DNA of 64,000 bases from Rhodothermales bacterium (GTDB lineage: Bacteria; Bacteroidota; Rhodothermia; Rhodothermales; JAHQVL01), in NCBI GenBank assembly GCA_041391505.1, contig JAWKNW010000001.1:200410-264409 (forward strand), given 5' to 3'. Below the pieces are notes generated by a model. The model was given only the letters and a program-made list of their open reading frames with translations. It ran no database searches and was not told the DNA's origin. Positions 1 through 64,000 of this stretch are shown piece by piece. The number at the start of each line of letters is the position of its first letter. Within the stretch, counting starts at the first letter, position 1. Position numbers and translations under genes: made by a program.

Positions 1-226
1 TCTGGCCAGCGTCGCCGTCGTCCGTCACCACCTGCTGCCGGCCGCCATCGGGCAGCTTTTCGAAATGGTGCGTCGTCCGGTCGAGATCGAACGGCATCAC
101 CATCGATCCGCGCTCGGCGACGACGGCCTGGCGCGCGGTCGGCTCCGCGGATCGGCAGCCGGCCAGCCCCAACAGGCTCAGGAGGAGGGCGAACGTGCGT
201 GGGTTCTTGCGTTCCGATGGATGCGA
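1..226 (-). CDS. putative lipoprotein, 5' portion only (gene continues past the window start); start codon unresolved
   Basis: Absent from the ORF track because it is open at the window edge. The reverse frame reads SHPSERKNPRTFALLLSLLGLAGC (lipobox LAGC), then RSAEPTARQAVVAERGSMVMPFDLDRTTHHFEKLPDGGRQQVVTDDGD, with no stop down to position 1. There is no ATG/GTG/TTG upstream of the signal peptide before the tRNA at 237. Confidence 0.3.
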
Positions 227-236
227 ACGAGATGCG

Positions 237-309
237 TGCCCCCGGCTGGAATCGAACCAGCGACACCAGGTTTAGGAAACCTGTGCTCTATCCCCTGAGC
301 TACGGAGGC
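237..309 (-). tRNA. tRNA-Arg (anticodon CCT)
   Basis: The reverse complement is GCCTCCGTAGCTCAGGGGATAGAGCACAGGTTTCCTAAACCTGGTGTCGCTGGTTCGATTCCAGCCGGGGGCA. It has a 7-bp acceptor stem with one G-U pair, a D-loop AGCTCAGGGGATAGAGC, an anticodon loop TTCCTAA and a T-arm GGTTCGATTCC. No encoded CCA. Confidence 0.93.
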
Positions 310-362
310 TAAAAAACCCCTGTATCACGTACGCCGGCTACGACGGTTCCGGATTTGGCGGA

Positions 363-1703
363 GTGCCGATTGCGCCTTACCATCCATCGTTTCTTTCACC
401 GGCCAGGCGACAATCCGTGGCAAACGAAGCCATTTACAACCGACGCGCGATATGGGGCTGGGCGATGTACGACTTCGCCAATTCGGCCTTCACGACCCTC
501 GTCGTCACCTTCATCTACGCGACCTACTTCACGGAGGCCATTGCGCCCGATTCCAACAGCGGGACGGGGTACTGGTCGCTCGGGGTGACGATTTCGGCCC
601 TGGCCGTGGCGATCGTGTCGCCGTACGCCGGCGCCATCGCGGATCAGGGCGGCTTTCGCAAACGATTCTTGCTCTGGTCCACCATCCTGGGCGTCCTCGC
701 GACGGCGCTGCTGTTTTTCCCCAAACCCGGTCAGATCGGCTTCGCTATCGCGGTGTTCGCCGTGGGCAATTTCGCGTTCGAAATCGGCGCCGTGTTCTAT
801 AACGCCTTCCTCCCCGACCTCGCCCCGCCCGACCGGATCGGCCGCGTTTCGGGGTACGCGTGGGGACTGGGCTATCTGGGCGGCCTGCTCTGTCTGTTTG
901 TCGCGCTCTTTGTGCTGATACAGCCCGAAATAGCCCCCTTCGGGCTCGACATGGCCTCTGGCGAGCATATCCGGGCGACCAACCTGCTCGTGGCGGTCTG
1001 GTACGGACTCTTCAGCATCCCGATCTTCTTTCTCGTCAGCGAAAAAAAGAAGGACCGGCTTCCGCTTTCCAGCGACCTCATCCGGTCGTCGACCCGGCAG
1101 TTCGTCAATACCTTCCACGAGATCCGGACCTACCGGCACCTGTTCCGGATGCTCGTGGCGCGCATTTTTTACAACGACGGTCTCGTGACGATCATCTCGT
1201 TCGGCGCCATTTACGCCGCCGGCACCTTCGGATTCGATACGCGCAAGATCCTGTATTTCGGGATCGTACTCAACGTGTGCGCCGGCCTGGGCGCGTTCGC
1301 CTTCGGGTACCTCGACGACGTCCTGGGCGGCAAGATGACCATCCAGATCTCGAACATCGGGCTCTTCGCGGCGTCGGCGCTCGCGGTGTTCGCGCAGAGC
1401 GAAACGGCGTTCTGGATCGCCGGCGCCTGCGTGGGCATCCTGATGGGGCCCAACCAGTCGGCCAGCCGCTCGCTGATGGGCCGTTTTGTGCCGCCGGACA
1501 AAGAAAACGAGTTTTACGGCTTCTTTGCGTTCTCCGGAAAAGCGACTGCGTTCATCGGCCCCTTCCTGCTCGGGCGCCTCACCCAGGTTTTCAACAGCCA
1601 GCGCGCGGGCGTCGCGGTGGTGATGGTGATGTTCCTCATCGGCGGCCTCATCCTGCACTCCGTGAACGAGGCCGAAGGCCGCGCCGCGGCAAACCGAACA
1701 TGA
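363..1703 (+). CDS. MFS transporter, UMF1/Atg22-like family
   Basis: 446-aa ORF with many hydrophobic spans. The N-terminal WGWAMYDFANSAFTT motif is typical of UMF1-type MFS permeases. Confidence 0.8.
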   Translation: MPIAPYHPSFLSPARRQSVANEAIYNRRAIWGWAMYDFANSAFTTLVVTFIYATYFTEAIAPDSNSGTGYWSLGVTISALAVAIVSPYAGAIADQGGFRKRFLLWSTILGVLATALLFFPKPGQIGFAIAVFAVGNFAFEIGAVFYNAFLPDLAPPDRIGRVSGYAWGLGYLGGLLCLFVALFVLIQPEIAPFGLDMASGEHIRATNLLVAVWYGLFSIPIFFLVSEKKKDRLPLSSDLIRSSTRQFVNTFHEIRTYRHLFRMLVARIFYNDGLVTIISFGAIYAAGTFGFDTRKILYFGIVLNVCAGLGAFAFGYLDDVLGGKMTIQISNIGLFAASALAVFAQSETAFWIAGACVGILMGPNQSASRSLMGRFVPPDKENEFYGFFAFSGKATAFIGPFLLGRLTQVFNSQRAGVAVVMVMFLIGGLILHSVNEAEGRAAANRT

Positions 1704-2845
1704 TGACCGATACCTCCAGCGCAGCACGGCCCACCGTGGCCGAAATCGCCCGGGCCCTGGAGGTCTGGGCCCCGCCCGCTTCGGCCCAGTCGTACGACAA
1801 CGTCGGTCTGCAAGTGGGCGACGCCGCGGCGCATATCGAAGCGGCGCTGCTCGCGCTCGATCTCACGCCGGCCGTGGTGCAGGAGGCGATCGCCGCCGGC
1901 GCGGGGCTGATCGTGACCCATCATCCGCTGATCTTCAAGCCGCTGCGGTCGGTTCGACGCGGCGACTGGCATGGCGATCTGATCCTCGATCTCGCGAACG
2001 CGGGCATCGCCCTCTATGCCATCCATACCAACCTGGACGCGGCCCACGGCGGCGTCTCCATCGCTCTCGCCGAACGGCTGGGCCTGCGCGGCGTCGACTT
2101 TCTGCGCCCCCTGCCGGACTCGCTCTACAAGCTGGTCACGTTCGTCCCGGAAAGTCATTTCGAGGCGGTGCGCCTTGCCCTCGCGGAAGCCGGCGCCGGC
2201 GCGATCGGCGCGTACGATGCCTGCGCCTTCGCCCTGTCCGGCACCGGGTATTTCCGCCCCGGCCCGGACGCCAACCCGCACATCGGTACGGCGGGCGGCG
2301 GACTCGAGCAGGTCGCGGAACGGCGGCTGGAGGTGGAGGTGGCCCGCTGGACGCTGCCGGCCGTCGTCGCCGCGCTGCGCGCCGCGCACCCGTACGAAAC
2401 CGTGGCGTACGACGTGTACCCGGTGCTCCAGCCCTATTCCCGCACCGGGATGGGCGCCATCGGCGAACTGGAAAGCACCCTGCCGCTCGACGCGTTTCTT
2501 GGGCGCGTGCGGGACCGCCTCGATGCCGGGCATCTGCGTTTCGCCGGCTCGCGCGACGCGTCCGTGCGGCGCGTGGCCGTGTGCGGCGGCTCCGGGAGCG
2601 ACCTGATCGGCGACGCGCTGCGCGCCGGCGCCGATGCGTACGTCACCGCCGACATCACGTATCACCGTTTTTTCGATGTACTGGACGGCGCCGGCGACCC
2701 GCGCATGGCGCTAATCGATGCCGGCCACTACGAGACCGAGCGCCATACGGAAGCGCTGCTCCAGCAGTGGCTGGCGACGCGCTTTTCGAAGGTTCGATGG
2801 ATTCGCACCGGACATGGTACGAGTCCGATGCAGTCTTATCCCTGA
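1700..2845 (+). CDS. Nif3-like dinuclear metal centre protein (YbgI/GTP cyclohydrolase 1 type 2 homologue)
   Basis: The ATG at 1700 overlaps the MFS stop (ATGA). Motifs seen: YDNVGLQVGD, VTHHPLIF, AIHTNLD, DAGHYETE. The length fits the form with an inserted PII-like domain. The track ORF 860..2845 is an upstream extension in the same frame. Confidence 0.85.
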   Translation: MMTDTSSAARPTVAEIARALEVWAPPASAQSYDNVGLQVGDAAAHIEAALLALDLTPAVVQEAIAAGAGLIVTHHPLIFKPLRSVRRGDWHGDLILDLANAGIALYAIHTNLDAAHGGVSIALAERLGLRGVDFLRPLPDSLYKLVTFVPESHFEAVRLALAEAGAGAIGAYDACAFALSGTGYFRPGPDANPHIGTAGGGLEQVAERRLEVEVARWTLPAVVAALRAAHPYETVAYDVYPVLQPYSRTGMGAIGELESTLPLDAFLGRVRDRLDAGHLRFAGSRDASVRRVAVCGGSGSDLIGDALRAGADAYVTADITYHRFFDVLDGAGDPRMALIDAGHYETERHTEALLQQWLATRFSKVRWIRTGHGTSPMQSYP

Positions 2846-3027
2846 GCGGAGCGAGCCGGCGAAGGGAAACGGCCTCTCAGGCCCGTTTTGAAACAATCGT
2901 CAAGATCCGCCCTTTTGCCGCCCGGAAGCCCGGCCGAGCCCTTTCGGGGTGAACATTCCCGCCCGGACGCGGTTTATCATGTTTACGTTCCGAACTCAAG
3001 TGAAGCCTAAACCCGTGGGAGTCGACC

Positions 3028-3798
3028 ATGTCAAGCATTGTCCATGAAAGTGGCATCGGTGAACAACTCAAGGCGCTCATTCGCCTCCAACATGTCGATA
3101 GCCGGATCGACCAACTCGAAAAGATGCGCGGAGACCTGCCCGACGAGATCCGCGATCTCGAGGATGAAAAGACGGGCCTGGAAACGCGCCTGAACAATCT
3201 CAAGCAGGAGGAAAAGGAGAATGAGGTCGCTCTCCGCCAGGCGGAGATGACGATCAAGGAAAGCGAAGGCCTGATCAAGAAGTACGAGGAACAGCAGCTT
3301 CAGGTACGTAACAACCGCGAGTACGATGCGCTGACGAAGGAAATCGAGGCGCAGAAGCAGCGGATCATCGATTCGAACCTGCAGATCGAGCAGATCAACC
3401 AGACCACCGTATCCAACAAGGTGGCGCACGAGGAAGCCGAACTGCGTCTGAAGGACCTGCTCGAAATCCTCGGCGGAAAGCGCAAGGAGTTGGACGAGGT
3501 GCTGGGCGATACGAAGCAGGAGCAGGACGAACTCGAAGCGAAACGCGCGGAAGCGGAAAGCGCCGTCGATTCGCGCTATCTTCGGGCGTACAAGCGGCTT
3601 CGCAGCCGGCTCCGTGACGGCCGCGCCCTCGTTCCGCTGGAGCGCGGCGCCGCCTCGGGCTACGCCGTCCCCCCGCAGCGCCAGGTTGAAATCCGCCAGC
3701 GCAACCGGATCGTCGCCTGCGAACACACCGGGCGCATCATCGTGGACAGCGAACTGTACCTGGAGACCATCGGCGAGATGGATCAGGCCGCCAAGTAG
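3028..3798 (+). CDS. COG1579/DUF164-like coiled-coil protein with degenerate C-terminal zinc ribbon
   Basis: 256 aa with a long heptad-rich coiled coil. The C-terminus LVPLERGAASGYAVPPQRQVEIRQRNRIVACEHTGRII aligns by eye to the usual CxxC..CxxCGRIL zinc ribbon but keeps only one of the four Cys. Its position directly after Nif3 is the common synteny. Confidence 0.6.
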   Translation: MSSIVHESGIGEQLKALIRLQHVDSRIDQLEKMRGDLPDEIRDLEDEKTGLETRLNNLKQEEKENEVALRQAEMTIKESEGLIKKYEEQQLQVRNNREYDALTKEIEAQKQRIIDSNLQIEQINQTTVSNKVAHEEAELRLKDLLEILGGKRKELDEVLGDTKQEQDELEAKRAEAESAVDSRYLRAYKRLRSRLRDGRALVPLERGAASGYAVPPQRQVEIRQRNRIVACEHTGRIIVDSELYLETIGEMDQAAK

Positions 3799-3830
3799 GC
3801 GTTTTCACGCCGTCAACCCGGGCACAAAGC

Positions 3831-4247
3831 ATTATCGTCTGCCGGATCATCGCGTCCCGCATCCGCGGGATGAGGAAAGTCCGAACACCACAGGGCGCCG
3901 TGCTTCCTAACGGGAAGGTCCCGCTTCGGCGGGAACAGCACGTGCAACAGAAAGCAAACCGGCCGATGGTCCCTTCGGGGACACAGGTGACGGGTGAAAT
4001 GGTGGGGTAAGAGCCCACCGGCGTCCCGGGTGACCGGGGCGGCCAGGCAAACCTCACGGGGTGCAAGGCCAAACAATCCCGGCCCGCTGCCGCTTCGGCG
4101 GCAGCGGATAGGATGGCCCGTCGAACGGGATGGGTAGGCTGCTAGAGGCCTGTGGCGACACAGGTCCCAGATAAATGATGATCTCCCGTACGGCCGGCGC
4201 GGCCCGGTCTACGGCGAACAGAATTCGGCTTACAGGCAGGCGATTGC
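3831..4247 (+). ncRNA. rnpB: RNase P RNA (bacterial type A); ends accurate to about 10 nt
   Basis: Contains the universal GAGGAAAGTCCGAACACCACAGGGC core, the GTGCAACAGAAAGCAAACCGGCCGATGG and GGTAAGAGCCCACCGGC elements, GCAAGGCCAAACA, and the 3' ACAGAATTCGGCTTACAGGCAGGCGAT. P1 pairing: ATCGTCTGCC (3834-3843) with GGCAGGCGAT (4235-4244). Confidence 0.93.
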
Positions 4248-4250
4248 CGC

Positions 4251-4285
4251 AAAAAAAGAAGGCAGCAGGACATCGTCCTGCTGCC
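4251..4285 (-). terminator. rho-independent terminator, probably for secG; may also end rnpB on the other strand
   Basis: Perfect 11-bp stem GGCAGCAGGAC/GTCCTGCTGCC with a 3-nt loop (4261-4285). On the minus strand it is followed by TTCTTTTTTT (4251-4260). Confidence 0.7.
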
Positions 4286-4377
4286 TTCGCCCTTTCCGGG
4301 CCTATTTCAGTGCGACGGGCGGGGCATGGATCACGTCAGGATCGCGCCACCGTCTGCGGATTTTTCCGGCTGCCCCA

Positions 4378-4497
4378 GGCCGTGTCTGAAAAATGTTCGG
4401 GGCATCCCTGAGCATCCAAAAAAACCGCCAAAACAGCGTTGGATCCTGAATCACGTTCAGGATACGTTGCAGTCTGAAAGATTTTTCAGACAGAACC
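4378..4497 (-). repeat. roughly 120-nt structured intergenic repeat, copy 1 (second copy at 60119..60241)
   Basis: The reverse complement aligns almost base-for-base with 60121-60237: TTCTGTCTGAAAAAT.TTTCAGAC..., GTATCCTGAA.GTGATTCAGGATCCAACGCTGTTTTGG, ...GGTGCTC..., ...GAACG.ATTTTCAG.CACAGCC. It starts directly after the secG stop. Confidence 0.9.
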
Positions 4498-4862
4498 TAG
4501 TTGTTCTGACCTTCCGGAGCCGGCGTCGCTTCGCCAGCGGGCGCATCGGTGGAAGGCGCCGGGGGCGGAAGCGTCGGCGCAGCCTGTTCGGTCTGCTGGC
4601 CGGCACGCTGCTGCAACACGCTGTTCCGCGTCTCGCCCTTGTCAATCAGGAAGTTCGAGAGGATGCAGAGCACGATGAAAAGGGTCGCCATCGTCCAGGT
4701 TGCTTTCTCCAACACGTCAGGCGCCTGCCGTGCGCCGAGAACCTGCTGCGTACCGCCGGCCGCGATACCCGCGAGTCCGCCGCCACGCCCGCTCTGGATC
4801 AATACAACGAACGTCATCAGGACGGCGATGAGAGCAATAAGGATGATCAGAAAAGTAAACAT
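4497..4862 (-). CDS. secG: preprotein translocase subunit SecG
   Basis: 121 aa with two TM helices. The motif VLIQSGRGGGLAGIAAGG is typical of SecG. Pro/Ala-rich tail. Confidence 0.88.
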   Translation of the reverse strand: MFTFLIILIALIAVLMTFVVLIQSGRGGGLAGIAAGGTQQVLGARQAPDVLEKATWTMATLFIVLCILSNFLIDKGETRNSVLQQRAGQQTEQAAPTLPPPAPSTDAPAGEATPAPEGQNN

Positions 4863-4957
4863 GGGCGTCGATAGGTTTCAGAATGCCCTTTAAACGCAAT
4901 GGGCTTGATAAGATCCTGCCCTGAAGGCGGAAAGTGCGGCGGCCGGCGCCGCCGTGA

Positions 4958-5506
4958 TCAGCTCGTTCCTGCCAGGCTATCTGCAGCCAGACGCAGGGCG
5001 AGCGCGGTTTTCATGTCGGTGATGGCGCCGTCGGTCACGCGCTGGAGCGCATCCCGCAGCGGAAGATACACCACGTCCAGGAATTCGTCATGGTCCGGCG
5101 TGGCGATGCCTTCGCGCAGCGACCGGGCGAGGAAGAAATAGATGCATTCGTTGCTGAACCCGATCGCCGGATGGAAGGCGCCGAGCGGCACCAGTTCATC
5201 GCAGGTCCATCCGGTCTCTTCAGCCAGCTCGCGGAGCGCGGCGCGCTCCGGCCGGTCTTCAGGACCGTCCAGCTTGCCGGCCGGCACCTCCAGAAACTCC
5301 CGATCCAGCGCATAGCGGAACTGGCGCACGAGGATGACGCGTCCGTCCGGCAGGACGGGCACCACGGCGGAAGCGCCCGGATGCACGATCCGTTCACGGA
5401 CGCCCTCGCTGCCATCGGGCAGCCGAACGACATCCCGATACACATCCAGCAGGAGGCCGCTGAACACGGATTTGGAGGAAAGGCGTTCTTCCCGCAGGTC
5501 CTTCAT
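4958..5506 (-). CDS. NUDIX hydrolase (ADP-ribose pyrophosphatase-like)
   Basis: Start MKDLREERL at 5506, overlapping the rsmE stop (ATGA). Nudix box GKLDGPEDRPERAALRELAEETG. The longer track ORF (to 5842) is an Arg-rich extension. Confidence 0.85.
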   Translation of the reverse strand: MKDLREERLSSKSVFSGLLLDVYRDVVRLPDGSEGVRERIVHPGASAVVPVLPDGRVILVRQFRYALDREFLEVPAGKLDGPEDRPERAALRELAEETGWTCDELVPLGAFHPAIGFSNECIYFFLARSLREGIATPDHDEFLDVVYLPLRDALQRVTDGAITDMKTALALRLAADSLAGTS

Positions 5507-6246
5507 CGGGCGGCCCCATCTTTTTGTTGATAATGCAGCATGACGCCGGCACAGGCGGCGATGGCGGCCGTCTCGGCCCGCAGGCGTCGTTCGCCCAGGG
5601 ATACGGGTACGGCGCCGACCCCAACGGCGCGCGCGACTTCCTCGTCGCTGAATCCGCCCTCCGGCCCCACGAGCAGGGTTAACGCAGCCGGCATCCCGGC
5701 CCGGTCGATCGCATCGAGCAGCCCGGATGCGGTGCGGTCCGCCCCCTCGTGACAGATCAACACCAGCTCGTCGGGCACGGCCGCGAGCACCGCGTCGAAG
5801 CCGGCCGGCTCGTGCATGGTGACGCACCGCGAGCGGAGGCACTGCTTCATCGCGGCCTGGAGGATGAGTTCGACGCGATGCAGCCGCATCGACTGCTTCT
5901 CGGTGCGGGAGGTCGTCATGGGATACACATCCGACACGCCCAGCTCGGTCGCCTTCTCCAAAAACTGCTCGAAGCGTTTCTCCTGCTTGAGCAGGGCCAT
6001 CCCCACCCGCATCCGGAAGGCCGGCTCGCCAACGTCGCGCCGGCGCTCGACGATCCGGCCCACGGCCTGGCGGGCATCGATGGCATCCAGGCGGACCCGA
6101 TACCAGCCGCCCTCGCCGTCGACGACGCAGAGCTCATCGCCGGCGCGATGCCGCAATACCCTAAACGCATGCACCGCCTCATCCGCGTCCAGCACGAGCC
6201 GATCGCCCTGGACCCGATCCGGCGGCGTATAGAAGTAGGTCGTCAT
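5503..6246 (-). CDS. rsmE: 16S rRNA (uracil1498-N3)-methyltransferase RsmE
   Basis: 247 aa. N-terminal FYTPP...D..HA.RVLR motif and C-terminal SPOUT motif LLVGPEGGFSDEE. Confidence 0.88.
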   Translation of the reverse strand: MTTYFYTPPDRVQGDRLVLDADEAVHAFRVLRHRAGDELCVVDGEGGWYRVRLDAIDARQAVGRIVERRRDVGEPAFRMRVGMALLKQEKRFEQFLEKATELGVSDVYPMTTSRTEKQSMRLHRVELILQAAMKQCLRSRCVTMHEPAGFDAVLAAVPDELVLICHEGADRTASGLLDAIDRAGMPAALTLLVGPEGGFSDEEVARAVGVGAVPVSLGERRLRAETAAIAACAGVMLHYQQKDGAAR

Positions 6247-6309
6247 CGGAGATACCTATCGATTTCGGCGCCAGGATACTGGTCCGCCGCTCCGGAAGCA
6301 AGCCGGCCG

Positions 6310-8109
6310 TCAGAGCCCAACGGAGATGCCGACATGCACTTTCGCCTCGGTGGGCGCATCGTCCGGACTCAGCGCGAAACTGGTGTTGATCAGCCCCACG
6401 GACGTTCCGAACTGGAAGCCGAACCCGTACCCCGGGTAGACGTCGCGCTGACGCGCCGACGTGGCGGTGGCCGGCCGATCCACATAACCGAGATCAAAAA
6501 ACAGGTACGCGTAAGAGTCGCGCTCGAACTGGTATCGGTACTCGGCGAAGCTCCGCTGCACGAATTGTCCCCGGAAGCGATCCTCCTCGTACCCGCGCAG
6601 GCTGGCGGCCCCGCCAAAACGCAACAGGTCGCTTTCATCCAGTACTTTTCCAATAACGGCATTCGCTTCTCCCCCCAGCACAAAAACCTGTCGGGCCAGC
6701 GTCGGCACATACAGCCGCGCCTGCATCGCAAGCCGCTCCTGGCGGACCAGCGCCGTGACGCTGGTCGTATCCGCCACCCCGAGGGAGGAAAAAGCCACGC
6801 GCTCCTTGTTTCCCCGTTCGAAGCGCGTCTCCGCCGCGAGCCCGCGGCGCGGATTGGTCAGGCGATCGACCCGGCGATACCGCACCGTCGCGCCGGCGAA
6901 GACGGCGTCGGAGCGCGCGATACGCTGCTGCCCGCCCACCAGCTGCGCTCCCGCAAAACCCGGACGCGTCACTTCGCGACTCACGGTAAGCAGCACATCC
7001 AGGCCGGGGGCCACCCGGTAGCCCATCGCGCCGAGGTACCGCTGGGTGGCGTAGGTGGAGTCCTGCTGCAGCCCGAGGAACGTCATTTCGAGCTGGAGAG
7101 GCCATCCGGCTACGTAGGGATCCCGAAACGAGGCTTCGAGCCGGCTGATCTGGCCCGGGAGCCGATTCAAGTGCAGCGCCATCACGCGGCCGCCGCCGAA
7201 CAGGTTGCGGAGTTCGAGATGTCCGTTTCCAACCAGCCCCTGCGAGCGGGCGCTCCCCGCCGGGGGTTGATACCCGAGCACGAGATCGAACACACCCGGC
7301 GACGCCTCTTCCACCACCATGCGCAGCGCGATCGCGCCGGAAGGCAGGCGATACAGCACCGGCCGCTCCACGCGGGCAAAGAAGCCCGTCTCCTCCAGCC
7401 GCAGACGCACCTCGTCGAGGTCGCGCGCCAGCACGTCGCCGGCGCGCAGCCCGGTCAGCCGCTCCACATACGCGCGCCGCGTCCGTGCCGCGCCGACGAG
7501 TTCGACGGCGGCCACCGTCACCGGCTCGCCCTCGTCTACCTGCAGCTCGACGATCAGACCGTCTTGCGCCGTGGCGCCCAGTTCGATGCGCGCTACGGAC
7601 ACGGCCGCCAGCCCGTAGCCGCGTTCCGTATAGGCAACCAGCAACGCGTCGATGTCCGATTCGAGCGTCTCGGCGTTCAGTGTACGACCCGGACGCGTTT
7701 TCATCAGGGCGCGGAGCGTTTCGGCCGTCATCACGCGGGCGCCTGAAATCCGAACCTCCGCGATGCGCGGCGCCGGCCCCGGATGGGCATAAACCACGAC
7801 GACCGGCGCGGCGCCCGGAAAGGCGCGAATCGAATCCACCCGCGCCTGATAATGCCCGTCGCGCTGCAGGGCGTCGATCACCGCGCCGGCGACGAGCGCG
7901 AGGCTGTCGGGGTGCCAGCCGGGCGCCGGCTTCAGCGCGCGCTGGGCGCGGCCGTCGTTGACAAACCAGCGAACCGCCTCGCCGCCGGCCTGGGCCGCCG
8001 CATCGTACCCGCCGACCGACATCCCCAGCGCCAGACAGGCAAACAGACACACCCATTTTTTCGACGGCAACCTGGTGGGTTTCCCGCCGGAATTTGCATA
8101 TCTTTGCAT
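6310..8109 (-). CDS. Omp85 (BamA/TamA) family outer-membrane protein; start uncertain
   Basis: Signal peptide KKWVCLFACLALGMSVGG, POTRA-like segments, then a surface-antigen beta-barrel (GYGFGFQFGTSVGLINTSFAL). The ATG at 8109 is the first start that keeps the signal peptide. An internal GTG a few codons later is also possible. Confidence 0.75.
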   Translation of the reverse strand: MQRYANSGGKPTRLPSKKWVCLFACLALGMSVGGYDAAAQAGGEAVRWFVNDGRAQRALKPAPGWHPDSLALVAGAVIDALQRDGHYQARVDSIRAFPGAAPVVVVYAHPGPAPRIAEVRISGARVMTAETLRALMKTRPGRTLNAETLESDIDALLVAYTERGYGLAAVSVARIELGATAQDGLIVELQVDEGEPVTVAAVELVGAARTRRAYVERLTGLRAGDVLARDLDEVRLRLEETGFFARVERPVLYRLPSGAIALRMVVEEASPGVFDLVLGYQPPAGSARSQGLVGNGHLELRNLFGGGRVMALHLNRLPGQISRLEASFRDPYVAGWPLQLEMTFLGLQQDSTYATQRYLGAMGYRVAPGLDVLLTVSREVTRPGFAGAQLVGGQQRIARSDAVFAGATVRYRRVDRLTNPRRGLAAETRFERGNKERVAFSSLGVADTTSVTALVRQERLAMQARLYVPTLARQVFVLGGEANAVIGKVLDESDLLRFGGAASLRGYEEDRFRGQFVQRSFAEYRYQFERDSYAYLFFDLGYVDRPATATSARQRDVYPGYGFGFQFGTSVGLINTSFALSPDDAPTEAKVHVGISVGL

Positions 8110-8131
8110 AAATCTCGTTCGCAACAAGACT

Positions 8132-8575
8132 ATGCCCATATCTCGTGTGATGCTGTCCGCTTTCGCTACCCTGATCCTCGGGGCGGCGCTCGTACTGACG
8201 GGCTTCCAGCGCCCGTCGGCCGGCGATCCGGTCGTGACGATCCCGCAGGTGGATATCGTGGAGCAAACGAATGCGGCTACCCTCCGTTCCTCCCTCGACG
8301 GGCTCCCGCTGGAACGTCGCGAGGTGCCGGCCGAATCCCTGTCGTTCGTCGTCGCTTCGGGTGAAGTGCTCATCTTCAATCTGCCGACCTCTTTCGGTGC
8401 GCAGGAGATCGACACGTATCGGCTCAAACGCGCGCCGGCGCTCAGCTGGCTGGTGGAGCGCTCCTACTTCTGGCGCACGCTCGCCAAGGATGTCGGCGAG
8501 CATACGATCGTTTTTGAAGGCCTCGCCGGCGGACGCGTCGCGGAGGAGGTCTACGTCCTCGTGGATGTCCGCTGA
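8132..8575 (+). CDS. hypothetical secreted/membrane-anchored protein
   Basis: In-frame start MPISRVMLSAFATLILGAALVLTG (signal or anchor). No recognisable domain. An alternative start lies at 8150. Confidence 0.5.
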   Translation: MPISRVMLSAFATLILGAALVLTGFQRPSAGDPVVTIPQVDIVEQTNAATLRSSLDGLPLERREVPAESLSFVVASGEVLIFNLPTSFGAQEIDTYRLKRAPALSWLVERSYFWRTLAKDVGEHTIVFEGLAGGRVAEEVYVLVDVR

Positions 8576-8608
8576 CGCGCGGCAGCCCTCTCGCTTCTCT
8601 CTTTTTAT

Positions 8609-9691
8609 ATGACCGACGCCGTACCCGAGCGCGACCTCCCTCTGTTTCGGGATGCGCTGCTTGCCTGGTACGATCGGGTGGCGCGTACGATGCCGTGGCG
8701 TGCATCGAACGATCCCTACCGCATCTGGCTCTCGGAGATCATGCTCCAGCAGACGCGCGTCGATCAGGCCCTCCCCTATTACGAACGCTTCGTCGCCGCT
8801 TTTCCGGATCTGCCGGCGCTGGCCGGGGCCGATCTGGATGCGGTGCTGCTCAACTGGGAGGGGCTCGGGTACTACTCGCGCGCTCGCAACCTGCACGCCG
8901 CGGCCCGCGCGATGGTCGACCGGCACGGCGGGACCGTGCCCGACTCCTACGAAGCGATCCGGGCGCTGCCGGGCATCGGTCCGTACACGGCAGCGGCGGT
9001 GCTGTCCATCGCCTACGGGCGCCCCCATGCCGTGCTCGACGGCAACGTGATCCGCGTGCTCACCCGCCTGTTCAGCATCGACGACGACGTGGCCGGCGCG
9101 CGGACGAAACGCCGGCTTCAGGAGGAGGCCGATCGGCTGATCGATCCGTCGCGGCCCGGCGACTTCAACCAGGCGATGATGGAGCTCGGCGCGACGTGCT
9201 GCACGCCGCGCTCGCCCGACTGTCCCCGTTGCCCCGTCGCCGCGTTTTGCTCGGCGCGTGCGGCGGATCGACAGGCATTCTTTCCGGTCAAGACGAAAAA
9301 AGCGCCCGTCCCGCATGTCCACCATGCCGTCGGCATCATCCGGAACGAGGCCGGCGAATATTTAATCTACCAGCGTCCGGAGGACGTCATGCTGGGCGGA
9401 CTGTGGACGTTTCCCGGCGGCCGCCAGGAGCCGGCGGAGTCCATCGAGGCCGCCTGCGCGCGCGCCCTGGCCGATTCCTTTTCCATCCAGACCCTCGTGG
9501 CGCCACCGACGCATACGCTCTCCCACGCGTATTCGCACTTCAAAATCACGCTCCACGCCTGCGTCTGCCAGGAAGCCCGGATCGGCGACGACCTCGCGGG
9601 GCGCAGGCTGCGCTGGGCAGCGCCCGACGCCGCCGAGGGCCTCGCCTTCGACCGGGCCAGTCGGCGCCTTTTCGAGGCCATCGCGACATAA
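8609..9691 (+). CDS. mutY: A/G-specific adenine DNA glycosylase MutY
   Basis: LSEIMLQQTRV HhH-GPD motif, Fe-S cluster loop CTPRSPDCPRCPVAAFC, and a C-terminal NUDIX-like domain (GGLWTFPGG). Confidence 0.92.
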   Translation: MTDAVPERDLPLFRDALLAWYDRVARTMPWRASNDPYRIWLSEIMLQQTRVDQALPYYERFVAAFPDLPALAGADLDAVLLNWEGLGYYSRARNLHAAARAMVDRHGGTVPDSYEAIRALPGIGPYTAAAVLSIAYGRPHAVLDGNVIRVLTRLFSIDDDVAGARTKRRLQEEADRLIDPSRPGDFNQAMMELGATCCTPRSPDCPRCPVAAFCSARAADRQAFFPVKTKKAPVPHVHHAVGIIRNEAGEYLIYQRPEDVMLGGLWTFPGGRQEPAESIEAACARALADSFSIQTLVAPPTHTLSHAYSHFKITLHACVCQEARIGDDLAGRRLRWAAPDAAEGLAFDRASRRLFEAIAT

Positions 9692-9772
9692 CAGGAGGCG
9701 CCGGCCCCGCTTTTGCATTTCCCGCGGCGACTGCATTTCCGTGCCCTTTCTGCACCTCCTGCACGCATCGCC

Positions 9773-12061
9773 ATGGGATCGATTCGCCGCTGGCTGGCGC
9801 CGGCTGTCGCGCTTTTCGTTTGCATCCAGAAACCGGCCTCGGCGCAAGAGGCCGCATCGCGGCTCGACACAGAGACGTTACGCCGGTTCGAGTGGGCGCG
9901 ACATACCGCGCGCCCGGACGTGTTTCGCCTGGCCGACTCCACCGTGGCCCTGGTCGGGCTCGACGACGACCGCCCCGTGTATTTCGGCATCGCGAACGAG
10001 GATGCCGCGATGGCCATCGGAGCCCGCGACGTGGCGCCGGAGGGATCCCTCGGGATCGCCCTGAGCGGCGCCGGCGTGACGGTGGGTCTGTGGGACGACG
10101 GGCCGGCGTGGGGCGGTCACCAGGAGCTGTATGGCCGCATCCTCGATCTCGACGGCGGCTACCCGTCCAACCATGCCACGCACGTGGCCGGCACCATCGC
10201 CGCCCGGGGCGTCGACCCGCTGGCGCGCGGCATGGCGCCCGACGCGGGGCTTCGATCCCACGACTGGCTGCTCCACGGCTCGGAGCTGCTCGATGACGCG
10301 CACGAGGGGCTGCTCATCTCGAACCACTCGTACAGCCGGATCGCAGGCTGGAATCTCATGCGGGAGTCGGAAAGCAGCACCGTCTGGTACTGGTTCGGCG
10401 ACGCGGCCGTAAGCGAGGTCGAGGACTACACCTTCGGCTACTACGATCGCGATGCCTCCCTCTTCGATGCCGTGACCTATACCTACCCCTACCTCCTTCC
10501 GGTCGTCGCCGCGGGCAACGATCGGGACGACACGGGGCCAGCTGCCGGCAGGTACCGGGCGCTCGATCCCTCGAACCGGTGGACGGACTACGACGCCACG
10601 CAGCGACCCATAGGCCCCGACGGCGACGCGGAGGGATACGATACGATATCCAGCTTCGCCCTGGCAAAAAACGTACTGACCGTGGGCGCGATGCCGGCTG
10701 TCAGAGACGCCGCGCAGCCCAGCTATTTCAGCAGCTTCGGCCCCACCGACGACGGCCGCATCAAGCCGGATCTGGTGGCGCCCGGGGAAGCGCTGTATTC
10801 ATCCATCGCGGCCGGGCCGGCGGCCTACAGCCGGTCGTCCGGCACCTCCATGGCCGCGCCGACCGTTACAGGCAGTCTCGCGCTGCTCCAGCAGCTGGCC
10901 ATCGAAACGCGCGGAGCGCCCCTGCGGGCGGCCACGCTCAAAGGACTCGTCCTCCACACCGCCCGCGACATGGGGCAGCCGGGGCCGGATTATGCCACGG
11001 GATGGGGGGCGCTCGATGTCCGTGAAGCCGCGCGGGTCGTGCTGGATGCGCGACGCGACGCGCTGGCGCTGGGAGAACGCACGCTATCCAACCGGCAGCC
11101 CGATGTATTCGACCTCCGGGTGGATGTCGCCGGCCCTCTGCGGATCACGGCATCCTGGACAGACCGGCCGGGCGAACCGATCGCGGCATCCGGGGCGGGC
11201 CGGCTCGACAACCGCACGCCTCAGCTGCGGACAGACCTCGACATTCGCCTGACGCACCTGGCTTCCGGAATCGAATATGCCCCGTTCGTGCTCGACCCGG
11301 AGCATCCGGGCGAGCCGGCGTCGACCGGGGATAACCGCGTCGATCCGATCGAACAGATCGCGCTTCCCGAGGCCGCTCCCGGTGCGTACCGACTGACCGT
11401 GCGCGCCAAGCCGGGATCAGCCGAAACGGAGGCGTTCGCCTATTCCCTCCTCGTTTCCGGATTGCGCGTCGACGAGGCGCCGGTGGTGCTGCGCGAGGCC
11501 GGCGCAGAACGCAGCGATGGCGTCGTGCGCATCCGCTGGTCGGTTCAGCAGGAGCGTCTCGACGGGGCGTACGTCGTGGAACGCGCCGGGCTGGATAAAG
11601 GGGACCCCTTCGATGCGCCGCAATCGGCCGTATACCAATCCGTTGCCCGAATCCCGGCGACGGCCGGCGACGGCGTGTATGCCGTGGTCGACCCCGGGGC
11701 GACCGCGGGAGCGTACCGGTACCGCGTGTTCTTCGATCAACCGCGCGCGAACATGCATTTTCCGGTCGCCGAACTGAACGTGGAGGTTCCCACCCCGGAA
11801 CGGCTCGCGGTGCACGCGGTGTTTCCGAATCCGATACGGGGCACGTCGACCGTCGTATACGACGTGCCGCATGCGCAGCACATCGTGGTAGACCTCGTCG
11901 ATATGCTCGGGCGGAGCGCGGGGACCCTGCTCGACGGGTGGGTGGAGGCCGGCAAACATACCGCGACGCTGGATGGCGAGACGCTGGCGGCCGGCGTGTA
12001 CGTCCTGCGCGTCGTCGGCGAGGCGGGCAGCAGCGCGAAAACGATCACCCGGCTTCCGTGA
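9773..12061 (+). CDS. S8 family serine peptidase with T9SS C-terminal sorting domain
   Basis: Signal peptide MGSIRRWLAPAVALFVCIQKPASAQE. Catalytic His (HATHVAGTIAA) and Ser (GTSMAAPTVTGSLALL). The C-terminal roughly 80 aa (VFPNPIRGTSTVVYDV...AGVYVLRVV...) match the type-A Por/T9SS CTD pattern. Confidence 0.85.
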   Translation: MGSIRRWLAPAVALFVCIQKPASAQEAASRLDTETLRRFEWARHTARPDVFRLADSTVALVGLDDDRPVYFGIANEDAAMAIGARDVAPEGSLGIALSGAGVTVGLWDDGPAWGGHQELYGRILDLDGGYPSNHATHVAGTIAARGVDPLARGMAPDAGLRSHDWLLHGSELLDDAHEGLLISNHSYSRIAGWNLMRESESSTVWYWFGDAAVSEVEDYTFGYYDRDASLFDAVTYTYPYLLPVVAAGNDRDDTGPAAGRYRALDPSNRWTDYDATQRPIGPDGDAEGYDTISSFALAKNVLTVGAMPAVRDAAQPSYFSSFGPTDDGRIKPDLVAPGEALYSSIAAGPAAYSRSSGTSMAAPTVTGSLALLQQLAIETRGAPLRAATLKGLVLHTARDMGQPGPDYATGWGALDVREAARVVLDARRDALALGERTLSNRQPDVFDLRVDVAGPLRITASWTDRPGEPIAASGAGRLDNRTPQLRTDLDIRLTHLASGIEYAPFVLDPEHPGEPASTGDNRVDPIEQIALPEAAPGAYRLTVRAKPGSAETEAFAYSLLVSGLRVDEAPVVLREAGAERSDGVVRIRWSVQQERLDGAYVVERAGLDKGDPFDAPQSAVYQSVARIPATAGDGVYAVVDPGATAGAYRYRVFFDQPRANMHFPVAELNVEVPTPERLAVHAVFPNPIRGTSTVVYDVPHAQHIVVDLVDMLGRSAGTLLDGWVEAGKHTATLDGETLAAGVYVLRVVGEAGSSAKTITRLP

Positions 12062-12164
12062 CGTTGGAGATGGTGGGCCGGGACGCCTATATTGAGGTCG
12101 GGATGGTCATCCTCGCGGCACTGTGCTCCGGCCGCGTTCGCGCCGTTTGCTAACCTCAACGATC

Positions 12165-12716
12165 ATGTCGGAACTCGTAGTCTGGGTCATTTTCTTTGTG
12201 CTGTACCTGATTTTCCAGGTGCTGGGCAACAAAAAAAGGCCAAAGAACAAGTCGCTTCCGCCCCTGCCGGGCGATGCGCCCGGGACCGAGCCCCGTGAAC
12301 GACCCGCCACGCTGGCGGAAGCCCTGCGCGAAATCCAGGAGGCGCTTCAGAATCCACAGCGCGTACCGGAGACGCCGCCGCCTGCGCCGGAACCGGTGCA
12401 GCGCCTGCCACCCAGACCTGCCGCACCCAAACCCACGCCCGAATTCCACAATCTGGAAGCCCAGTTCCAACGCGAGATGCGTGTGGAACGCGAGGGAATC
12501 CCCGCGCGCAGACCGACGCCCTCCATAACGACTCCGACGCTGAAACCGGTCGCCCGGCCGGCCCAGAAGAACGATGGGCTTCAAGTCGAAAAGACGCGGG
12601 CCGACCTGCTGAGCGCCGACATCAAGGACGATCTGAAGGATCCGGAGAAGCTGAAACGGGCCTGGCTGCTCAAGGAAATTCTCGACGAGCCGGCCTTCAA
12701 GCGCTTCCGTGCGTAG
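12165..12716 (+). CDS. hypothetical membrane-anchored proline-rich protein
   Basis: Start MSELVVWVIFFVLYLIFQVLG (TM helix), followed by a Pro/Ala-rich low-complexity region. Confidence 0.5.
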   Translation: MSELVVWVIFFVLYLIFQVLGNKKRPKNKSLPPLPGDAPGTEPRERPATLAEALREIQEALQNPQRVPETPPPAPEPVQRLPPRPAAPKPTPEFHNLEAQFQREMRVEREGIPARRPTPSITTPTLKPVARPAQKNDGLQVEKTRADLLSADIKDDLKDPEKLKRAWLLKEILDEPAFKRFRA

Positions 12717-12719
12717 GGG

Positions 12720-12830
12720 GCCGCCCACCGTTGGTGGGCGGCGTGGAAGGTTCAGGGTTCAAGGTTTAACGTGTACCGTTCAAGGATCGGGTCCTGCCCG
12801 CCTTGAACTTCGAACCTCAAACCTCGAACC
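12720..12830. repeat. GC hairpin plus heptad-built palindrome (GGTTCAA family) between convergent genes; likely bidirectional terminator
   Basis: Hairpin GCCGCCCACC-GTTG-GTGGGCGGC (12720-12742). Then left arm GGAAGGTTCAGGGTTCAAGGTTTAAC (12746-12770) and complementary right arm CCTTGAACTTCGAACCTCAAACCTCGAACC (12801-12830). Confidence 0.8.
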
Positions 12831-12839
12831 ATCCCTCCG

Positions 12840-13316
12840 CTACTCGTTCGGGAACGCGCCGCCTTTCTTGAACGCCGATGCGCCGATCGCCCCGCCGGCG
12901 GTCCCGAGGACGGCGCCGACGATCATTCCCACGAACAGAATGCCGACATAAAACATCGGGTTATCTACCAGCCCCATGATCACGTCGAGCTGTTCGGGAG
13001 GCATCTGTCCGGATTCCTCGAGTTGCCGGAACGCCTCCTCCATCGTCGGGGTGAGGCCGAGTTTGGACGAGATGAACCCGAGGATCGAGCTGACGATGGA
13101 CGCGATCAGTCCCGTCAGGGCCCCCATGCCGGCGCCCGTTCCTCCGGCGATCGTGAGTTCGTTTGTATTCGTGTAATGCCAGGTGGACATCACGCCGGCG
13201 CCGATATAGGCCAGACAGCAGAGACACCCCCCTACGACCGGAATATTCGCCATGAGTGTCACGAGCACACCCGAAGCGACTCCGCTCAGGAGGATGGATT
13301 GCATCTTGTTCGACAT
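12840..13316 (-). CDS. hypothetical integral membrane protein
   Basis: 158 aa with 4 Gly/Ala-rich hydrophobic spans. No motif recognised with confidence. Confidence 0.55.
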   Translation of the reverse strand: MSNKMQSILLSGVASGVLVTLMANIPVVGGCLCCLAYIGAGVMSTWHYTNTNELTIAGGTGAGMGALTGLIASIVSSILGFISSKLGLTPTMEEAFRQLEESGQMPPEQLDVIMGLVDNPMFYVGILFVGMIVGAVLGTAGGAIGASAFKKGGAFPNE

Positions 13317-13421
13317 GCCTTTCTGTTTGTTCTTATGACCGGATGGGTAGCGGATCGCGCAGGGCGCGACGCGTCTGAAGATAGGCGCTACGTACAGAAA
13401 GATGAAACGGATGCGAAAGGA

Positions 13422-13907
13422 TCACGCGGCCGCCAGCGGCGGCGCGTCCATCCGGCCGAGTTGATCGAGCGCGCGGGCCAGTAGAAGGCCGGCGGCGATG
13501 CCGAAGAGCAGGCCGGTCGTGGTGCGGCTGAAAGGGGTGTTCTCCCAGATCGACAGAAACCCGAGGCCCCAGTCAATGCCCAGCGGCAGGATACCCGCGG
13601 CCAGCAGAACCAGGGCGCGACGCTCGATCCGATCGGCGGCGTGACGCAGCGCCGGCCAGAGACACAGGGCCAGCGCCAGGCCGGCGTAGACGCCGAGGCA
13701 CCGGTGGCAGACGGCCAACGACACGCCGTGGACATGAAACGTGCGATCCGGCAACTGGTGGCAGACCGAAGAAAACGCCCACAGGACAATCTGTCGCCAG
13801 CCCGGTGGGAGAAAGGGCGGAGCCACGATCAGAACGGGTACCAGAAAGACACCGGCCCACAGCACGTGGCGTGCTATACGATTTGGCATCATGCTTGAAC
13901 GTACCAT
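13422..13907 (-). CDS. DUF2085-like membrane protein
   Basis: CHQLPDRTFHVHGVSLAVCHRCLGVYAG matches the conserved CHQ..R..CxRC core of DUF2085. The start could instead be the MM at 13892/13889. Confidence 0.65.
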   Translation of the reverse strand: MVRSSMMPNRIARHVLWAGVFLVPVLIVAPPFLPPGWRQIVLWAFSSVCHQLPDRTFHVHGVSLAVCHRCLGVYAGLALALCLWPALRHAADRIERRALVLLAAGILPLGIDWGLGFLSIWENTPFSRTTTGLLFGIAAGLLLARALDQLGRMDAPPLAAA

Positions 13908-14196
13908 GGCCCGGTCAACTGTTCATGTATTCTGGCAGATTTTGCGTGACATCCTGACAGCGTCAGGCGCTCTGTCTGACACAGGCGATTCCGCTTTGTC
14001 AGGGTGTCAGGCTCGGTCCGGTTGCGGGCGTCTGGAACATGGGGTATAGGGTCGGGTTTATCTGGCCCGCTTCGCTCCACTTCCATACGAACGGGCCGGC
14101 GTCCTGTTCTGGGCCTTTCGCTATGGCGAAGCGCACGCGTGGCATTGACCGCATTCCCCTTGTTCTTTTTTCAAGAGCTTGACGTGCATCCACCTG

Positions 14197-14223
14197 CTGG
14201 CACTCACCAGAGGAGAGTGCTAA
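14197..14223 (+). promoter_or_regulatory. CIRCE operator (HrcA binding site) upstream of groES
   Basis: CTGGCACTC-N9-GAGTGCTAA against the consensus TTAGCACTC-N9-GAGTGCTAA. It lies 66 nt upstream of the groES ATG. A TTGACG hexamer sits at 14179-14184. Confidence 0.85.
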
Positions 14224-14288
14224 CAAGCGGTGCGTCATCTTTATCGCTAATCAAACAACCAACAACCATCATACTGGAGGATAACCAA

Positions 14289-14576
14289 ATGGCAAGCATC
14301 AAACCGCTTGGCGATCGCGTTGTTGTCCGCCCCGAGCCCGCCGAAGAGAAAACCTCGAGCGGACTCTACATTCCTGACGCTGCGAAGGAAAAGCCCCAGC
14401 GGGGCACCATCGTCGCTGTAGGACCGGGGCGCGTCGAGAACGGCACCAAGATCGACATGACCGTCAAGAAGGCCGACATCGTGCTGTACGGCAAATACGC
14501 CGGCACCGAAATCACGATCGGCGGCGAAGAGCTGCTGATCATGCGCGAGTCGGACATCCTCGGCATCGTCGACTGA
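14289..14576 (+). CDS. groES: co-chaperonin GroES
   Basis: [30 protein letters not shown]... 95 aa, classical GroES. Confidence 0.97.
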
Positions 14577-14626
14577 TCCTGTCGCATCGGCCCCATCGGG
14601 GCTGTTTCGACCTATTGTACGTTTAG

Positions 14627-16282
<1,656 letters not shown>

Positions 16283-16373
16283 ACCCGATCGCCCGGCGAT
16301 CGGGCCGTTCCGGGTACCGGTTTCAGGTTCGAGGATCTGAACACGCGCCGGAACGATGTCCGGACCGTTACCA

Positions 16374-16406
16374 GGCGGCGGAGCTTCGGCTCTGCCGCCT
16401 TTTTTT
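16374..16406 (+). terminator. rho-independent terminator after groEL
   Basis: GGCGGCGGAGC-TTCG-GCTCTGCCGCC followed by TTTTTTT. Confidence 0.85.
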
Positions 16407-16407
16407 G

Positions 16408-16845
16408 TTAGCCGCGGTCGATGACGGCCAGCGTCAGCCGGCTGACGCATACGAGTCGGCCGGCCTCGTCGCGGATTTCGATATTCCAGACCTGCGTCCG
16501 TTTGCCGAGATGAAGCGGGCGCGCCGTGCCGGCGACGATCCCGTCGCGCACGCTCCGGATGTGATTGGCGTTGATCTCCAGGCCGACGCAGACCTGCCGT
16601 TCCCAATCGACGCACAGCGTGCCGGCCAGGCTGCCGACCGTTTCAGCGAGGACGACCGAGGCCCCGCCATGCAGGACGCCATGCGGCGTGTGGGTCCGAT
16701 GATCGACCGGCATGGTCGCCACGAGATAGTCGTCGCCGACCTCCGTGCATACAATATCATGGTAACCGGGCATGGCGCCGTGTCCCAGCGCGTTGACCGC
16801 GTCGAGATCGACCGGCTTGTGCCAGATGGGTGCGGGATTGGGCAT
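16408..16845 (-). CDS. PaaI/YbdB-type hotdog-fold thioesterase
   Basis: Start MPNPAPIW at 16845. Motifs HGVLHGGASVVLAETVGS and ...GKRTQVWNIEIRDE are typical of PaaI-family thioesterases. The track ORF start at 16956 lies inside the heptad repeat. Confidence 0.8.
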   Translation of the reverse strand: MPNPAPIWHKPVDLDAVNALGHGAMPGYHDIVCTEVGDDYLVATMPVDHRTHTPHGVLHGGASVVLAETVGSLAGTLCVDWERQVCVGLEINANHIRSVRDGIVAGTARPLHLGKRTQVWNIEIRDEAGRLVCVSRLTLAVIDRG

Positions 16846-16847
16846 GG

Positions 16848-17046
16848 TGGGATGAGGGTGTGATGTTGGGGGGATGGGGGATGGGGGATGCTGGGTACGG
16901 GATTCGGGATTCGGGATGCAGGATGCAAGATGCAGGATGCTGGGATGCGGGATCACCGAGCAAGGCCAGGGTTTTTACATAAAACCCCTGCATCCTGCAT
17001 CCTGCATCCTCTCTCCAACATCCCCCTCTCCAACACCCCGCATCCT
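16848..17046. repeat. heptad-built imperfect palindrome (GGATGCA/GGGATTC family) in a divergent intergenic region
   Basis: G-rich arm: GGGGATGGGGGATGGGGGATGCTGGGTACGGGATTCGGGATTCGGGATGCAGGATGCAAGATGCAGGATGCTGGGATGCGGGATC. Central hairpin: CAGGGTTTTTACATAAAACCCCTG. C-rich arm: CATCCTGCATCCTGCATCCTCTCTCCAACATCCCCCTCTCCAACACCCCGCATCC. Confidence 0.85.
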
Positions 17047-17143
17047 ATCAGAGCGCCCGAGAGCGACCTTCAATGAGGGTGTATCTCATGATGCGTTTCG
17101 TATCTTCGGGCTCGACCATCTACTCGCCATTGTGAAGAGCCCC

Positions 17144-18541
17144 ATGAAACGTTTTTTTGTTCTTTTATGCAGCGCGCTTTGCCTCGCCGGCTGCGCACCG
17201 CGCACCGCGCCGACAACCGCCCCTCCGAACATCATCTTCATCCTGGTGGACGACCTGGGATACGGTGATCTGGGCGTATACGGGCAGCGGCGCATCCGCA
17301 CACCGAACATCGACCGGATGGCCGGAGAGGGGATGCGGTTCACCCAGTTCTACGCCGGCTCCACCGTATGCGCCCCATCCCGCAGCGTGCTGATGACGGG
17401 CAAGCATCTGGGGCACAATGATATCCGCGGAAATCTGGAAGTGCAACCCATGGGGCAGACGCCGTTGCCCGGCTACAACGTGACCGTCGCCGAAATGCTG
17501 AGGCAGGCCGGCTATTCCACGGCCCTGATCGGCAAGTGGGGACTCGGCAGCGTTGGGTCGGAAGGCCACCCGAACCGGCAGGGTTTCGATTATTTCTTTG
17601 GCTATCTGGGCCAGCGGCACGCGCACAACTACTATCCGGAATTCCTGTTCAGGAACGAGGATCGGGTGCCGCTCGACGGCAACCGCATCCCGGAGCCGAA
17701 GCGGCCTGACGGATCGGGCCAGGCTGCCGAGAAGGTCACGTACAGCCACGACCTGCTCGCGAAGGAAGCGCTCGACTACATCGATCAGCACAAGGACGGA
17801 CCCTTCTTCCTGTATCTCGCGCTCACCATCCCGCACGCCAACAATGAAGCGGGCAAGGAGGGCATGGAGGTGCCCGATCTGGGCGTTTACGAGGGCGAGT
17901 CCTGGCCGGCGCCGCAAAAAGGCCTCGCCGCCATGATTTCCCGGATGGACAGCGACATCGGCCGGCTCATGGCGCGGCTGCGGCAGAACGGCATCGACAA
18001 CCGCACGCTCGTCATCTTCACCTCGGACAACGGTCCGCATGCCGAAGGCGGCAACGACCCCGCGTTTTTCGATTCCAACGGTCCGCTGCGGGGCATCAAA
18101 CGCGATCTCTACGAGGGCGGCATCCGCGTGCCGATGATCGCACGCTGGCCGGGGAAGATCATGTCCGGCACCGTATCCGATCACATCGGGTATTTCGGCG
18201 ACGTGATCACGACATTCGCCGATCTGTCCGGCGCCATGCCGCCGGACTCGCTGGACAGCATCAGTTTCGTTCCCACGCTGCTCGGGACAGGCGTACAGGC
18301 CGAGCATCCTTATCTCTACTGGGAGTTTTTCGAGCAGGGGCCGCGACAGGCGGTCCGGTCCGGCCCGTGGAAAGCCCTGCGCGAACCCATGTTCACCGGG
18401 CCGGTCGAGCTGTACAATCTCGATGCCGACCCGGGGGAAACAACCGACCTGGCCGCGGCGCAGCCGGAACGGGTGGCGCAGCTGACGGCGATGATGGACG
18501 AGGCGCATGTGGACCACCCGCTCTGGCAGCCCAGGCCCTGA
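17144..18541 (+). CDS. arylsulfatase-family sulfatase (lipoprotein)
   Basis: Start MKRFFVLLCSALCLAGC (lipobox). IIFILVDDLGYGDLG, the formylglycine motif CAPSRSVLMTGK, and FTSDNGPH. Confidence 0.9.
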   Translation: MKRFFVLLCSALCLAGCAPRTAPTTAPPNIIFILVDDLGYGDLGVYGQRRIRTPNIDRMAGEGMRFTQFYAGSTVCAPSRSVLMTGKHLGHNDIRGNLEVQPMGQTPLPGYNVTVAEMLRQAGYSTALIGKWGLGSVGSEGHPNRQGFDYFFGYLGQRHAHNYYPEFLFRNEDRVPLDGNRIPEPKRPDGSGQAAEKVTYSHDLLAKEALDYIDQHKDGPFFLYLALTIPHANNEAGKEGMEVPDLGVYEGESWPAPQKGLAAMISRMDSDIGRLMARLRQNGIDNRTLVIFTSDNGPHAEGGNDPAFFDSNGPLRGIKRDLYEGGIRVPMIARWPGKIMSGTVSDHIGYFGDVITTFADLSGAMPPDSLDSISFVPTLLGTGVQAEHPYLYWEFFEQGPRQAVRSGPWKALREPMFTGPVELYNLDADPGETTDLAAAQPERVAQLTAMMDEAHVDHPLWQPRP

Positions 18542-18554
18542 CCGGACAAAACAG

Positions 18555-18590
18555 AACGGCCCGTACACGATGGCATGTACGGGCCGTTTT
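18555..18590. terminator. bidirectional terminator hairpin between convergent genes
   Basis: AACGGCCCGTACA-N8-TGTACGGGCCGTT, with TTTT on the plus strand and CTGTTTT on the minus strand. Confidence 0.7.
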
Positions 18591-18610
18591 AAAACAGAGC
18601 GGGCGGGCGA

Positions 18611-19015
18611 TCAGTAGTTGACCGCGCGGGGAAGACCTTTGGCCTGCTTGCACCAATCCGTCACAGCCGCCAGCGTCGGCAGCTGCCGGACGAGCTTTTT
18701 GGCTGCGTTCACTTCCACCATCTTCGCATGAAGATTTTCGGGCTTGCGTGTGCCGAGTTCGACGACCGTATCGACACCCGCCGCTTCCAGCAGCTCCGAA
18801 TACTCGCCGCCGATGCCCTTGATGCGCATGAGGTCGGAGTGATTGACGAAGCGCAGGACGCGCTTGTCGTCGATACCGCTCTTCGCGGCGATCTCCTTGC
18901 GACCCGCCGGCGTGCTCCCTTTTTTGAGCAGCGCCTCGACGGAGCCCACGCCGGCTTTCTTCATTTTTTCAGCCAGCGTGTCGCCGATACCTTCAATGGT
19001 TGTCAATTTTGCCAT
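18611..19015 (-). CDS. DUF4332-like helix-hairpin-helix protein
   Basis: 134 aa. Two HhH-like units (IEGIGDTLAEKMKKAGVGSVEAL and IKGIGGEYSELLEAAGVDTVVEL), as in DUF4332 proteins. Confidence 0.65.
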   Translation of the reverse strand: MAKLTTIEGIGDTLAEKMKKAGVGSVEALLKKGSTPAGRKEIAAKSGIDDKRVLRFVNHSDLMRIKGIGGEYSELLEAAGVDTVVELGTRKPENLHAKMVEVNAAKKLVRQLPTLAAVTDWCKQAKGLPRAVNY

Positions 19016-19416
19016 AAATGCCTCCTATGCAATGTTGCACTCGATGTTGCAGAGATTCTCGGATCGGCTGTTGCTTGAACTATATCTCTTGACGAGCCTG
19101 CCCGGTATGGGCGCAATTCGTTCTACGGTTGCGGATCCACTCGATACGGGGGAATAGCAACGATACAGCAGCCATTGTATGGGTCGCGCGCAAAAGTAAG
19201 TACTATTTGCGTGTGCATCAATCCCCTGTAGCGCTTCCAGGCCACCGGTGGCGAATAAACACCCGGCTGGAGCACCCTCGCCGCCCCTGCGCCGTCGCCA
19301 TCCCGCCCATCCGTCGCTCCGCATTCCGTTTTTTGTTTTTTAACACGCCCATCCTATTTTTGCCGGCATATGGACCCACCACTGTCCACCTTTTTTCTCA
19401 CTCACTCACCAAAGCA

Positions 19417-19848
19417 ATGCTCAAAGAGTTTAAAGAGTTTGCTGTCAAGGGCAATGTCGTCGACATGGCCGTCGGTATCATTATCGGCGCTGCGTTCGGC
19501 ACGATCGTCCAGTCTCTCGTCAACGATGTCATCATGCCGCCCATCGGCCTGGCACTCGGTAACGTGGACTTCTCGAATCTATTCCTCGTAATCAAAGAAG
19601 GGGCGACTGCGGGTCCGTACGCCTCGCTGGAGATTGCGAAGGAAGCCGGGGCGGTCAGCATCAACTACGGCGCGTTCATCAACACCGTCGTGAGCTTTCT
19701 GATCGTCGCGTTCTGCGTTTTCCTCCTCGTCAAATCGGTCAACAACTTCAAGAAGAAGGAAGAAGCGGCACCTGCGGCGCCGCCGGCTCCTTCGGCTGAA
19801 GAAAAGCTGCTTGGCGAAATCCGCGACCTGCTGCGGGCGCGCGCCTGA
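19417..19848 (+). CDS. mscL: large-conductance mechanosensitive channel MscL
   Basis: [44 protein letters not shown] is a near-consensus MscL N-terminus. Confidence 0.95.
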
Positions 19849-19871
19849 GCGACACCGCTATGGTTTGATGT

Positions 19872-19909
19872 AAAAAAGGCCTTCTCGGTATTCGAGAAGG
19901 CCTTTTTTT
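19872..19909. terminator. rho-independent terminator after mscL (A-run/T-run flanked, bidirectional)
   Basis: AAAAAA-GGCCTTCTCG-GTATT-CGAGAAGGCC-TTTTTTT. Confidence 0.88.
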
Positions 19910-20000
19910 CTACTGGGTTTATCTACTGACCTGCGACCGACGCCGTCCCCTGCAATGTACGCACGGCATACGTCCACTGAGCGACGCCCCCGGGCGGGCT

Positions 20001-20573
20001 TCAGATCGACTCGCCGTATTTCTCCTGGTGGAGCCGGCGCGCGCTTTCCGTCCAGCCGTCGCGCTGGATGCGTCCCGGGAAATAGTTCAGGTGCTCGCCC
20101 ACGCGTTCCATCTCGATCTCGGAAAGCTGCGCGATCTGGCGATAGGTGGTGATCTCGATTTCGGCGAGGCGGCGTTCGATGTACGGCCCGATGCCAAAGA
20201 TCTTCTTCAAGTCATCCCGCTCCTGCACGACGGGCATCTGCTTGCTCGCGGCGCTCGACGGCTTGCGCATCACGGGTTCTTCCACCGGCGCGTGGGTCGA
20301 CTGCAGCCGGGCCTCGGCGAGCGCCAGGCTTTGCTGGCATGCCTCCAGATCGCGCTGGGCCTTGAGCAGGGCGTCGTTGAGGACGGTGCTGCCGCCGGCG
20401 ATCCCGTCGGTCGAGACGGCAGGGCGCACGGGGCGTTCGTATTTCACCTCTTTCATGGCCAGCTCCTGATAGGCATCGCCGCGGATGATGCCTCTCAGAT
20501 ACCAGCCGAGCACAATGCCCGCCACGAGTGACAGGGCGATCCAGAACAGGATCTGGCCGAACAAATAAACCAT
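20001..20573 (-). CDS. membrane-anchored protein with C-terminal HhH-like domain
   Basis: N-terminal TM helix (ILFWIALSLVAGIVLGWYL), a coiled segment, then DDLKKIFGIGPYIERRLAEIEITTYRQIAQL...FPGRIQRDGW. Its start overlaps the upstream OmpA-family stop (TAATG). Confidence 0.55.
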   Translation of the reverse strand: MVYLFGQILFWIALSLVAGIVLGWYLRGIIRGDAYQELAMKEVKYERPVRPAVSTDGIAGGSTVLNDALLKAQRDLEACQQSLALAEARLQSTHAPVEEPVMRKPSSAASKQMPVVQERDDLKKIFGIGPYIERRLAEIEITTYRQIAQLSEIEMERVGEHLNYFPGRIQRDGWTESARRLHQEKYGESI

Positions 20574-21664
20574 TAGGAGCCTCCCTTTAAGCTGAATTCT
20601 ACACGCCGATTTTTGATGCGTCCTTCCTGGGTGGTGTTGGTGGCGACGGGGCGGGTCGGACCATAGCCGATGGCCGTCAGCCGCGCCGGCGCGATCCCCT
20701 GCGAGATCAGGTAGTCGCGAACGGCATCCGCCCGGCTCTGGCTGAGGGCATTGTTCATGGCCACCGAGCCCAGGATGTCCGTATGGCCCTGGACCTCGAT
20801 GTGCACGTCCTCGGCTTCGCCCAGGACGGCGGCCACGCGGTTGAGCAACTCTTTGGACGCCGGCACCAGTTCGGCGGTGTTGATCAGGAATTGCACCCGG
20901 TGGCCGGCGAGCACGGCCTCGAGCCGTTGCCGCATCTGAATCACCGAAGCCGAAGCCGGCGCCGCGCCGGCATCGAGCACCCGCAGGTTGGTCTGGAGCG
21001 GCAGCACTTCGGCGAGGGCCGCGCGAGCGTCCTGCAGCACGACCGTTTCCTGCAGCGTCGTGGGCACGTCGCCGCGGAGTTCGACGGCGGTGGCGCTGAC
21101 CCGCAGCGCGGGACGCAGCACCGCGCTGATGGATGGCAACATGGACAGCACGCCGTCGACCCAGGGTCCGGCCGTGCCGGCGTCGAGCACGGTTGCGTCC
21201 GTCACCGTGTGCCCTGGAAACGAGGATCGCGCCGCCTGCAGGAAACGGTCACGCGTTTCCGCATCGGGCAGGCGGCCCGTGAGCAGCAACTGCTGGTTGG
21301 CGGAGGAGGCCAACATGAAAATCATCTCCGCATCCGGGATACGCGAGGGAGGCATGGCGTTCGCCGCAGCCTCTTCGGATAGCGTGACTTCGAGGTTATT
21401 CTGCACGACGCGCACCGGGTATACCCCGACGAGCCCTTCCACACGCAGCTTTTCTTCCTCGGACGAAACCGGTCCTTCCAGCGTGGCGTCGCGCCCGGCG
21501 AACGAGACCTGCGCGATGGCGATGCCGGCGCGTCCCTGCTCGAGCCGCTGCCGGGTGCGGCGCAGGAGATCGGCCTCGATGTGCTCGGTTCGGAACGTGA
21601 GCGTCAGAAACTGAAGCAGGGCTAATGTAACCAGCGTGATGAGTATGGCCTTGCCGACTTGCAT
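20573..21664 (-). CDS. OmpA-family protein (N-terminal TM helix, BON-like region, C-terminal OmpA/MotB peptidoglycan-binding domain)
   Basis: The C-terminus VQGHTDILGSVAMNNALSQSRADAVRDYLISQGIAPARLTAIGYGPTRPVA...NRRVEF is a canonical OmpA_C domain. Confidence 0.8.
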   Translation of the reverse strand: MQVGKAILITLVTLALLQFLTLTFRTEHIEADLLRRTRQRLEQGRAGIAIAQVSFAGRDATLEGPVSSEEEKLRVEGLVGVYPVRVVQNNLEVTLSEEAAANAMPPSRIPDAEMIFMLASSANQQLLLTGRLPDAETRDRFLQAARSSFPGHTVTDATVLDAGTAGPWVDGVLSMLPSISAVLRPALRVSATAVELRGDVPTTLQETVVLQDARAALAEVLPLQTNLRVLDAGAAPASASVIQMRQRLEAVLAGHRVQFLINTAELVPASKELLNRVAAVLGEAEDVHIEVQGHTDILGSVAMNNALSQSRADAVRDYLISQGIAPARLTAIGYGPTRPVATNTTQEGRIKNRRVEFSLKGGS

Positions 21665-21731
21665 GTCAGAACGAGTAAAGGTACAAGAGGACGGTTCCGT
21701 GTCCGGGGGTGTTAATGTATCGCATAAACGG

Positions 21732-22454
21732 TCATTCCCGCAACGAATACAACAGTTCGAAGGCCCACTCGCGGTTCTGCCAGTCCGAGACCAGCACCGG
21801 CTGATCGGCGTTCTTTTTCGCCGAGGTCAGTCCGCCGCAGTACGTCAGAACGGCCCGGGCGCGTCCGCCGAGCCGGACGCCGGCGCCGGCGCGCAGCGCC
21901 ACGCCCAAGCGATTGAGCTGTTCGGCCACCGCGTCGTCGCGCCGGGACCGCGCGGAAGCGGGTGTGTCCGTGCGCGATTCCTTGCGGGCGGCGACGAGCA
22001 GGCTGGCCTCCGGGCCGGCGGTCAGGAAGAGCGGTGAATCGCCGAGATCGAGCCGGAGCCAGAGCGGGATGGACACGTAGTGCTGCTTGATCGTGAAGGT
22101 GCCGGAAAAGGTCTGCATGGATTCGCTTACCTCGAACGTCCAGGCGATCCGCCCGGCCTGGCGGTTGTACCGCAGCCCGCCGCCGAGGTGGAGCCGCCTG
22201 CCCAGCGGCCCCTCGATGCGCGACAGCGGCGCCTCGCCAAAGACGAGCAGGGTGGGAAAAACGAGCCCTTCATCCGACCACTGCGGCAGCGGCGCATCGA
22301 GCACCAGCTGCTGGTAGGATGCGCCGGCGCCGACACCCCAGCGAAACGGCTGGGCCGGCAGTACCCGCGCGGGCGCGAGGACGGCGATGAGCAGCAACAG
22401 GCCGGCGAACCGGCGAATGGACGTACGGGACACGATCAGGGGTTGAGAAGGCAT
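21732..22454 (-). CDS. outer-membrane beta-barrel protein (porin/OmpW-like fold)
   Basis: Signal peptide [23 protein letters not shown], alternating beta-strand pattern, and a terminal aromatic-rich strand [11 protein letters not shown]. Confidence 0.6.
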
Positions 22455-22648
22455 GGATCCGGCATCGATGTGCGAACGCACGTAGGGCTATTCATCCCGA
22501 AAAAGCGCGGTTGCCGAAGTTTTTTCGCAGAAATGCGCGGCAACGGACGAGTAGCATGTCTTGGGAATGGATTCTATCTTGGCGTGCCGCGCCGCGAAGC
22601 GTGACGCGCGGCTACCATACGCCCCACCGCTCACCCGGTTTACAACGC

Positions 22649-24142
22649 ATGAAATATATTCTCGCGCTCGATCAGGGCACCACCAGTTCTCGCGCCATTC
22701 TCTTCGGGCACGACGGCAAAATCCACGGCGTGGCGCAGCAGGAATTCGAGCAGCACTTCCCCCGCCCCGGCTGGGTCGAACACGATCCGATGGAGATCTG
22801 GTCGTCCCAGCTCGCCGTCGCCCGGGACGTGCTCCGCAAAAACGGACTTACCGCGGCGGACATCGCCGGCATCGGCATCACCAACCAGCGCGAAACGACC
22901 GTCGTCTGGAATCGGGAAACCGGGAAGCCGGTGTTCAACGCCATCGTCTGGCAGGATCGGCGGACCGCCGGCTTTTGCGACGACCTGCGCAAGGCGGGCC
23001 ACGTGGATCGCTTCCGGTCGCGCACCGGCCTCGTGCTCGACGCCTACTTCTCCGGCACCAAGGTCAACTGGATCCTGGACAACGTACCCGGCGCCCGCGA
23101 AATGGCGAACGCCGGCTCGCTCGCGTTCGGGACGATCGACAGCTGGCTGATCTGGAATCTTACCGGCGGCCGCCGCCACGTGACCGACGTCACCAACGCC
23201 TCGCGCACGCTGATGTATGACATCCGGGCCGGCGTGTGGGACGACGAGCTGCTGCGCCTCCTGGACGTACCCCATGCGCTGCTGCCGGAAGTGTGCTCGT
23301 CGAGCGAGGTGTACGGCGAGACCGTCGCCGACCTCTTCGGCGCCCCCATCCCCATCGCGGGCATCGCCGGCGACCAGCAGGCCGCGCTGTTCGGCCAGAT
23401 GTGCACGGAGCAGGGCATGGTGAAAAACACCTACGGCACAGGCTGCTTCATGCTGATGAACACCGGCACGGAAGCCGTCGATTCGAAAAACAACCTGCTG
23501 ACCACCGTCGCATGGAAGATCGGCGACCGCACGGAATACGCGCTGGAAGGCAGCATCTTCATCGCCGGCGCCGTGGTGCAGTGGTTACGCGATGGCCTCG
23601 GGCTCTTCTCGTCGTCGGCCGAGGTGGAAGCGCTTGCAGCGCAGGTGGAGGACAACGGCGGCGTCTACCTCGTGCCGGCCTTTGCCGGCCTGGGCGCGCC
23701 GCACTGGGACCCCTACGCCCGCGGAACGATCACCGGCCTGACGCGAGGCAGCACGGCGTCGCATATCGCGCGCGCCGCGCTGGAAGGGATCGCCTACCAG
23801 GTGGGCGACGTGCTGTCCGCCATGGAGGCCGACTCCGGTCTGCGCCTCGCCGAACTCCGCGCCGACGGCGGTGCGGCCGCCAACGACATGCTGATGCAGT
23901 TCCAGGCGGATATCCTCGGCGTACCGGTCGTCCGCCCCACAGTGCTGGAGACCACGGCGCTAGGCGCCGCCTATCTCGCCGGCCTGGCGGTCGGCTACTG
24001 GGAAAGCGAAGCCGCGATCGCCGGTCAATGGCAGGTCGATCGCCGATTCACCCCCTCCATGCCGGCCGACCGTGTCGACCTGCTCAAACGCGGCTGGCAA
24101 AAAGCGCTGGACCGATCCAAAAACTGGGAAGCCCCCTCCTAA
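22649..24142 (+). CDS. glpK: glycerol kinase
   Basis: Start [19 protein letters not shown] at 22649. [23 protein letters not shown]. 497 aa. Confidence 0.96.
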
Positions 24143-24154
24143 CCCTCCCCACCC

Positions 24155-24862
24155 ATGACACCATTTCTCGCGGAATTTATCGGCACCGCCATGCTGCTCC
24201 TGCTCGGGGACGGCGTGGTCGCCAACGTGGTCCTCGCCCAGACGAAAGGGCATAACGCCGGCTGGATCGTCATCACGATCGGCTGGGGCATGGCCGTTTT
24301 TACCGGCGTGTTCTGCGTCGCCACGTACAGCGGCGCGCACCTGAACCCGGCGGTGACCATCGGGCTCGCCGCCGCCAGCAATTTCCCGTGGGCCGACGTC
24401 CCCTATTACATCATCGCCCAGGTGCTCGGCGCGGCCTTTGGCTCGTTCCTGGTCTGGCTGATGTACCGGGACCACTTCGAGCGCACCGACGACCCGGACG
24501 CCAAGCTGGCCGTCTTTTGCACCGCGCCGGCCATCCGGCACACCCGCAACAACCTGATCTCGGAGATCGTCGGCACCTTCGTGCTCGTCTTCGGCGTGCT
24601 GTACATGGTTCAGGCGGAAGTCGGCCTCGGTCCGCTCGACGCCCTGCCCGTGGCGCTCCTCGTGCTGGCGATCGGGCTCTCCCTCGGCGGCACCACCGGA
24701 TACGCCATCAACCCGGCGCGCGACCTCGGCCCCCGGATCATGCACGCGCTCCTTCCAATCTCCCGCAAGCGCGACAGCGACTGGGGATACGCCTGGATTC
24801 CGATCGCCGGCCCGATCCTCGGCGGCATCCTGGCCGCCGGCGTGTACTGGCTGTTCAGGTGA
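24155..24862 (+). CDS. glpF: MIP-family glycerol uptake facilitator
   Basis: Two NPA boxes (HLNPAVT, INPARD). 235 aa, directly downstream of glpK. Confidence 0.92.
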   Translation: MTPFLAEFIGTAMLLLLGDGVVANVVLAQTKGHNAGWIVITIGWGMAVFTGVFCVATYSGAHLNPAVTIGLAAASNFPWADVPYYIIAQVLGAAFGSFLVWLMYRDHFERTDDPDAKLAVFCTAPAIRHTRNNLISEIVGTFVLVFGVLYMVQAEVGLGPLDALPVALLVLAIGLSLGGTTGYAINPARDLGPRIMHALLPISRKRDSDWGYAWIPIAGPILGGILAAGVYWLFR

Positions 24863-24935
24863 GGGAGGGTTCAAGGTTTGAGGTTCAAGGTTTAAGGAAA
24901 ACGTCCTTGATCCTTGATCCTCAAACCTTGAACCA
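24863..24935. repeat. heptad-built palindrome (GGTTCAA family) between convergent genes
   Basis: GGGAGGGTTCAAGGTTTGAGGTTCAAGGTTTAAGG - AAAACGT - CCTTGATCCTTGATCCTCAAACCTTGAACC. It begins at the base after the glpF stop. Confidence 0.85.
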
Positions 24936-24958
24936 ACTGCGGGTGTCGCGAAATGCCG

Positions 24959-26527
24959 TCAGCCCGCGCCGGCCCGCTCGCGTTCGACGAGGACGCGGCG
25001 CAGGATCTTGCCGGACGGCACCTTGGGGATTTGATCGACGAAGGCGACCTTGCGGACCTTCTTGTAGGGAGCGACGCGTTCCGCCACGTAGTCCATCAGC
25101 GCCGTCTCCGAGAGCGACGCGCCGGCTTTGAGGACCACGAAGGCCTTGGGCACCTCGCCGGCCTCCTCGTCCGGACTCGGGATCACGGCGGCGTCGGCGA
25201 TATCGGCATGCGTGAGCAGGACGGCCTCGAGTTCGGCCGGCGCGATCTGGAGCCCTTTGTATTTGATGAGCTCCTTCACCCGGTCGATGACGTAGAGAAA
25301 GCCTTCGGCGTCGGTGTAGCCGATGTCGCCGGTATGCAGCCATCCCTCCGTGTCGATCATGTCCCGCGTGGCGTCCGGCTTGTTGTGGTAGCCGCGCATG
25401 ACCTGCGGGCCGCGGAGCCAGATTTCGCCGGTTTCGCCGGTCGCGACCGGAGCGCCGGTGGATAGGTCCGCGATCAGCACCTCGGTATTCGGAATGCACG
25501 TGCCCACGGCGCCGAGCCGATCCGGGACCAGCGGCGAGCAGATGTGCGTGACCGGGCTGGTCTCGGTAAGCCCGTAGCCCTGCCGGACCGTGCAGCCGAG
25601 CCGGTCCTGGCACATCCGCGCCAGCGCCTCGGACAGCGGCGCCGCACCCGACGTGATATGGACGAGCCGGCTGAGGTCGTATCGGTCGACGAGCGGGCTC
25701 TTGGCCAGGAACAGGATGATGGGCGGCACCAGGAAGGCCAGGGTCACGCCATGATCCTGCATGTTTTGCAGGAACGACTCCGGCTCGAAGCGCGGCATCG
25801 TCACGATCGTGGCGCCGGCGTAGAGCGCCAGTCCCATGATGGCCGTCATCCCATAGATATGATAAAAGGGCAGGATGCCGATCAGCACATCGTCCGACGT
25901 CACCGGCAGGGCCGCCATGACCTGCATGACATTGCCGACGATGTTGGCGTGGGTGAGCATGACCCCCTTCGGCAACCCGGTCGTGCCGCTGCTGTAGGGC
26001 AGTGCGATCAGGTCGTTTTCGGGATCGATCGCGACCTCGGGGACCGGAGCCTTCGAGGCGCGCAGGGTTTCGTACGGCACGCAGCTCTCCGCCTCGCCGA
26101 AGACGATGATGTGGCGGACGTGGGTGCCATAGGCCGCCTTTTTGGCGGTCTCGATCACGGCCGGATGCGCAACCAGGTAGACGGCCTCCGAATCCATCAG
26201 CTGCGCGTGGAGCTCGTCCGCCGTGTAGGTTGGATTGATGGTCGTGTTGACCGCCCCGTTCATCGACACCGCCAGAAAAACGACCGCGTACTCCGGCACG
26301 TTCGGGCTATAGAGCGCCACCTTCTCGCGGGGCCGCAGCCCGAACGCATGCAGGCCGGCGGCGACGCGTTCGATCGATATGCGCAGGGTGTCGTAGGTGA
26401 GGGTGCGTCCGGTTGCGCCATCGATCAGCGCCGGCCGATCCGCCAGCTCCGCAAACCGCTCGGCGATAAAGGCATGCAGCGAAACACGGGGAATGGTGAT
26501 GTCGGGTAGCGGACTGCGAACGATCAT
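24959..26527 (-). CDS. AMP-dependent acyl-CoA synthetase/ligase (4-coumarate-CoA-ligase-like / fatty-acid-CoA ligase)
   Basis: 522 aa. AMP-binding motif LPYSSGTTGLPKGV, GYGLTE, TGDIG, and the C-terminal PSGKILRR. Confidence 0.88.
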   Translation of the reverse strand: MIVRSPLPDITIPRVSLHAFIAERFAELADRPALIDGATGRTLTYDTLRISIERVAAGLHAFGLRPREKVALYSPNVPEYAVVFLAVSMNGAVNTTINPTYTADELHAQLMDSEAVYLVAHPAVIETAKKAAYGTHVRHIIVFGEAESCVPYETLRASKAPVPEVAIDPENDLIALPYSSGTTGLPKGVMLTHANIVGNVMQVMAALPVTSDDVLIGILPFYHIYGMTAIMGLALYAGATIVTMPRFEPESFLQNMQDHGVTLAFLVPPIILFLAKSPLVDRYDLSRLVHITSGAAPLSEALARMCQDRLGCTVRQGYGLTETSPVTHICSPLVPDRLGAVGTCIPNTEVLIADLSTGAPVATGETGEIWLRGPQVMRGYHNKPDATRDMIDTEGWLHTGDIGYTDAEGFLYVIDRVKELIKYKGLQIAPAELEAVLLTHADIADAAVIPSPDEEAGEVPKAFVVLKAGASLSETALMDYVAERVAPYKKVRKVAFVDQIPKVPSGKILRRVLVERERAGAG

Positions 26528-26919
26528 GGGCGCGGGTGAGCGAGGTCCAGGGATACGACGCTATCTTAACCGACAGCGAGCACGTCTTCAAGTACGGGCG
26601 ACCGGACGTCACAGCACGCCGCGCTGGACGATGCGGGGGGTGGAAGCAGGAAGCCCGATCCAGGGAGCATACCTCAGCCCCCGCTCCCATGCAAACGGAT
26701 GCGCCATTTCGATGCGCCAATTTCCGGGTGTTTTTCTGACTTTTGCCCGCGATGGCACGACAGAGACGCAATGTGGTCCGCTGCGCGGCGTATATCGTTG
26801 CGGGAGACCGGTTTGAGGCCGGCGTCCTTCACCGCGGGCGCCCCCGGCGCTTCCCGTGGCCCCGGTGGCGTTTTTTTTCTTCGGATGTCCTATATTCACA
26901 TCCGTCCCAAACTGATTGT

Positions 26920-27300
26920 ATGAAGCGAAATCTCGATCTGATGCGCCACATCCTGCTCCAGGTAGAAGAGCAGGGCGATCCGGCTGAGCCGTTGATCCAC
27001 GCGCTTTCACTGGACGACGTGGATCAGCATCTCGTCGACGAGCACGTCAAGCTGCTCATCGACTCCAAGATGCTCGAAGGCGAATACAAATACACCACGA
27101 ACAACCGCATCCTGTTTACGGCGATTCGCAGCCTGACGTCGCGCGGCCACGATTTCCTGGACAATGTCCGAAATCCGAACGTCTGGAATCATATCAAGGA
27201 GCGCGTGCAAACAACGACCGGCACCGCTTCTTTTGACCTCATCGAGGACCTGTCCCGCCAACTCGTCGCCGCGGCTCTAAGCCGCCCGAGAACGGCCTAG
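26920..27300 (+). CDS. DUF2513-like protein (winged-helix-like, often phage- or island-associated)
   Basis: Start MKRNLDLMRHILLQVEEQ at 26920. The overall pattern (MR.IL..vE... / H...L.d.g...G) resembles DUF2513. The local sequence is visibly less GC-rich than its flanks. Confidence 0.55.
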   Translation: MKRNLDLMRHILLQVEEQGDPAEPLIHALSLDDVDQHLVDEHVKLLIDSKMLEGEYKYTTNNRILFTAIRSLTSRGHDFLDNVRNPNVWNHIKERVQTTTGTASFDLIEDLSRQLVAAALSRPRTA

Positions 27301-27341
27301 GCGTCCACCTGCTCTGTTGTACCTAAATCAAAAGGCGCTGC

Positions 27342-27470
27342 ATGCCTTTGGAAGAGCGACACATGCAAAACGAGTCGGCGACCAGGACGCGACTGTCCAG
27401 CTTCGGGTGCCCGCTGTTTATCATCAGCTTTATCATCTTGCTGATTCTGGTCGCATTATTGCTCATCTGA
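27342..27470 (+). CDS. candidate 42-aa tail-anchored hydrophobic peptide (below the track's length cut-off)
   Basis: ATG..TGA reading MPLEERHMQNESATRTRLSSFGCPLFIISFIILLILVALLLI: a polar N-terminus plus one 20-aa TM segment. No homology evidence. Confidence 0.25.
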   Translation: MPLEERHMQNESATRTRLSSFGCPLFIISFIILLILVALLLI

Positions 27471-27598
27471 CCGCGTTTCACGGGTAAAGGGCCGGCGCCA
27501 GGCGCCGAGCGGCCTATTCCCGGATCGCGCCGTCGCGTGGGAGGAAGGTTTTTCACCTTCGCCACCCCGGGCGCCCGAACACGCCGTCCGATCGAGCC

Positions 27599-28546
27599 AT
27601 GCGCATCGCCTTTTTGTGCAATTCAGAATTTGCACTGCCGTCCGTCCCGCTTCTCGCGCAACACGGTATGCTGGCCGGACTCGCCTGTTCGGACCTCGCG
27701 CCTCACATCGCCGGCATGCTCCAGGAGCAGGCTCGCCAGCTCGGCATCCCCTTCGCCACCGTGGCCCGCGCCACGATCGCCTCGGATCTGGAGGACTGGC
27801 TCATCGCCAGCCGGGCCGATGCGGCCCTCGTGCAGACCTTCCCCTACCGCATCCCGGCCGCCGTGCTGGACCTCCCGCGGCACGGGTTCTTCAACATTCA
27901 CCCGGGCAAGCTGCCGGCCTTTCGCGGCCCCGACCCCGTGTTCTGGCAGATCAAACAGGGCAGCGCGTCGGGCGCCGCCACGCTGCACCGGATGACGCCC
28001 GCGTTCGACGACGGGCCGATCGTGTGGATGGAGGAGGTGGCCATCGGGCCGGAAGACACGTATGGCGTGCACCTTAGCGTGCTGATCGAGGCCGCCGGCC
28101 GCTGCATCGAGCAGTTCATCGCGCTGCTGTCGGCCGGCGAGCTACCCGCGCTCCCGGCGCAATCCGAAGCCGAGGCCGGCTATCAGGGCCGGCCCGGCCT
28201 CGACGACCTCACGGTCGACTGGTCCGCGTCCGACGCCGCCGCCATCGCGGCGCTGGCGCGCGCCGCCAATCCGACCTATCAGGGGGCGGTGGCTTTCCTG
28301 CGCGACACGCCGGTCCGCATCCTGGAGGCGCGCCCGACGCCGTTCGAGCCGATTCCCCGGCTGCCGGCAGGCACCGTCATCGCCACGACGCCGGATCGCG
28401 GCCTGCTCGTGCTCTGCGCGGGCGGCACCGTGCTCCAGCTCGCCATCGTCGCCACTGACGAAGGCACATTCAGCGGCGCCCGCTTCGCCGCCCTGTTCGG
28501 GATCTCCATCGGGGAGAAATTTTCAATGCCGGCGTTCGTATCTTGA
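27599..28546 (+). CDS. formyltransferase-family protein (Fmt-like)
   Basis: MRIAFLCNSEF..., with the catalytic region FFNIHPGKLPAFRGPDPVFWQI (HxSLLPxxRG-like) and a C-terminal Fmt-like beta-barrel domain. Confidence 0.75.
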   Translation: MRIAFLCNSEFALPSVPLLAQHGMLAGLACSDLAPHIAGMLQEQARQLGIPFATVARATIASDLEDWLIASRADAALVQTFPYRIPAAVLDLPRHGFFNIHPGKLPAFRGPDPVFWQIKQGSASGAATLHRMTPAFDDGPIVWMEEVAIGPEDTYGVHLSVLIEAAGRCIEQFIALLSAGELPALPAQSEAEAGYQGRPGLDDLTVDWSASDAAAIAALARAANPTYQGAVAFLRDTPVRILEARPTPFEPIPRLPAGTVIATTPDRGLLVLCAGGTVLQLAIVATDEGTFSGARFAALFGISIGEKFSMPAFVS

Positions 28547-28585
28547 CGGCGTTTCGTGCTTTCCCCTCCTACCTCCCTACCGCGT

Positions 28586-29020
28586 ATGATTCATATCCAG
28601 GTGGAGCGTGTTGACGACGCGTTCCATTTCGTGGGCCGCAACGACCGCGGCAATACCGTGCACATGGATACCGGTGTCGAAGATGGCGGCTCTGGCCAGG
28701 GCGCCGGGCCGATGCAAACCCTCCTGATGGCGCTTGGCGGCTGCAGCGGGATCGACATCGTATCGATCCTGAAAAAAGGCCGGCAGGACATCACGTCGTT
28801 CCGCGTCGATTTCGAGGCTGAACGCGCCCAGGGGGAGATACCATCCCTCTACACACGCATCCACGCCCATTACGCCCTCGAGGGCGACCTCGACCCCGAC
28901 AAGGTGCGCCGCGCCATCGACCTGAGCCTCGAAAAATACTGCTCCGTGGCCAAGACGCTCGAAAAAACGGCCCAGATCACGTACTCGTTCTCCGTCAACG
29001 CTGTCGATTATGCCCAGTAA
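28586..29020 (+). CDS. OsmC/Ohr family protein
   Basis: GPMQTLLMALGGCSGIDIVSILKK and LSLEKYCSVAKTL carry the two conserved Cys motifs of OsmC. Confidence 0.85.
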   Translation: MIHIQVERVDDAFHFVGRNDRGNTVHMDTGVEDGGSGQGAGPMQTLLMALGGCSGIDIVSILKKGRQDITSFRVDFEAERAQGEIPSLYTRIHAHYALEGDLDPDKVRRAIDLSLEKYCSVAKTLEKTAQITYSFSVNAVDYAQ

Positions 29021-30212
29021 CGCCCCCCACGACCCCTCGAAATCCCTGCACGAAGAAACCCGCGCCATCCGCACCCAGACCGAGCGCTCGACGCAGCGCG
29101 AACACGCGACGTCGATCTTCATGACGTCCAGCTTCCTGTTCGACGACGCCGAACATGCGCGCGCCCTGTTCGCCAAGGAGCGAAGCGGCAACATCTATGC
29201 GCGGTACAGCAACCCGAGCGTCGACGAGTTCGTGGTCAAGATGTGCGAACTGGAGGAGGCGGCGGACGGCATCGCCGTCGCGTCGGGGATGTCGGCGGTG
29301 TTCACCGGGCTCGCCGGCCTGCTCAAGAGCGGCGACCACATCCTGGCGTCGCGGTCTGTCTTCGGCTCCACGCACCAGATCCTGACCCAGCTGCTCCCGC
29401 GCTGGGGTATCACGCACAGCTACGCCGACATCGAGGCGCCCGAGCGCTGGGAGGCGCTCATCCAGCCGAATACGAAGATCTGCTACGTCGAGACGCCGTC
29501 CAACCCGGCGCTGGACCTGATCGACCTCGACTGGCTCGCCGGCCTCTGCAAGGCGCGCGGGGTGCTGCTTTTTGTCGACAACATCTTCGCCACGCCGATC
29601 CTCCAGAAGCCGATGCGGCACGGCGCCGACCTCGTGATGCACTCCGCCACCAAATACATCGACGGCCAGGGGCGCGGCATCGGGGGCGTGATTCTGGGGA
29701 GCGCGGAAATCATCGAGCCCATCCGGTTTTTCGCGCGGCACACCGGTCCGTCGCTTTCGCCCTTCAATGCCTGGATGTTCAGCAAAAGCCTCGAGACGCT
29801 GGCGGTGCGCATGGAGCGGCACTGCGCCAACGCCCTGGCGCTGGCGCGCTTCCTCGAAGGACACCCGGGCGTTGAGTTCGTGAAGTACCCGTATCTGCCC
29901 TCGCACCCGCAGCACGAGCTGGCGCGGCGGCAGATGTCGGCCGGCGGCGGCGTGGTGACGTTCGGCGTCAAGGGGGGGATCGAGCAGGGCCGGCGGTTTC
30001 TGGACGCCCTGGCGCTGTGCTCGCTCTCGGCCAATCTGGGCGACACGCGGTCCATTGCCACCCACCCCGCCAGCACCACCCACAGCTCGCTCAGCGAAGA
30101 AGATCGGCAGGCCGTTGGTATTTTACCCGGACTTGTCCGAATTTCGGTCGGTTTAGAACACATCGACGACATCGTCGCCGATATCGATCAGGCGTTGAAC
30201 CGCAGCGCCTGA
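29010..30212 (+). CDS. metZ: O-succinylhomoserine sulfhydrylase / Cys-Met-metabolism PLP enzyme
   Basis: 400 aa. Motifs YARYSNPSV, the PLP-lysine motif HSATKYIDGQGR, and ATHPASTTHS. Overlaps the OsmC 3' end by 11 nt. Confidence 0.85.
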   Translation: MPSNAPHDPSKSLHEETRAIRTQTERSTQREHATSIFMTSSFLFDDAEHARALFAKERSGNIYARYSNPSVDEFVVKMCELEEAADGIAVASGMSAVFTGLAGLLKSGDHILASRSVFGSTHQILTQLLPRWGITHSYADIEAPERWEALIQPNTKICYVETPSNPALDLIDLDWLAGLCKARGVLLFVDNIFATPILQKPMRHGADLVMHSATKYIDGQGRGIGGVILGSAEIIEPIRFFARHTGPSLSPFNAWMFSKSLETLAVRMERHCANALALARFLEGHPGVEFVKYPYLPSHPQHELARRQMSAGGGVVTFGVKGGIEQGRRFLDALALCSLSANLGDTRSIATHPASTTHSSLSEEDRQAVGILPGLVRISVGLEHIDDIVADIDQALNRSA

Positions 30213-30239
30213 TACCCCACCAGCGCCGCCGGCCTCGCC

Positions 30240-32024
30240 ATGCATCTTGCCTCGATTGACTGGACGATCATCTTCGCCTTTTTCGCCGTGTCGCTTTTCG
30301 TGGGGCTCTGGTTCTCGCGCAAGGCCGGCGACAGCACGACCGACTTCTTCCTCTCGGGGCGCAGCATGCCCTGGTGGCTGCTGGGCGTCTCGATGGTCGC
30401 GACGACGTTTTCATCCGACACCCCGAACCTCGTCACCAACCTGGTGCGCGTCGACGGCGTCGCCGGCAACTGGGGCTGGTGGGCGTTTCTGCTGACGGGG
30501 ATGCTGACCGTGTTCGTCTATGCCAAGCTGTGGCGCCGGTCGCAGGTGATGACGGACATCGAGTTTTACGAACTCCGGTACAGCGGGAAGGCGGCGGCGT
30601 TTTTGCGCGGATTCAGGGCGCTCTACCTCGGCCTTATTTTTAACGTGGTCGTGATGGGCTCCGTGGCGCTGGCCGGCATCAAGTTCGGCGAAATCATCCT
30701 CGGGTGGCCGGGCTGGCTGACGCTGACGGTGGCCGGCTCGATCACCCTCGCCTACAGCACGGTCGGCGGATTGCGGGCGGTCATTATCACGGACTTCTTC
30801 CAATTCATCATCGCGATGTTCGGCTCGATCGCCGCCTGCGTCTATCTGCTCGGGATGGAACAGGTCGGCGGCCTGAGCAACCTGCTGCAGAACCCCGCCG
30901 TCTCCGACCGCCTCAGCCTGATGCCCGATTTTTCGAACCCGGAGGCCTGGGTGCCCATCCTGCTCGTCCCCATCGCGGTGCAGTGGTGGGCTTCGTATTA
31001 CCCGGGCGCCGAACCCGGCGGCGGCGGCTACATCGCCCAGCGCATCTTCTCGGCGAAGAACGAGAAACACGCCATGACGGCGACGCTGTTTTTTAATGCG
31101 GCCCACTACGCGCTGCGCCCGTGGCCGTGGATCCTGATCGCGCTCGCCTCGATCGTCGTGTTTCCGACGTTGACCGATCTGCATGCGGCCTTTCCGAATC
31201 TGCCGGCGGACAAGCTCGGCCATGACGTCGCGTACCCGGCTATGCTCACCTTCCTGCCGCCGGGGCTGCTCGGACTCGTCGCCGCGTCGCTGATCGCAGC
31301 GTTCATGTCGACGATGTCCACCCAGCTCAACCTGGGGGCATCGTACCTGGTCAACGACTTCTACCAGCGCTTCATCCGGCCCGACGCGACCCAGCGGCAA
31401 CTCGTCTGGGCCGGCCGGATTTTCACCATCGTGTCCACCGTCCTCGGGCTCGGGCTGGGCCTGCTGTTGACCGACGCCGGCCAGGCTTTCTCGCTGCTGC
31501 TCCTGCTGGGCGCCGGCACGGGGCTCATCTACATCCTGCGCTGGTTCTGGTGGCGCATCAGCGCGTACACCGAGATCGTGGCGATGATTTCCTCGATGAT
31601 CATCGCCGGCTATCTGACCTTCGTGCACGACCGGCTCGGCTTTTTGCCGATGTCGGGCTCGGCCAAGGTCGTCGTCGGCGCCCTGCTGACGACCATCGTG
31701 TGGATCGTGGCCACCTACTTCACGCCGCACGACGACGACGCGACCCTGCGCGCCTTTTACCGCCGCATCAAGCCGGGCGGCAACGGCTGGGATGCCGTGC
31801 TGGAACGCGCCCGGCTCGACGGCGACCCGATCCCGAAAGAAACCGGTCAGCTCCCGATGGAAATCCTGGGGATGCTGCTCGGCTGCATCGCAGTCTACGG
31901 GGCGCTCTTCGCCACCGGCTTTTTCATCTACGGCGAAATGACGTCGTCACTGATCGCCGGCGTGGTCAGCATCGCCTGCATCGTCGGCCTCGTCCGCATT
32001 TTCCCGAAGTTGACGTTTTTTTGA
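30240..32024 (+). CDS. sodium:solute symporter (SSF) family transporter
   Basis: 594 aa with about 13-14 TM spans. The N-terminal DFFLSGRSMPWW motif is typical of SSF permeases. Confidence 0.85.
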   Translation: MHLASIDWTIIFAFFAVSLFVGLWFSRKAGDSTTDFFLSGRSMPWWLLGVSMVATTFSSDTPNLVTNLVRVDGVAGNWGWWAFLLTGMLTVFVYAKLWRRSQVMTDIEFYELRYSGKAAAFLRGFRALYLGLIFNVVVMGSVALAGIKFGEIILGWPGWLTLTVAGSITLAYSTVGGLRAVIITDFFQFIIAMFGSIAACVYLLGMEQVGGLSNLLQNPAVSDRLSLMPDFSNPEAWVPILLVPIAVQWWASYYPGAEPGGGGYIAQRIFSAKNEKHAMTATLFFNAAHYALRPWPWILIALASIVVFPTLTDLHAAFPNLPADKLGHDVAYPAMLTFLPPGLLGLVAASLIAAFMSTMSTQLNLGASYLVNDFYQRFIRPDATQRQLVWAGRIFTIVSTVLGLGLGLLLTDAGQAFSLLLLLGAGTGLIYILRWFWWRISAYTEIVAMISSMIIAGYLTFVHDRLGFLPMSGSAKVVVGALLTTIVWIVATYFTPHDDDATLRAFYRRIKPGGNGWDAVLERARLDGDPIPKETGQLPMEILGMLLGCIAVYGALFATGFFIYGEMTSSLIAGVVSIACIVGLVRIFPKLTFF

Positions 32025-32035
32025 TCGTGGGAGTG

Positions 32036-32065
32036 GCGGGATGCAGGATGTAAGATGCAGGATGG
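32036..32065. repeat. half heptad element (G-rich arm only, GGATGCA family)
   Basis: GCGGGATGCAGGATGTAAGATGCAGGATGGG lies 12 nt after the symporter stop. There is no complementary arm nearby. A degenerate C-rich arm, CCCTATCTGCATGCTGCATCCC, sits at 37653-37674. Confidence 0.7.
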
Positions 32066-32501
32066 GTGTCGGCCGTCCTTTGAGCGGGTTATGCAGATAG
32101 TATGACCATTCCGCGAAGGAAACGGCGATAGGATGCTGTATAGCCACGTCGAGATGGCCCAGACCTGTCTACCGTATCACAAACCGGGCGACGGCGTTAG
32201 CGGGTACATACCCAAGCGCTGCGGCGCGGCTTGATTGGACAGCCGACGAACGTGCGGACGCCGGGCGGATGGTGGCGTCGCCGGCCAACGAAGCTATGGC
32301 TCTCGATGGGTTATCCCGGGTTACGCAGCGTCTGTGCCGCATTCCACGGGAAAAGCCTTCATTCGTCGCCAGGGAGCCGTCGAGGAAGCCGCTCGGAGCA
32401 GATTTCGTTTTAACCGGGGGATCACGAAGTCCCCTGCTTTACCTGAGCCGGCGATTTCGCTCTACGCCCCACCAAAAATGGCGGGCTACTTTTCTGAACC
32501 T

Positions 32502-34026
32502 TCATCTATCGGCAGCGGTGCGATAGAATACTCTTCCTATGCCGTCAAAACGACCAGGAAATTCGATAGCCGCCACATTCCCCTGATCATCGATGCGGAA
32601 TTGCGGAAACCAGGCCTCACCTCCGCTGCGAGGGTTCTTTTTATCAATTCCCCACGGACCTCTATCTACAGCACGAAATGTATCATAATGCCAGTGTTCT
32701 AGGTCCTGGGTGTAGCGACCGAGCCTCATAACTAGCCCGCCAGACTCAAGGGTAACGGTTATTGCGCCGTAAATGCTATCGGTAAATTCGCCGGTATACC
32801 CAGCTAAATCGAGTGTTGTCTGAGTATCTGGCACCTATTCCGCGCTTTGAGTCTGGCTTCTGCTCTATCTTGCAGGCTTCGATACAATGCCAGTAGATCA
32901 CGGCTCCAATCTTTTCCCGCCCCACCCAGATATTGGTCAAATACCTGATACATCAGTGCGTGCCTCAATTCAGGAGCATGGCTGTTGGCTAGTACGATGA
33001 CACCGAGGCGCTCCTCAGGTAGCAAGCCTATTAACGAGCCTGTTCCTACATGACTTCCTGTATGCATGGCAACAAAGCGCCCTCGGTAATCCTGCAAAAA
33101 CCAACCAAGACCATATGCAGTGAAATTAGGCTTTGCTTCACGAGTAGCGGCATTACTGGGAGGCAACAGAGCATTTGAGGGTGAAACAACTCAGTGAATG
33201 ACGCTGGCTCCACCAATCGATCTTGGCCTACACGCGTGCTATCCAGAAGAGCTTTAACCCAGCGCGTCATTTCAAGCAGACTCGAACGCATGCCGCCCGC
33301 TGCTCCACCAGCGGGGTAACCACGATATGCGACCACGCGCAACGTATCGTCAATAAGGCCGTGCGCCTGTGCTACCCCCTGGCTATCGGCCAATCCACGG
33401 CCGTTCGTTTTCGTGGCATGCATGCCCAACGGTCTGAGAATGTGATCCGTCACAAAGCGTTCCCATGACTGCCCGGAAACCGCCTCGATCACGGCGCCGG
33501 CGACTACATACATGTCGTTGTTATATTCCCACGTCGAGCGTAAGCTTGAAGACTGTAGTGCAAATCGCAGGCTATAGATGCCCTCTTCAGCGGTGTCAAT
33601 TAAATCCCACGGATTTGTCGGCCTTACCCCTGTGCGATGCGACAACAAATCACGGATGGTCAACTCTCGGGTGACGTAGGGATCTGCCACCTGGAAGTCG
33701 GGGAGATACGTTATGACAGGCGCATCAAGATCGACCTTGCCCTGATCAACAAGCTGCATGATCACCAGCGCTACAAAGGCTTTCGTATTCGAAGCCAGGC
33801 TGAAAAGTGTGTTCTCGTCGACCGCTTCACCTGATCGGACATCGCTGACGCCAAACCCTTGTAAAAACACCACAGAATCATCTTTGACAATGGCGACCGC
33901 CAGACCAGGAATCTGCCAGGCCTTCCGCGCCTGCTCAATATATCCATCCAATCCTTGAAGCGGAGATTCCTGCGCTCGGGCAGGTATTGCGAGAGCAGCG
34001 ACTAGCAACGCAGCGAAGAATTTCAT
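32502..34026 (-). pseudogene. beta-lactamase-family serine hydrolase with DUF3471-like C-terminal domain, interrupted by two frameshifts
   Basis: Three consecutive minus-strand ORFs together read as one protein. 33046..34026 carries a signal peptide and the SxxK motif FSLASNTKAF. 32804..33166 reads ...AYGLGWFLQDYRGRFVAMHTGSHVGTGSLIGLLPEERLGVIVLANS. 32502..34 reads ...LAGYTGEFTDSIYGAITVTLESGGLVMRLG...HWHYDTF, a DUF3471-like beta domain. The frame changes lie near 33150-33190 and 32820-32840. Confidence 0.75.
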
Positions 34027-34222
34027 AAGTGTGCCACCAAGTCTATTTTACTGTCGCAACTGATCGGAAAATCGATTAGCCCATTCCCCAATGTCACAAG
34101 CTAATACTAACCCGAGGATAATACTGTAGACCATTCGCCAGGCAGGCGACCTGCTCGGGACTCTACCCTGCCGGATCGGGATTTCGCCCTACGCCCCTCG
34201 GTCGGAAGTTTGCTTTCTGGCT

Positions 34223-34687
34223 TTACTTCACGATCATATTTCCTGCGTATTCCTCGGTAAACGTCTCCTCATATTTTGCCATTGCTGCTTTCACCTCCGG
34301 CCTTTCGGAGATAGTTCTCCACTTCGCGGATTCGTCACCTGAAAAGTAGCTGTTATGAGTGGCGAGGTCTGGAATCAAAGTGAGCATACCAAGATGCTCG
34401 GCATGTTGCCCAAAGTTCATGAAGCCTGTCATCTGCCAGGTAACTCCAGGCACAGCCTCATTAAATACATCCGAAAGCTCTTTGCCTATCTCCAGTGCCT
34501 CTTCCTTGTTTAGTTCTCCGTTGATTTCCAAAAAGCGAACAGATACGATAGTGCCTTCTGGCAATGCCGCAAACTCATTAGCACTCGGAGCCTGGGCGGT
34601 CTCAGCGACAGCAGGTTGATCGATGGCTTTTGCACATCCAAAACCAATAGCAGCTCCTAACAAAAGAGTAATAACAAAGTTTTTCAT
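34223..34687 (-). CDS. hypothetical lipoprotein
   Basis: MKNFVITLLLGAAIGFGC lipobox. 154 aa with no recognised domain. Lies in the low-GC island. Confidence 0.55.
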   Translation of the reverse strand: MKNFVITLLLGAAIGFGCAKAIDQPAVAETAQAPSANEFAALPEGTIVSVRFLEINGELNKEEALEIGKELSDVFNEAVPGVTWQMTGFMNFGQHAEHLGMLTLIPDLATHNSYFSGDESAKWRTISERPEVKAAMAKYEETFTEEYAGNMIVK

Positions 34688-35075
34688 CTTTGTAAAATCT
34701 GGTGGGTACAAAAATCGATTCAAAATAGCAACAGCGCTTTGTTATGAGATGCAATTTCAGTACAGAAATTGGCCGCGATGACGAAACGGAACGTTTCTGT
34801 ACAAGAATATCTGCCTGAACGGGTCAAATAGCAAGCTTTTGACCCCAGTTCGTAAATCCCGCCGGAAAGCGAAGTCCTTCTTTCTGGGCGCCTCTCCCCC
34901 ACTCGCCAGGCCCTTCAGCGCCCCGAGCCCCTATATTATAAGGCATCCCCGTGCTCGGAGCCCGACCGGTTTCCGCGAGGCCTCGGCAAACAGATCGCCC
35001 GCCTGGGCCCCCTACCCCGCCATTTCGTGGTTCGCCCGCCCAGTTGGTAATTATTCAAAAAAACGCGGTTTACTG

Positions 35076-37289
35076 TTATAACATCAATGGCAATGAGCGA
35101 ATCCGCTTCCTTGTGGCTGCAAAGTAAGCGTTTGCAAGAGCAGGAGCCACTGGAGGCAACGCAGGCTCGCCCAATCCCATCGGTTCGGCCTCATTCTCGA
35201 TGAAGTGGACTTCTATTGATTCTGGGGCTCTATTGATACGAAGAAGAGAATAATCGTGAAAGTTACCCTGGGAGACTCGTCCTTCAGAAAGCACGATTCC
35301 TCCATAAAGCGCCGATGATATCCCATCAACGATTCCCCCTTCAATCTGTGCTTTTGCTCCATTAGGATTGATCACCCTGCCGCAATCTACAGCCGCAACC
35401 ACCCGATGGATCTTTAGTTCGTTCTCAGGGGTCACCGACACTTCAAAAATTTCTGCTACATACGAACCAAAGGTGGCCTGACACGCAATCCCCCTCACTC
35501 TGCCCTCTGGCAATGGATTTCCCCAGTCAGCTTTTTCGGCGGCCAGTTCAAGCACCGCTTTCATGGGCGCCAGCCCCCTGCCTGGCGAATAGCTATAGGA
35601 ATTACCCACGTTCTCATCGTTTTGCCTGTCGAGCAATTCCAAGCGATATTCGAGTGGATCTTTTCCTGCAACGGCCGCTAGCTCATCAACAAAACTTTCC
35701 CTTGCAAACGTAGCTGGAGGATACATGACCGCACGCCACCAACCCAGGGGCATTTGTGCTGCAATGGGCTGGAACTCTACCTGATAATTGGGGATGTGAT
35801 ACGGTGCATCCCCATACCCCAGGCCAACTCCTCCTGTCTGTCCGTACATCGAAAAGTTCATGTCAGTTTCGGCAAATCGATGAAGCACTGCATTGGGAAA
35901 TCCCTGATTGTCAAGCGTCGCTTCCAGGTGATGGAGGCTCATCGGCCGATAAAAGTCGTGCTGTATATCGTCCTCTCGTGTCCATACCACCTTGACAGGT
36001 GCTCCAGCTGCCTTCGAGACAATCGCGGCTTCAACAGAGAAGTCTGGTATGATTCTTCGGCCAAAGCCGCCGCCCATCAAGGTTACATTTATCTGGATGT
36101 TTGATTGAGGAATATCCAGTGCATCCGCTACAGCCTGTGCTGCTAAAAAAGGAGCTTGCGTTGGAGCCCAAAGCCGACATCCTTCGTCTGTCACGTGGGC
36201 TGTGCAATTCATTGGCTCCATCGTCACATGAGCCAGGAATGGCACTTCATAATCAGCGATTATTTTCGAGGAGCTATCTTTCAGAGCACCCTCGATATTG
36301 CCCCGGTTGAATACAACTGGACATGAATCGCTCAAAGCCGCTTCCATCTGCTGTTTGATTCCATCGGTACTCAAGTCGCTTACTGACTCAGTATCCCATT
36401 CTACCTTCAATGCCTCGCGGCCTTTCATCGCGGCCCAGGTATCCTCTGCAATGATCGCAACGCCACTCGCTATTCGAGTTGCTATGGGTTTCGTTCCCCA
36501 TCCCCCCTTAAGGCGCTCTTCAGCGACGGAGGTTGGGCCAGCTGGAATTTCAACGATAGCAAGAACACCAGGAATCTGAAGAGCTGCCTTATCATCATAA
36601 TTAGCCAACGTCCCACCGAATACTGGACATCGCTCGATAACGGCGTACCGCATACCGGGAATCTTTACATCCAGTCCATAGGTAGCCCTACCGGTCACGA
36701 TATCCGGGACATCCTGCCCTTTTGTAGCAAGACCGACGATCTTAAAATCATCGGAAGACTTAAGGGGCGCTTCTTCGGGAACCGGTAATGTGGCCGCTGT
36801 ATTAACGAGCTCCCCGTAGCGTAATGCGCGGCCATCTGTATGAGTGATAACGCCTTGCTCCGCACGACACTGCGATGGCGTCGCCCCCCAGGTTTGGGCC
36901 GCGGCTGCTATCAGCAATTCGCGCACCAAAGCTCCCGCCTTTCTCAACTCTCCCCATCGGTAGCGGATCGTTCCGCTACCGCCTGTGCTCTGGTTTCCAT
37001 ACTGTTCTCCCAGAGGTGCTTGCGAGACGATGACATTCGTCCAATCTGCTTCCAATTCCTCTGCGACGACCATGGCCAGCGAGGTGCGAACGCCCTGGCC
37101 CATTTCAGAATTGGGGATCGTAATGGTTACCGTACTATTCGAATCAATCTGTATAAAAGCACTTGGAGCTATCGATACATTCGCAGCCTTCGATTCCGGA
37201 ATCGTGCACGCGGGCAGATATAGTCCGGCCAAAAGACCGCCGGTAGAAGCTGTACTTATCCTAATGAAGTTACGCCGATCAATGTTCAT
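35076..37289 (-). CDS. xanthine-dehydrogenase-family molybdopterin-binding subunit (IorB/aldehyde-oxidoreductase beta-like) with Tat signal
   Basis: Start MNIDRRNFIRISTASTGGLLAG (twin-arginine signal). SEMGQGVRTSLAMVVAEELEADW, TGGSGTIRY, GGGFGRR. About 737 aa. The track start at 37376 is a possible N-terminal extension. Confidence 0.85.
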   Translation of the reverse strand: MNIDRRNFIRISTASTGGLLAGLYLPACTIPESKAANVSIAPSAFIQIDSNSTVTITIPNSEMGQGVRTSLAMVVAEELEADWTNVIVSQAPLGEQYGNQSTGGSGTIRYRWGELRKAGALVRELLIAAAAQTWGATPSQCRAEQGVITHTDGRALRYGELVNTAATLPVPEEAPLKSSDDFKIVGLATKGQDVPDIVTGRATYGLDVKIPGMRYAVIERCPVFGGTLANYDDKAALQIPGVLAIVEIPAGPTSVAEERLKGGWGTKPIATRIASGVAIIAEDTWAAMKGREALKVEWDTESVSDLSTDGIKQQMEAALSDSCPVVFNRGNIEGALKDSSSKIIADYEVPFLAHVTMEPMNCTAHVTDEGCRLWAPTQAPFLAAQAVADALDIPQSNIQINVTLMGGGFGRRIIPDFSVEAAIVSKAAGAPVKVVWTREDDIQHDFYRPMSLHHLEATLDNQGFPNAVLHRFAETDMNFSMYGQTGGVGLGYGDAPYHIPNYQVEFQPIAAQMPLGWWRAVMYPPATFARESFVDELAAVAGKDPLEYRLELLDRQNDENVGNSYSYSPGRGLAPMKAVLELAAEKADWGNPLPEGRVRGIACQATFGSYVAEIFEVSVTPENELKIHRVVAAVDCGRVINPNGAKAQIEGGIVDGISSALYGGIVLSEGRVSQGNFHDYSLLRINRAPESIEVHFIENEAEPMGLGEPALPPVAPALANAYFAATRKRIRSLPLML

Positions 37290-37737
37290 TTTTCCTGCGG
37301 GCGATGGAGGAAAATCAATTCGAGGCCTTAGCCAATCAATTGCGGAATCTTGTTGCTCATTGCTCCCAGCTTCCATTTCGTCAATGCGTACAAATAAGAA
37401 AGAGGGTAAACAAGAGAATAGAAGATAAGAGGGGTTTCATCGGCTATACCAATTGGTGGGAATTAGCATTTAATTTATTTAAGCTATACAGATGGGTTAA
37501 CAGAAGCAATTACAATGGTGCATTCTGGCCGCGATAGCGAAGAAATCCCCCCTATTATAACTCTCTATCACCGACAACGGCAACAAAAACTTCCATTTGT
37601 TCGCTGCGTCTGCGCATTCGCGACGTCGGAAGGTTATGGACAGATTGGCATTCCCTATCTGCATGCTGCATCCCAGCGGCCTATACCCAATAATCGGTTC
37701 GCCCCGCGCATGCGCCCAGAGATCGGGCCGGCCCGGA

Positions 37738-39069
37738 TTACGGGACCTCAACCATGTACCCCGCCGGCGGACCGGGTCGCGATTCGAACACGCCGGCCTG
37801 GCTCCTCTCCGGAAAAACCGCGCGATAGCTGTCCAGCCACCGCGTACGGAAGCGGGTCGCCTCGTGCGCCGGCACCAGCGCCCATACGGCTCCGCCGAAG
37901 CCGGCCCCGAACGCCGACGCCGCCAGGGCCCCGTGCGAGCGAGCCAGCTGCGCCAGCGCCACGGTCTCGGGCACCTGATTCCCGAGCAGCGATTCCGCCA
38001 GGGCCTGGGACCGGTCCACCACGTCGCCCAGCACGGACCAATCGTGCCGCACAAACGCCTCGAACGCCGCCGGCACCAGCTCGCCGTGCTCGGCCCAGAA
38101 ATGACGGAAACGCCGTGCCAGCGGCGCGTCGCCCTCAAGCAACCGCTCCATGGCCGCAGGCGAAAAGCCCGGCGACTCCACGATCGTCCGAAGCCGCTGC
38201 CACGGCTGGCCGTGCGCCGCGCACCAGCGCTCGGCGATCCGGTTCGCCCTGGCGCTGGCCTCGTTGTAGGCCGCCCGCGCGGCGCCGGTTTTCTGCGCCT
38301 CGACACCCGACAGCGCCACGACGAACGTGAGGTCCTCCGGCAGCGACGCCATGCCGGCCCGCGCCATCGGCGCGTAGCGGAACCGGCTGACGGCTCCGGC
38401 CACGCTGCAACAGATCGCCGCGTGATCCTGGCTGCCGCCGAACGTCCCTACCCCCTGTTCGCCGGCCAGCGTCCGGAAGGTCTGTCCGTTCTCGATGTGC
38501 CCCAGGAAATCCGCCCTGTCCAGGTCGGTCGCGATGACCGCGCGGTACCGCGCATCGCGTTCGAATCCGTAGACAGCGCTAAGGGCGAGAAACGTCCCGA
38601 CCATCAGCGCGCTCGAGCTGCTGAGGCCGGCATCCGCCGGCAGGGTGCTCTCGAACAGGATGCGGACGCCCGACGCGAACGGCCCAACATGCGTGTTTAA
38701 CCGATTCCACACCGTCGACGGGTAGCGGCCCCATGCCGGCGACCCCGGTTGGGAGGCCCGCAGGTCGATCTGCTCGCCACGGGCGGCATCCTCGATGGTC
38801 GCCGCGGCCGTGTCGACGGCAGCGACCAGCATGCAGAAGCCGCGCTCCACGGCGCAGACGAGGCTGTCGCCCCCGGCATAGTCGGTATGTTTGCCCAGCA
38901 CCTCGATCCGGCCCGGCACAAAAAGCGCCGCCGAAGGCGCGTCGCCCATGCGGCCGGCGAGGCGTGCGAAGACGCCGGCGTGGAGCGCCGCGGCGCGATC
39001 GGAGAGGCCGTATTGCCGCAATCGAGCCTGCCAGTCGCCTCCATCTGTAAAATCTTTCCAGCTTGCCAT
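37738..39069 (-). CDS. galactokinase-family GHMP kinase
   Basis: 443 aa. Galactokinase signature VPGRIEVLGKHTDYAGG and GHMP ATP motif LPADAGLSSSSALMVG. Confidence 0.8.
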   Translation of the reverse strand: MASWKDFTDGGDWQARLRQYGLSDRAAALHAGVFARLAGRMGDAPSAALFVPGRIEVLGKHTDYAGGDSLVCAVERGFCMLVAAVDTAAATIEDAARGEQIDLRASQPGSPAWGRYPSTVWNRLNTHVGPFASGVRILFESTLPADAGLSSSSALMVGTFLALSAVYGFERDARYRAVIATDLDRADFLGHIENGQTFRTLAGEQGVGTFGGSQDHAAICCSVAGAVSRFRYAPMARAGMASLPEDLTFVVALSGVEAQKTGAARAAYNEASARANRIAERWCAAHGQPWQRLRTIVESPGFSPAAMERLLEGDAPLARRFRHFWAEHGELVPAAFEAFVRHDWSVLGDVVDRSQALAESLLGNQVPETVALAQLARSHGALAASAFGAGFGGAVWALVPAHEATRFRTRWLDSYRAVFPERSQAGVFESRPGPPAGYMVEVP

Positions 39070-39077
39070 AGCCTCCC

Positions 39078-39104
39078 TTAAGCCCTTCGCTTTTCGGTCG
39101 ATAC
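39078..39104 (+). promoter_or_regulatory. sigma-28 (FliA)-type promoter upstream of the flagellin gene
   Basis: TTAAG-N14-GTCGATAC against the consensus TAAA-N15-GCCGATAA. It lies 65 nt upstream of the ATG at 39169 and is 22/27 identical to the second site at 40014-40040. Confidence 0.65.
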
Positions 39105-39168
39105 CCCCAACGGGTTGTATTGCCTCCCCTTTTCACCGGCGAGCCCTTCGCCCCTTCCCCCGAAATGT

Positions 39169-39969
39169 ATGGAGATGACCCTGGCCAGCGCCACGACGCA
39201 GCGGGCCGCCCTGGAGCTGGCGAAGAACCAGCAGGACCAGTCCGCCGCCTTGCTTCGCATGTCGACCGCGCAAAAGATAAACAGCGCGGCGGAAGATGCG
39301 GTAAACCTGGCGCTGTCGACCGGTTTTCGCGCGCAGATCGCGACCCTCGATCAATCCGCCGCCAATACGTACGACGCCATCAGCTACTCCGAGACGGCCG
39401 GAAGCACCCTCGACGGGGCGGCCGACCTCCTGATGCGCGCCGAAGAGCTTTCGGTCCGCGCCGCCAACGATACCCTCGGCGAAGACGAACGCGCCCTGAT
39501 CAACAGCGAGCTGGAGACCATCAAGGGCTCGCTGAACGACCTCGCCGCACAGGCCGGCCCCGGCGGTCGCGCCCCATTCGGCAACGCCTTCTCGGTCTAT
39601 ACCGGGCAGGACCTCGAGACCCTCAGCCTGGATGGCATCGACGCCGAGTCGCTCGGGATCGACGGCATCGGCGCAGGCAGTGCCTCCGAAGCAGCGGCAT
39701 CGCTCGGCGCGCTGGATAACGCCCTGAACAGCGTCCTCCAGGAGCACGGCAAGGTGTCGACCTTCGCCGGCAGCATGGCGATCCGATCTGAGCAGCTCGG
39801 CCGGCAGTCGATCGACACCCGCGCGGCTCTCTCGCGCGTGGCCGACGCGGATTTCGCGAAGGAAGCGTCCAACCTGGCGATTTCGTCGATCAAGGCGGAC
39901 GCCAGCATGACGGCCATGGTCCACACCCAGCGCACGATGCAGTCCTTTTTCCAGAGCCTGTTCGGCTGA
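39169..39969 (+). CDS. fliC: flagellin (short, about 266 aa)
   Basis: The N-domain RMSTAQKINSAAEDAVNLALSTGFRAQIATLDQSAANTYDAISYSETAGSTLDGAADLLMRAEELSVRAANDT parallels RLSSGLRINSAADDAAGLAIS..QI.GL.QA.RNA.DGIS..QTAEGAL.E....LQR.REL.VQAAN. The C-domain has VADADFAKEASNLAISSIKADASMTAMVHTQRTMQSFFQSLFG. The start could instead be the ATG at 39175. Confidence 0.8.
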   Translation: MEMTLASATTQRAALELAKNQQDQSAALLRMSTAQKINSAAEDAVNLALSTGFRAQIATLDQSAANTYDAISYSETAGSTLDGAADLLMRAEELSVRAANDTLGEDERALINSELETIKGSLNDLAAQAGPGGRAPFGNAFSVYTGQDLETLSLDGIDAESLGIDGIGAGSASEAAASLGALDNALNSVLQEHGKVSTFAGSMAIRSEQLGRQSIDTRAALSRVADADFAKEASNLAISSIKADASMTAMVHTQRTMQSFFQSLFG

Positions 39970-40013
39970 ACCGGCCTGGATTGTAACGTACTCGTGCCGA
40001 ACGGGGCTGCCGG

Positions 40014-40040
40014 TTAAGCCGGGCGATTTTCGGCCGATAC
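40014..40040 (+). promoter_or_regulatory. second sigma-28-type promoter, upstream of the 40103 ORF and fliS
   Basis: TTAAG-N14-GCCGATAC, 63 nt upstream of the ATG at 40103. Confidence 0.65.
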
Positions 40041-40102
40041 CCTGAATGTGAAGTCTGTCCGACGGATCCTTACCCTACCCCGCGTCTTACGCGCCAACGC
40101 CT

Positions 40103-40432
40103 ATGAGTATTTCCGTACAAGCCGCCGCGACATCCGCCGGCGAGATGGTATCGACTCAGCGCAGAAGCAGTCTGGACGCCGTTCTGAAACGCATCGCCAG
40201 CGGCTTGCCGTCGCCCCAGGCTGCGCCCGTAGACGCCGTAACCCTGAGTACCTCGGGAACGCGCGCCTATACCGCGGCGGATACCGATCCGCCCGGCGCG
40301 CCCCTCGATGCCAGCACGGTGCGTACCAAGACCTTCCTCGCAACCGAGGCCATCGCTCAACATCCCGAGAACGCTGAAGTCCATCGCCCGGCCGCGCTCC
40401 AGTCGTTCCTCAAAGCCGGCGTCGCCGGCTGA
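40103..40432 (+). CDS. small hypothetical protein in the flagellar mini-cluster (FlgM/FlaG-like role untested)
   Basis: 109 aa, Ala/Ser/Thr-rich and probably disordered. It sits between fliC and fliS behind its own sigma-28-type promoter. The DAVTLS segment weakly recalls FlgM. Confidence 0.4.
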   Translation: MSISVQAAATSAGEMVSTQRRSSLDAVLKRIASGLPSPQAAPVDAVTLSTSGTRAYTAADTDPPGAPLDASTVRTKTFLATEAIAQHPENAEVHRPAALQSFLKAGVAG

Positions 40433-40463
40433 TACCTCCGTTTTTCCTGCCATGTGACCTGCA

Positions 40464-40501
40464 CACTCCGCCGTCAGGGGGCGAGACCTGACGGCGGAGT
40501 G
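40464..40501 (+). other. 15-bp perfect stem-loop directly upstream of fliS
   Basis: CACTCCGCCGTCAGG-GGGCGAGA-CCTGACGGCGGAGTG ends 14 nt before the fliS ATG. No T-run follows. Confidence 0.6.
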
Positions 40502-40515
40502 CTCCGCCTCCTCCG

Positions 40516-40839
40516 ATGACACCGTACCAGACCGCGACACATGCCTATCAGGCCGGCCGCACCCTCGGCGCCCATCCGATCGATCTGATCCTGATGACGT
40601 ATAACGAAGCGCTTGCAGGATGCTTCGAGAAAAACGGGCTGCGCGCACGTGGCGCCGTGGTCGCGCTCAAAAATAGCCTCGACCACGACCGGTTCACCAG
40701 TCTCTCGATGCATCTCGAGCACATCTACGATCATTGCCTGTATCTTATCCATAAACAGCAATTCGAGCAGAGCGCCCAGCTGCTGACCGAGATTCGGGAC
40801 GCGTGGCGCGAAGCCCGCTCCAAGCAGACCGACGGCTGA
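40516..40839 (+). CDS. fliS: flagellar export chaperone FliS
   Basis: 107 aa. AYQ...HPIDLILMTYNEAL..., ...HLEHIYDHCLYLI... and EIRDAWREA align with the FliS pattern (AYQ, P.eL.lMLY.g, ..LY.Y....L, .....AW..a). Confidence 0.75.
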   Translation: MTPYQTATHAYQAGRTLGAHPIDLILMTYNEALAGCFEKNGLRARGAVVALKNSLDHDRFTSLSMHLEHIYDHCLYLIHKQQFEQSAQLLTEIRDAWREARSKQTDG

Positions 40840-40882
40840 ACGCTTTTCCTGCGTGTGGCCGTCGCATTGACGTACACGCCCG

Positions 40883-42490
40883 ATGGAAAGCACAGTCAAA
40901 ACGCTTCTCTTCTCCTTTCTCCTGCTCGCCGGCTGCCAGCCCTCGCCGCCGACGCTCGATGCCGACACCATCGATGCCGCGCGGATCAACGGACGCGCCT
41001 CCCGCGAAGCCCTCCTCCACAGCTACCGGTATCTCAGGGGATGGATGCGCCATGCCGACCCCGCAACGGGGCTGATACCCCGCAACCTCGGGACCGACAG
41101 CACCATCTGGAATGCCTGGGACAGCGCCGCGGACAACTACCCCTTCCTCGTGCTCACCAGCCGGCTCACGGCCCGGCCGCTGTTCGACAGCCCCATGCAC
41201 GCGATGCTCGATGCCGAGCGCCGGCTGACCACGCGCGCCGCCGGCCTTCCCGACGTCTATGACTTCCGCGCCGGCGCATTCGCCCACCCGGAGATCGACA
41301 CGACGCGGCTGATCTTCGGCGCTTCCGAGTACATCAAGGACGGGTTGTTGCCGCTCACCGAATGGCTGGGCGAAAGCCCGTGGAGCGCGCGGATGATCGA
41401 GCTGCTCGACGCCATGTGGGCGGTTGCCCCCGTACCGACCGAATTCGGGCCGATCGTTTCGGAAAACGTCGAGGTAAACGGCGAGATGCTGCAGACGCTG
41501 TCGCGCGTCTACTGGATGACGGGTGACGAAAAATACCTGGACTGGGCGATGCGGCTGGGCGACTATTACCTCCTCGGCCGGCATCATCCCACGCGGGATC
41601 TCGAACGGCTCCGTCTGCGCGACCACGGCTGCGAGATCGTTTCCGGCCTTGTCGAATTGTACGTCACCACCCATTTCGCGCGGCCCGACAAAAAAGCGCG
41701 GTACGAGGCGCCCGTCCACGCGATGCTCGACCGGATCCTGGAGGTCGGCCGCGACGACACCGGCCTGTTTTACAACGTCATCGCCCCGAAAACCGGCGAG
41801 GTGATCCAGGCCGGCGCCGCCGACACCTGGGGGTATACCATGAACGGGCTCTATGCGGTGTACCTGATCGACGGCACGCCGGCGTATCGCGACGCCACGC
41901 TGAAGGCGCTGCGCGCGCTGCAGCCGCATTACGCGGACTACGACTGGGAGCACGGCAGCGCCGACGGCGACGCCGACGCGATCGAGAGCGCACTCAACCT
42001 CTACAACCGCGAGGCCGAGCCCGACGCCGGCGCATGGATCGATCGGCAGATCCGCCGTATGTGGGCCAAACAGCAGGCGGACGGCATCGTCGAGGGCTGG
42101 CATGGCGACGGCAACTTCGCGCGCACGTCGATCATGTACGCCTTCTGGAAGACGAAGGGCGTCCACGCCGAACCGTGGCGGGCCGACGTGCGGGTCGGCG
42201 GCGTGATGCGGGAGGATGGGTTGTACCTGAGCGTCTCCGCGGACAGCGCCTGGGACGGCCGGCTCTTTTTCGACCGCCCCCGCCATCGCGATGTGCTGCA
42301 TCTGCCGATCGACTGGCCGCGCATCAACCAGTTTCCCGAGTGGTACACGGTCGATGCGACGCAGCGCTATCTCGTGTACGACATGAAGTCGGATGCCCGC
42401 ACCCTCGTCGACGGCCGCCAGCTGCTCGAAGGCTTCCCGGTGTCCTTGCCTAAGGATGAGGAGCGGGCGCTCTACGTCAGGTCCTGGTGA
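40883..42490 (+). CDS. hypothetical lipoprotein, possibly (alpha/alpha)6-barrel glycosidase-like
   Basis: MESTVKTLLFSFLLLAGC lipobox. 535 aa with Trp/Tyr-rich helical repeats. No catalytic motif identified. Confidence 0.45.
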   Translation: MESTVKTLLFSFLLLAGCQPSPPTLDADTIDAARINGRASREALLHSYRYLRGWMRHADPATGLIPRNLGTDSTIWNAWDSAADNYPFLVLTSRLTARPLFDSPMHAMLDAERRLTTRAAGLPDVYDFRAGAFAHPEIDTTRLIFGASEYIKDGLLPLTEWLGESPWSARMIELLDAMWAVAPVPTEFGPIVSENVEVNGEMLQTLSRVYWMTGDEKYLDWAMRLGDYYLLGRHHPTRDLERLRLRDHGCEIVSGLVELYVTTHFARPDKKARYEAPVHAMLDRILEVGRDDTGLFYNVIAPKTGEVIQAGAADTWGYTMNGLYAVYLIDGTPAYRDATLKALRALQPHYADYDWEHGSADGDADAIESALNLYNREAEPDAGAWIDRQIRRMWAKQQADGIVEGWHGDGNFARTSIMYAFWKTKGVHAEPWRADVRVGGVMREDGLYLSVSADSAWDGRLFFDRPRHRDVLHLPIDWPRINQFPEWYTVDATQRYLVYDMKSDARTLVDGRQLLEGFPVSLPKDEERALYVRSW

Positions 42491-42600
42491 AGGGCCCGCG
42501 CCGGCTGCCCGGTGCCAGCAGCAGGGCCGCTGTTGTCATCCCACGCGCCAGGTTGTAGATTAGCGGTACGACCCCAAGCTCACACCTCAATCGGTTTCCT

Positions 42601-43209
42601 ATGTCGACTCATCGCCTGCGTCTTGCCGCGCTCCTGCTCGCGGGATGCCTTCCCGCCGTTGCCCTGGCGCAATCCGTACCGCCGCCCGCCATCCAGATCG
42701 CCGGCGCCGTGTCGCCGCTGCCGGACGACCTCAAGGACGGCGCCGCCGTGCTGGGCTACGGCGCGACTGGCGAAGACCTGATCACCCTCCGCGAGGGCAC
42801 GAACGAGATGATCTGCCTGGCCGACAAGCCCGGGGATGATCGTTTCCAGGCGGCCTGCTATGCGCGCAGCCTCGAGCCGTTCATGGCGCGCGGCCGGGAG
42901 CTGGCGAAAGAAGGCAAGGACCGCGGCGCCAGCCGCGACATCCGCCGGCAGGAAGTCGAAGCCGGCACCCTGCGCATGCCGGATGGTCCCGCCGCGCTCT
43001 ACCAGCTTTTCGGCCAGGCCGACAGCTTCAACACCACGACGGGCGAGGTAACCAACGTGCGCCCGCTCTACGTGATGTACATGCCCTTTGCGACGACCGA
43101 ATCCACCGGGCTGTCCGCCGAACAACCCATGCCCGGCGCGCCCTGGCTGATGGACGCCGGCATGCCGTGGGCGCACATCATGTACTCGCCGCCGCAGCCC
43201 GGCAACTGA
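42601..43209 (+). CDS. hypothetical secreted protein
   Basis: Signal peptide MSTHRLRLAALLLAGCLPAVALAQ. 202 aa with no recognised domain. Confidence 0.5.
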   Translation: MSTHRLRLAALLLAGCLPAVALAQSVPPPAIQIAGAVSPLPDDLKDGAAVLGYGATGEDLITLREGTNEMICLADKPGDDRFQAACYARSLEPFMARGRELAKEGKDRGASRDIRRQEVEAGTLRMPDGPAALYQLFGQADSFNTTTGEVTNVRPLYVMYMPFATTESTGLSAEQPMPGAPWLMDAGMPWAHIMYSPPQPGN

Positions 43210-43210
43210 T

Positions 43211-43352
43211 GATACGGGATGCTATGTGATGGATGCTGGCTATCGGATGGTGCCTCAAATCAGCGCATCTGCCGCCAGCATCCAGCATCTAACATCCCGC
43301 ATCCTGCATCCTGCATCTCGCATCCCCCCTGACATCTCGCATCCAGCATCCC
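43211..43352. repeat. heptad-built imperfect palindrome (GGATGC family)
   Basis: G-rich arm GATACGGGATGCTATGTGATGGATGCTGGCTATCGGATGGTG. C-rich arm AGCATCCAGCATCTAACATCCCGCATCCTGCATCCTGCATCTCGCATCCCCCCTGACATCTCGCATCCAGCATCCCGC. Confidence 0.8.
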
Positions 43353-43364
43353 GCAGCCCTCCCC

Positions 43365-44126
43365 ATGCGCCCCTACCTGATTGCCGAAGTCACCTGGAAA
43401 TTCGTCCAGGAGAACCCCTACGCTGTGATCGTACTGCCCTGGGGAGCCACCGAGGCGCACAACTACCACCTGCCCTACGCCACCGACAACATCCAGAACG
43501 ATTACGTCGCCGCCGAGGCCGCCCGCATCGCGTGGGCGAAAGGGGCGCGGGTCGGCGTGTTGCCGAACATCCCGTTCGGGGTCAACACCGGGCAGCTGGA
43601 CATCACCCTCGACATCAACATGAACCCGAGCACGCAGTTTGCCGTGTTGCGGGACGTGGTCGATGCGCTCGCGCGGCAGGGCATCCCGAAACTCGTGGTG
43701 CTCAACGGGCACGGCGGGAACGACTTCAAGCAGATGCTGCGCGAGCTCCAGCCGCAGTTTCCCGGCATCTTCCTCTGCACCATGAACTGGTACAGCGCCG
43801 AGCCGTGGACGCCCTACTTCGAGGACCTCGGCGATCACGCCGGCGAGCTGGAGACCAGCGTCATGATGCACATCGCTCCGGAGCTCGTCCGCCCGCTCAG
43901 CGAGGCCGGCGACGGACGGCAGCACCCGTTCAAGATCCGCGCGTTGCGCGAAAAGTGGGCCTGGGCGCAGCGTGACTGGCTGAAGGCGACCGACGACACC
44001 GGCGCCGGCGATCCGGCCCGGGCCACGCCCGAAAAAGGCGCCCGCTACGTCGCGGCCGTCACGGAGCGCATCGCCGGCTTCTTCGTAGAACTCGCCGCGG
44101 CAGATACGTCGGACCTGTACGAATAG
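43365..44126 (+). CDS. creatininase-family amidohydrolase
   Basis: [19 protein letters not shown] and LNGHGGN motifs. 253 aa. Confidence 0.82.
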
Positions 44127-44158
44127 GTTGCAGGTTGCAGGTTACACGTTTCAGGTGG
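44127..44158. repeat. short heptad tract (GGTTGCA units)
   Basis: GGTTGCAGGTTGCAGGTTACACGTTTCAGGTGG directly after the stop codon, followed by the T-rich repeats CATTTTGC/GATTTTCATTTTGCCTTTTGC. Confidence 0.6.
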
Positions 44159-44215
44159 TTCCGGCCATCAGCCAGTTCATTTTGCGATTTTCATTTTGCC
44201 TTTTGCATTCCATCC

Positions 44216-44983
44216 ATGGACCCCAAAAAAAGCACGATTCTGATCACCGGCGGCGGCTCCGGGCTCGGCGCGGCGACGGCTGAAGCGCTGGTCGACGCCG
44301 GCGCCCGCGTGGTGCTGGCCGACATCAACCCCAACGCCGGCACCGATACGGCCCGACGCCTCGGCTCGAGCGCCCTGTTCATCCGCACCGACGTGACCGA
44401 CGAAGCCAGCGTCCAGGCCGCGATCGACGCCGCGCACGCGCGGCTGGGTGGATTGCACGGGGTGGTGAACTGCGCCGGCGTGGCCATCGCGCAAAAAACG
44501 CTCGGCAAGGATGGACCGCACGACCTCGCCTCGTTCAACCGGGTGATCCAGGTCAATCTCGTGGGCACGTTCAACGTGATCCGGCTCGCCGCCGCCTCGA
44601 TGGCCGAGAACGAACCCAATGAGGAAGGCGAACGCGGCGTGATCATCAATACCGCCTCGGTGGCCGCCTACGACGGTCAGATGGGGCAGGTCGCCTACGC
44701 CGCCTCGAAGGGCGGCATCGTCGGGATGACGCTGCCGCTGGCGCGCGATCTGGCCCGAAACGGCATTCGGGTGATGACGATCGCCCCGGGGCTGTTCGAC
44801 ACCCCGCTGCTCGCCGGCCTGCCCGAAAAGGCGCGCCAATCGCTCGGCGAACAGGTGCCCTTCCCCTCCCGGCTCGGCCGACCGATCGAATACGGCCAGC
44901 TGGCGCGGCACATCGTCGAGAACCCGATGCTCAACGGCGAGGTCATCCGGCTCGATGGGGCGATCCGCATGGCGCCGCGATGA
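44216..44983 (+). CDS. SDR-family oxidoreductase (3-hydroxyacyl-CoA dehydrogenase type-2-like)
   Basis: Start [20 protein letters not shown] (TGxxxGxG). Catalytic [20 protein letters not shown] tail. Confidence 0.85.
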
Positions 44984-45450
44984 CGCCGTACGAACGCATC
45001 CGCGCGCTCCTCGACGACGCCGGCGTCGCCTACCGGCACATCCACCACGAGCCGACGCCCACGTCCGCCGACTCCGCGCGGGCGCGTGGCGAATCCATCG
45101 CGATCGGTGCCAAGGCGCTCGTCATGAAGGTGGATGAAACGTTTCGTCTCTTCGTCCTCAGCGCCGCGCTCCGCTCCGACGCCCGCGCCATCCGCCGCTT
45201 TTTCGGCGCGAGCAAATCGCGTTTCGCCACCCCCGAGGAATTGCTCGACCTGACCGGGCTGGTGCCGGGATCGGTGCCCCCTTTTGGCCGGCCGGTGCTC
45301 GACCTCGATCTGTTCGTGGATCCGTCGGTGTTTGCGAACGAGCGGATGGCATTTAATGCCGGCTCGCTCACCGATTCCATCATCATGGCGCCCGAGGCGT
45401 ATCGCGCCCTCGCCAACCCGGTGGTTTTCAGCTTCGCGGAAGCCGGCTAG
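44980..45450 (+). CDS. YbaK/EbsC-type aminoacyl-tRNA deacylase-domain protein
   Basis: 156 aa. The pattern [16 protein letters not shown]...GSVPPFG is typical of the YbaK/ProRS-associated editing domain. The start overlaps the SDR stop (ATGA). Confidence 0.7.
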
Positions 45451-45455
45451 GCCCG

Positions 45456-46178
45456 TCAGCGGGCGGCCGGCATCGAGACGTGCAGGTGATCGGCGGTGCC
45501 GACGTGCCGGAGCGTATTAAAGCCCATCGCCCAGAAATAGAGCCGCACGAGTCCGTTTGCGATCTCGGAGCGGCCGTGGGTTCGGATGTCCACCGCCTCG
45601 ACGTAGCCGCTGCCCTGTTTGTAGTGGAGCGACTGCTCGCGCACGGGCAGCCCCATCTTTTTGTAATCCGCCGGCGTGCGCCCCGCATCGGTCACCACCA
45701 GATCCCGGTTGACCAGCACGAGCGTGCTCGTCGCGATGCGCAGGATCGGGTGCAGGGAGCGGTAGGTGGACCGGACGCTTTCCGTCTTGACGTTCGAGCT
45801 CGAGATGTACATCATCGAATAGCCGCTGTACAGGGCGACGATGAGCAGCATCGTCTTGAACACCCGGCCCGACATCTCCCAGCTCCCAAACCAGCGCCGG
45901 CGCAGGTACGCCGTGTAGGCGAAGAGCACGAAGCCCGTCACCACGATCCCGCCGGCGATCGCGACCCACGTATGCATCTGCTGCTGGAGGTAGAGGTAGA
46001 GCGAGGTGCGCACCAGCAGGATGAACGGCAGCGCCACGAGGGCGAAGACCGTGAACAGCCCGCCCAGGAATCGACTGGACCAGCTGCGCGTCCGTCGACG
46101 CGGCGCGGTTGATGCAGGTAAAGTGGCTGTTTGCGGCATGTGGTACGGAATCTCGCCCGGAACTTCAATCCCGGGCAT
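45456..46178 (-). CDS. hypothetical membrane protein with C-terminal LAS/M15-like metallopeptidase-type motifs
   Basis: Four TM spans, then HYKQGSGYVEAVD...GTADHLHVS (an H..D and HxH arrangement as in the DD-peptidase/Hedgehog fold). Weak call. Confidence 0.4.
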   Translation of the reverse strand: MPGIEVPGEIPYHMPQTATLPASTAPRRRTRSWSSRFLGGLFTVFALVALPFILLVRTSLYLYLQQQMHTWVAIAGGIVVTGFVLFAYTAYLRRRWFGSWEMSGRVFKTMLLIVALYSGYSMMYISSSNVKTESVRSTYRSLHPILRIATSTLVLVNRDLVVTDAGRTPADYKKMGLPVREQSLHYKQGSGYVEAVDIRTHGRSEIANGLVRLYFWAMGFNTLRHVGTADHLHVSMPAAR

Positions 46179-46236
46179 TCGTCGCTACCGGAGCGTGTGT
46201 ACGCCGGCCTGTTCGTTACGTTCTAACCCCCACCCC

Positions 46237-46719
46237 ATGTTTTTTCGGCTGCTTTTTCTTTTCGTTGCACTCCCGATCCTCGAACTCGCCCTGCTGGTCA
46301 AGCTGGGCGAAGTGATCGGGTTCTGGCCCACGATGGGCATCGTCGTCATCACGGGTCTGCTGGGCAGCACGCTGACGCGCCGGCAGGGGCTGACCGTGTG
46401 GCGGCAGTTCAACCTCCGGCTCCAGCAGGGGCAGTTGCCCGGCACCGAACTGGTGGACGGGCTCATCATCCTGGTCTCGGGCGCCTTTCTGCTGACCCCC
46501 GGCGTCCTCACCGATTTCGCCGGGTTTCTCGGCCTGATCCCTTTCACACGCGCGCTGATCCGCAGTTCGGTCCTGCGGTTTGTCGAACGCCAGCAGAAAA
46601 CGGGTGCGTTCCAGGTTCGCATGGAGTTCGGCGGCCGGCGATACGATCCTCCGGAGCCGCAGAGCCCCCCGCTCGAATGGCGGGGCACGCCCGTCGAGCG
46701 GCCCGGCGACCAGGCCTAG
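46237..46719 (+). CDS. fxsA: FxsA-family membrane protein
   Basis: Start MFFRLLFLFVALPILELALLVKLGEVIGFWPT. GAFLLTPGVLTDFAGFLGLIPFTR is the FxsA signature. Confidence 0.85.
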   Translation: MFFRLLFLFVALPILELALLVKLGEVIGFWPTMGIVVITGLLGSTLTRRQGLTVWRQFNLRLQQGQLPGTELVDGLIILVSGAFLLTPGVLTDFAGFLGLIPFTRALIRSSVLRFVERQQKTGAFQVRMEFGGRRYDPPEPQSPPLEWRGTPVERPGDQA

Positions 46720-46926
46720 GCCGACCGCACCGCATCTATTCTACCCACCGAGGATTACAAATCTACTCCGAAAGCTCTTCCGGCGCGGGCGAAGAGCGGC
46801 TTGATCGTCTCCCAGCGTGATTCCAGCGGCTGGCACGGGCCTTGTAATCGGGGCGGATACCCCTAGAGATCCCCCCCCGGTCCTGTGTTGCAGGCCCTTG
46901 CCTTACGTTCACACTGGAGACGCTCT

Positions 46927-48348
46927 ATGAACAAGCCTATGCTCCCCGCTCGATGGCTAGGAATCGTCATCCTCGGATTGTTGTTTTTTAGTCCGTCGCT
47001 CCTGCAGGGATGCGACGCGATGATCGGCGACGATCCGAACGCCATCGACCCCGGCGCCGTCGAGCAGGCGGCGCCAGCGCCAACGGAAGTTTTCCGGCAC
47101 GCCCAGCTACTCGACAAAGCCCGCACGACCCCCGAGCAGGCCGGCAAGGCCGCGGGCGGCGACGCCACCCTGAACCTGGTGCTCGGTCTGTCGACCTACC
47201 AGGCCGACGGCATCACGCCCCGCATTGTCAATAAGTTCGACGTGACGCGCCGGCTCTTAAACAAGTTCGGCGACGGCATCACCATCAAGTCGGAGTTGTC
47301 GTCCGTTCTGGACGCGCTCACGCTCACCCTGAGCGAGAGCCAGCTCGATTCCCTGATCGCCATGATCCGCAACGATCCGGACCTCTCCTGGCTCGAACCG
47401 GACGCCCTCCTCAACGGCGAACTGCCCCAGGGCGATGCATCGCGCACGAAGCGCCGGCAGATGGTATCCTGGAGCGTGCCGGTTGTTGGCGGAGCTTCCA
47501 AACCACCCAAACCCCTGGATTCGAATCGGCTCCGCGTTTACGTGATGGATACGGGCGTCAACCCGATCAACGACCTGAACGTGGTGGAGTCCGTCGACTT
47601 CACTCCCTACATGGAGCTTCGCGTGCCCGGCGTAAATGTTCTTGAAGGGATGCGGACCATGAACCCCAACCGGGATCGCCCCGACTCGCTGGGTCACGGC
47701 ACCCATATCGCCGGCATCATCGGTGCGCGCGACAATGACGGCGGCGTGCTCGGGCTCTTCCCGGATGTGCCGATCCACAGCATCAAGGTGATGAACAGCG
47801 CCGGCGTGACGGACATGACGGTGCTCCTGAAGGCGGTCGAATACATCCTCCAGGAAAAAGAGGCCAATCCGGATCTCAACATCGTCGTGAACATGAGCCT
47901 CGGGGCCGACATCGAATCGCGCCAGTACAACGCGCTCGACTTGGCCATCGCCAAATCGATCGGCGTCGGCATCGTGTACGTGGTGGCGGCCGGCAACGAA
48001 GGGGTCGATATGAGCACCTACTCGCCGGCGCACGTCGCCGAAGCCATCACCGTCGCCGCCTACGACCAGCAGAATGTGTTCGCGCCCTACTCGAACTATG
48101 GCGCCGGCGTCGACCTGCTCGCGCCCGGCACGGACGTCCTCTCCCTCTCGGCCTTCGGCAGCGACGTGTTGATGCTTTCCAGCGGCACGTCGATGGCTAC
48201 CCCCCACGTGACCGCGATGGCGGCCCGCTATCTGACGCAGAATCCGGGCAGCTCGGCCAGTGAGGTGCGCGATCGGCTGGTGAGCGGCGCGCGGTATGGC
48301 ATCCAGGCGGTGCCGGCGAACACCACCGATGGCTCCGTGACCAACTAG
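46927..48348 (+). CDS. S8 family serine peptidase (lipoprotein, I9-like propeptide)
   Basis: Start MNKPMLPARWLGIVILGLLFFSPSLLQGC. Catalytic triad VYVMDTGV, HGTHIAGIIGA, SGTSMATPHVTAMAA. Confidence 0.88.
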   Translation: MNKPMLPARWLGIVILGLLFFSPSLLQGCDAMIGDDPNAIDPGAVEQAAPAPTEVFRHAQLLDKARTTPEQAGKAAGGDATLNLVLGLSTYQADGITPRIVNKFDVTRRLLNKFGDGITIKSELSSVLDALTLTLSESQLDSLIAMIRNDPDLSWLEPDALLNGELPQGDASRTKRRQMVSWSVPVVGGASKPPKPLDSNRLRVYVMDTGVNPINDLNVVESVDFTPYMELRVPGVNVLEGMRTMNPNRDRPDSLGHGTHIAGIIGARDNDGGVLGLFPDVPIHSIKVMNSAGVTDMTVLLKAVEYILQEKEANPDLNIVVNMSLGADIESRQYNALDLAIAKSIGVGIVYVVAAGNEGVDMSTYSPAHVAEAITVAAYDQQNVFAPYSNYGAGVDLLAPGTDVLSLSAFGSDVLMLSSGTSMATPHVTAMAARYLTQNPGSSASEVRDRLVSGARYGIQAVPANTTDGSVTN

Positions 48349-48498
48349 GGTGTGTTGACAGTCAATAACCCTTTCGGAACGACCAGCACCAGGGACGCCA
48401 CCCCGACCAAAGGAAAAAATAAGAAGTAACGCACACCCGAAACTGCAAACGCCAAGCTCCATCCCTTGCCGGCGTTTGCACGTCGACCCATAGCACAG

Positions 48499-48534
48499 AG
48501 AAAGCAGGCCGCAAGGCCTGCTTTCTTCTGTTTT
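48499..48534 (+). terminator. rho-independent terminator after the S8 peptidase gene
   Basis: AGAAAGCAGGCC-GCAA-GGCCTGCTTTCT followed by TCTGTTTT. A second 10-bp hairpin TGCAAACGCC...GGCGTTTGCA lies at about 48444-48480. Confidence 0.75.
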
Positions 48535-48661
48535 ACCCGGGCGCTGCGTCGGTCCAGATGGCGGTTCAGATGGCGGCGTTTCCGGCGTTCTACACGTTAA
48601 GAATGCCGCCTGGCGGCCGATCCTTTCCTCATATCCATGGATTCGCAGCCCAATACCCTAC

Positions 48662-51600
48662 GTGCCACTCCCCCGGTCCATACACCGCTATTTGCTTTAT
48701 GCCGGCCTGGTCTGCTGCCTGTTGCAGCCCCAGGCTGCGCCGGTTTACGGCCAGGAAGCCCTGCGTCTTTCGCCGGAAAAAGCGATCAGCCAGTATGTCT
48801 TCGAATCCTGGCACGAGGACGATGGCCTGCCCCAGAGTTCCGTCATGGGCATCGCGCAGACACCCGACGGTTTTCTCTGGCTCGCCACGGATGAAGGACT
48901 GGTTCGCTTCGACGGCGTCGCATTCGATACCTTCGACAAGCGGACCGACGACGCCTTCGCGATCAACGACATCGTCACCATCCTGGCGGGTCGCGACAGC
49001 GTGTTGTGGATCGGCACCCGTGGCGGCGGCCTGCTTCGGTACGACGGGGCGTTTTCACGGTTCGACGAAGCCAGCGGGCTTACCAGCCATTTTATCACCA
49101 CCCTGTACGAAGACGCCGCCGGCACCATCTGGGCCGGCACGTACGGAGGCGGTCTGCTCGCCTACCGCGGCCCCGATGGCTTCGAGGCCTACGGCGCGGA
49201 CGCCGGCCTGCCGGGCGACTTTATCAGCGTAGTAGCCGAGGATCCATCCGGTCAGCTCCTCGTCGGCACCGAGGACGGGATCGTGCGCTGGGATGGCGAA
49301 CGGTTCGTTCGCGACGACCGCCCGGGCGCGCCCGCCGGCCTCATCAGCACCCTCTACGCCAACCCCGGAGGACGCCTCTGGGCCTCCACCGGCGAGGCCG
49401 GCCTGTACCTTCTCGAAAACGGCGCCTGGACCGACTGGACCGATCGTCTGCAACTCGGCGAAGGGTATGTGACGGATATGCTGTCGGACAACGCCGGCAG
49501 CACGTGGTTCGCCGCCACCGGTGGCCGGCTTTACCGCCTCGCCGGCAACGGCTTCGAGCCGTTCACCTCCGAAAAGGAATTCGCCACCAACGACCTGACG
49601 TCGCTGTTTCAGGATCGGGAGGGCAGTCTCTGGGTGGGCTCCCGCTTCGGGGGGCTCCACCGGCTTCGCAGCGGCAAGTTCACGCCGCTGGGCATGCCGG
49701 AAGGGCTGCCGAACGACCACGTCGCCTCGGTCTACGAGGCCCCGGACGGCTCGATGTGGTTCGGGACGGCCGAAGGAGCGGCCCGGATGCGGCCCGACGG
49801 GACGATCGAGCGGATCTCCACCGCCGAGGGCCTCGGGAGCGACGAGGTGCTGGCCATCATCGGCGATCGGGCCGGCAGGGTCTGGATCGGCACCTACGGC
49901 GGCGGTCTGGCGCAATGGGATAACGGCCGCATTACGCGGTATACGACCGAGCAGGGGTTGGTCAGCGACAACATCTTCGCCCTCTTCGTCGCGCCGGACG
50001 ATGCCCTCTGGATCGGCACCGACGCCGGCGTGGGACGCCTGGAACGCGGCGCCCTCACATCCATCACCAGCGCCGACGGGCTCTCGAGCGACTTTATCAC
50101 CGCCTTCGCCGCCGGCGCCGACGGCAGCGTATGGATCGGCACGTACGACTCCGGCATCAACCGGTACCTCGACGGCGCGATCACCGCCGTGAACATGGAA
50201 AGCGGGCTGAGCAGCGACGCCGTGCTCGCCCTCCACGGCGACGCGGGGGGCGACCTCTGGATCGGCACGTACGGTGGGGGCCTCAACCGCTTGCGCGGCA
50301 ATGACATCGTGGCCGTCACCCAACGGCAGGGGCTGTACAACGACAACGTATACGTCATCCTGGAAGACGCCGAAGCACGGCTCTGGATGACCTGCAACAA
50401 GGGCGTATTCCGGATCGACAAGGCCGATTTCGAGCGGCTGGCCGCCGGCGACACGACGGCTATCGCCGGCGTCGCGTTCGACCGCTCCGACGGCCTGCGC
50501 AATGCGGAAGGCCTCGGCGGGCAGCAGCCCGCCGGCTGGCGCTCGCGCGACGGTCGGCTCTGGTTCACCACCATCGCCGGCGCCGCCGTGATCGACCCGG
50601 CCGCGATCCCCTCGAACACCCTGCCCCCGCCCATCGCGATCACCGGGCTGTTCATCGACGACCGGGCCGTCGCCATCGATTCCACCATCACGATCCCCCC
50701 GGGCTCGCACAAACTGCGATTCGCCTATACCGCAACGAGCCTCATCAATCCGCACCGCGTCGCGTTTCAAACCATGCTGTCGGGCGCCGACGTTACCTGG
50801 GCCGAGCCGACGACGCGGCGGGAATCGTTTTACACCAACCTGGCCCCCGGCGACTACGCCTTCCATGTCCGCGCGCGAAACGACGACGGCGTATGGAACC
50901 ATCGCGCCGCAAAATTGAGCCTGTATCTGGAGCCGTACTTTTATCAGACCCTCTGGTTCAGGCTGCTGTGTCTCGCCGGACTGATCGGCGGCGTCTTCCT
51001 CGCCTATCGCGTGCGCATGCTCCAGATGAAGGCGCGCCAGGAGGAACTGGAGCGCACCGTGGAAGAGCGCACCCACGATCTGCGTATCGAAAAAGAACGC
51101 ACCGAAAAAGCCAAGGAAGTCATTGAGGCGCAGGCTGATAAACTCCGCGAGCTGGACCGTTTCAAGACCCGCTTCTTCGCCAACCTCTCGCACGAATTCC
51201 GAACCCCGCTGACGATGATCATCGGGCCGCTGGAAAACCTCATTTCCGGGGCGTACGGTTCGGTCAGCGAGGCGGCCGTCCGCCAGGGGCATATCATGCT
51301 CCGCAACGCGCAGCGGCTCCTTCGCCTGATCAACCAGCTGCTCGATCTGTCGAAACTCGAAGCCGGCAAGATGGAGCTGCGATCCCGCGAGCGCAACATC
51401 GTGCCTTTCGTCGAGGGCATCGTCTACTCGTGCCTCCCCCTCGCCGAAACCAAAAAGATCGCGCTCAACTTTACCAGCGACATCGAACAGGCGCCCCTGC
51501 ATTTCGAGCCGGACAAGCTGGAAAAGGTATTCTTCAACCTGCTCTCGAACGCACTCAAGTTCACGCCGGCGGAAGGAACGATCGACGTGACCGTCACCGA

Positions 51601-53230
51601 TCTGCCGACACCGACCGCCGCGATGCGGGAAGGGGCAATCCAGATCGCTGTGCGCGATACTGGCAAGGGCATCCCCGAGGGTGACCTGCCGCACGTGTTC
51701 GATCGCTTCCATCAGGTGGACGGATCCAACACGCGCGAGCATGAGGGCACCGGCATCGGACTGGCCCTCGTCCAAGAACTGGTGCTCCTCCACAAGGGGG
51801 AGATCGAGGTGGAAAGCACGCTCGGGGTCGGGACGACGTTCACGGTGCGCTTCCCGAAAGGCAAGGCGCACCTCAAGCCGGAAGAGATCGCGGTCGACAG
51901 CGACATCCCCGAGGCCATGCTGGCGCGCGGCGCGCTGACCGAACTGGCCATCGAGGGCGCCGACCTGGATCATGAGCCGCCCGCCGAAGCCGGCGATACG
52001 CCCGCTCCGGTAGCCAAGTCCGACAAGCTGGTCCTGGTCGTGGAAGACAACCCCGACGTCCGCGAATACGTTGCCGGCATTCTGGAGGCGACGTACCGGG
52101 TGATCACCGCCGTCGACGGGGTCGACGGGCTCGACAAGGCGCGGACGCAGATGCCCGACCTGATCGTGAGCGACGTGATGATGCCGCGGATGGACGGCAA
52201 CGAGATGTGCCGGCGGCTCAAGGAAGATCCGCGCTTCAATCACATCCCCATCATGCTCCTCACGGCGCGCGCCACGAACGACCTCCGGATCGAGGGCCTC
52301 GAAGCCCGCGCCGACGACTTCCTCGCCAAGCCGTTTAATGCGCGCGAGTTGATGACCCGCGTGGCCAACCTGCTCATCCTGCGCGAGCAGGAAAAGGAGC
52401 TCAAGCGCCTGAACGAGCACCTCGAAGTGGAAGTCGCCAACCAGCTCGAATTGATTCTCTCCGAACGGCTCAAATACGAGGCGGAGCTGCTGGTGGCGAA
52501 GGAGGAAGCCGAGCGCTCCTCCCGGCTCAAGTCGAGCATCCTCGACAACGTCAATCACGAGTTCCGGACGCCGATCGCCGGCATCGTCGGCAGCAGCGAC
52601 CTGCTGGCGATGGAAGTGCCCGAAGACCTCCGCGAACTGGTCGACATCATCAAGATCAGCGCCGACCGGCTGATGCGCACCCTCAACGCGGTGGTCGAAC
52701 TCGGGGCCCTGGAGAGCGAGAGCTACGTGCTGCATCCGTATCAAACGGATGTGCTCGACGTGCTGGAAGAGGTCCTCGAACAGCAGTTCGTGCGCGCCCG
52801 CTCAAAAGATCTCGACCTGCAGTACCAGGTCAACGACGAAAGCCTGCCGGCCGTGATCGATCCCATGGCCCTCCGCAGGGTGTTCGAACTGATCATCGAC
52901 AACGCGATCAAGTTTACGACCGAGGGATCGATCAACGTGCACGTCGAGAGCGACAGCGACGTGGTACAGATCCGCGTTCAGGACACCGGCGTCGGGATGG
53001 ATGCCGAGTTCATGCAGCACGTCTTCGAGGCGTTCGTCCAGGAAAGCAACGGGATGACGCGCGACTACGAAGGATGCGGCATCGGCCTGACGATCGCGCA
53101 TCGCCTCATCGACAAGATGGGCGGACAGATCCGCATTGAATCCGAAAAAGGAGTCGGCAGCACCTTCACGGTCGAGATCCCCGCCCGCGCCGGCAAATCG
53201 CTCGCCAATACGGAGATGGTTTATAATTGA
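48662..53230 (+). CDS. hybrid sensor histidine kinase/response regulator with periplasmic two-propeller + Y_Y_Y sensor and two kinase cores
   Basis: 1522 aa. Domain order: signal peptide; about 14 Reg_prop-type repeats (..W.GT..GL.....); TM helix LWFRLLCLAGLIGGVFLAY; HisKA (FFANLSHEFRTPL); HATPase (GTGIGLALVQELV); REC (VVEDNPDVREY...DLIVSDVMMPRMDG); second HisKA (ILDNVNHEFRTPIAGI); second HATPase (GCGIGLTIAHRLI). No HTH domain. Confidence 0.88.
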   Translation: MPLPRSIHRYLLYAGLVCCLLQPQAAPVYGQEALRLSPEKAISQYVFESWHEDDGLPQSSVMGIAQTPDGFLWLATDEGLVRFDGVAFDTFDKRTDDAFAINDIVTILAGRDSVLWIGTRGGGLLRYDGAFSRFDEASGLTSHFITTLYEDAAGTIWAGTYGGGLLAYRGPDGFEAYGADAGLPGDFISVVAEDPSGQLLVGTEDGIVRWDGERFVRDDRPGAPAGLISTLYANPGGRLWASTGEAGLYLLENGAWTDWTDRLQLGEGYVTDMLSDNAGSTWFAATGGRLYRLAGNGFEPFTSEKEFATNDLTSLFQDREGSLWVGSRFGGLHRLRSGKFTPLGMPEGLPNDHVASVYEAPDGSMWFGTAEGAARMRPDGTIERISTAEGLGSDEVLAIIGDRAGRVWIGTYGGGLAQWDNGRITRYTTEQGLVSDNIFALFVAPDDALWIGTDAGVGRLERGALTSITSADGLSSDFITAFAAGADGSVWIGTYDSGINRYLDGAITAVNMESGLSSDAVLALHGDAGGDLWIGTYGGGLNRLRGNDIVAVTQRQGLYNDNVYVILEDAEARLWMTCNKGVFRIDKADFERLAAGDTTAIAGVAFDRSDGLRNAEGLGGQQPAGWRSRDGRLWFTTIAGAAVIDPAAIPSNTLPPPIAITGLFIDDRAVAIDSTITIPPGSHKLRFAYTATSLINPHRVAFQTMLSGADVTWAEPTTRRESFYTNLAPGDYAFHVRARNDDGVWNHRAAKLSLYLEPYFYQTLWFRLLCLAGLIGGVFLAYRVRMLQMKARQEELERTVEERTHDLRIEKERTEKAKEVIEAQADKLRELDRFKTRFFANLSHEFRTPLTMIIGPLENLISGAYGSVSEAAVRQGHIMLRNAQRLLRLINQLLDLSKLEAGKMELRSRERNIVPFVEGIVYSCLPLAETKKIALNFTSDIEQAPLHFEPDKLEKVFFNLLSNALKFTPAEGTIDVTVTDLPTPTAAMREGAIQIAVRDTGKGIPEGDLPHVFDRFHQVDGSNTREHEGTGIGLALVQELVLLHKGEIEVESTLGVGTTFTVRFPKGKAHLKPEEIAVDSDIPEAMLARGALTELAIEGADLDHEPPAEAGDTPAPVAKSDKLVLVVEDNPDVREYVAGILEATYRVITAVDGVDGLDKARTQMPDLIVSDVMMPRMDGNEMCRRLKEDPRFNHIPIMLLTARATNDLRIEGLEARADDFLAKPFNARELMTRVANLLILREQEKELKRLNEHLEVEVANQLELILSERLKYEAELLVAKEEAERSSRLKSSILDNVNHEFRTPIAGIVGSSDLLAMEVPEDLRELVDIIKISADRLMRTLNAVVELGALESESYVLHPYQTDVLDVLEEVLEQQFVRARSKDLDLQYQVNDESLPAVIDPMALRRVFELIIDNAIKFTTEGSINVHVESDSDVVQIRVQDTGVGMDAEFMQHVFEAFVQESNGMTRDYEGCGIGLTIAHRLIDKMGGQIRIESEKGVGSTFTVEIPARAGKSLANTEMVYN

Positions 53231-53301
53231 AGGGTTCGAGGTTTGAGGTTCAAGGTTTAAGGTAAGCCGCCTTAAACCTTGAACCTCAAACCTCGAACTC
53301 T
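53231..53301. repeat. heptad-built near-perfect palindrome (GGTTCAA family) exactly filling the gap between two convergent stop codons
   Basis: AGGGTTCGAGGTTTGAGGTTCAAGGTTTAAGG - TAAGCCG - CCTTAAACCTTGAACCTCAAACCTCGAACTCT. About 32-bp stem. Confidence 0.9.
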
Positions 53302-54447
53302 TCAATTCCGCACCGTCTTCAAGAGCACCCCGTCTACCCCGTGGATGCGCATGTCGATGAGTTGCTGGAGGGTCGGGGTATAGCCGGCCTCTTTCACTTC
53401 CCGGATGAAGCGCTCGCTGACGCCGTGGATGCGCAGCTCGACGAGCCGGTCCAGCGACACGTCGCGATAGCCTAAATCCGCCAGCCCACCGATGAATTCC
53501 GTCGATACGCCGTGGATCCGCAAAGCGACCAGGCGATCGACATCGGGCCTTTTGTAGCCGAGAGCCTCCAGGTCGCGCACGAACGCCGGCGAAACGCCAT
53601 GGATGCGCATCGCCTGGAGCTGATCCATCGTCAGGGAGCGATACCCCGCGCGGGAAAACTCGTCGATGTACGCCACGGTAACCCCGTGGATGCGTGCCGA
53701 CACCAGGTTATCCACCGTGAGCTTCGGAAAGCCCGCCTTCGCCATCTCCGCGACGAACTCCGGCGTCACCCCGTGGATACGCATCGCCGTCAGCTGATCG
53801 ATCGAGAGGTCGGAAAAGCCGGCCTTCGCCATCTCCGCGATGAACTCGGGCGTCACCCCGTGGATGCGCATCGCCATCAGGTCGTCCTTCGGGATGTCGC
53901 GGTACCCGGCGGCTTGCAGGGATCGGATAAATGCGGGCGAGACGTCGTGAATCCGCATCGCGACGAGGTCGTCGTACGGGAGGCCGGCGTAACCCAGTTT
54001 CCCCAGTTCCTCCACGAACGGGATGGTCACGTCGTGGATCGCAAGCGTGAACACCTGGCTCAGCGTGAGATTCGCATACCCCAGCCGCCCCATGGAGCGG
54101 ACGTAGGCGTCGTCCGTGGTGAAGGTGAAGGACCCTGAACCGGTCTCGTCGACGAACTGCCCCGTGAAGACGAACTCGCCGGCTTCGCGCCGCATCGTGA
54201 AGGTGACGTCGGCCTTCCCGCTGTTTCCGGGCGCGATCGCCATGCCGTCCAGGTCCTTGAGCGGCAGCTGGGTGCTGAAGCCGTGGCGCTCGCCGTCGGC
54301 CGAGGCCCGGATCGTCACCCAGAGCGATTCCGTGACCTGGTGCCACCGGTTGTGCTGGAATTCGCCGATCCACGTCCCTTCCATGCGGTCCGCCGGCGCG
54401 GCGCCCATCGTGAGCAGGACGGTGAATAAAAGGGCTAGTCGTGTCAT
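53302..54447 (-). CDS. secreted protein: about 130-aa N-domain plus about 9 tandem 29-aa IHGV(S/T)PEF repeats (paralogous to the BlaR1-like C-terminus)
   Basis: Start MTRLALLFTVLLTMGAAPA at 54447. Repeats such as IHGVTPEFIAEMAKAGFSDLSIDQLTAMR occur 8-9 times. Last gene of the blaI-blaR1 transcription unit. Confidence 0.7.
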   Translation of the reverse strand: MTRLALLFTVLLTMGAAPADRMEGTWIGEFQHNRWHQVTESLWVTIRASADGERHGFSTQLPLKDLDGMAIAPGNSGKADVTFTMRREAGEFVFTGQFVDETGSGSFTFTTDDAYVRSMGRLGYANLTLSQVFTLAIHDVTIPFVEELGKLGYAGLPYDDLVAMRIHDVSPAFIRSLQAAGYRDIPKDDLMAMRIHGVTPEFIAEMAKAGFSDLSIDQLTAMRIHGVTPEFVAEMAKAGFPKLTVDNLVSARIHGVTVAYIDEFSRAGYRSLTMDQLQAMRIHGVSPAFVRDLEALGYKRPDVDRLVALRIHGVSTEFIGGLADLGYRDVSLDRLVELRIHGVSERFIREVKEAGYTPTLQQLIDMRIHGVDGVLLKTVRN

Positions 54448-54549
54448 GGGTTTCTGGATTCGGGTTTTGGGATGCGGGAAGGACGCACCTCGCCCGGGGC
54501 GCCCCAAAACAGCGCCCTCAAGGTCCGATGCTTGTTGTCCGATGTGATC

Positions 54550-57084
54550 CTACCGGTTGCCCCGGAGTGATTTGACGTACTCCGCGTCCACGCCGTGCCG
54601 GCGCATGTCGATGAGCTGCTCGATCGTGACGTCGCGGAGGCCGGCGTCGCGGATGTCGCGGACGTACTCCGCATCCACCCCCTGACGCCGGAGTTTGAGC
54701 AGCTGCTCCGTCGTCGCGTCGATGCCGAGGGCCTTCATCTCGCCGATGTATTCGGCGTCGAGCCCGTATTTGCTCATCTGGATGAGTTCTTCGATCGACA
54801 GGTTCGCGATCCCCTGCTCGCGGAGGCCATCCACGAGATCCGAATCGACCCCGTATTTGCTGGCGGCGATGAGTTCGTCCGGCGACACCTCGCTGTAGCC
54901 GGCACGCGCCAGGGCTTCGACGAGCTCCTGGTCGACGCCGTATTTGCTCATCCCGACCAGGTCATCGAGCTTCAGGTTTTTGTACCCTGCTTCGTTGAGG
55001 GTCGCGACCAGCTCCTCGTCGACCCCGTATTTGCTGGCCATGATCAGCTCCTCGGGCGACACCCGGTCGTACCCGTAGCGGTTCAGCGTTTCTATCAGGT
55101 CGGCATCGACGCCGTACTTGCTCATGGCGACCAGGTCATCGAGGGTGAGGTCGGTGTAGCCGGCTTTATCCAGGGTCGCGACCAGATCCTGGTCTACCCC
55201 GTATTTGCTCGCCTTGATCAGTTCGTCTACCGGGACGCGATCGTAGCCGTGCCGGCTGAGCATGTCGATCAGCTCGATATCGACGCCGTATTTGCTCATG
55301 GCCACCAGATCCTCCCGGGAGAGGTCGGTATAGCCGGCGTCGCGCATGGCGCGGACAAAGTCCAGGTCCACCCCGTACTTGCTCATCGCCGCGTAGTCTT
55401 CGAGCGTCAGGTCGTCGAATCCGATATCCCGCATCCGGGCGATATACTCGGCATCGGCTCCGTAGCGGCCGAGCATAATCAGATCGGCATACGTGAGGTC
55501 GTTGAAGCCCATGGCCCGCAGCGACTTGATGAACTCCGCATCCACCCCGTACTGACGCAGCTTGATGATCTGGTCGATCGAGAGCGAGTCGACCGGGGTG
55601 TGGTCGTGGGATTCCTCACCGCCCTGCCAATCGATCGCGGGGATATCGATGTCGATGTCCGGGATGTCGATGTGCAATGCCGGGAAATTGAAGTCGAATC
55701 CGGGGATATCGATATGCATTTCGGGAATGTCGATATCGATCGGCGGGATGTCGATGTCGATATCGGGCACGTCGATATCCATCTCGGGCACGTCGATGTC
55801 GAAATCCGGGATGTCGATGTCGATATCGGGCACATCGACGTCCACGTCGATCGGTTCGTGCACCATGCGCGGCGCCGGCGGCCGAGGCGGTGTCGGCCGC
55901 GCCTGCTGGGCCTGTGCCGGCTGCAGCGCGGCGAGGGGCAGCACGAGGCTGGCGACGAGCGAGAGGGTCAGCATCGTGCCCAGCCGGTTCTGGCTGCGCC
56001 GGCGGAACGGGTCGAGGATCGAGAGCAGCCGGCCTTCCAGCTGCGAGCCGCGCGCCATCGAGACGGCCGCGACGGTGGACCACTCCGCTTTCTTGAGCAT
56101 GCGCGCCGTTTCCAGCAGCGTTTCAGCGTACCGCGAGGGGTCCGCGCCCGAGACGAGCACGAGATCGTCGCACGACCGTTCCCGCTCGATACGCATCTGC
56201 CAGGCGGCCATCCATACAAGCGGATTGAACCAGTACACCGCGCACACGATGTTCGTCAGCAGCTGGAAGAGGCAATCGTACCGTTTGATGTGCGCGAGTT
56301 CGTGCAGGAGCACGGATTCCTTGCGCGCCTCGTCCCACGCATCCGCATCTTCCGGCAGCACGACCACCGGGCGCCAGACACCGATCGCCATCGGCACCGA
56401 GGTCCACGAGCTCATCCGGAGCCGCACCACCCGCCGGATCCCCATCCGGCGTGCGGCCGCTTCGGCCATCAGGTGCCAGTTCTCGTCGTCCACGAACGAC
56501 GCGCGGTTGACGAGCAGGCGGGCGCCGGCGTGGGCGAGCACGAGGCGAACGATGACCGCCAGCGCCCCGAGCGCCCAGATCAGAAAGGCCCACTGCGTCC
56601 AGTGCATCCGGCCGACCGCCTCCCGCACCGAAGCAGGCATCCAGGAAAACGACGGCGTAACAGCGTCCTGATAGACGGGCGCTGCAGCAGCCGCCGGCGC
56701 GACAGCTCGCGACGGCGCCGCGGGCGCCGGTTTCGCGGCCGGCGCGGGCGTGACGGCAGGCGCCGCGGCAGGCTTCCAATCGGGCTCGTTCGCCGGGGAC
56801 GCCGGAGCCGGCGCATCGGCCTGCTGGGGCGCGGGCGTGACCTGCGGCAAAAACGCCACCTGCCAGGCCGGCACGACCTGCCCGATAAACGGCAGCAGGA
56901 AGACGCCGAGCAGGGCCGAACACCAGATCATATAACGGGTCGCCGCCGCGCTGTGCCGCAAGGCATAGGTCAGCAGGCCGGCGGCCGACAGAAGAAGCGT
57001 CCCCTTCGCGAGGATAATGGCCATGTCCGAGGCCCAGGGGCGCAGATCGGAGGCCAGAGTCGGAATGTCGATAAGGAATAGCAT
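54550..57084 (-). CDS. BlaR1/MecR1-type M56 peptidase signal transducer with non-canonical repeat sensor domain
   Basis: 844 aa. TM helices, a Pro/Ala-rich loop and the M56 zinc motif LLHELAHIKRYD. A final TM helix (LTLSLVASLVLPLAAL) is followed by DIDIP octad repeats and 11.5 copies of the 29-aa YGVD repeat. The start is 1 nt after the blaI stop. Confidence 0.85.
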   Translation of the reverse strand: MLFLIDIPTLASDLRPWASDMAIILAKGTLLLSAAGLLTYALRHSAAATRYMIWCSALLGVFLLPFIGQVVPAWQVAFLPQVTPAPQQADAPAPASPANEPDWKPAAAPAVTPAPAAKPAPAAPSRAVAPAAAAAPVYQDAVTPSFSWMPASVREAVGRMHWTQWAFLIWALGALAVIVRLVLAHAGARLLVNRASFVDDENWHLMAEAAARRMGIRRVVRLRMSSWTSVPMAIGVWRPVVVLPEDADAWDEARKESVLLHELAHIKRYDCLFQLLTNIVCAVYWFNPLVWMAAWQMRIERERSCDDLVLVSGADPSRYAETLLETARMLKKAEWSTVAAVSMARGSQLEGRLLSILDPFRRRSQNRLGTMLTLSLVASLVLPLAALQPAQAQQARPTPPRPPAPRMVHEPIDVDVDVPDIDIDIPDFDIDVPEMDIDVPDIDIDIPPIDIDIPEMHIDIPGFDFNFPALHIDIPDIDIDIPAIDWQGGEESHDHTPVDSLSIDQIIKLRQYGVDAEFIKSLRAMGFNDLTYADLIMLGRYGADAEYIARMRDIGFDDLTLEDYAAMSKYGVDLDFVRAMRDAGYTDLSREDLVAMSKYGVDIELIDMLSRHGYDRVPVDELIKASKYGVDQDLVATLDKAGYTDLTLDDLVAMSKYGVDADLIETLNRYGYDRVSPEELIMASKYGVDEELVATLNEAGYKNLKLDDLVGMSKYGVDQELVEALARAGYSEVSPDELIAASKYGVDSDLVDGLREQGIANLSIEELIQMSKYGLDAEYIGEMKALGIDATTEQLLKLRRQGVDAEYVRDIRDAGLRDVTIEQLIDMRRHGVDAEYVKSLRGNR
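54553..55560 (-). repeat. coding tandem repeat, 87-nt period (about 11.5 copies of the 29-aa YGVDxE(L/F)(I/V)..L...GY..L...(D/E)L(I/V).MSK unit)
   Basis: Read directly from the translation of 54550..57084. Confidence 0.85.
55631..55852 (-). repeat. coding micro-repeat (GATATC/GATGTC hexamers; 24-nt super-period) encoding (D-I-D-I-D-I-P-x)n
   Basis: Plus strand: GGGATATCGATGTCGATGTCCGGGATGTCGATGTGCAATGCCGGG...GGGATGTCGATGTCGATATCGGGCAC, repeated. The protein reads IDVDVDVPDIDIDIPDFDIDVPEMDIDVPDIDIDIPPIDIDIPEMHIDIPGFDFNFPALHIDIPDIDIDIPAIDW. Confidence 0.9.
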
Positions 57085-57085
57085 G

Positions 57086-57481
57086 CTAGTTTTCCTCCTG
57101 TTGTTTGGCCTGTTCGATCAGCGCGGACAGCCGGTCGAGGTCGGAATCGCTCAGTTCATCTCCTTTCAGATCCAGCAGCGCCGATACGACGCGGTCGGCG
57201 GATCCGTTAAAGAAAGCCTGCACCATGTAGCTCATGGCGGAGCGGCCGGCTTCGTCCGGCGAAATCGTCGGTGAAAAGATGTAGCGCGCCCCGTCGCGGC
57301 GGTGCTTGAGGTGCCCCTTCTCTTCCAGGATACGCAGCATCGCGCGCACCCCGGAGTACGTGGGCGGATCGACGATCCCTTCCATCACTTCGGCGGCCGT
57401 CGCCTCGCCCCGCTTGTAGATGAACGTCATGATCTGACGTTCGCGGGCGCCAAGGTCCATCGGCGATTTTTTTCGTTTCAT
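57086..57481 (-). CDS. BlaI/MecI/CopY-family transcriptional repressor
   Basis: 131 aa. Winged helix with ERQIMTFIYKRGEATAAEV...YSGVRAMLRILEEKGHLKHRRDGARYIF. C-terminal dimerisation helix. Confidence 0.88.
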   Translation of the reverse strand: MKRKKSPMDLGARERQIMTFIYKRGEATAAEVMEGIVDPPTYSGVRAMLRILEEKGHLKHRRDGARYIFSPTISPDEAGRSAMSYMVQAFFNGSADRVVSALLDLKGDELSDSDLDRLSALIEQAKQQEEN

Positions 57482-57537
57482 AGCGGTTTTGTCGCGTGGA
57501 TCGCCCCCTGCCGACAGGGCTTCGGGCGATTCGTCTA

Positions 57538-57553
57538 TGCTAGAATACTAGCA
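57538..57553. promoter_or_regulatory. candidate BlaI-family operator dyad 1 (TGCTA-N6-TAGCA)
   Basis: TGCTAGAATACTAGCA is a perfect 6-4-6 palindrome, 57 nt upstream of the blaI start. Confidence 0.55.
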
Positions 57554-57599
57554 CCCTACGGGCAACATACGGAGAAGATGCAGCGGCGTCAATAGAATA

Positions 57600-57615
57600 T
57601 GCTACTTTTATAGCA
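57600..57615. promoter_or_regulatory. candidate BlaI-family operator dyad 2 (TGCTA-N6-TAGCA)
   Basis: TGCTACTTTTATAGCA has the same half-sites and spacing as dyad 1. The centres are 62 bp apart. It lies 79 nt upstream of the hmgA ATG. Confidence 0.5.
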
Positions 57616-57693
57616 CTTTTTCTGAATGAAACCCCCGCCGGCCCGAATTGTGAAAGCAAAAGACGTTCAACCCTGAACCGCGAGGACCCCGAC

Positions 57694-58872
57694 ATGCCCA
57701 TCTACCATCGCCTTGGCGCCATGCCCGCCAAACGCCACACCGTGTTTCAAAAAACCGGAGGCGGGCTCTATCATGAAGAACTCTTCGGGACGATCGGCTT
57801 CGACGGGATGTCGTCGCTGATGTATCACATCCACCGCCCGACGATGGTGAAGGAGATCGCCGGCGCGGCGGATGCCGCCCCCAAGATCGCGGTCGACCGC
57901 AACCTCAAGGCCCGGCTCTTCAAGGGATTCCAGATCTCGCGCCGGGACGACTTCCTCCAGAGCCGCGAGACGCTGCTCGTCAACAGCGACATCCACATCG
58001 GTCTGGCCGCGCCCCGGACCTCGATGACGGACTACTTCTACAAAAACGCCGACGCCGACGAGTTGCTCTTCATCCACGAGGGCCGGGGCACGCTCCGCAC
58101 CATGCTCGGACGCATCCCGTTCGAACCGGGCGACTACGTAGTGATCCCGCGCGGCACGATCTATCAGATCGATTTTGAGACCACGAGCAACCGCCTGCTG
58201 TTCGCCGAATCCTTCCACCCGATCTATACGCCGAAGCGGTACCGCAACTGGTACGGCCAGTTGCAGGAGCACGCGCCGTTTTGCGAGCGGGACTACATCC
58301 TCCCGCGCGACCTGGAGACGCACGACGAACTGGGCGACTTCGTCATCAAGATCAAGAAACAGGGCATGCTGCACGAGGTCGTCTACGCGGCGCACCCGTT
58401 CGACCTCGTGGGCTGGGACGGCTACAATTTCGCGTACGGCTTCTCCATCCATAACTTCGAACCCATCACGGGGCGCATCCACCAGCCGCCGCCCGTGCAC
58501 CAGACGTTCGAGACCACCGCGTTCGTCGTCTGCTCCTTCTGCCCCCGGATGTACGACTACCATCCCGACGCCATCCCCGCCCCGTACAACCATTCGAACA
58601 TCGACTCCGACGAGGTGCTCTATTACGTCGACGGCGACTTCATGAGCCGCAACAACATCGATCGGGGCCACATCACCCTGCATCCGGGCGGCATCCCGCA
58701 TGGGCCGCACCCGGGGGCGTATGAGCGGAGCATCGGCAAGAAGGAAACCCAGGAGCTGGCCGTCATGATCGACACGTTCAAGCCGCTCATGGTCACCGAA
58801 AACGCCCTGGCGCTGGACGACGGCGCCTATTTCCAATCCTGGCTTGACCAGCCGCTCAACATCATCACCTGA
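57694..58872 (+). CDS. hmgA: homogentisate 1,2-dioxygenase (short, about 390-aa form)
   Basis: MPIYHRLGAMPAKRHTVF...GLYHEELFGTIGFDGMSSLMYH and the cupin core. Followed by fumarylacetoacetase. Confidence 0.85.
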   Translation: MPIYHRLGAMPAKRHTVFQKTGGGLYHEELFGTIGFDGMSSLMYHIHRPTMVKEIAGAADAAPKIAVDRNLKARLFKGFQISRRDDFLQSRETLLVNSDIHIGLAAPRTSMTDYFYKNADADELLFIHEGRGTLRTMLGRIPFEPGDYVVIPRGTIYQIDFETTSNRLLFAESFHPIYTPKRYRNWYGQLQEHAPFCERDYILPRDLETHDELGDFVIKIKKQGMLHEVVYAAHPFDLVGWDGYNFAYGFSIHNFEPITGRIHQPPPVHQTFETTAFVVCSFCPRMYDYHPDAIPAPYNHSNIDSDEVLYYVDGDFMSRNNIDRGHITLHPGGIPHGPHPGAYERSIGKKETQELAVMIDTFKPLMVTENALALDDGAYFQSWLDQPLNIIT

Positions 58873-58879
58873 CCGGCCC

Positions 58880-60115
58880 ATGCCCGCATCGTGGATTCCC
58901 ATTCCCGCCGATTCTGATTTCTCGCTTCACAACCTCCCGTTCGGGATTTTTTCCGCACCCGGCCGGCTCCCCGGGGCCGGCGTGGCCATTGGCGACCAGA
59001 TCCTGGACCTGGCCGCCGCGGCGTCGGCCGGCCTCTTCGAGGGGCTGACACTCGACGCGTCCGTATTCCGCCAGCCCTCGCTCAACGCCTTCATCTGGCT
59101 CGGCAAGGGGATGACGAACGCCGTTCGAGACCGCATCGCGGCGACCCTGGTGGACCCGGATTCCCCGCTGCGCGGCTCCAGGGCGCTGGTGGCCCAATCG
59201 GACGCCACGATGCATCTGCCGGTGGAGATCGGGGACTATACCGACTTTTATTCGAGCATCGACCACGCGACCAACGTCGGCAAGATGTTTCGGGACCCCG
59301 ATCATGCGTTGCTGCCCAACTGGCGGCATATCCCGGTCGGGTACCACGGCCGCGCCTCTTCGATCGTCGTGAGCGGGACACCGATACGCCGGCCGTGGGG
59401 ACAGGTGCTTCCCCCAGCCGCCGAGTCGCCCATCTTCAAACCCACCGGCCGGCTCGACTTCGAACTCGAGGTCGCCTTCGTGATCGGAAAAGACAGCGAC
59501 CTCGGCGATCCCGTACCGCTCCACGATGCCGAGGCGTACATCTTCGGCCTCGTCCTGTTCAACGACTGGTCGGCCCGCGACATCCAGAAATGGGAATATG
59601 TGCCGCTCGGCCCGTTCCTCGCCAAAAATTTCGGCTCCTCGATGTCGCCCTGGGTCGTTCCCCTCGAAGCGCTCGAAGCCTTCCGGATCGCCGGCCCGAT
59701 CCAGGAGCCGGCCGTCCTGCCCTACCTGCGCAGCGAACATCCGGGGCATTTCGACATCCCGCTCGAGGTGAGCCTCACCCCGGAGGACGGACCGGAGACC
59801 GTGGTGAGCCGTTCGAATTTCCGGCACCTTTACTGGAGCATGGCCCAGCAACTCGCGCATCACACCGTGAACGGGTGCAACGTACGCGTGGGCGACGTCC
59901 TGGCCTCGGGCACCATCAGCGGTCCGGACGCCGGCGCCTACGGCTCCATGCTCGAACTGGCCTGGGGCGGCAGCAAGCCGCTATCGCTCGCCGGCGGAGC
60001 CTCACGCGCCTTCATCGAAGACGGCGACACGGTCACCCTGCGCGGACAGGCCCGAAAAGGCGTCATCACGGTCGGGTTCGGGGAAGTCCAAACCCGGATT
60101 CTACCCGCCCGCTGA
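58880..60115 (+). CDS. fahA: fumarylacetoacetase
   Basis: Start MPASWIPIPADSDFSLHNLPFGIFS at 58880. DYTDFYSS, GYHGRASS, FELEVAFVIG, FGLVLFNDWSARDIQKWEYVPLGPF. Confidence 0.9.
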   Translation: MPASWIPIPADSDFSLHNLPFGIFSAPGRLPGAGVAIGDQILDLAAAASAGLFEGLTLDASVFRQPSLNAFIWLGKGMTNAVRDRIAATLVDPDSPLRGSRALVAQSDATMHLPVEIGDYTDFYSSIDHATNVGKMFRDPDHALLPNWRHIPVGYHGRASSIVVSGTPIRRPWGQVLPPAAESPIFKPTGRLDFELEVAFVIGKDSDLGDPVPLHDAEAYIFGLVLFNDWSARDIQKWEYVPLGPFLAKNFGSSMSPWVVPLEALEAFRIAGPIQEPAVLPYLRSEHPGHFDIPLEVSLTPEDGPETVVSRSNFRHLYWSMAQQLAHHTVNGCNVRVGDVLASGTISGPDAGAYGSMLELAWGGSKPLSLAGGASRAFIEDGDTVTLRGQARKGVITVGFGEVQTRILPAR

Positions 60116-60118
60116 ATA

Positions 60119-60241
60119 GCTTCTGTCTGAAAAATATTTCAGACAGAAGCGTATCCTGAATGTGATTCAGGATCCAACGCTGTTTTGGAGGTATTTGGGT
60201 GCTCCGGTACGACCCGAACGAATTTTCAGTCACAGCCTGGA
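60119..60241 (+). repeat. roughly 120-nt structured intergenic repeat, copy 2 (see 4378..4497)
   Basis: Starts 4 nt after the fahA stop. Hairpin 1: TTCTGTCTGAAA-AATA-TTTCAGACAGAA. Hairpin 2: ATCCTGAAT-GTG-ATTCAGGAT. Then CCAACGCTGTTTTGG....GGTGCTC...GAACGAATTTTCAGTCACAGCC. Confidence 0.9.
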
Positions 60242-60358
60242 TCGCCCACATTTCATCTTTTTCCCGTCCGTTCGACGGTATGCCGGCCCGCTTCCCCGTG
60301 TCTATTGAAAGAAACAGGCGTCCACCGCGCCCTGGTTTCCCCTTTCGACAGACACGCC

Positions 60359-62020
60359 ATGCCCATCGGCCGCACCCTGCTTTTCCTCGCCGCACTGGCG
60401 ACGCACACCTGCCCTTCGGGAGCTCAGGACAACGCCTGGATCTGGGCGGACACCCTGGACCTGCAAGCCGGCGCGGCCGGCGTGGCGCCTCTTTTTGCAA
60501 CGGCCCTGCCCGCCGGCGAGGTATACAGCTTCCAGCTCGACGTCATTTTCGACCCCTCGGTGCTGGCGATTGAAGACATCTCTACCCGGGGCACCCTTTC
60601 GGAAGGGGGTCTGCTTTACTCGGCATCCCCTGCGCCGGGACGCGTCCGGATCGCCTTTGCGACCGACTCGCCGCTCGCGTCGGAGGGCGCGCTGTGCCAC
60701 CTCCTCATCCGGGCAGGCGATCAGGCCGGCGCAAGCGCACTGACCCTGGAAGCGGTGCTCCTCAACGAAACCCCGCCCGGTCGCCCCGCCGGACCGGGAC
60801 GCGTGACCCTCAGCGAGGCCCCGCCGCTGCCGGCGCGTTTCGCCGTACCGGATACCCTGGCCGAAGCCGGCCGGCCGATCCGTCTCCCGCTGCGGCTTTT
60901 TGGAAGCGCCGTGCCCGTCTACAGCCTCGAACTCGATCTGCGGTACGACGCCGGGGCGCTGGCCCTCGTTGCCGTCGATCCCGCCCTGACCAGCGCCCTG
61001 TATCGCGTGGATCCCCGCGAGCCGGGGCGGCTGAGCGTCTACATCGCCTCGGCCACGCCCTGGCCACCGGAAGCCGACCTGTTCGCCATGACCTTCGACC
61101 CGGTAGCGGAAGCGAAGGACACGCGCCTCACGCTGGCGTCGGCGCGCCTGAACGAAACGCCGGCATCCACCGCCCTGTCGGGCGGCCACATTCGGCTCCG
61201 CCCGCCCGTTATCCCGGGCGATGTCGATGGCGATCGCACGATCTCCCCCGACGACGCCTGGCGGGTGCTCGACTTCCTGGCGAGCCTGACGGCGTTCGAC
61301 GACCGGCAAACCCGCGCGGCGGAGGTATCGGGAAACGGCAGTATCACCTCCTACGACGCCGCGCTGATCCTGCAACGCGCCGCCGGCACGCTCCCCTGTT
61401 TTCCGGTCGAGGCAGCCTGCGCGGCGGGCAAACGCCGGCCAGACGATGCCGGTTTCGTCTACTGGGATGCCCCCCCAGGCGGAGCACTGGCGGTCGGCTT
61501 CACCGCCGGCGATAACGCGACGCACGGCCTGACCGTGCGCCTGCCGATCGACGCCGGCCTCGAATCAACACGGTTGCCGGACGACTGGCAGATGCGCACG
61601 TTCAGTGAGGGCGCGTATCGGACGACCGTGATGGCCGGCCCGACGGCGCTGCCCACCGGCCACATCGCGCTGCTGCGTCCGCCCGCGACGCCGACCGCGC
61701 CGGCGACCCTCGTGGTCGACGACCGCGTGTTCACCCTCGACTGGCCGGCACGAGGCGTGCCCGGCGCACCGGACCTCATCGCCTACCCCAACCCGGCCGC
61801 CGGGCCGACGACGGTGCGCTTCTCAACCGAGCAGGAAGGCCCGGCCGTCCTCGTCCTGTACGATGCGATCGGCCGCGAACGCGTCCGGCTCGTCGACAAC
61901 CCGCTGCCCGCCGGCGAGCACGCGGTGACCGTCGGACGCCGCGGCCTCCCGGCCGGCGTGTATTTCCTGGTGCTGAAAACCCCTCGAGGACGATCCTCCC
62001 GCAAACTCGCCTTCCTCTGA
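60359..62020 (+). CDS. T9SS-sorted surface protein with two cohesin-like modules and one dockerin module
   Basis: Start MPIGRTLLFLAALATHTCPSGAQ. Cohesin-like segments: VYSFQLDVIFDPSVLAIEDIS...GRVRIAFAT...ALCHLLIRAG and VYSLELDLRYDAGALALVAVD...LSVYIASAT. Dockerin: GDVDGDRTISPDDAWRVLDFL...EVSGNGSITSYDAALILQRAAG. C-terminal T9SS CTD: AYPNPAAGPTTVRFS...AGVYFLVLKT. Confidence 0.65.
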   Translation: MPIGRTLLFLAALATHTCPSGAQDNAWIWADTLDLQAGAAGVAPLFATALPAGEVYSFQLDVIFDPSVLAIEDISTRGTLSEGGLLYSASPAPGRVRIAFATDSPLASEGALCHLLIRAGDQAGASALTLEAVLLNETPPGRPAGPGRVTLSEAPPLPARFAVPDTLAEAGRPIRLPLRLFGSAVPVYSLELDLRYDAGALALVAVDPALTSALYRVDPREPGRLSVYIASATPWPPEADLFAMTFDPVAEAKDTRLTLASARLNETPASTALSGGHIRLRPPVIPGDVDGDRTISPDDAWRVLDFLASLTAFDDRQTRAAEVSGNGSITSYDAALILQRAAGTLPCFPVEAACAAGKRRPDDAGFVYWDAPPGGALAVGFTAGDNATHGLTVRLPIDAGLESTRLPDDWQMRTFSEGAYRTTVMAGPTALPTGHIALLRPPATPTAPATLVVDDRVFTLDWPARGVPGAPDLIAYPNPAAGPTTVRFSTEQEGPAVLVLYDAIGRERVRLVDNPLPAGEHAVTVGRRGLPAGVYFLVLKTPRGRSSRKLAFL

Positions 62021-62043
62021 CCCCCTCCTTGCAATAACAGCTT

Positions 62044-64000
62044 ATGAGACTACCCTTCTGGCTCCTCGTGACGTCGATCCTGCTCGTCAACACGGCCGAC
62101 GTCGACGCCCAATCCTGCGTGCTGCCGCGCAACTGCGGAGCGGGCGCCGTGTGCGTGGCCGGCGGCGTATGCCGGCCTGTGCGGGAAGCCCTCGGCCAGG
62201 ATGGAGACCGCCTGTTCTGGGTGGATGGCGCGGCCGGCGACGACCGATCCGCCGGCACCGAGGCGGCCCCCTGGGCCACGATCGGCCGCAGCATGCAGCC
62301 GGGCGTCCTCCGGCCGGGCGACGCCGTGATCGTCCGCGAAGGCCGCTACCACGAGGCCATCGTTCCGCCGGCTGGAGGGCTCCCGGGCCGCCCCATCCGC
62401 CTCCTCGCCTTCCCCGGCGACAGCGTCATCGTTTCGGGCGCGATGCCGCTGAACGGGTCCTGGCTGCGCGAGGGCGGCGACTGGGTCCTGCCCTGGCCGT
62501 TTCCTCCGCTATGGACCCGCCGGGTCCACGACGGCGTGCCGCAGGACGACGACGCGCGCCGGCGCGATGTCATCATCCTCAACGGCCAGATGCTCAAACC
62601 GGTCTACCGCCGCGAAGACCTCTACGAATCCGCCTTCTACCTCGAGGGCTCGCCCGACGCGCCGTCGCGACTCTTCGTGCGTCTGCCCGCCAGCATCGAC
62701 GCGAACCGGCAACGCTGGGAAACGAGCCGGCTCCCCCACCTCTTCCGGACGTCCGACAACGAAACGAGCTGCCTGAGCGGCACGCAGCGAAGCTACTTCC
62801 ACCTGATCGGACTCACCTTCGAGCACGTGGCCAACGAAGGCCAGCAGGGAGCGGTTTGCATTGGCGGCGAGGGCTCGCTGCTGGAGGACGTGACGGTGCG
62901 CTGGACCAATGGCGCCGGCTTCCTGATATCCGGAGCCGGCCAGACCGTGCGCGGCGCGGCGGCCTGGTATAACGGGATGACCGGCATCCGGGGGGAACGG
63001 TGCGACCGGTGTCTGCTGGAGCACAGCCTGTCCCGGCGCAACAACTGGAAAGGGTATGCCCCGTTCTGGGAGTCCGGTGGCGGAAAATGGCTCTACACGA
63101 CGCGCTCGGTATTTAGATACCTCGAGTTCTCGGAGAACGAGGGGCCCGGTCTCTGGCTCGATGCCTACAACACCGGCAACACGGTGGAATCCAGTCGATT
63201 CCACGGCAACTACGGCGTCAACCTCTTTATCGAACTCCAGAGCAACGACAACGTGGTGCGCAACAACGTGATGACCGGGGCGCGCTATGCGCGGCCTTCC
63301 TTCTTCGGGTACGGACTCCTCATTCATGCGAGCGACCGCAACCTGGTGCTGCACAACACGATGATGGCGAACGAAGGGGGCGGCATGCGCATTCGCGCAG
63401 ACAGCCGCGGCGCGGCGGTCGAGAATCGATACGACAACAACCTCTTCATCGCCAACCTCAGGTTCCAGGGGCTGACGGGGCGCGATCTCGCTTTCGAAAA
63501 CCACCGGACGCTCGAAGCCGCCCGATCCAATCAGGGCGACGGCAATGTGTTCTGGCGCCGGCGGTACGCCACGAGTTCGTACCAGACCTTCTACCTGCGC
63601 CTGCTCAACGCCTCGGGAAGCGACATCCTGAGCACCTCCGATCTCGCCGCCTGGCAGCTGCGTCTTCAAACCGACCTCCACTCCTGGTCGTTGTCGCCCG
63701 ACGCCGCACACGGACTGGACACGACCGATACGCTGGCGGGCTGGCGGATGCGCGAGGCCTCGATCCTCCGTGGCACAGCACACCCCCTCGCCCGGGTGGA
63801 GACCGACATCGACGGCGAGGCGCGGCCGGCGGACGGGGCCGACCCGGGCGCCGACCAGTACGGAGGCCCGGGCCCCCGCTTGATCGCCCCGGGCGACGCC
63901 TCGGCCGATGGCCGGCTCACCGCGTACGACGCCTCGCTCATCCTTCGGAGTCTGCGGGGCATCGCCACGGGCCCGGGCGCGTACGATGCGACGGGAGACG
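62044..64000 (+). CDS. secreted right-handed parallel beta-helix (pectate-lyase-fold) protein with dockerin-like C-terminal segment; 3' end beyond the window
   Basis: Not in the ORF track (no stop in the window). ATG at 62044, with signal peptide MRLPFWLLVTSILLVNTADVDAQ. Beta-helix NxxxxN-type turns (GNTVESSRFHGNYGVNLFIELQSNDNVVRNNVM, NLVLHNTMMANEGGG). Near the window end, GDASADGRLTAYDASLILRSLRG is dockerin-like. Confidence 0.75.
   Translation, partial: MRLPFWLLVTSILLVNTADVDAQSCVLPRNCGAGAVCVAGGVCRPVREALGQDGDRLFWVDGAAGDDRSAGTEAAPWATIGRSMQPGVLRPGDAVIVREGRYHEAIVPPAGGLPGRPIRLLAFPGDSVIVSGAMPLNGSWLREGGDWVLPWPFPPLWTRRVHDGVPQDDDARRRDVIILNGQMLKPVYRREDLYESAFYLEGSPDAPSRLFVRLPASIDANRQRWETSRLPHLFRTSDNETSCLSGTQRSYFHLIGLTFEHVANEGQQGAVCIGGEGSLLEDVTVRWTNGAGFLISGAGQTVRGAAAWYNGMTGIRGERCDRCLLEHSLSRRNNWKGYAPFWESGGGKWLYTTRSVFRYLEFSENEGPGLWLDAYNTGNTVESSRFHGNYGVNLFIELQSNDNVVRNNVMTGARYARPSFFGYGLLIHASDRNLVLHNTMMANEGGGMRIRADSRGAAVENRYDNNLFIANLRFQGLTGRDLAFENHRTLEAARSNQGDGNVFWRRRYATSSYQTFYLRLLNASGSDILSTSDLAAWQLRLQTDLHSWSLSPDAAHGLDTTDTLAGWRMREASILRGTAHPLARVETDIDGEARPADGADPGADQYGGPGPRLIAPGDASADGRLTAYDASLILRSLRGIATGPGAYDATGD

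Follow-up and report, generated by a model that had tools for sequence, protein, structure and literature searches.

A BlaI/M56 protease operon with a 29-residue repeat array and a secreted paralogue of that array, a possible trans-acting sensor subunit

Introduction

In the BlaI-BlaR1 and MecI-MecR1 systems of Staphylococcus and Bacillus, a repressor gene lies beside the gene for a four-TM M56 zinc protease, and the sensor of that protease is an SxxK penicillin-binding domain (8EXP-8EXT; PMC9834060). The window analysed here, a 64-kb stretch of DNA from a Rhodothermales bacterium, contains a repressor gene (R) and an M56 protease gene (M) in the same adjacent arrangement, but M ends in an acidic spacer and a solenoid of 29-aa units; a third gene (S) encodes a secreted protein built of related units, and there is no beta-lactamase or PBP target gene in R-M-S. 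To what kind of cue might such a protease respond, and what is the part of the secreted protein?

A preliminary description of this DNA had proposed a BlaR1-style switch for some other envelope signal. [quoted passage not shown] It is settled that some BlaIR systems respond to something other than beta-lactams: an M56 protease is paired with a BlaI-type repressor in CenIR of C. difficile (PMC13492132), in PvmSR of P. aeruginosa (bioRxiv 10.64898/2026.08.03.742534) and in mycobacterial BlaIR. In InterPro the most populous architecture class is 'M56 + no identifiable domain', and R-M-S falls into it, as they do.

Results

The repressor and the protease core

The three open reading frames were all found where the preliminary description had placed them, in the order R, M, S on the minus strand, which also carries every feature given below unless stated otherwise. 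R (57086..57481, 131 aa) matches PF03965 (Penicillinase_R) with an E-value of 6e-26 and 91.5 bits (cutoff 22.6), across model positions 1-115 of 115. Over residues 6-75 it can be aligned with BlaI of B. licheniformis (1P6R; E 5e-4), and its C-terminal half, including the region of the N101-F102 cleavage site known from the dimerisation helix of BlaI/MecI, gave no phmmer alignment to solved BlaI or MecI. The sequence of the R C-terminus has no Cys motif corresponding to the C-terminal CxCx4CxC copper site of CopY, and R is therefore not a CopY-type copper sensor; it scores 45.9 bits against NCBIfam CopY_TcrY, where the cutoff is 122. Judged by its sequence, R is a genuine member of the BlaI/MecI/CopY family of winged-helix repressors, in the canonical position next to an M56 gene, with 1 nt between its stop codon and the start of M.

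M (54550..57084, 844 aa) matches PF05569 (Peptidase_M56; E 2e-38). Its HELAH zinc-binding motif (residues 261-265; 56290..56304) is followed by a third-ligand motif, E302-x3-D306, and no variation occurs among 33 homologues at H261, E262, H265, E302 or D306. These motifs align with HEYAH and EVEAD of BlaR1. M shares with the Bla and Mec proteases the HExxH and E-x3-D signatures and, as predicted, an extracytoplasmic C-terminal sensor after TM4. In the AF2 model the core has four TM helices (residues 15-41, 47-70, 162-194 and 367-386), and the HExxH and the downstream Glu ligand are placed between the third and the fourth, as is characteristic of the family. After the fourth helix (55927..55986) the chain is predicted to leave the membrane on the periplasmic side, by homology to the BlaR1 cryo-EM structures (PMC9834060), and as the organism is diderm, sensing would take place in the periplasm. 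The family profile of M finds S. aureus BlaR1 (8EXS) at E 9e-13, and Foldseek aligns M to 8exr_A with a TM-score of 0.59, normalised by target. No transpeptidase or penicillin-binding domain (PF00905) was matched in the Pfam-A and NCBIfam scans. The NCBIfam model NF000326 (blaR1_generic) reaches 105.9 bits, well under its cutoff of 400, and covers just residues 163-389 of M (model positions 103-332 of 585). M is a genuine M56 family member without a penicillin-binding sensor, as had been suggested, and in the model its C-terminal 450 residues consist of the spacer and helical repeats.

The spacer and the two repeat arrays

The spacer (residues 392-491; 55612..55911) comprises a Pro-rich segment and about 10 acidic units of the P-D-I-D-I-D-I type. 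These units had been described as octads, but they are heptads: TRF finds nine copies with a 21-nt period, and the pattern is P-[DE]-x-[DN]-[IV]-[DE]-[IV]. The spacer is predicted to be disordered (AF2 pLDDT 31-38), and the heptads are confined to the Rhodothermales orthologues of M. Beyond it lies the M-type array (54553..55587), whose 11.5 copies of a 29-aa helical hairpin have the consensus SKYGVDxDLIxxLxxAGYxDLSxDDLIxM. The array gave 12 HMM matches from about residue 500 to residue 844, spaced by 29 aa with one exception of 28, and at the DNA level it shows a two-unit super-period of 174 nt with 76-79% identity. It is modelled as pairs of 9-residue helices with pLDDT above 90, and carries a net charge of -29.

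S (53302..54447) encodes 381 residues from its ATG; an alternative TTG start at 54507 is unlikely, because homologues begin with M-[KR]-hydrophobic signal peptides. The putative signal peptide (MTRLALLFTVLLTMGAAPA) corresponds to 54391..54447, and an equivalent hydrophobic N-terminus is present in all linked S homologues. An N-domain of about 130 residues had been proposed for this protein; there is such a domain, but its folded beta part, here called Sn, is shorter, with about 90 residues (20-112; 54112..54390). Sn has six strands in the AF2 model (21-31, 43-50, 57-62, 78-87, 90-99 and 102-111) and the invariant pattern G-T-W ... R-R-D-A-G-x-F-x-F-x-G. Neither Pfam-A 2025 nor NCBIfam 2026 yielded a model for Sn in scans with the Sn alignment and with S, and Foldseek gave no confident PDB match. 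The PilB N-terminal domain, CBF-beta, lipocalins and CYTH were rejected as fold candidates, their Foldseek matches being weak and inconsistent (E >0.04), and a search for other partners of Sn with Sn alone returned mostly short fragments.

The S-type array that follows (53305..54111) has about nine 29-aa hairpins, for which nine HMM matches were obtained between residue ~113/136 and residue 381, so that the repeat numbers previously reported for both proteins hold. Its consensus is RIHGVSPEFIRxLxxLGYxxLSxDDLVxM, with a near-invariant R-I-H-G junction (Ile in 445 and His in 444 of 446 units), and its net charge is -7. Both arrays are thus acidic, and no charge complementarity between them was seen. 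The kinship of the two arrays noted earlier is real and ancient, S being a paralogue of the sensor module. Across phyla, S-type arrays share a mean identity of 43%, compared with 36% between S-type and M-type arrays of the same locus and 30% in the locus of the window; the paralogues are therefore old and have been separately maintained.

A widespread module in fused and split forms

The earlier expectation that the repeat might lack a database model was correct for Pfam-A 2025 and NCBIfam 2026, neither of which has a curated model for it. UBA_3, Glycos_trans_3N, SAM_GIDA_C and Lysostaphin_N were rejected as repeat domains, their scores being sums of sub-threshold matches to small helical bundles, and two papers on tandem-repeat screening make no mention of M56, BlaR or the 29-aa repeat. 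The repeats are nevertheless well beyond coincidence: the family profile finds at least 5,186 representative clusters (50% identity), and the module spans Acidobacteriota, Gemmatimonadota, Rhodothermota, Latescibacterota and others. Members of the repeat family are recurrently mis-annotated as IspH/LytB.

We define the module as a beta domain of about 90 aa followed by 6-10 units, joined at R-I-H-G-[VA]-[ST]-P-E-F, and occurring either as a secreted protein or as an extension of an M56 protease beyond TM4. S has the features of the secreted form, and hundreds of proteins align with it at 40-45% identity across 92-97% of its length. Three architectures were found among 341 family proteins: 97 are M56-Sn-repeat, 89 are M56-repeat and 154 are free Sn-repeat proteins. 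Nine out of ten long family representatives were confirmed as M56 proteins, and Sn-repeat is a genuine sensor module of M56 proteases. A Rosetta-stone fusion of the form M56-rep-Sn-rep does not occur among the 341.

Conservation of the three-gene arrangement, on which the preliminary description had staked its reading, holds in part. The order BlaI, M56-repeat, free Sn-repeat recurs in Rhodothermales, Latescibacterota, Pyrinomonadaceae, Longimicrobium and many soil metagenome contigs, but about half of the S-family genes are unlinked (25 informative loci without an upstream M56 gene, against 22-25 linked), as in locus L001, where the gene adjoins those for RNase PH and Ham1, and several orthologous R-M loci of Rhodothermales have no S. 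In the nearest syntenic relative (L005/L006) S has been deleted down to a 28-codon stub while R and M are intact, and S is therefore dispensable there. In another clade, S-family genes adjoin a BlaI operon with a short, sensor-less M56 gene.

Where linkage exists, it follows the architecture of the protease. None of the 22 M56 proteins encoded ahead of a free Sn-repeat gene contains Sn itself (p about 9e-8 under independence). Conversely, a free S lies downstream of none of the 5-7 Sn-containing M56 proteins, whereas eight of 12 M56 proteins without Sn have one (two-sided Fisher test, p 0.029 strict and 0.013 lenient). The split and fused forms of the module are thus complementary, with statistical support. 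In split loci the median gap from the M stop to the S start is 34 nt, and five loci (seven contigs) have 4-nt overlaps, spacings which indicate tight, translational coupling of the two genes.

The promoter region and the transcript end

A promoter-like element, TTGACG-17-TATGTT, lies upstream of R (57564..57592), where a consensus scan and the sequence suggest a promoter for R-M(-S). It is flanked by two exact copies of the operator-like dyad GTGCTA-N6-TAGCAT, one directly 5' of the -35-like hexamer (57599..57616) and one about 10 nt 3' of the -10-like hexamer (57537..57554). These are the only two such sites in the 64-kb window, and none was found elsewhere in it that would point to a regulon. 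In 39 other fetched loci from many phyla the core TGCTA-N6-TAGCA closely precedes the BlaI gene, and other clades have analogous paired dyads with different half-sites. These dyads are candidate operators of R at its own promoter, conserved upstream of BlaI genes. Paired dyads at the promoter, and the autoregulation proposed here, recall the Bla and Mec operons, whose half-sites differ. The operators of BlaI and MecI have TACA/TGTA half-sites, in place of TGCTA/TAGCA.

The spacer between M and S in the window measures 103 nt, more than in most split loci. A search of it for a separate promoter, a terminator or a structured RNA found none, and because neither terminator nor promoter is detectable, co-transcription of M with S, and so of R-M-S in this genome, is plausible. 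Downstream, between the convergent genes for S and a hybrid kinase, lies a perfect 29+6-bp hairpin (53225..53305, no strand assigned; dG -58.4 kcal/mol, z -14.5), likely a bidirectional transcript end. The hairpin also belongs to a REP-like family of GGTTYRA elements, with three related copies in the window. A functional tie to the neighbouring HgmA/FAA-hydrolase genes and the Y_Y_Y hybrid kinase was rejected, because this synteny is found in the nearest relative only and not at other orthologous loci.

Resemblance to TAL effectors

The repeats share with TALE and TALE-like proteins (dHax3, PthXo1, BurrH; PMC4787788) tandem two-helix hairpins and an H-G-[LV]-T-P-E junction. Through this junction, extended to H-G-[LV]-T-P-E-x-[VI], the S-family profile matches TAL effectors in the PDB with a summed E of 8e-15, its best natural matches; the score of a real TALE array is 46.6 bits, while the highest among 1,000 unit-shuffled arrays is 35.3, a control that sets the significance at p<0.001, not 1e-14. 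In Foldseek, too, the natural proteins ranked highest for the M array are dHax3 (E about 1e-4) and BurrH (E 0.016). However, the unit has 29 aa and not 33-35, helix b is about half as long, the global TM-score is at most 0.23 with an rmsd of about 19 A, and no TALE is among the top 50 Foldseek matches of the S model. The M-type profile misses TALE yet finds a repeat protein that was designed de novo (E 2e-10); such E-values are therefore inflated for hairpin repeats and, as a designed protein scores comparably, homology to TALE is unproven. Furthermore, both arrays are acidic and not basic, their location is periplasmic (the signal peptide of S is of the Sec type, and the array of M comes after TM4), and they have no hypervariable pair (the RVD, positions 12/13), with G17 and Y18 conserved in the central loop. 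The resemblance is probably an analogy.

Discussion

What, then, might R, M and S do together? The explanation to which we would give an even chance is that they form an autoregulated BlaI/M56 proteolytic switch for a non-beta-lactam envelope cue, with S as a sensor subunit acting in trans. R dimers would sit on the two dyads that bracket the operon promoter. M, a four-TM gluzincin with its active site predicted on the cytoplasmic side, would extend its acidic disordered spacer of about 100 residues and a 340-residue solenoid into the periplasm. Secreted S, an unattached version of the Sn-plus-solenoid module which other lineages carry fused after TM4, would share that compartment. For this reason the most likely role of S is that of a co-receptor, working with, or on, the Sn-less M array. 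A ligand-dependent change at the arrays would activate the protease, R would be inactivated, and the operon, S included, would be induced. We infer that the inactivation of R is proteolytic and that M and S cooperate physically. What the ligand might be can only be guessed: the variable repeat number, the His/Arg ladder of S and the strongly acidic M array bring to mind a repetitive envelope polymer, or else a cue from ions or pH.

Soluble periplasmic proteins, often encoded in the same operon, supply or gate the ligand recognition of a membrane transducer in several systems, such as RseB (with RseA/DegS/RseP), LuxP-LuxQ and TorT-TorS. The comparison is with how S may work, there being no relationship of sequence or fold. 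To our knowledge, no M56 protease uses a periplasmic accessory partner. A third operon gene modulating a BlaI/BlaR-type switch, as proposed here for S, has a counterpart in the anti-repressor MecR2 (mecR1-mecI-mecR2; PMC3406092), but MecR2 is a cytoplasmic protein that targets the repressor and has no kinship with the sensor domain, whereas S is exported and paralogous to the sensor module.

It is possible, if rather unlikely, that S is instead the regulated output of the switch: a periplasmic binding or buffering protein, induced on inactivation of R, that shares the ligand of the M array and serves in envelope protection or negative feedback. This would mirror the bla system, in which the inducer is bound by the BlaR1 sensor domain as well as by the beta-lactamase or PBP whose synthesis it induces, and S is the sole non-regulatory gene of an operon whose operator-like sites have no counterpart elsewhere in the window. 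Its paralogy to the sensor array, the tight coupling of the genes and its dispensability in a close relative would also fit. However, many R-M operons of the same family are without S and have no output gene inside, so that their outputs must lie elsewhere and S cannot be the universal one. Nor would the strict absence of a free S after Sn-containing M56 proteins be expected of an independent effector, and half of the S genes are unlinked to any BlaI or M56 gene.

A further possibility is that S is independent of R-M, with an adjacency produced by the duplication and shuffling of a periplasmic repeat module in common use, a general envelope role for S, and an M array that acts alone. The 25 unlinked loci, the loss of S from L005/L006 with R-M kept, the lack of a Rosetta-stone fusion and of charge complementarity between the arrays all point this way; we consider it unlikely, as about half of the S genes lie directly 3' of an M56-repeat gene, in four phyla or more and in some cases overlapping it by 4 nt, and the complementarity of fused and split forms has statistical support.

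Very unlikely, in our estimate, is the joint proposition that S docks array-to-array on the Sn-less M solenoid and that the hairpins are distant TALE relatives reading a periodic envelope polymer. That they are true TALE-like repeats reading nucleic acid such as extracellular DNA, in a DNA-sensing switch, we hardly credit at all in view of the unit length, superposition, charge and location described above.

Returning to the preferred reading of S as a trans-acting sensor subunit, R-M-S differs from the atypical BlaIR systems in two respects. Their tails are short, largely unstructured or absent, whereas the tail of M is a large, confidently folded array; and R-M-S adds a secreted paralogue, within a repeat family of more than 5,000 clusters. 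A large structured sensor module, a beta domain with a 29-aa solenoid, has thus been drawn out of the M56 class with 'no identifiable domain', and its fused and split forms point to a periplasmic sensor subunit acting in trans, without precedent in the M56 family as far as we know. The operator-like sequences, catalytic residues and domain boundaries given here supply experimental handles on the system. If S were indeed an array-docking co-receptor, M would be the first binding-protein-dependent protease of the BlaR type. If, moreover, the hairpins were relatives of TALE repeats and the solenoids read a linear polymer, such as glycan strands, with one repeat per unit, the more than 5,000 clusters would constitute a periplasmic reservoir of polymer-reading solenoids, and a candidate source of TALE-like repeats.

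The R, M and S genes and their predicted products

The minus strand carries three consecutive open reading frames in tandem: R (57086..57481), a BlaI-family repressor of 131 aa that matches the whole Pfam Penicillinase_R model (E 6e-26); M (54550..57084), an 844-aa M56 zinc protease (Peptidase_M56, E 2e-38) with HELAH at residues 261-265; and S (53302..54447), a secreted protein of 381 aa counted from the ATG. The preliminary description had placed repressor and protease 1 nt apart, and the reading frames (1 nt from R stop to M start) and Pfam matches bear this out. It had also denied M a penicillin-binding sensor; in agreement, Pfam and NCBIfam scans found no transpeptidase domain in M, and the NCBIfam BlaR1 model (106 bits, cutoff 400) covers the protease half only. 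Both repeat arrays were recovered: the 11.5 tandem 29-aa units described for M appear as 12 matches from about residue 500 to the C-terminus, with a 174-nt super-repeat of two units (76-79% DNA identity), and the roughly nine related units of S as 9 matches. Two details required correction. The acidic units of M, described as octads, are heptads of the P-D-I-D-I-D-I type with a 21-nt period, and the folded part of the N-domain of S, put at about 130 aa, spans about 90 residues in the AF2 model.

The S model (pLDDT 91.9, pTM 0.81) comprises a signal-peptide helix, a six-stranded β domain, Sn (residues 20-112), and an unbroken solenoid of paired 9-residue helices with a 29-aa period; Foldseek matched it to no natural PDB fold. 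The M model (pLDDT 77) has a confident protease core, four transmembrane helices (15-41, 47-70, 162-194 and 367-386), two disordered segments (a Pro/Ala-rich loop at 78-139 and a Pro-rich, acidic-heptad spacer at 392-491) and a confident array at 503-842 (pLDDT >90). The M56 core resembles Staphylococcus aureus BlaR1 in sequence (profile E 9e-13, with HExxH and E-x3-D both kept) and in fold (8exr_A, Foldseek TM 0.59); by homology to BlaR1, the protease side would face the cytoplasm and the array side the periplasm. The approximately ten heptads (P-[DE]-x-[DN]-[IV]-[DE]-[IV]; window 55612-55911, minus strand, M residues 392-491; pLDDT 31-38) are limited to Rhodothermales M56 orthologues, with ordinary Pro/Ala/Ser linkers in other phyla, and our guess is that they act as a spacer or cation binder.

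A sensor module of the M56 family

Neither the 29-aa repeat nor Sn convincingly matched a model in Pfam-A (2025) or NCBIfam (2026), and a literature search found no published description of the repeat. With S as query, at least 3,984 proteins were matched, and an exhaustive profile search returned 5,186 representative clusters at 50% identity (E ≤1e-10 in 3,900). A domain census of 341 family proteins gave only three real architectures, Sn-rep (154), M56-Sn-rep (97) and M56-rep (89), besides one tandem Sn-rep-Sn-rep protein. M56 identity was confirmed in nine out of ten long representatives. On these grounds, the combination of Sn with the 29-aa solenoid is a major sensor module of M56 proteins that lacks annotation. 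It is concealed inside the 'M56 + no identifiable domain' class, the most frequent among the 254 M56 architectures of Kurtz et al. (PMC13492132).

Several S-family proteins (P0012, P0063, P0069, P0117 and others) are publicly named 4-hydroxy-3-methylbut-2-enyl diphosphate reductase (IspH/LytB). We rejected this identity: the Pfam LYTB score of about 26 bits (cutoff 24.5) adds up matches of the repeats to the same 40 residues of the model, no single stretch being significant, and the naming is a mis-annotation. Short Sn-only proteins (P0241-P0304) were also found, many of which may be fragments, and the whole Sn-repeat gene can be tandemly duplicated (L015, L106, L117) or fused as an Sn-rep-Sn-rep protein (P0348).

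Fused and free forms of Sn

Where M56 proteins contain Sn (L004, L013, L066, L081 and L082, probably also L073 and a second L066 gene), a free S gene follows in none, against 8 of 12 Sn-less M56-repeat loci (Fisher two-sided p 0.029 strict, 0.013 lenient). Furthermore, Sn is missing from each of the 22 distinct M56 proteins linked to S (p ~9e-8 under independence, taking Sn in 52% of M56-repeat proteins). This complementarity is our main argument that S would give in trans what other lineages hold in cis. On the best-supported reading, R-M-S would be a BlaI/M56 proteolytic switch that regulates itself and answers an envelope cue, S being its trans-acting Sn-solenoid sensor subunit; we hold the odds of this to be about even. 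No M56-rep-Sn-rep fusion occurs among the 341 proteins, and the M and S arrays show no charge complementarity.

S could instead be an induced output or a ligand buffer, which we consider rather unlikely. In linked loci every S has a hydrophobic signal-like N-terminus, and a median of 34 nt separates the M stop from the S start, with 4-nt overlaps in five loci (seven contigs); here, neither a terminator-like or promoter-like site nor significant structure (z -0.06) was found in the 103-nt spacer. S may also be functionally independent of R and M, a proposal that seems improbable to us and on which the linkage data bear from both sides. In the M56-side sample (80 M56 loci of species genomes and orthologue contexts; M56-repeat proteins in 19 loci), a free Sn-repeat gene lies downstream on the same strand in the window, L010 and L012 (Rhodothermales), L014 (Latescibacterota), L015 (Pyrinomonadaceae, two copies), L016 and L017 (Longimicrobium) and L020, and is absent in L007, L008/9 and L011. 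Among 80 S-family metagenome loci, an M56-repeat gene is directly upstream in 16 and a truncated repeat ORF at a contig edge in 6-9 more, against 25 informative loci without an M56-repeat gene upstream. About half of the S-family loci are therefore linked, a mixed outcome for conservation of the three-gene arrangement, which the preliminary description had set as a test.

The closest relatives of M (up to 58% identity) are annotated as Rhodothermales MAGs, which places the window in a Rhodothermales bacterium. L005 (GCA_034439735.1) has in common with the window HgmA, FAA hydrolase, BlaI, M56 and then a convergent Y_Y_Y hybrid kinase. At L005/L006 (8216-8461) a 28-codon S remnant, 71% identical to S residues 20-47, precedes a deletion of about 1 kb. 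S was ancestral in L005 and later lost, with R-M kept; M of this nearest syntenic relative has 8 repeats versus 12. S-type arrays of different phyla share more identity with one another (mean 43%) than M and S do inside a single locus (mean 36%; 30% in the window), so M and S arrays are old paralogues, separately maintained.

In a soil clade (L128 9163-13786; L116, L121, L124-L126, L135, L136, L141, L148), an S-family gene is convergent with an operon that encodes BlaI, a 326-aa M56/M48-like protease without a sensor domain and a CarboxypepD_reg/OM beta-barrel protein; possibly, free S serves this sensor-less protease. The window's own neighbours are a 1,522-aa hybrid histidine kinase gene convergent to S (48662-53230, plus strand; Reg_prop/Y_Y_Y domains in the nearest relative's counterpart) and homogentisate-dioxygenase and FAA-hydrolase-like genes divergent from R (57694-60115, plus strand). 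They were rejected as partners of R-M-S; synteny is confined to L005 and does not extend to other orthologous loci, so nothing points to a functional link.

Putative operators and a likely transcript end

Two exact GTGCTA-N6-TAGCAT dyads flank a promoter-like TTGACG-17-TATGTT upstream of R, with no further exact copies elsewhere in the 64-kb window. The core dyad recurs a short distance upstream of BlaI genes in 39 fetched loci of many phyla, and in other clades paired ACGAA-N4-TTCGT or GCGAA-N4-TTCGC dyads occupy the equivalent position. Autoregulation through paired dyads, known from bla and mec, is thus probably a family-wide trait. Extra TGCTA-N6-TAGCA sites (L024 8324-8339, L025 10358-10373, L027 10347-10362, L036 10172-10187), found at other kinds of M56 locus some 2.3 kb downstream from where the M56 gene starts, may mark target genes regulated by related BlaI proteins.

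After S, a hairpin (window 53225-53305; perfect 29+6-bp stem, dG -58 kcal/mol, z -14.5) faces the convergent kinase gene. The REP-like hairpin family of tandem GGTTYRA heptamers has three window copies, each at gene ends, the others at about 12747-12818 and 24866-24936.

Resemblance to TAL effectors and the nature of the cue

The S-family profile matched PDB entries for TAL effectors (summed E 8e-15) via a common H-G-[LV]-T-P-E-x-[VI] junction, and the best natural Foldseek matches of the M array were dHax3 and BurrH. Against 1,000 shuffles that kept repetition and composition, a real TALE array scored 46.6 bits and the top two shuffles 35.3 and 17.8. The M-type profile did not find TALEs and matched a de novo designed repeat protein (E 2e-10); global TM between M array and TALE was at most 0.23. 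Compared with TALE repeats, the present unit is shorter by five residues, its second helix is half as long and an RVD-like hypervariable pair is missing; both arrays are acidic. PDB 8v2d_J, part of a helical-repeat nanocage designed de novo, ranks first or nearly first for the S and M models and profile A2 (Foldseek E 1e-4 and 7e-4; sequence profile E 2e-10), which cautions against reading homology into E-values between arrays of hairpin repeats. We regard the likeness as analogy and leave a slight chance of distant homology; a TALE-like nucleic-acid reader is very hard to credit.

If R-M-S is an envelope switch, its cue is only weakly constrained by the plastic repeat number among orthologues (8 to 14 units, with recent two-unit duplications), the junctions (near-invariant R-I-H-G in S units, Ile 445/446 and His 444/446; S-K-Y-G in Rhodothermales M units) and the extreme acidity of the M array and spacer. 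We speculate that avidity-type binding of a repetitive or ionic ligand would fit better than a single pocket.

The concept of BlaIR systems for signals other than beta-lactams is already established (PMC13492132; PvmSR preprint; mycobacterial BlaIR). A third operon gene has a precedent in MecR2 (PMC3406092), but that protein, unlike S, works in the cytoplasm and bears no relation to the sensor. New here are the definition of the sensor module, the size of its family, the operator motif and the split/fused dichotomy, which implies a secreted sensor subunit.
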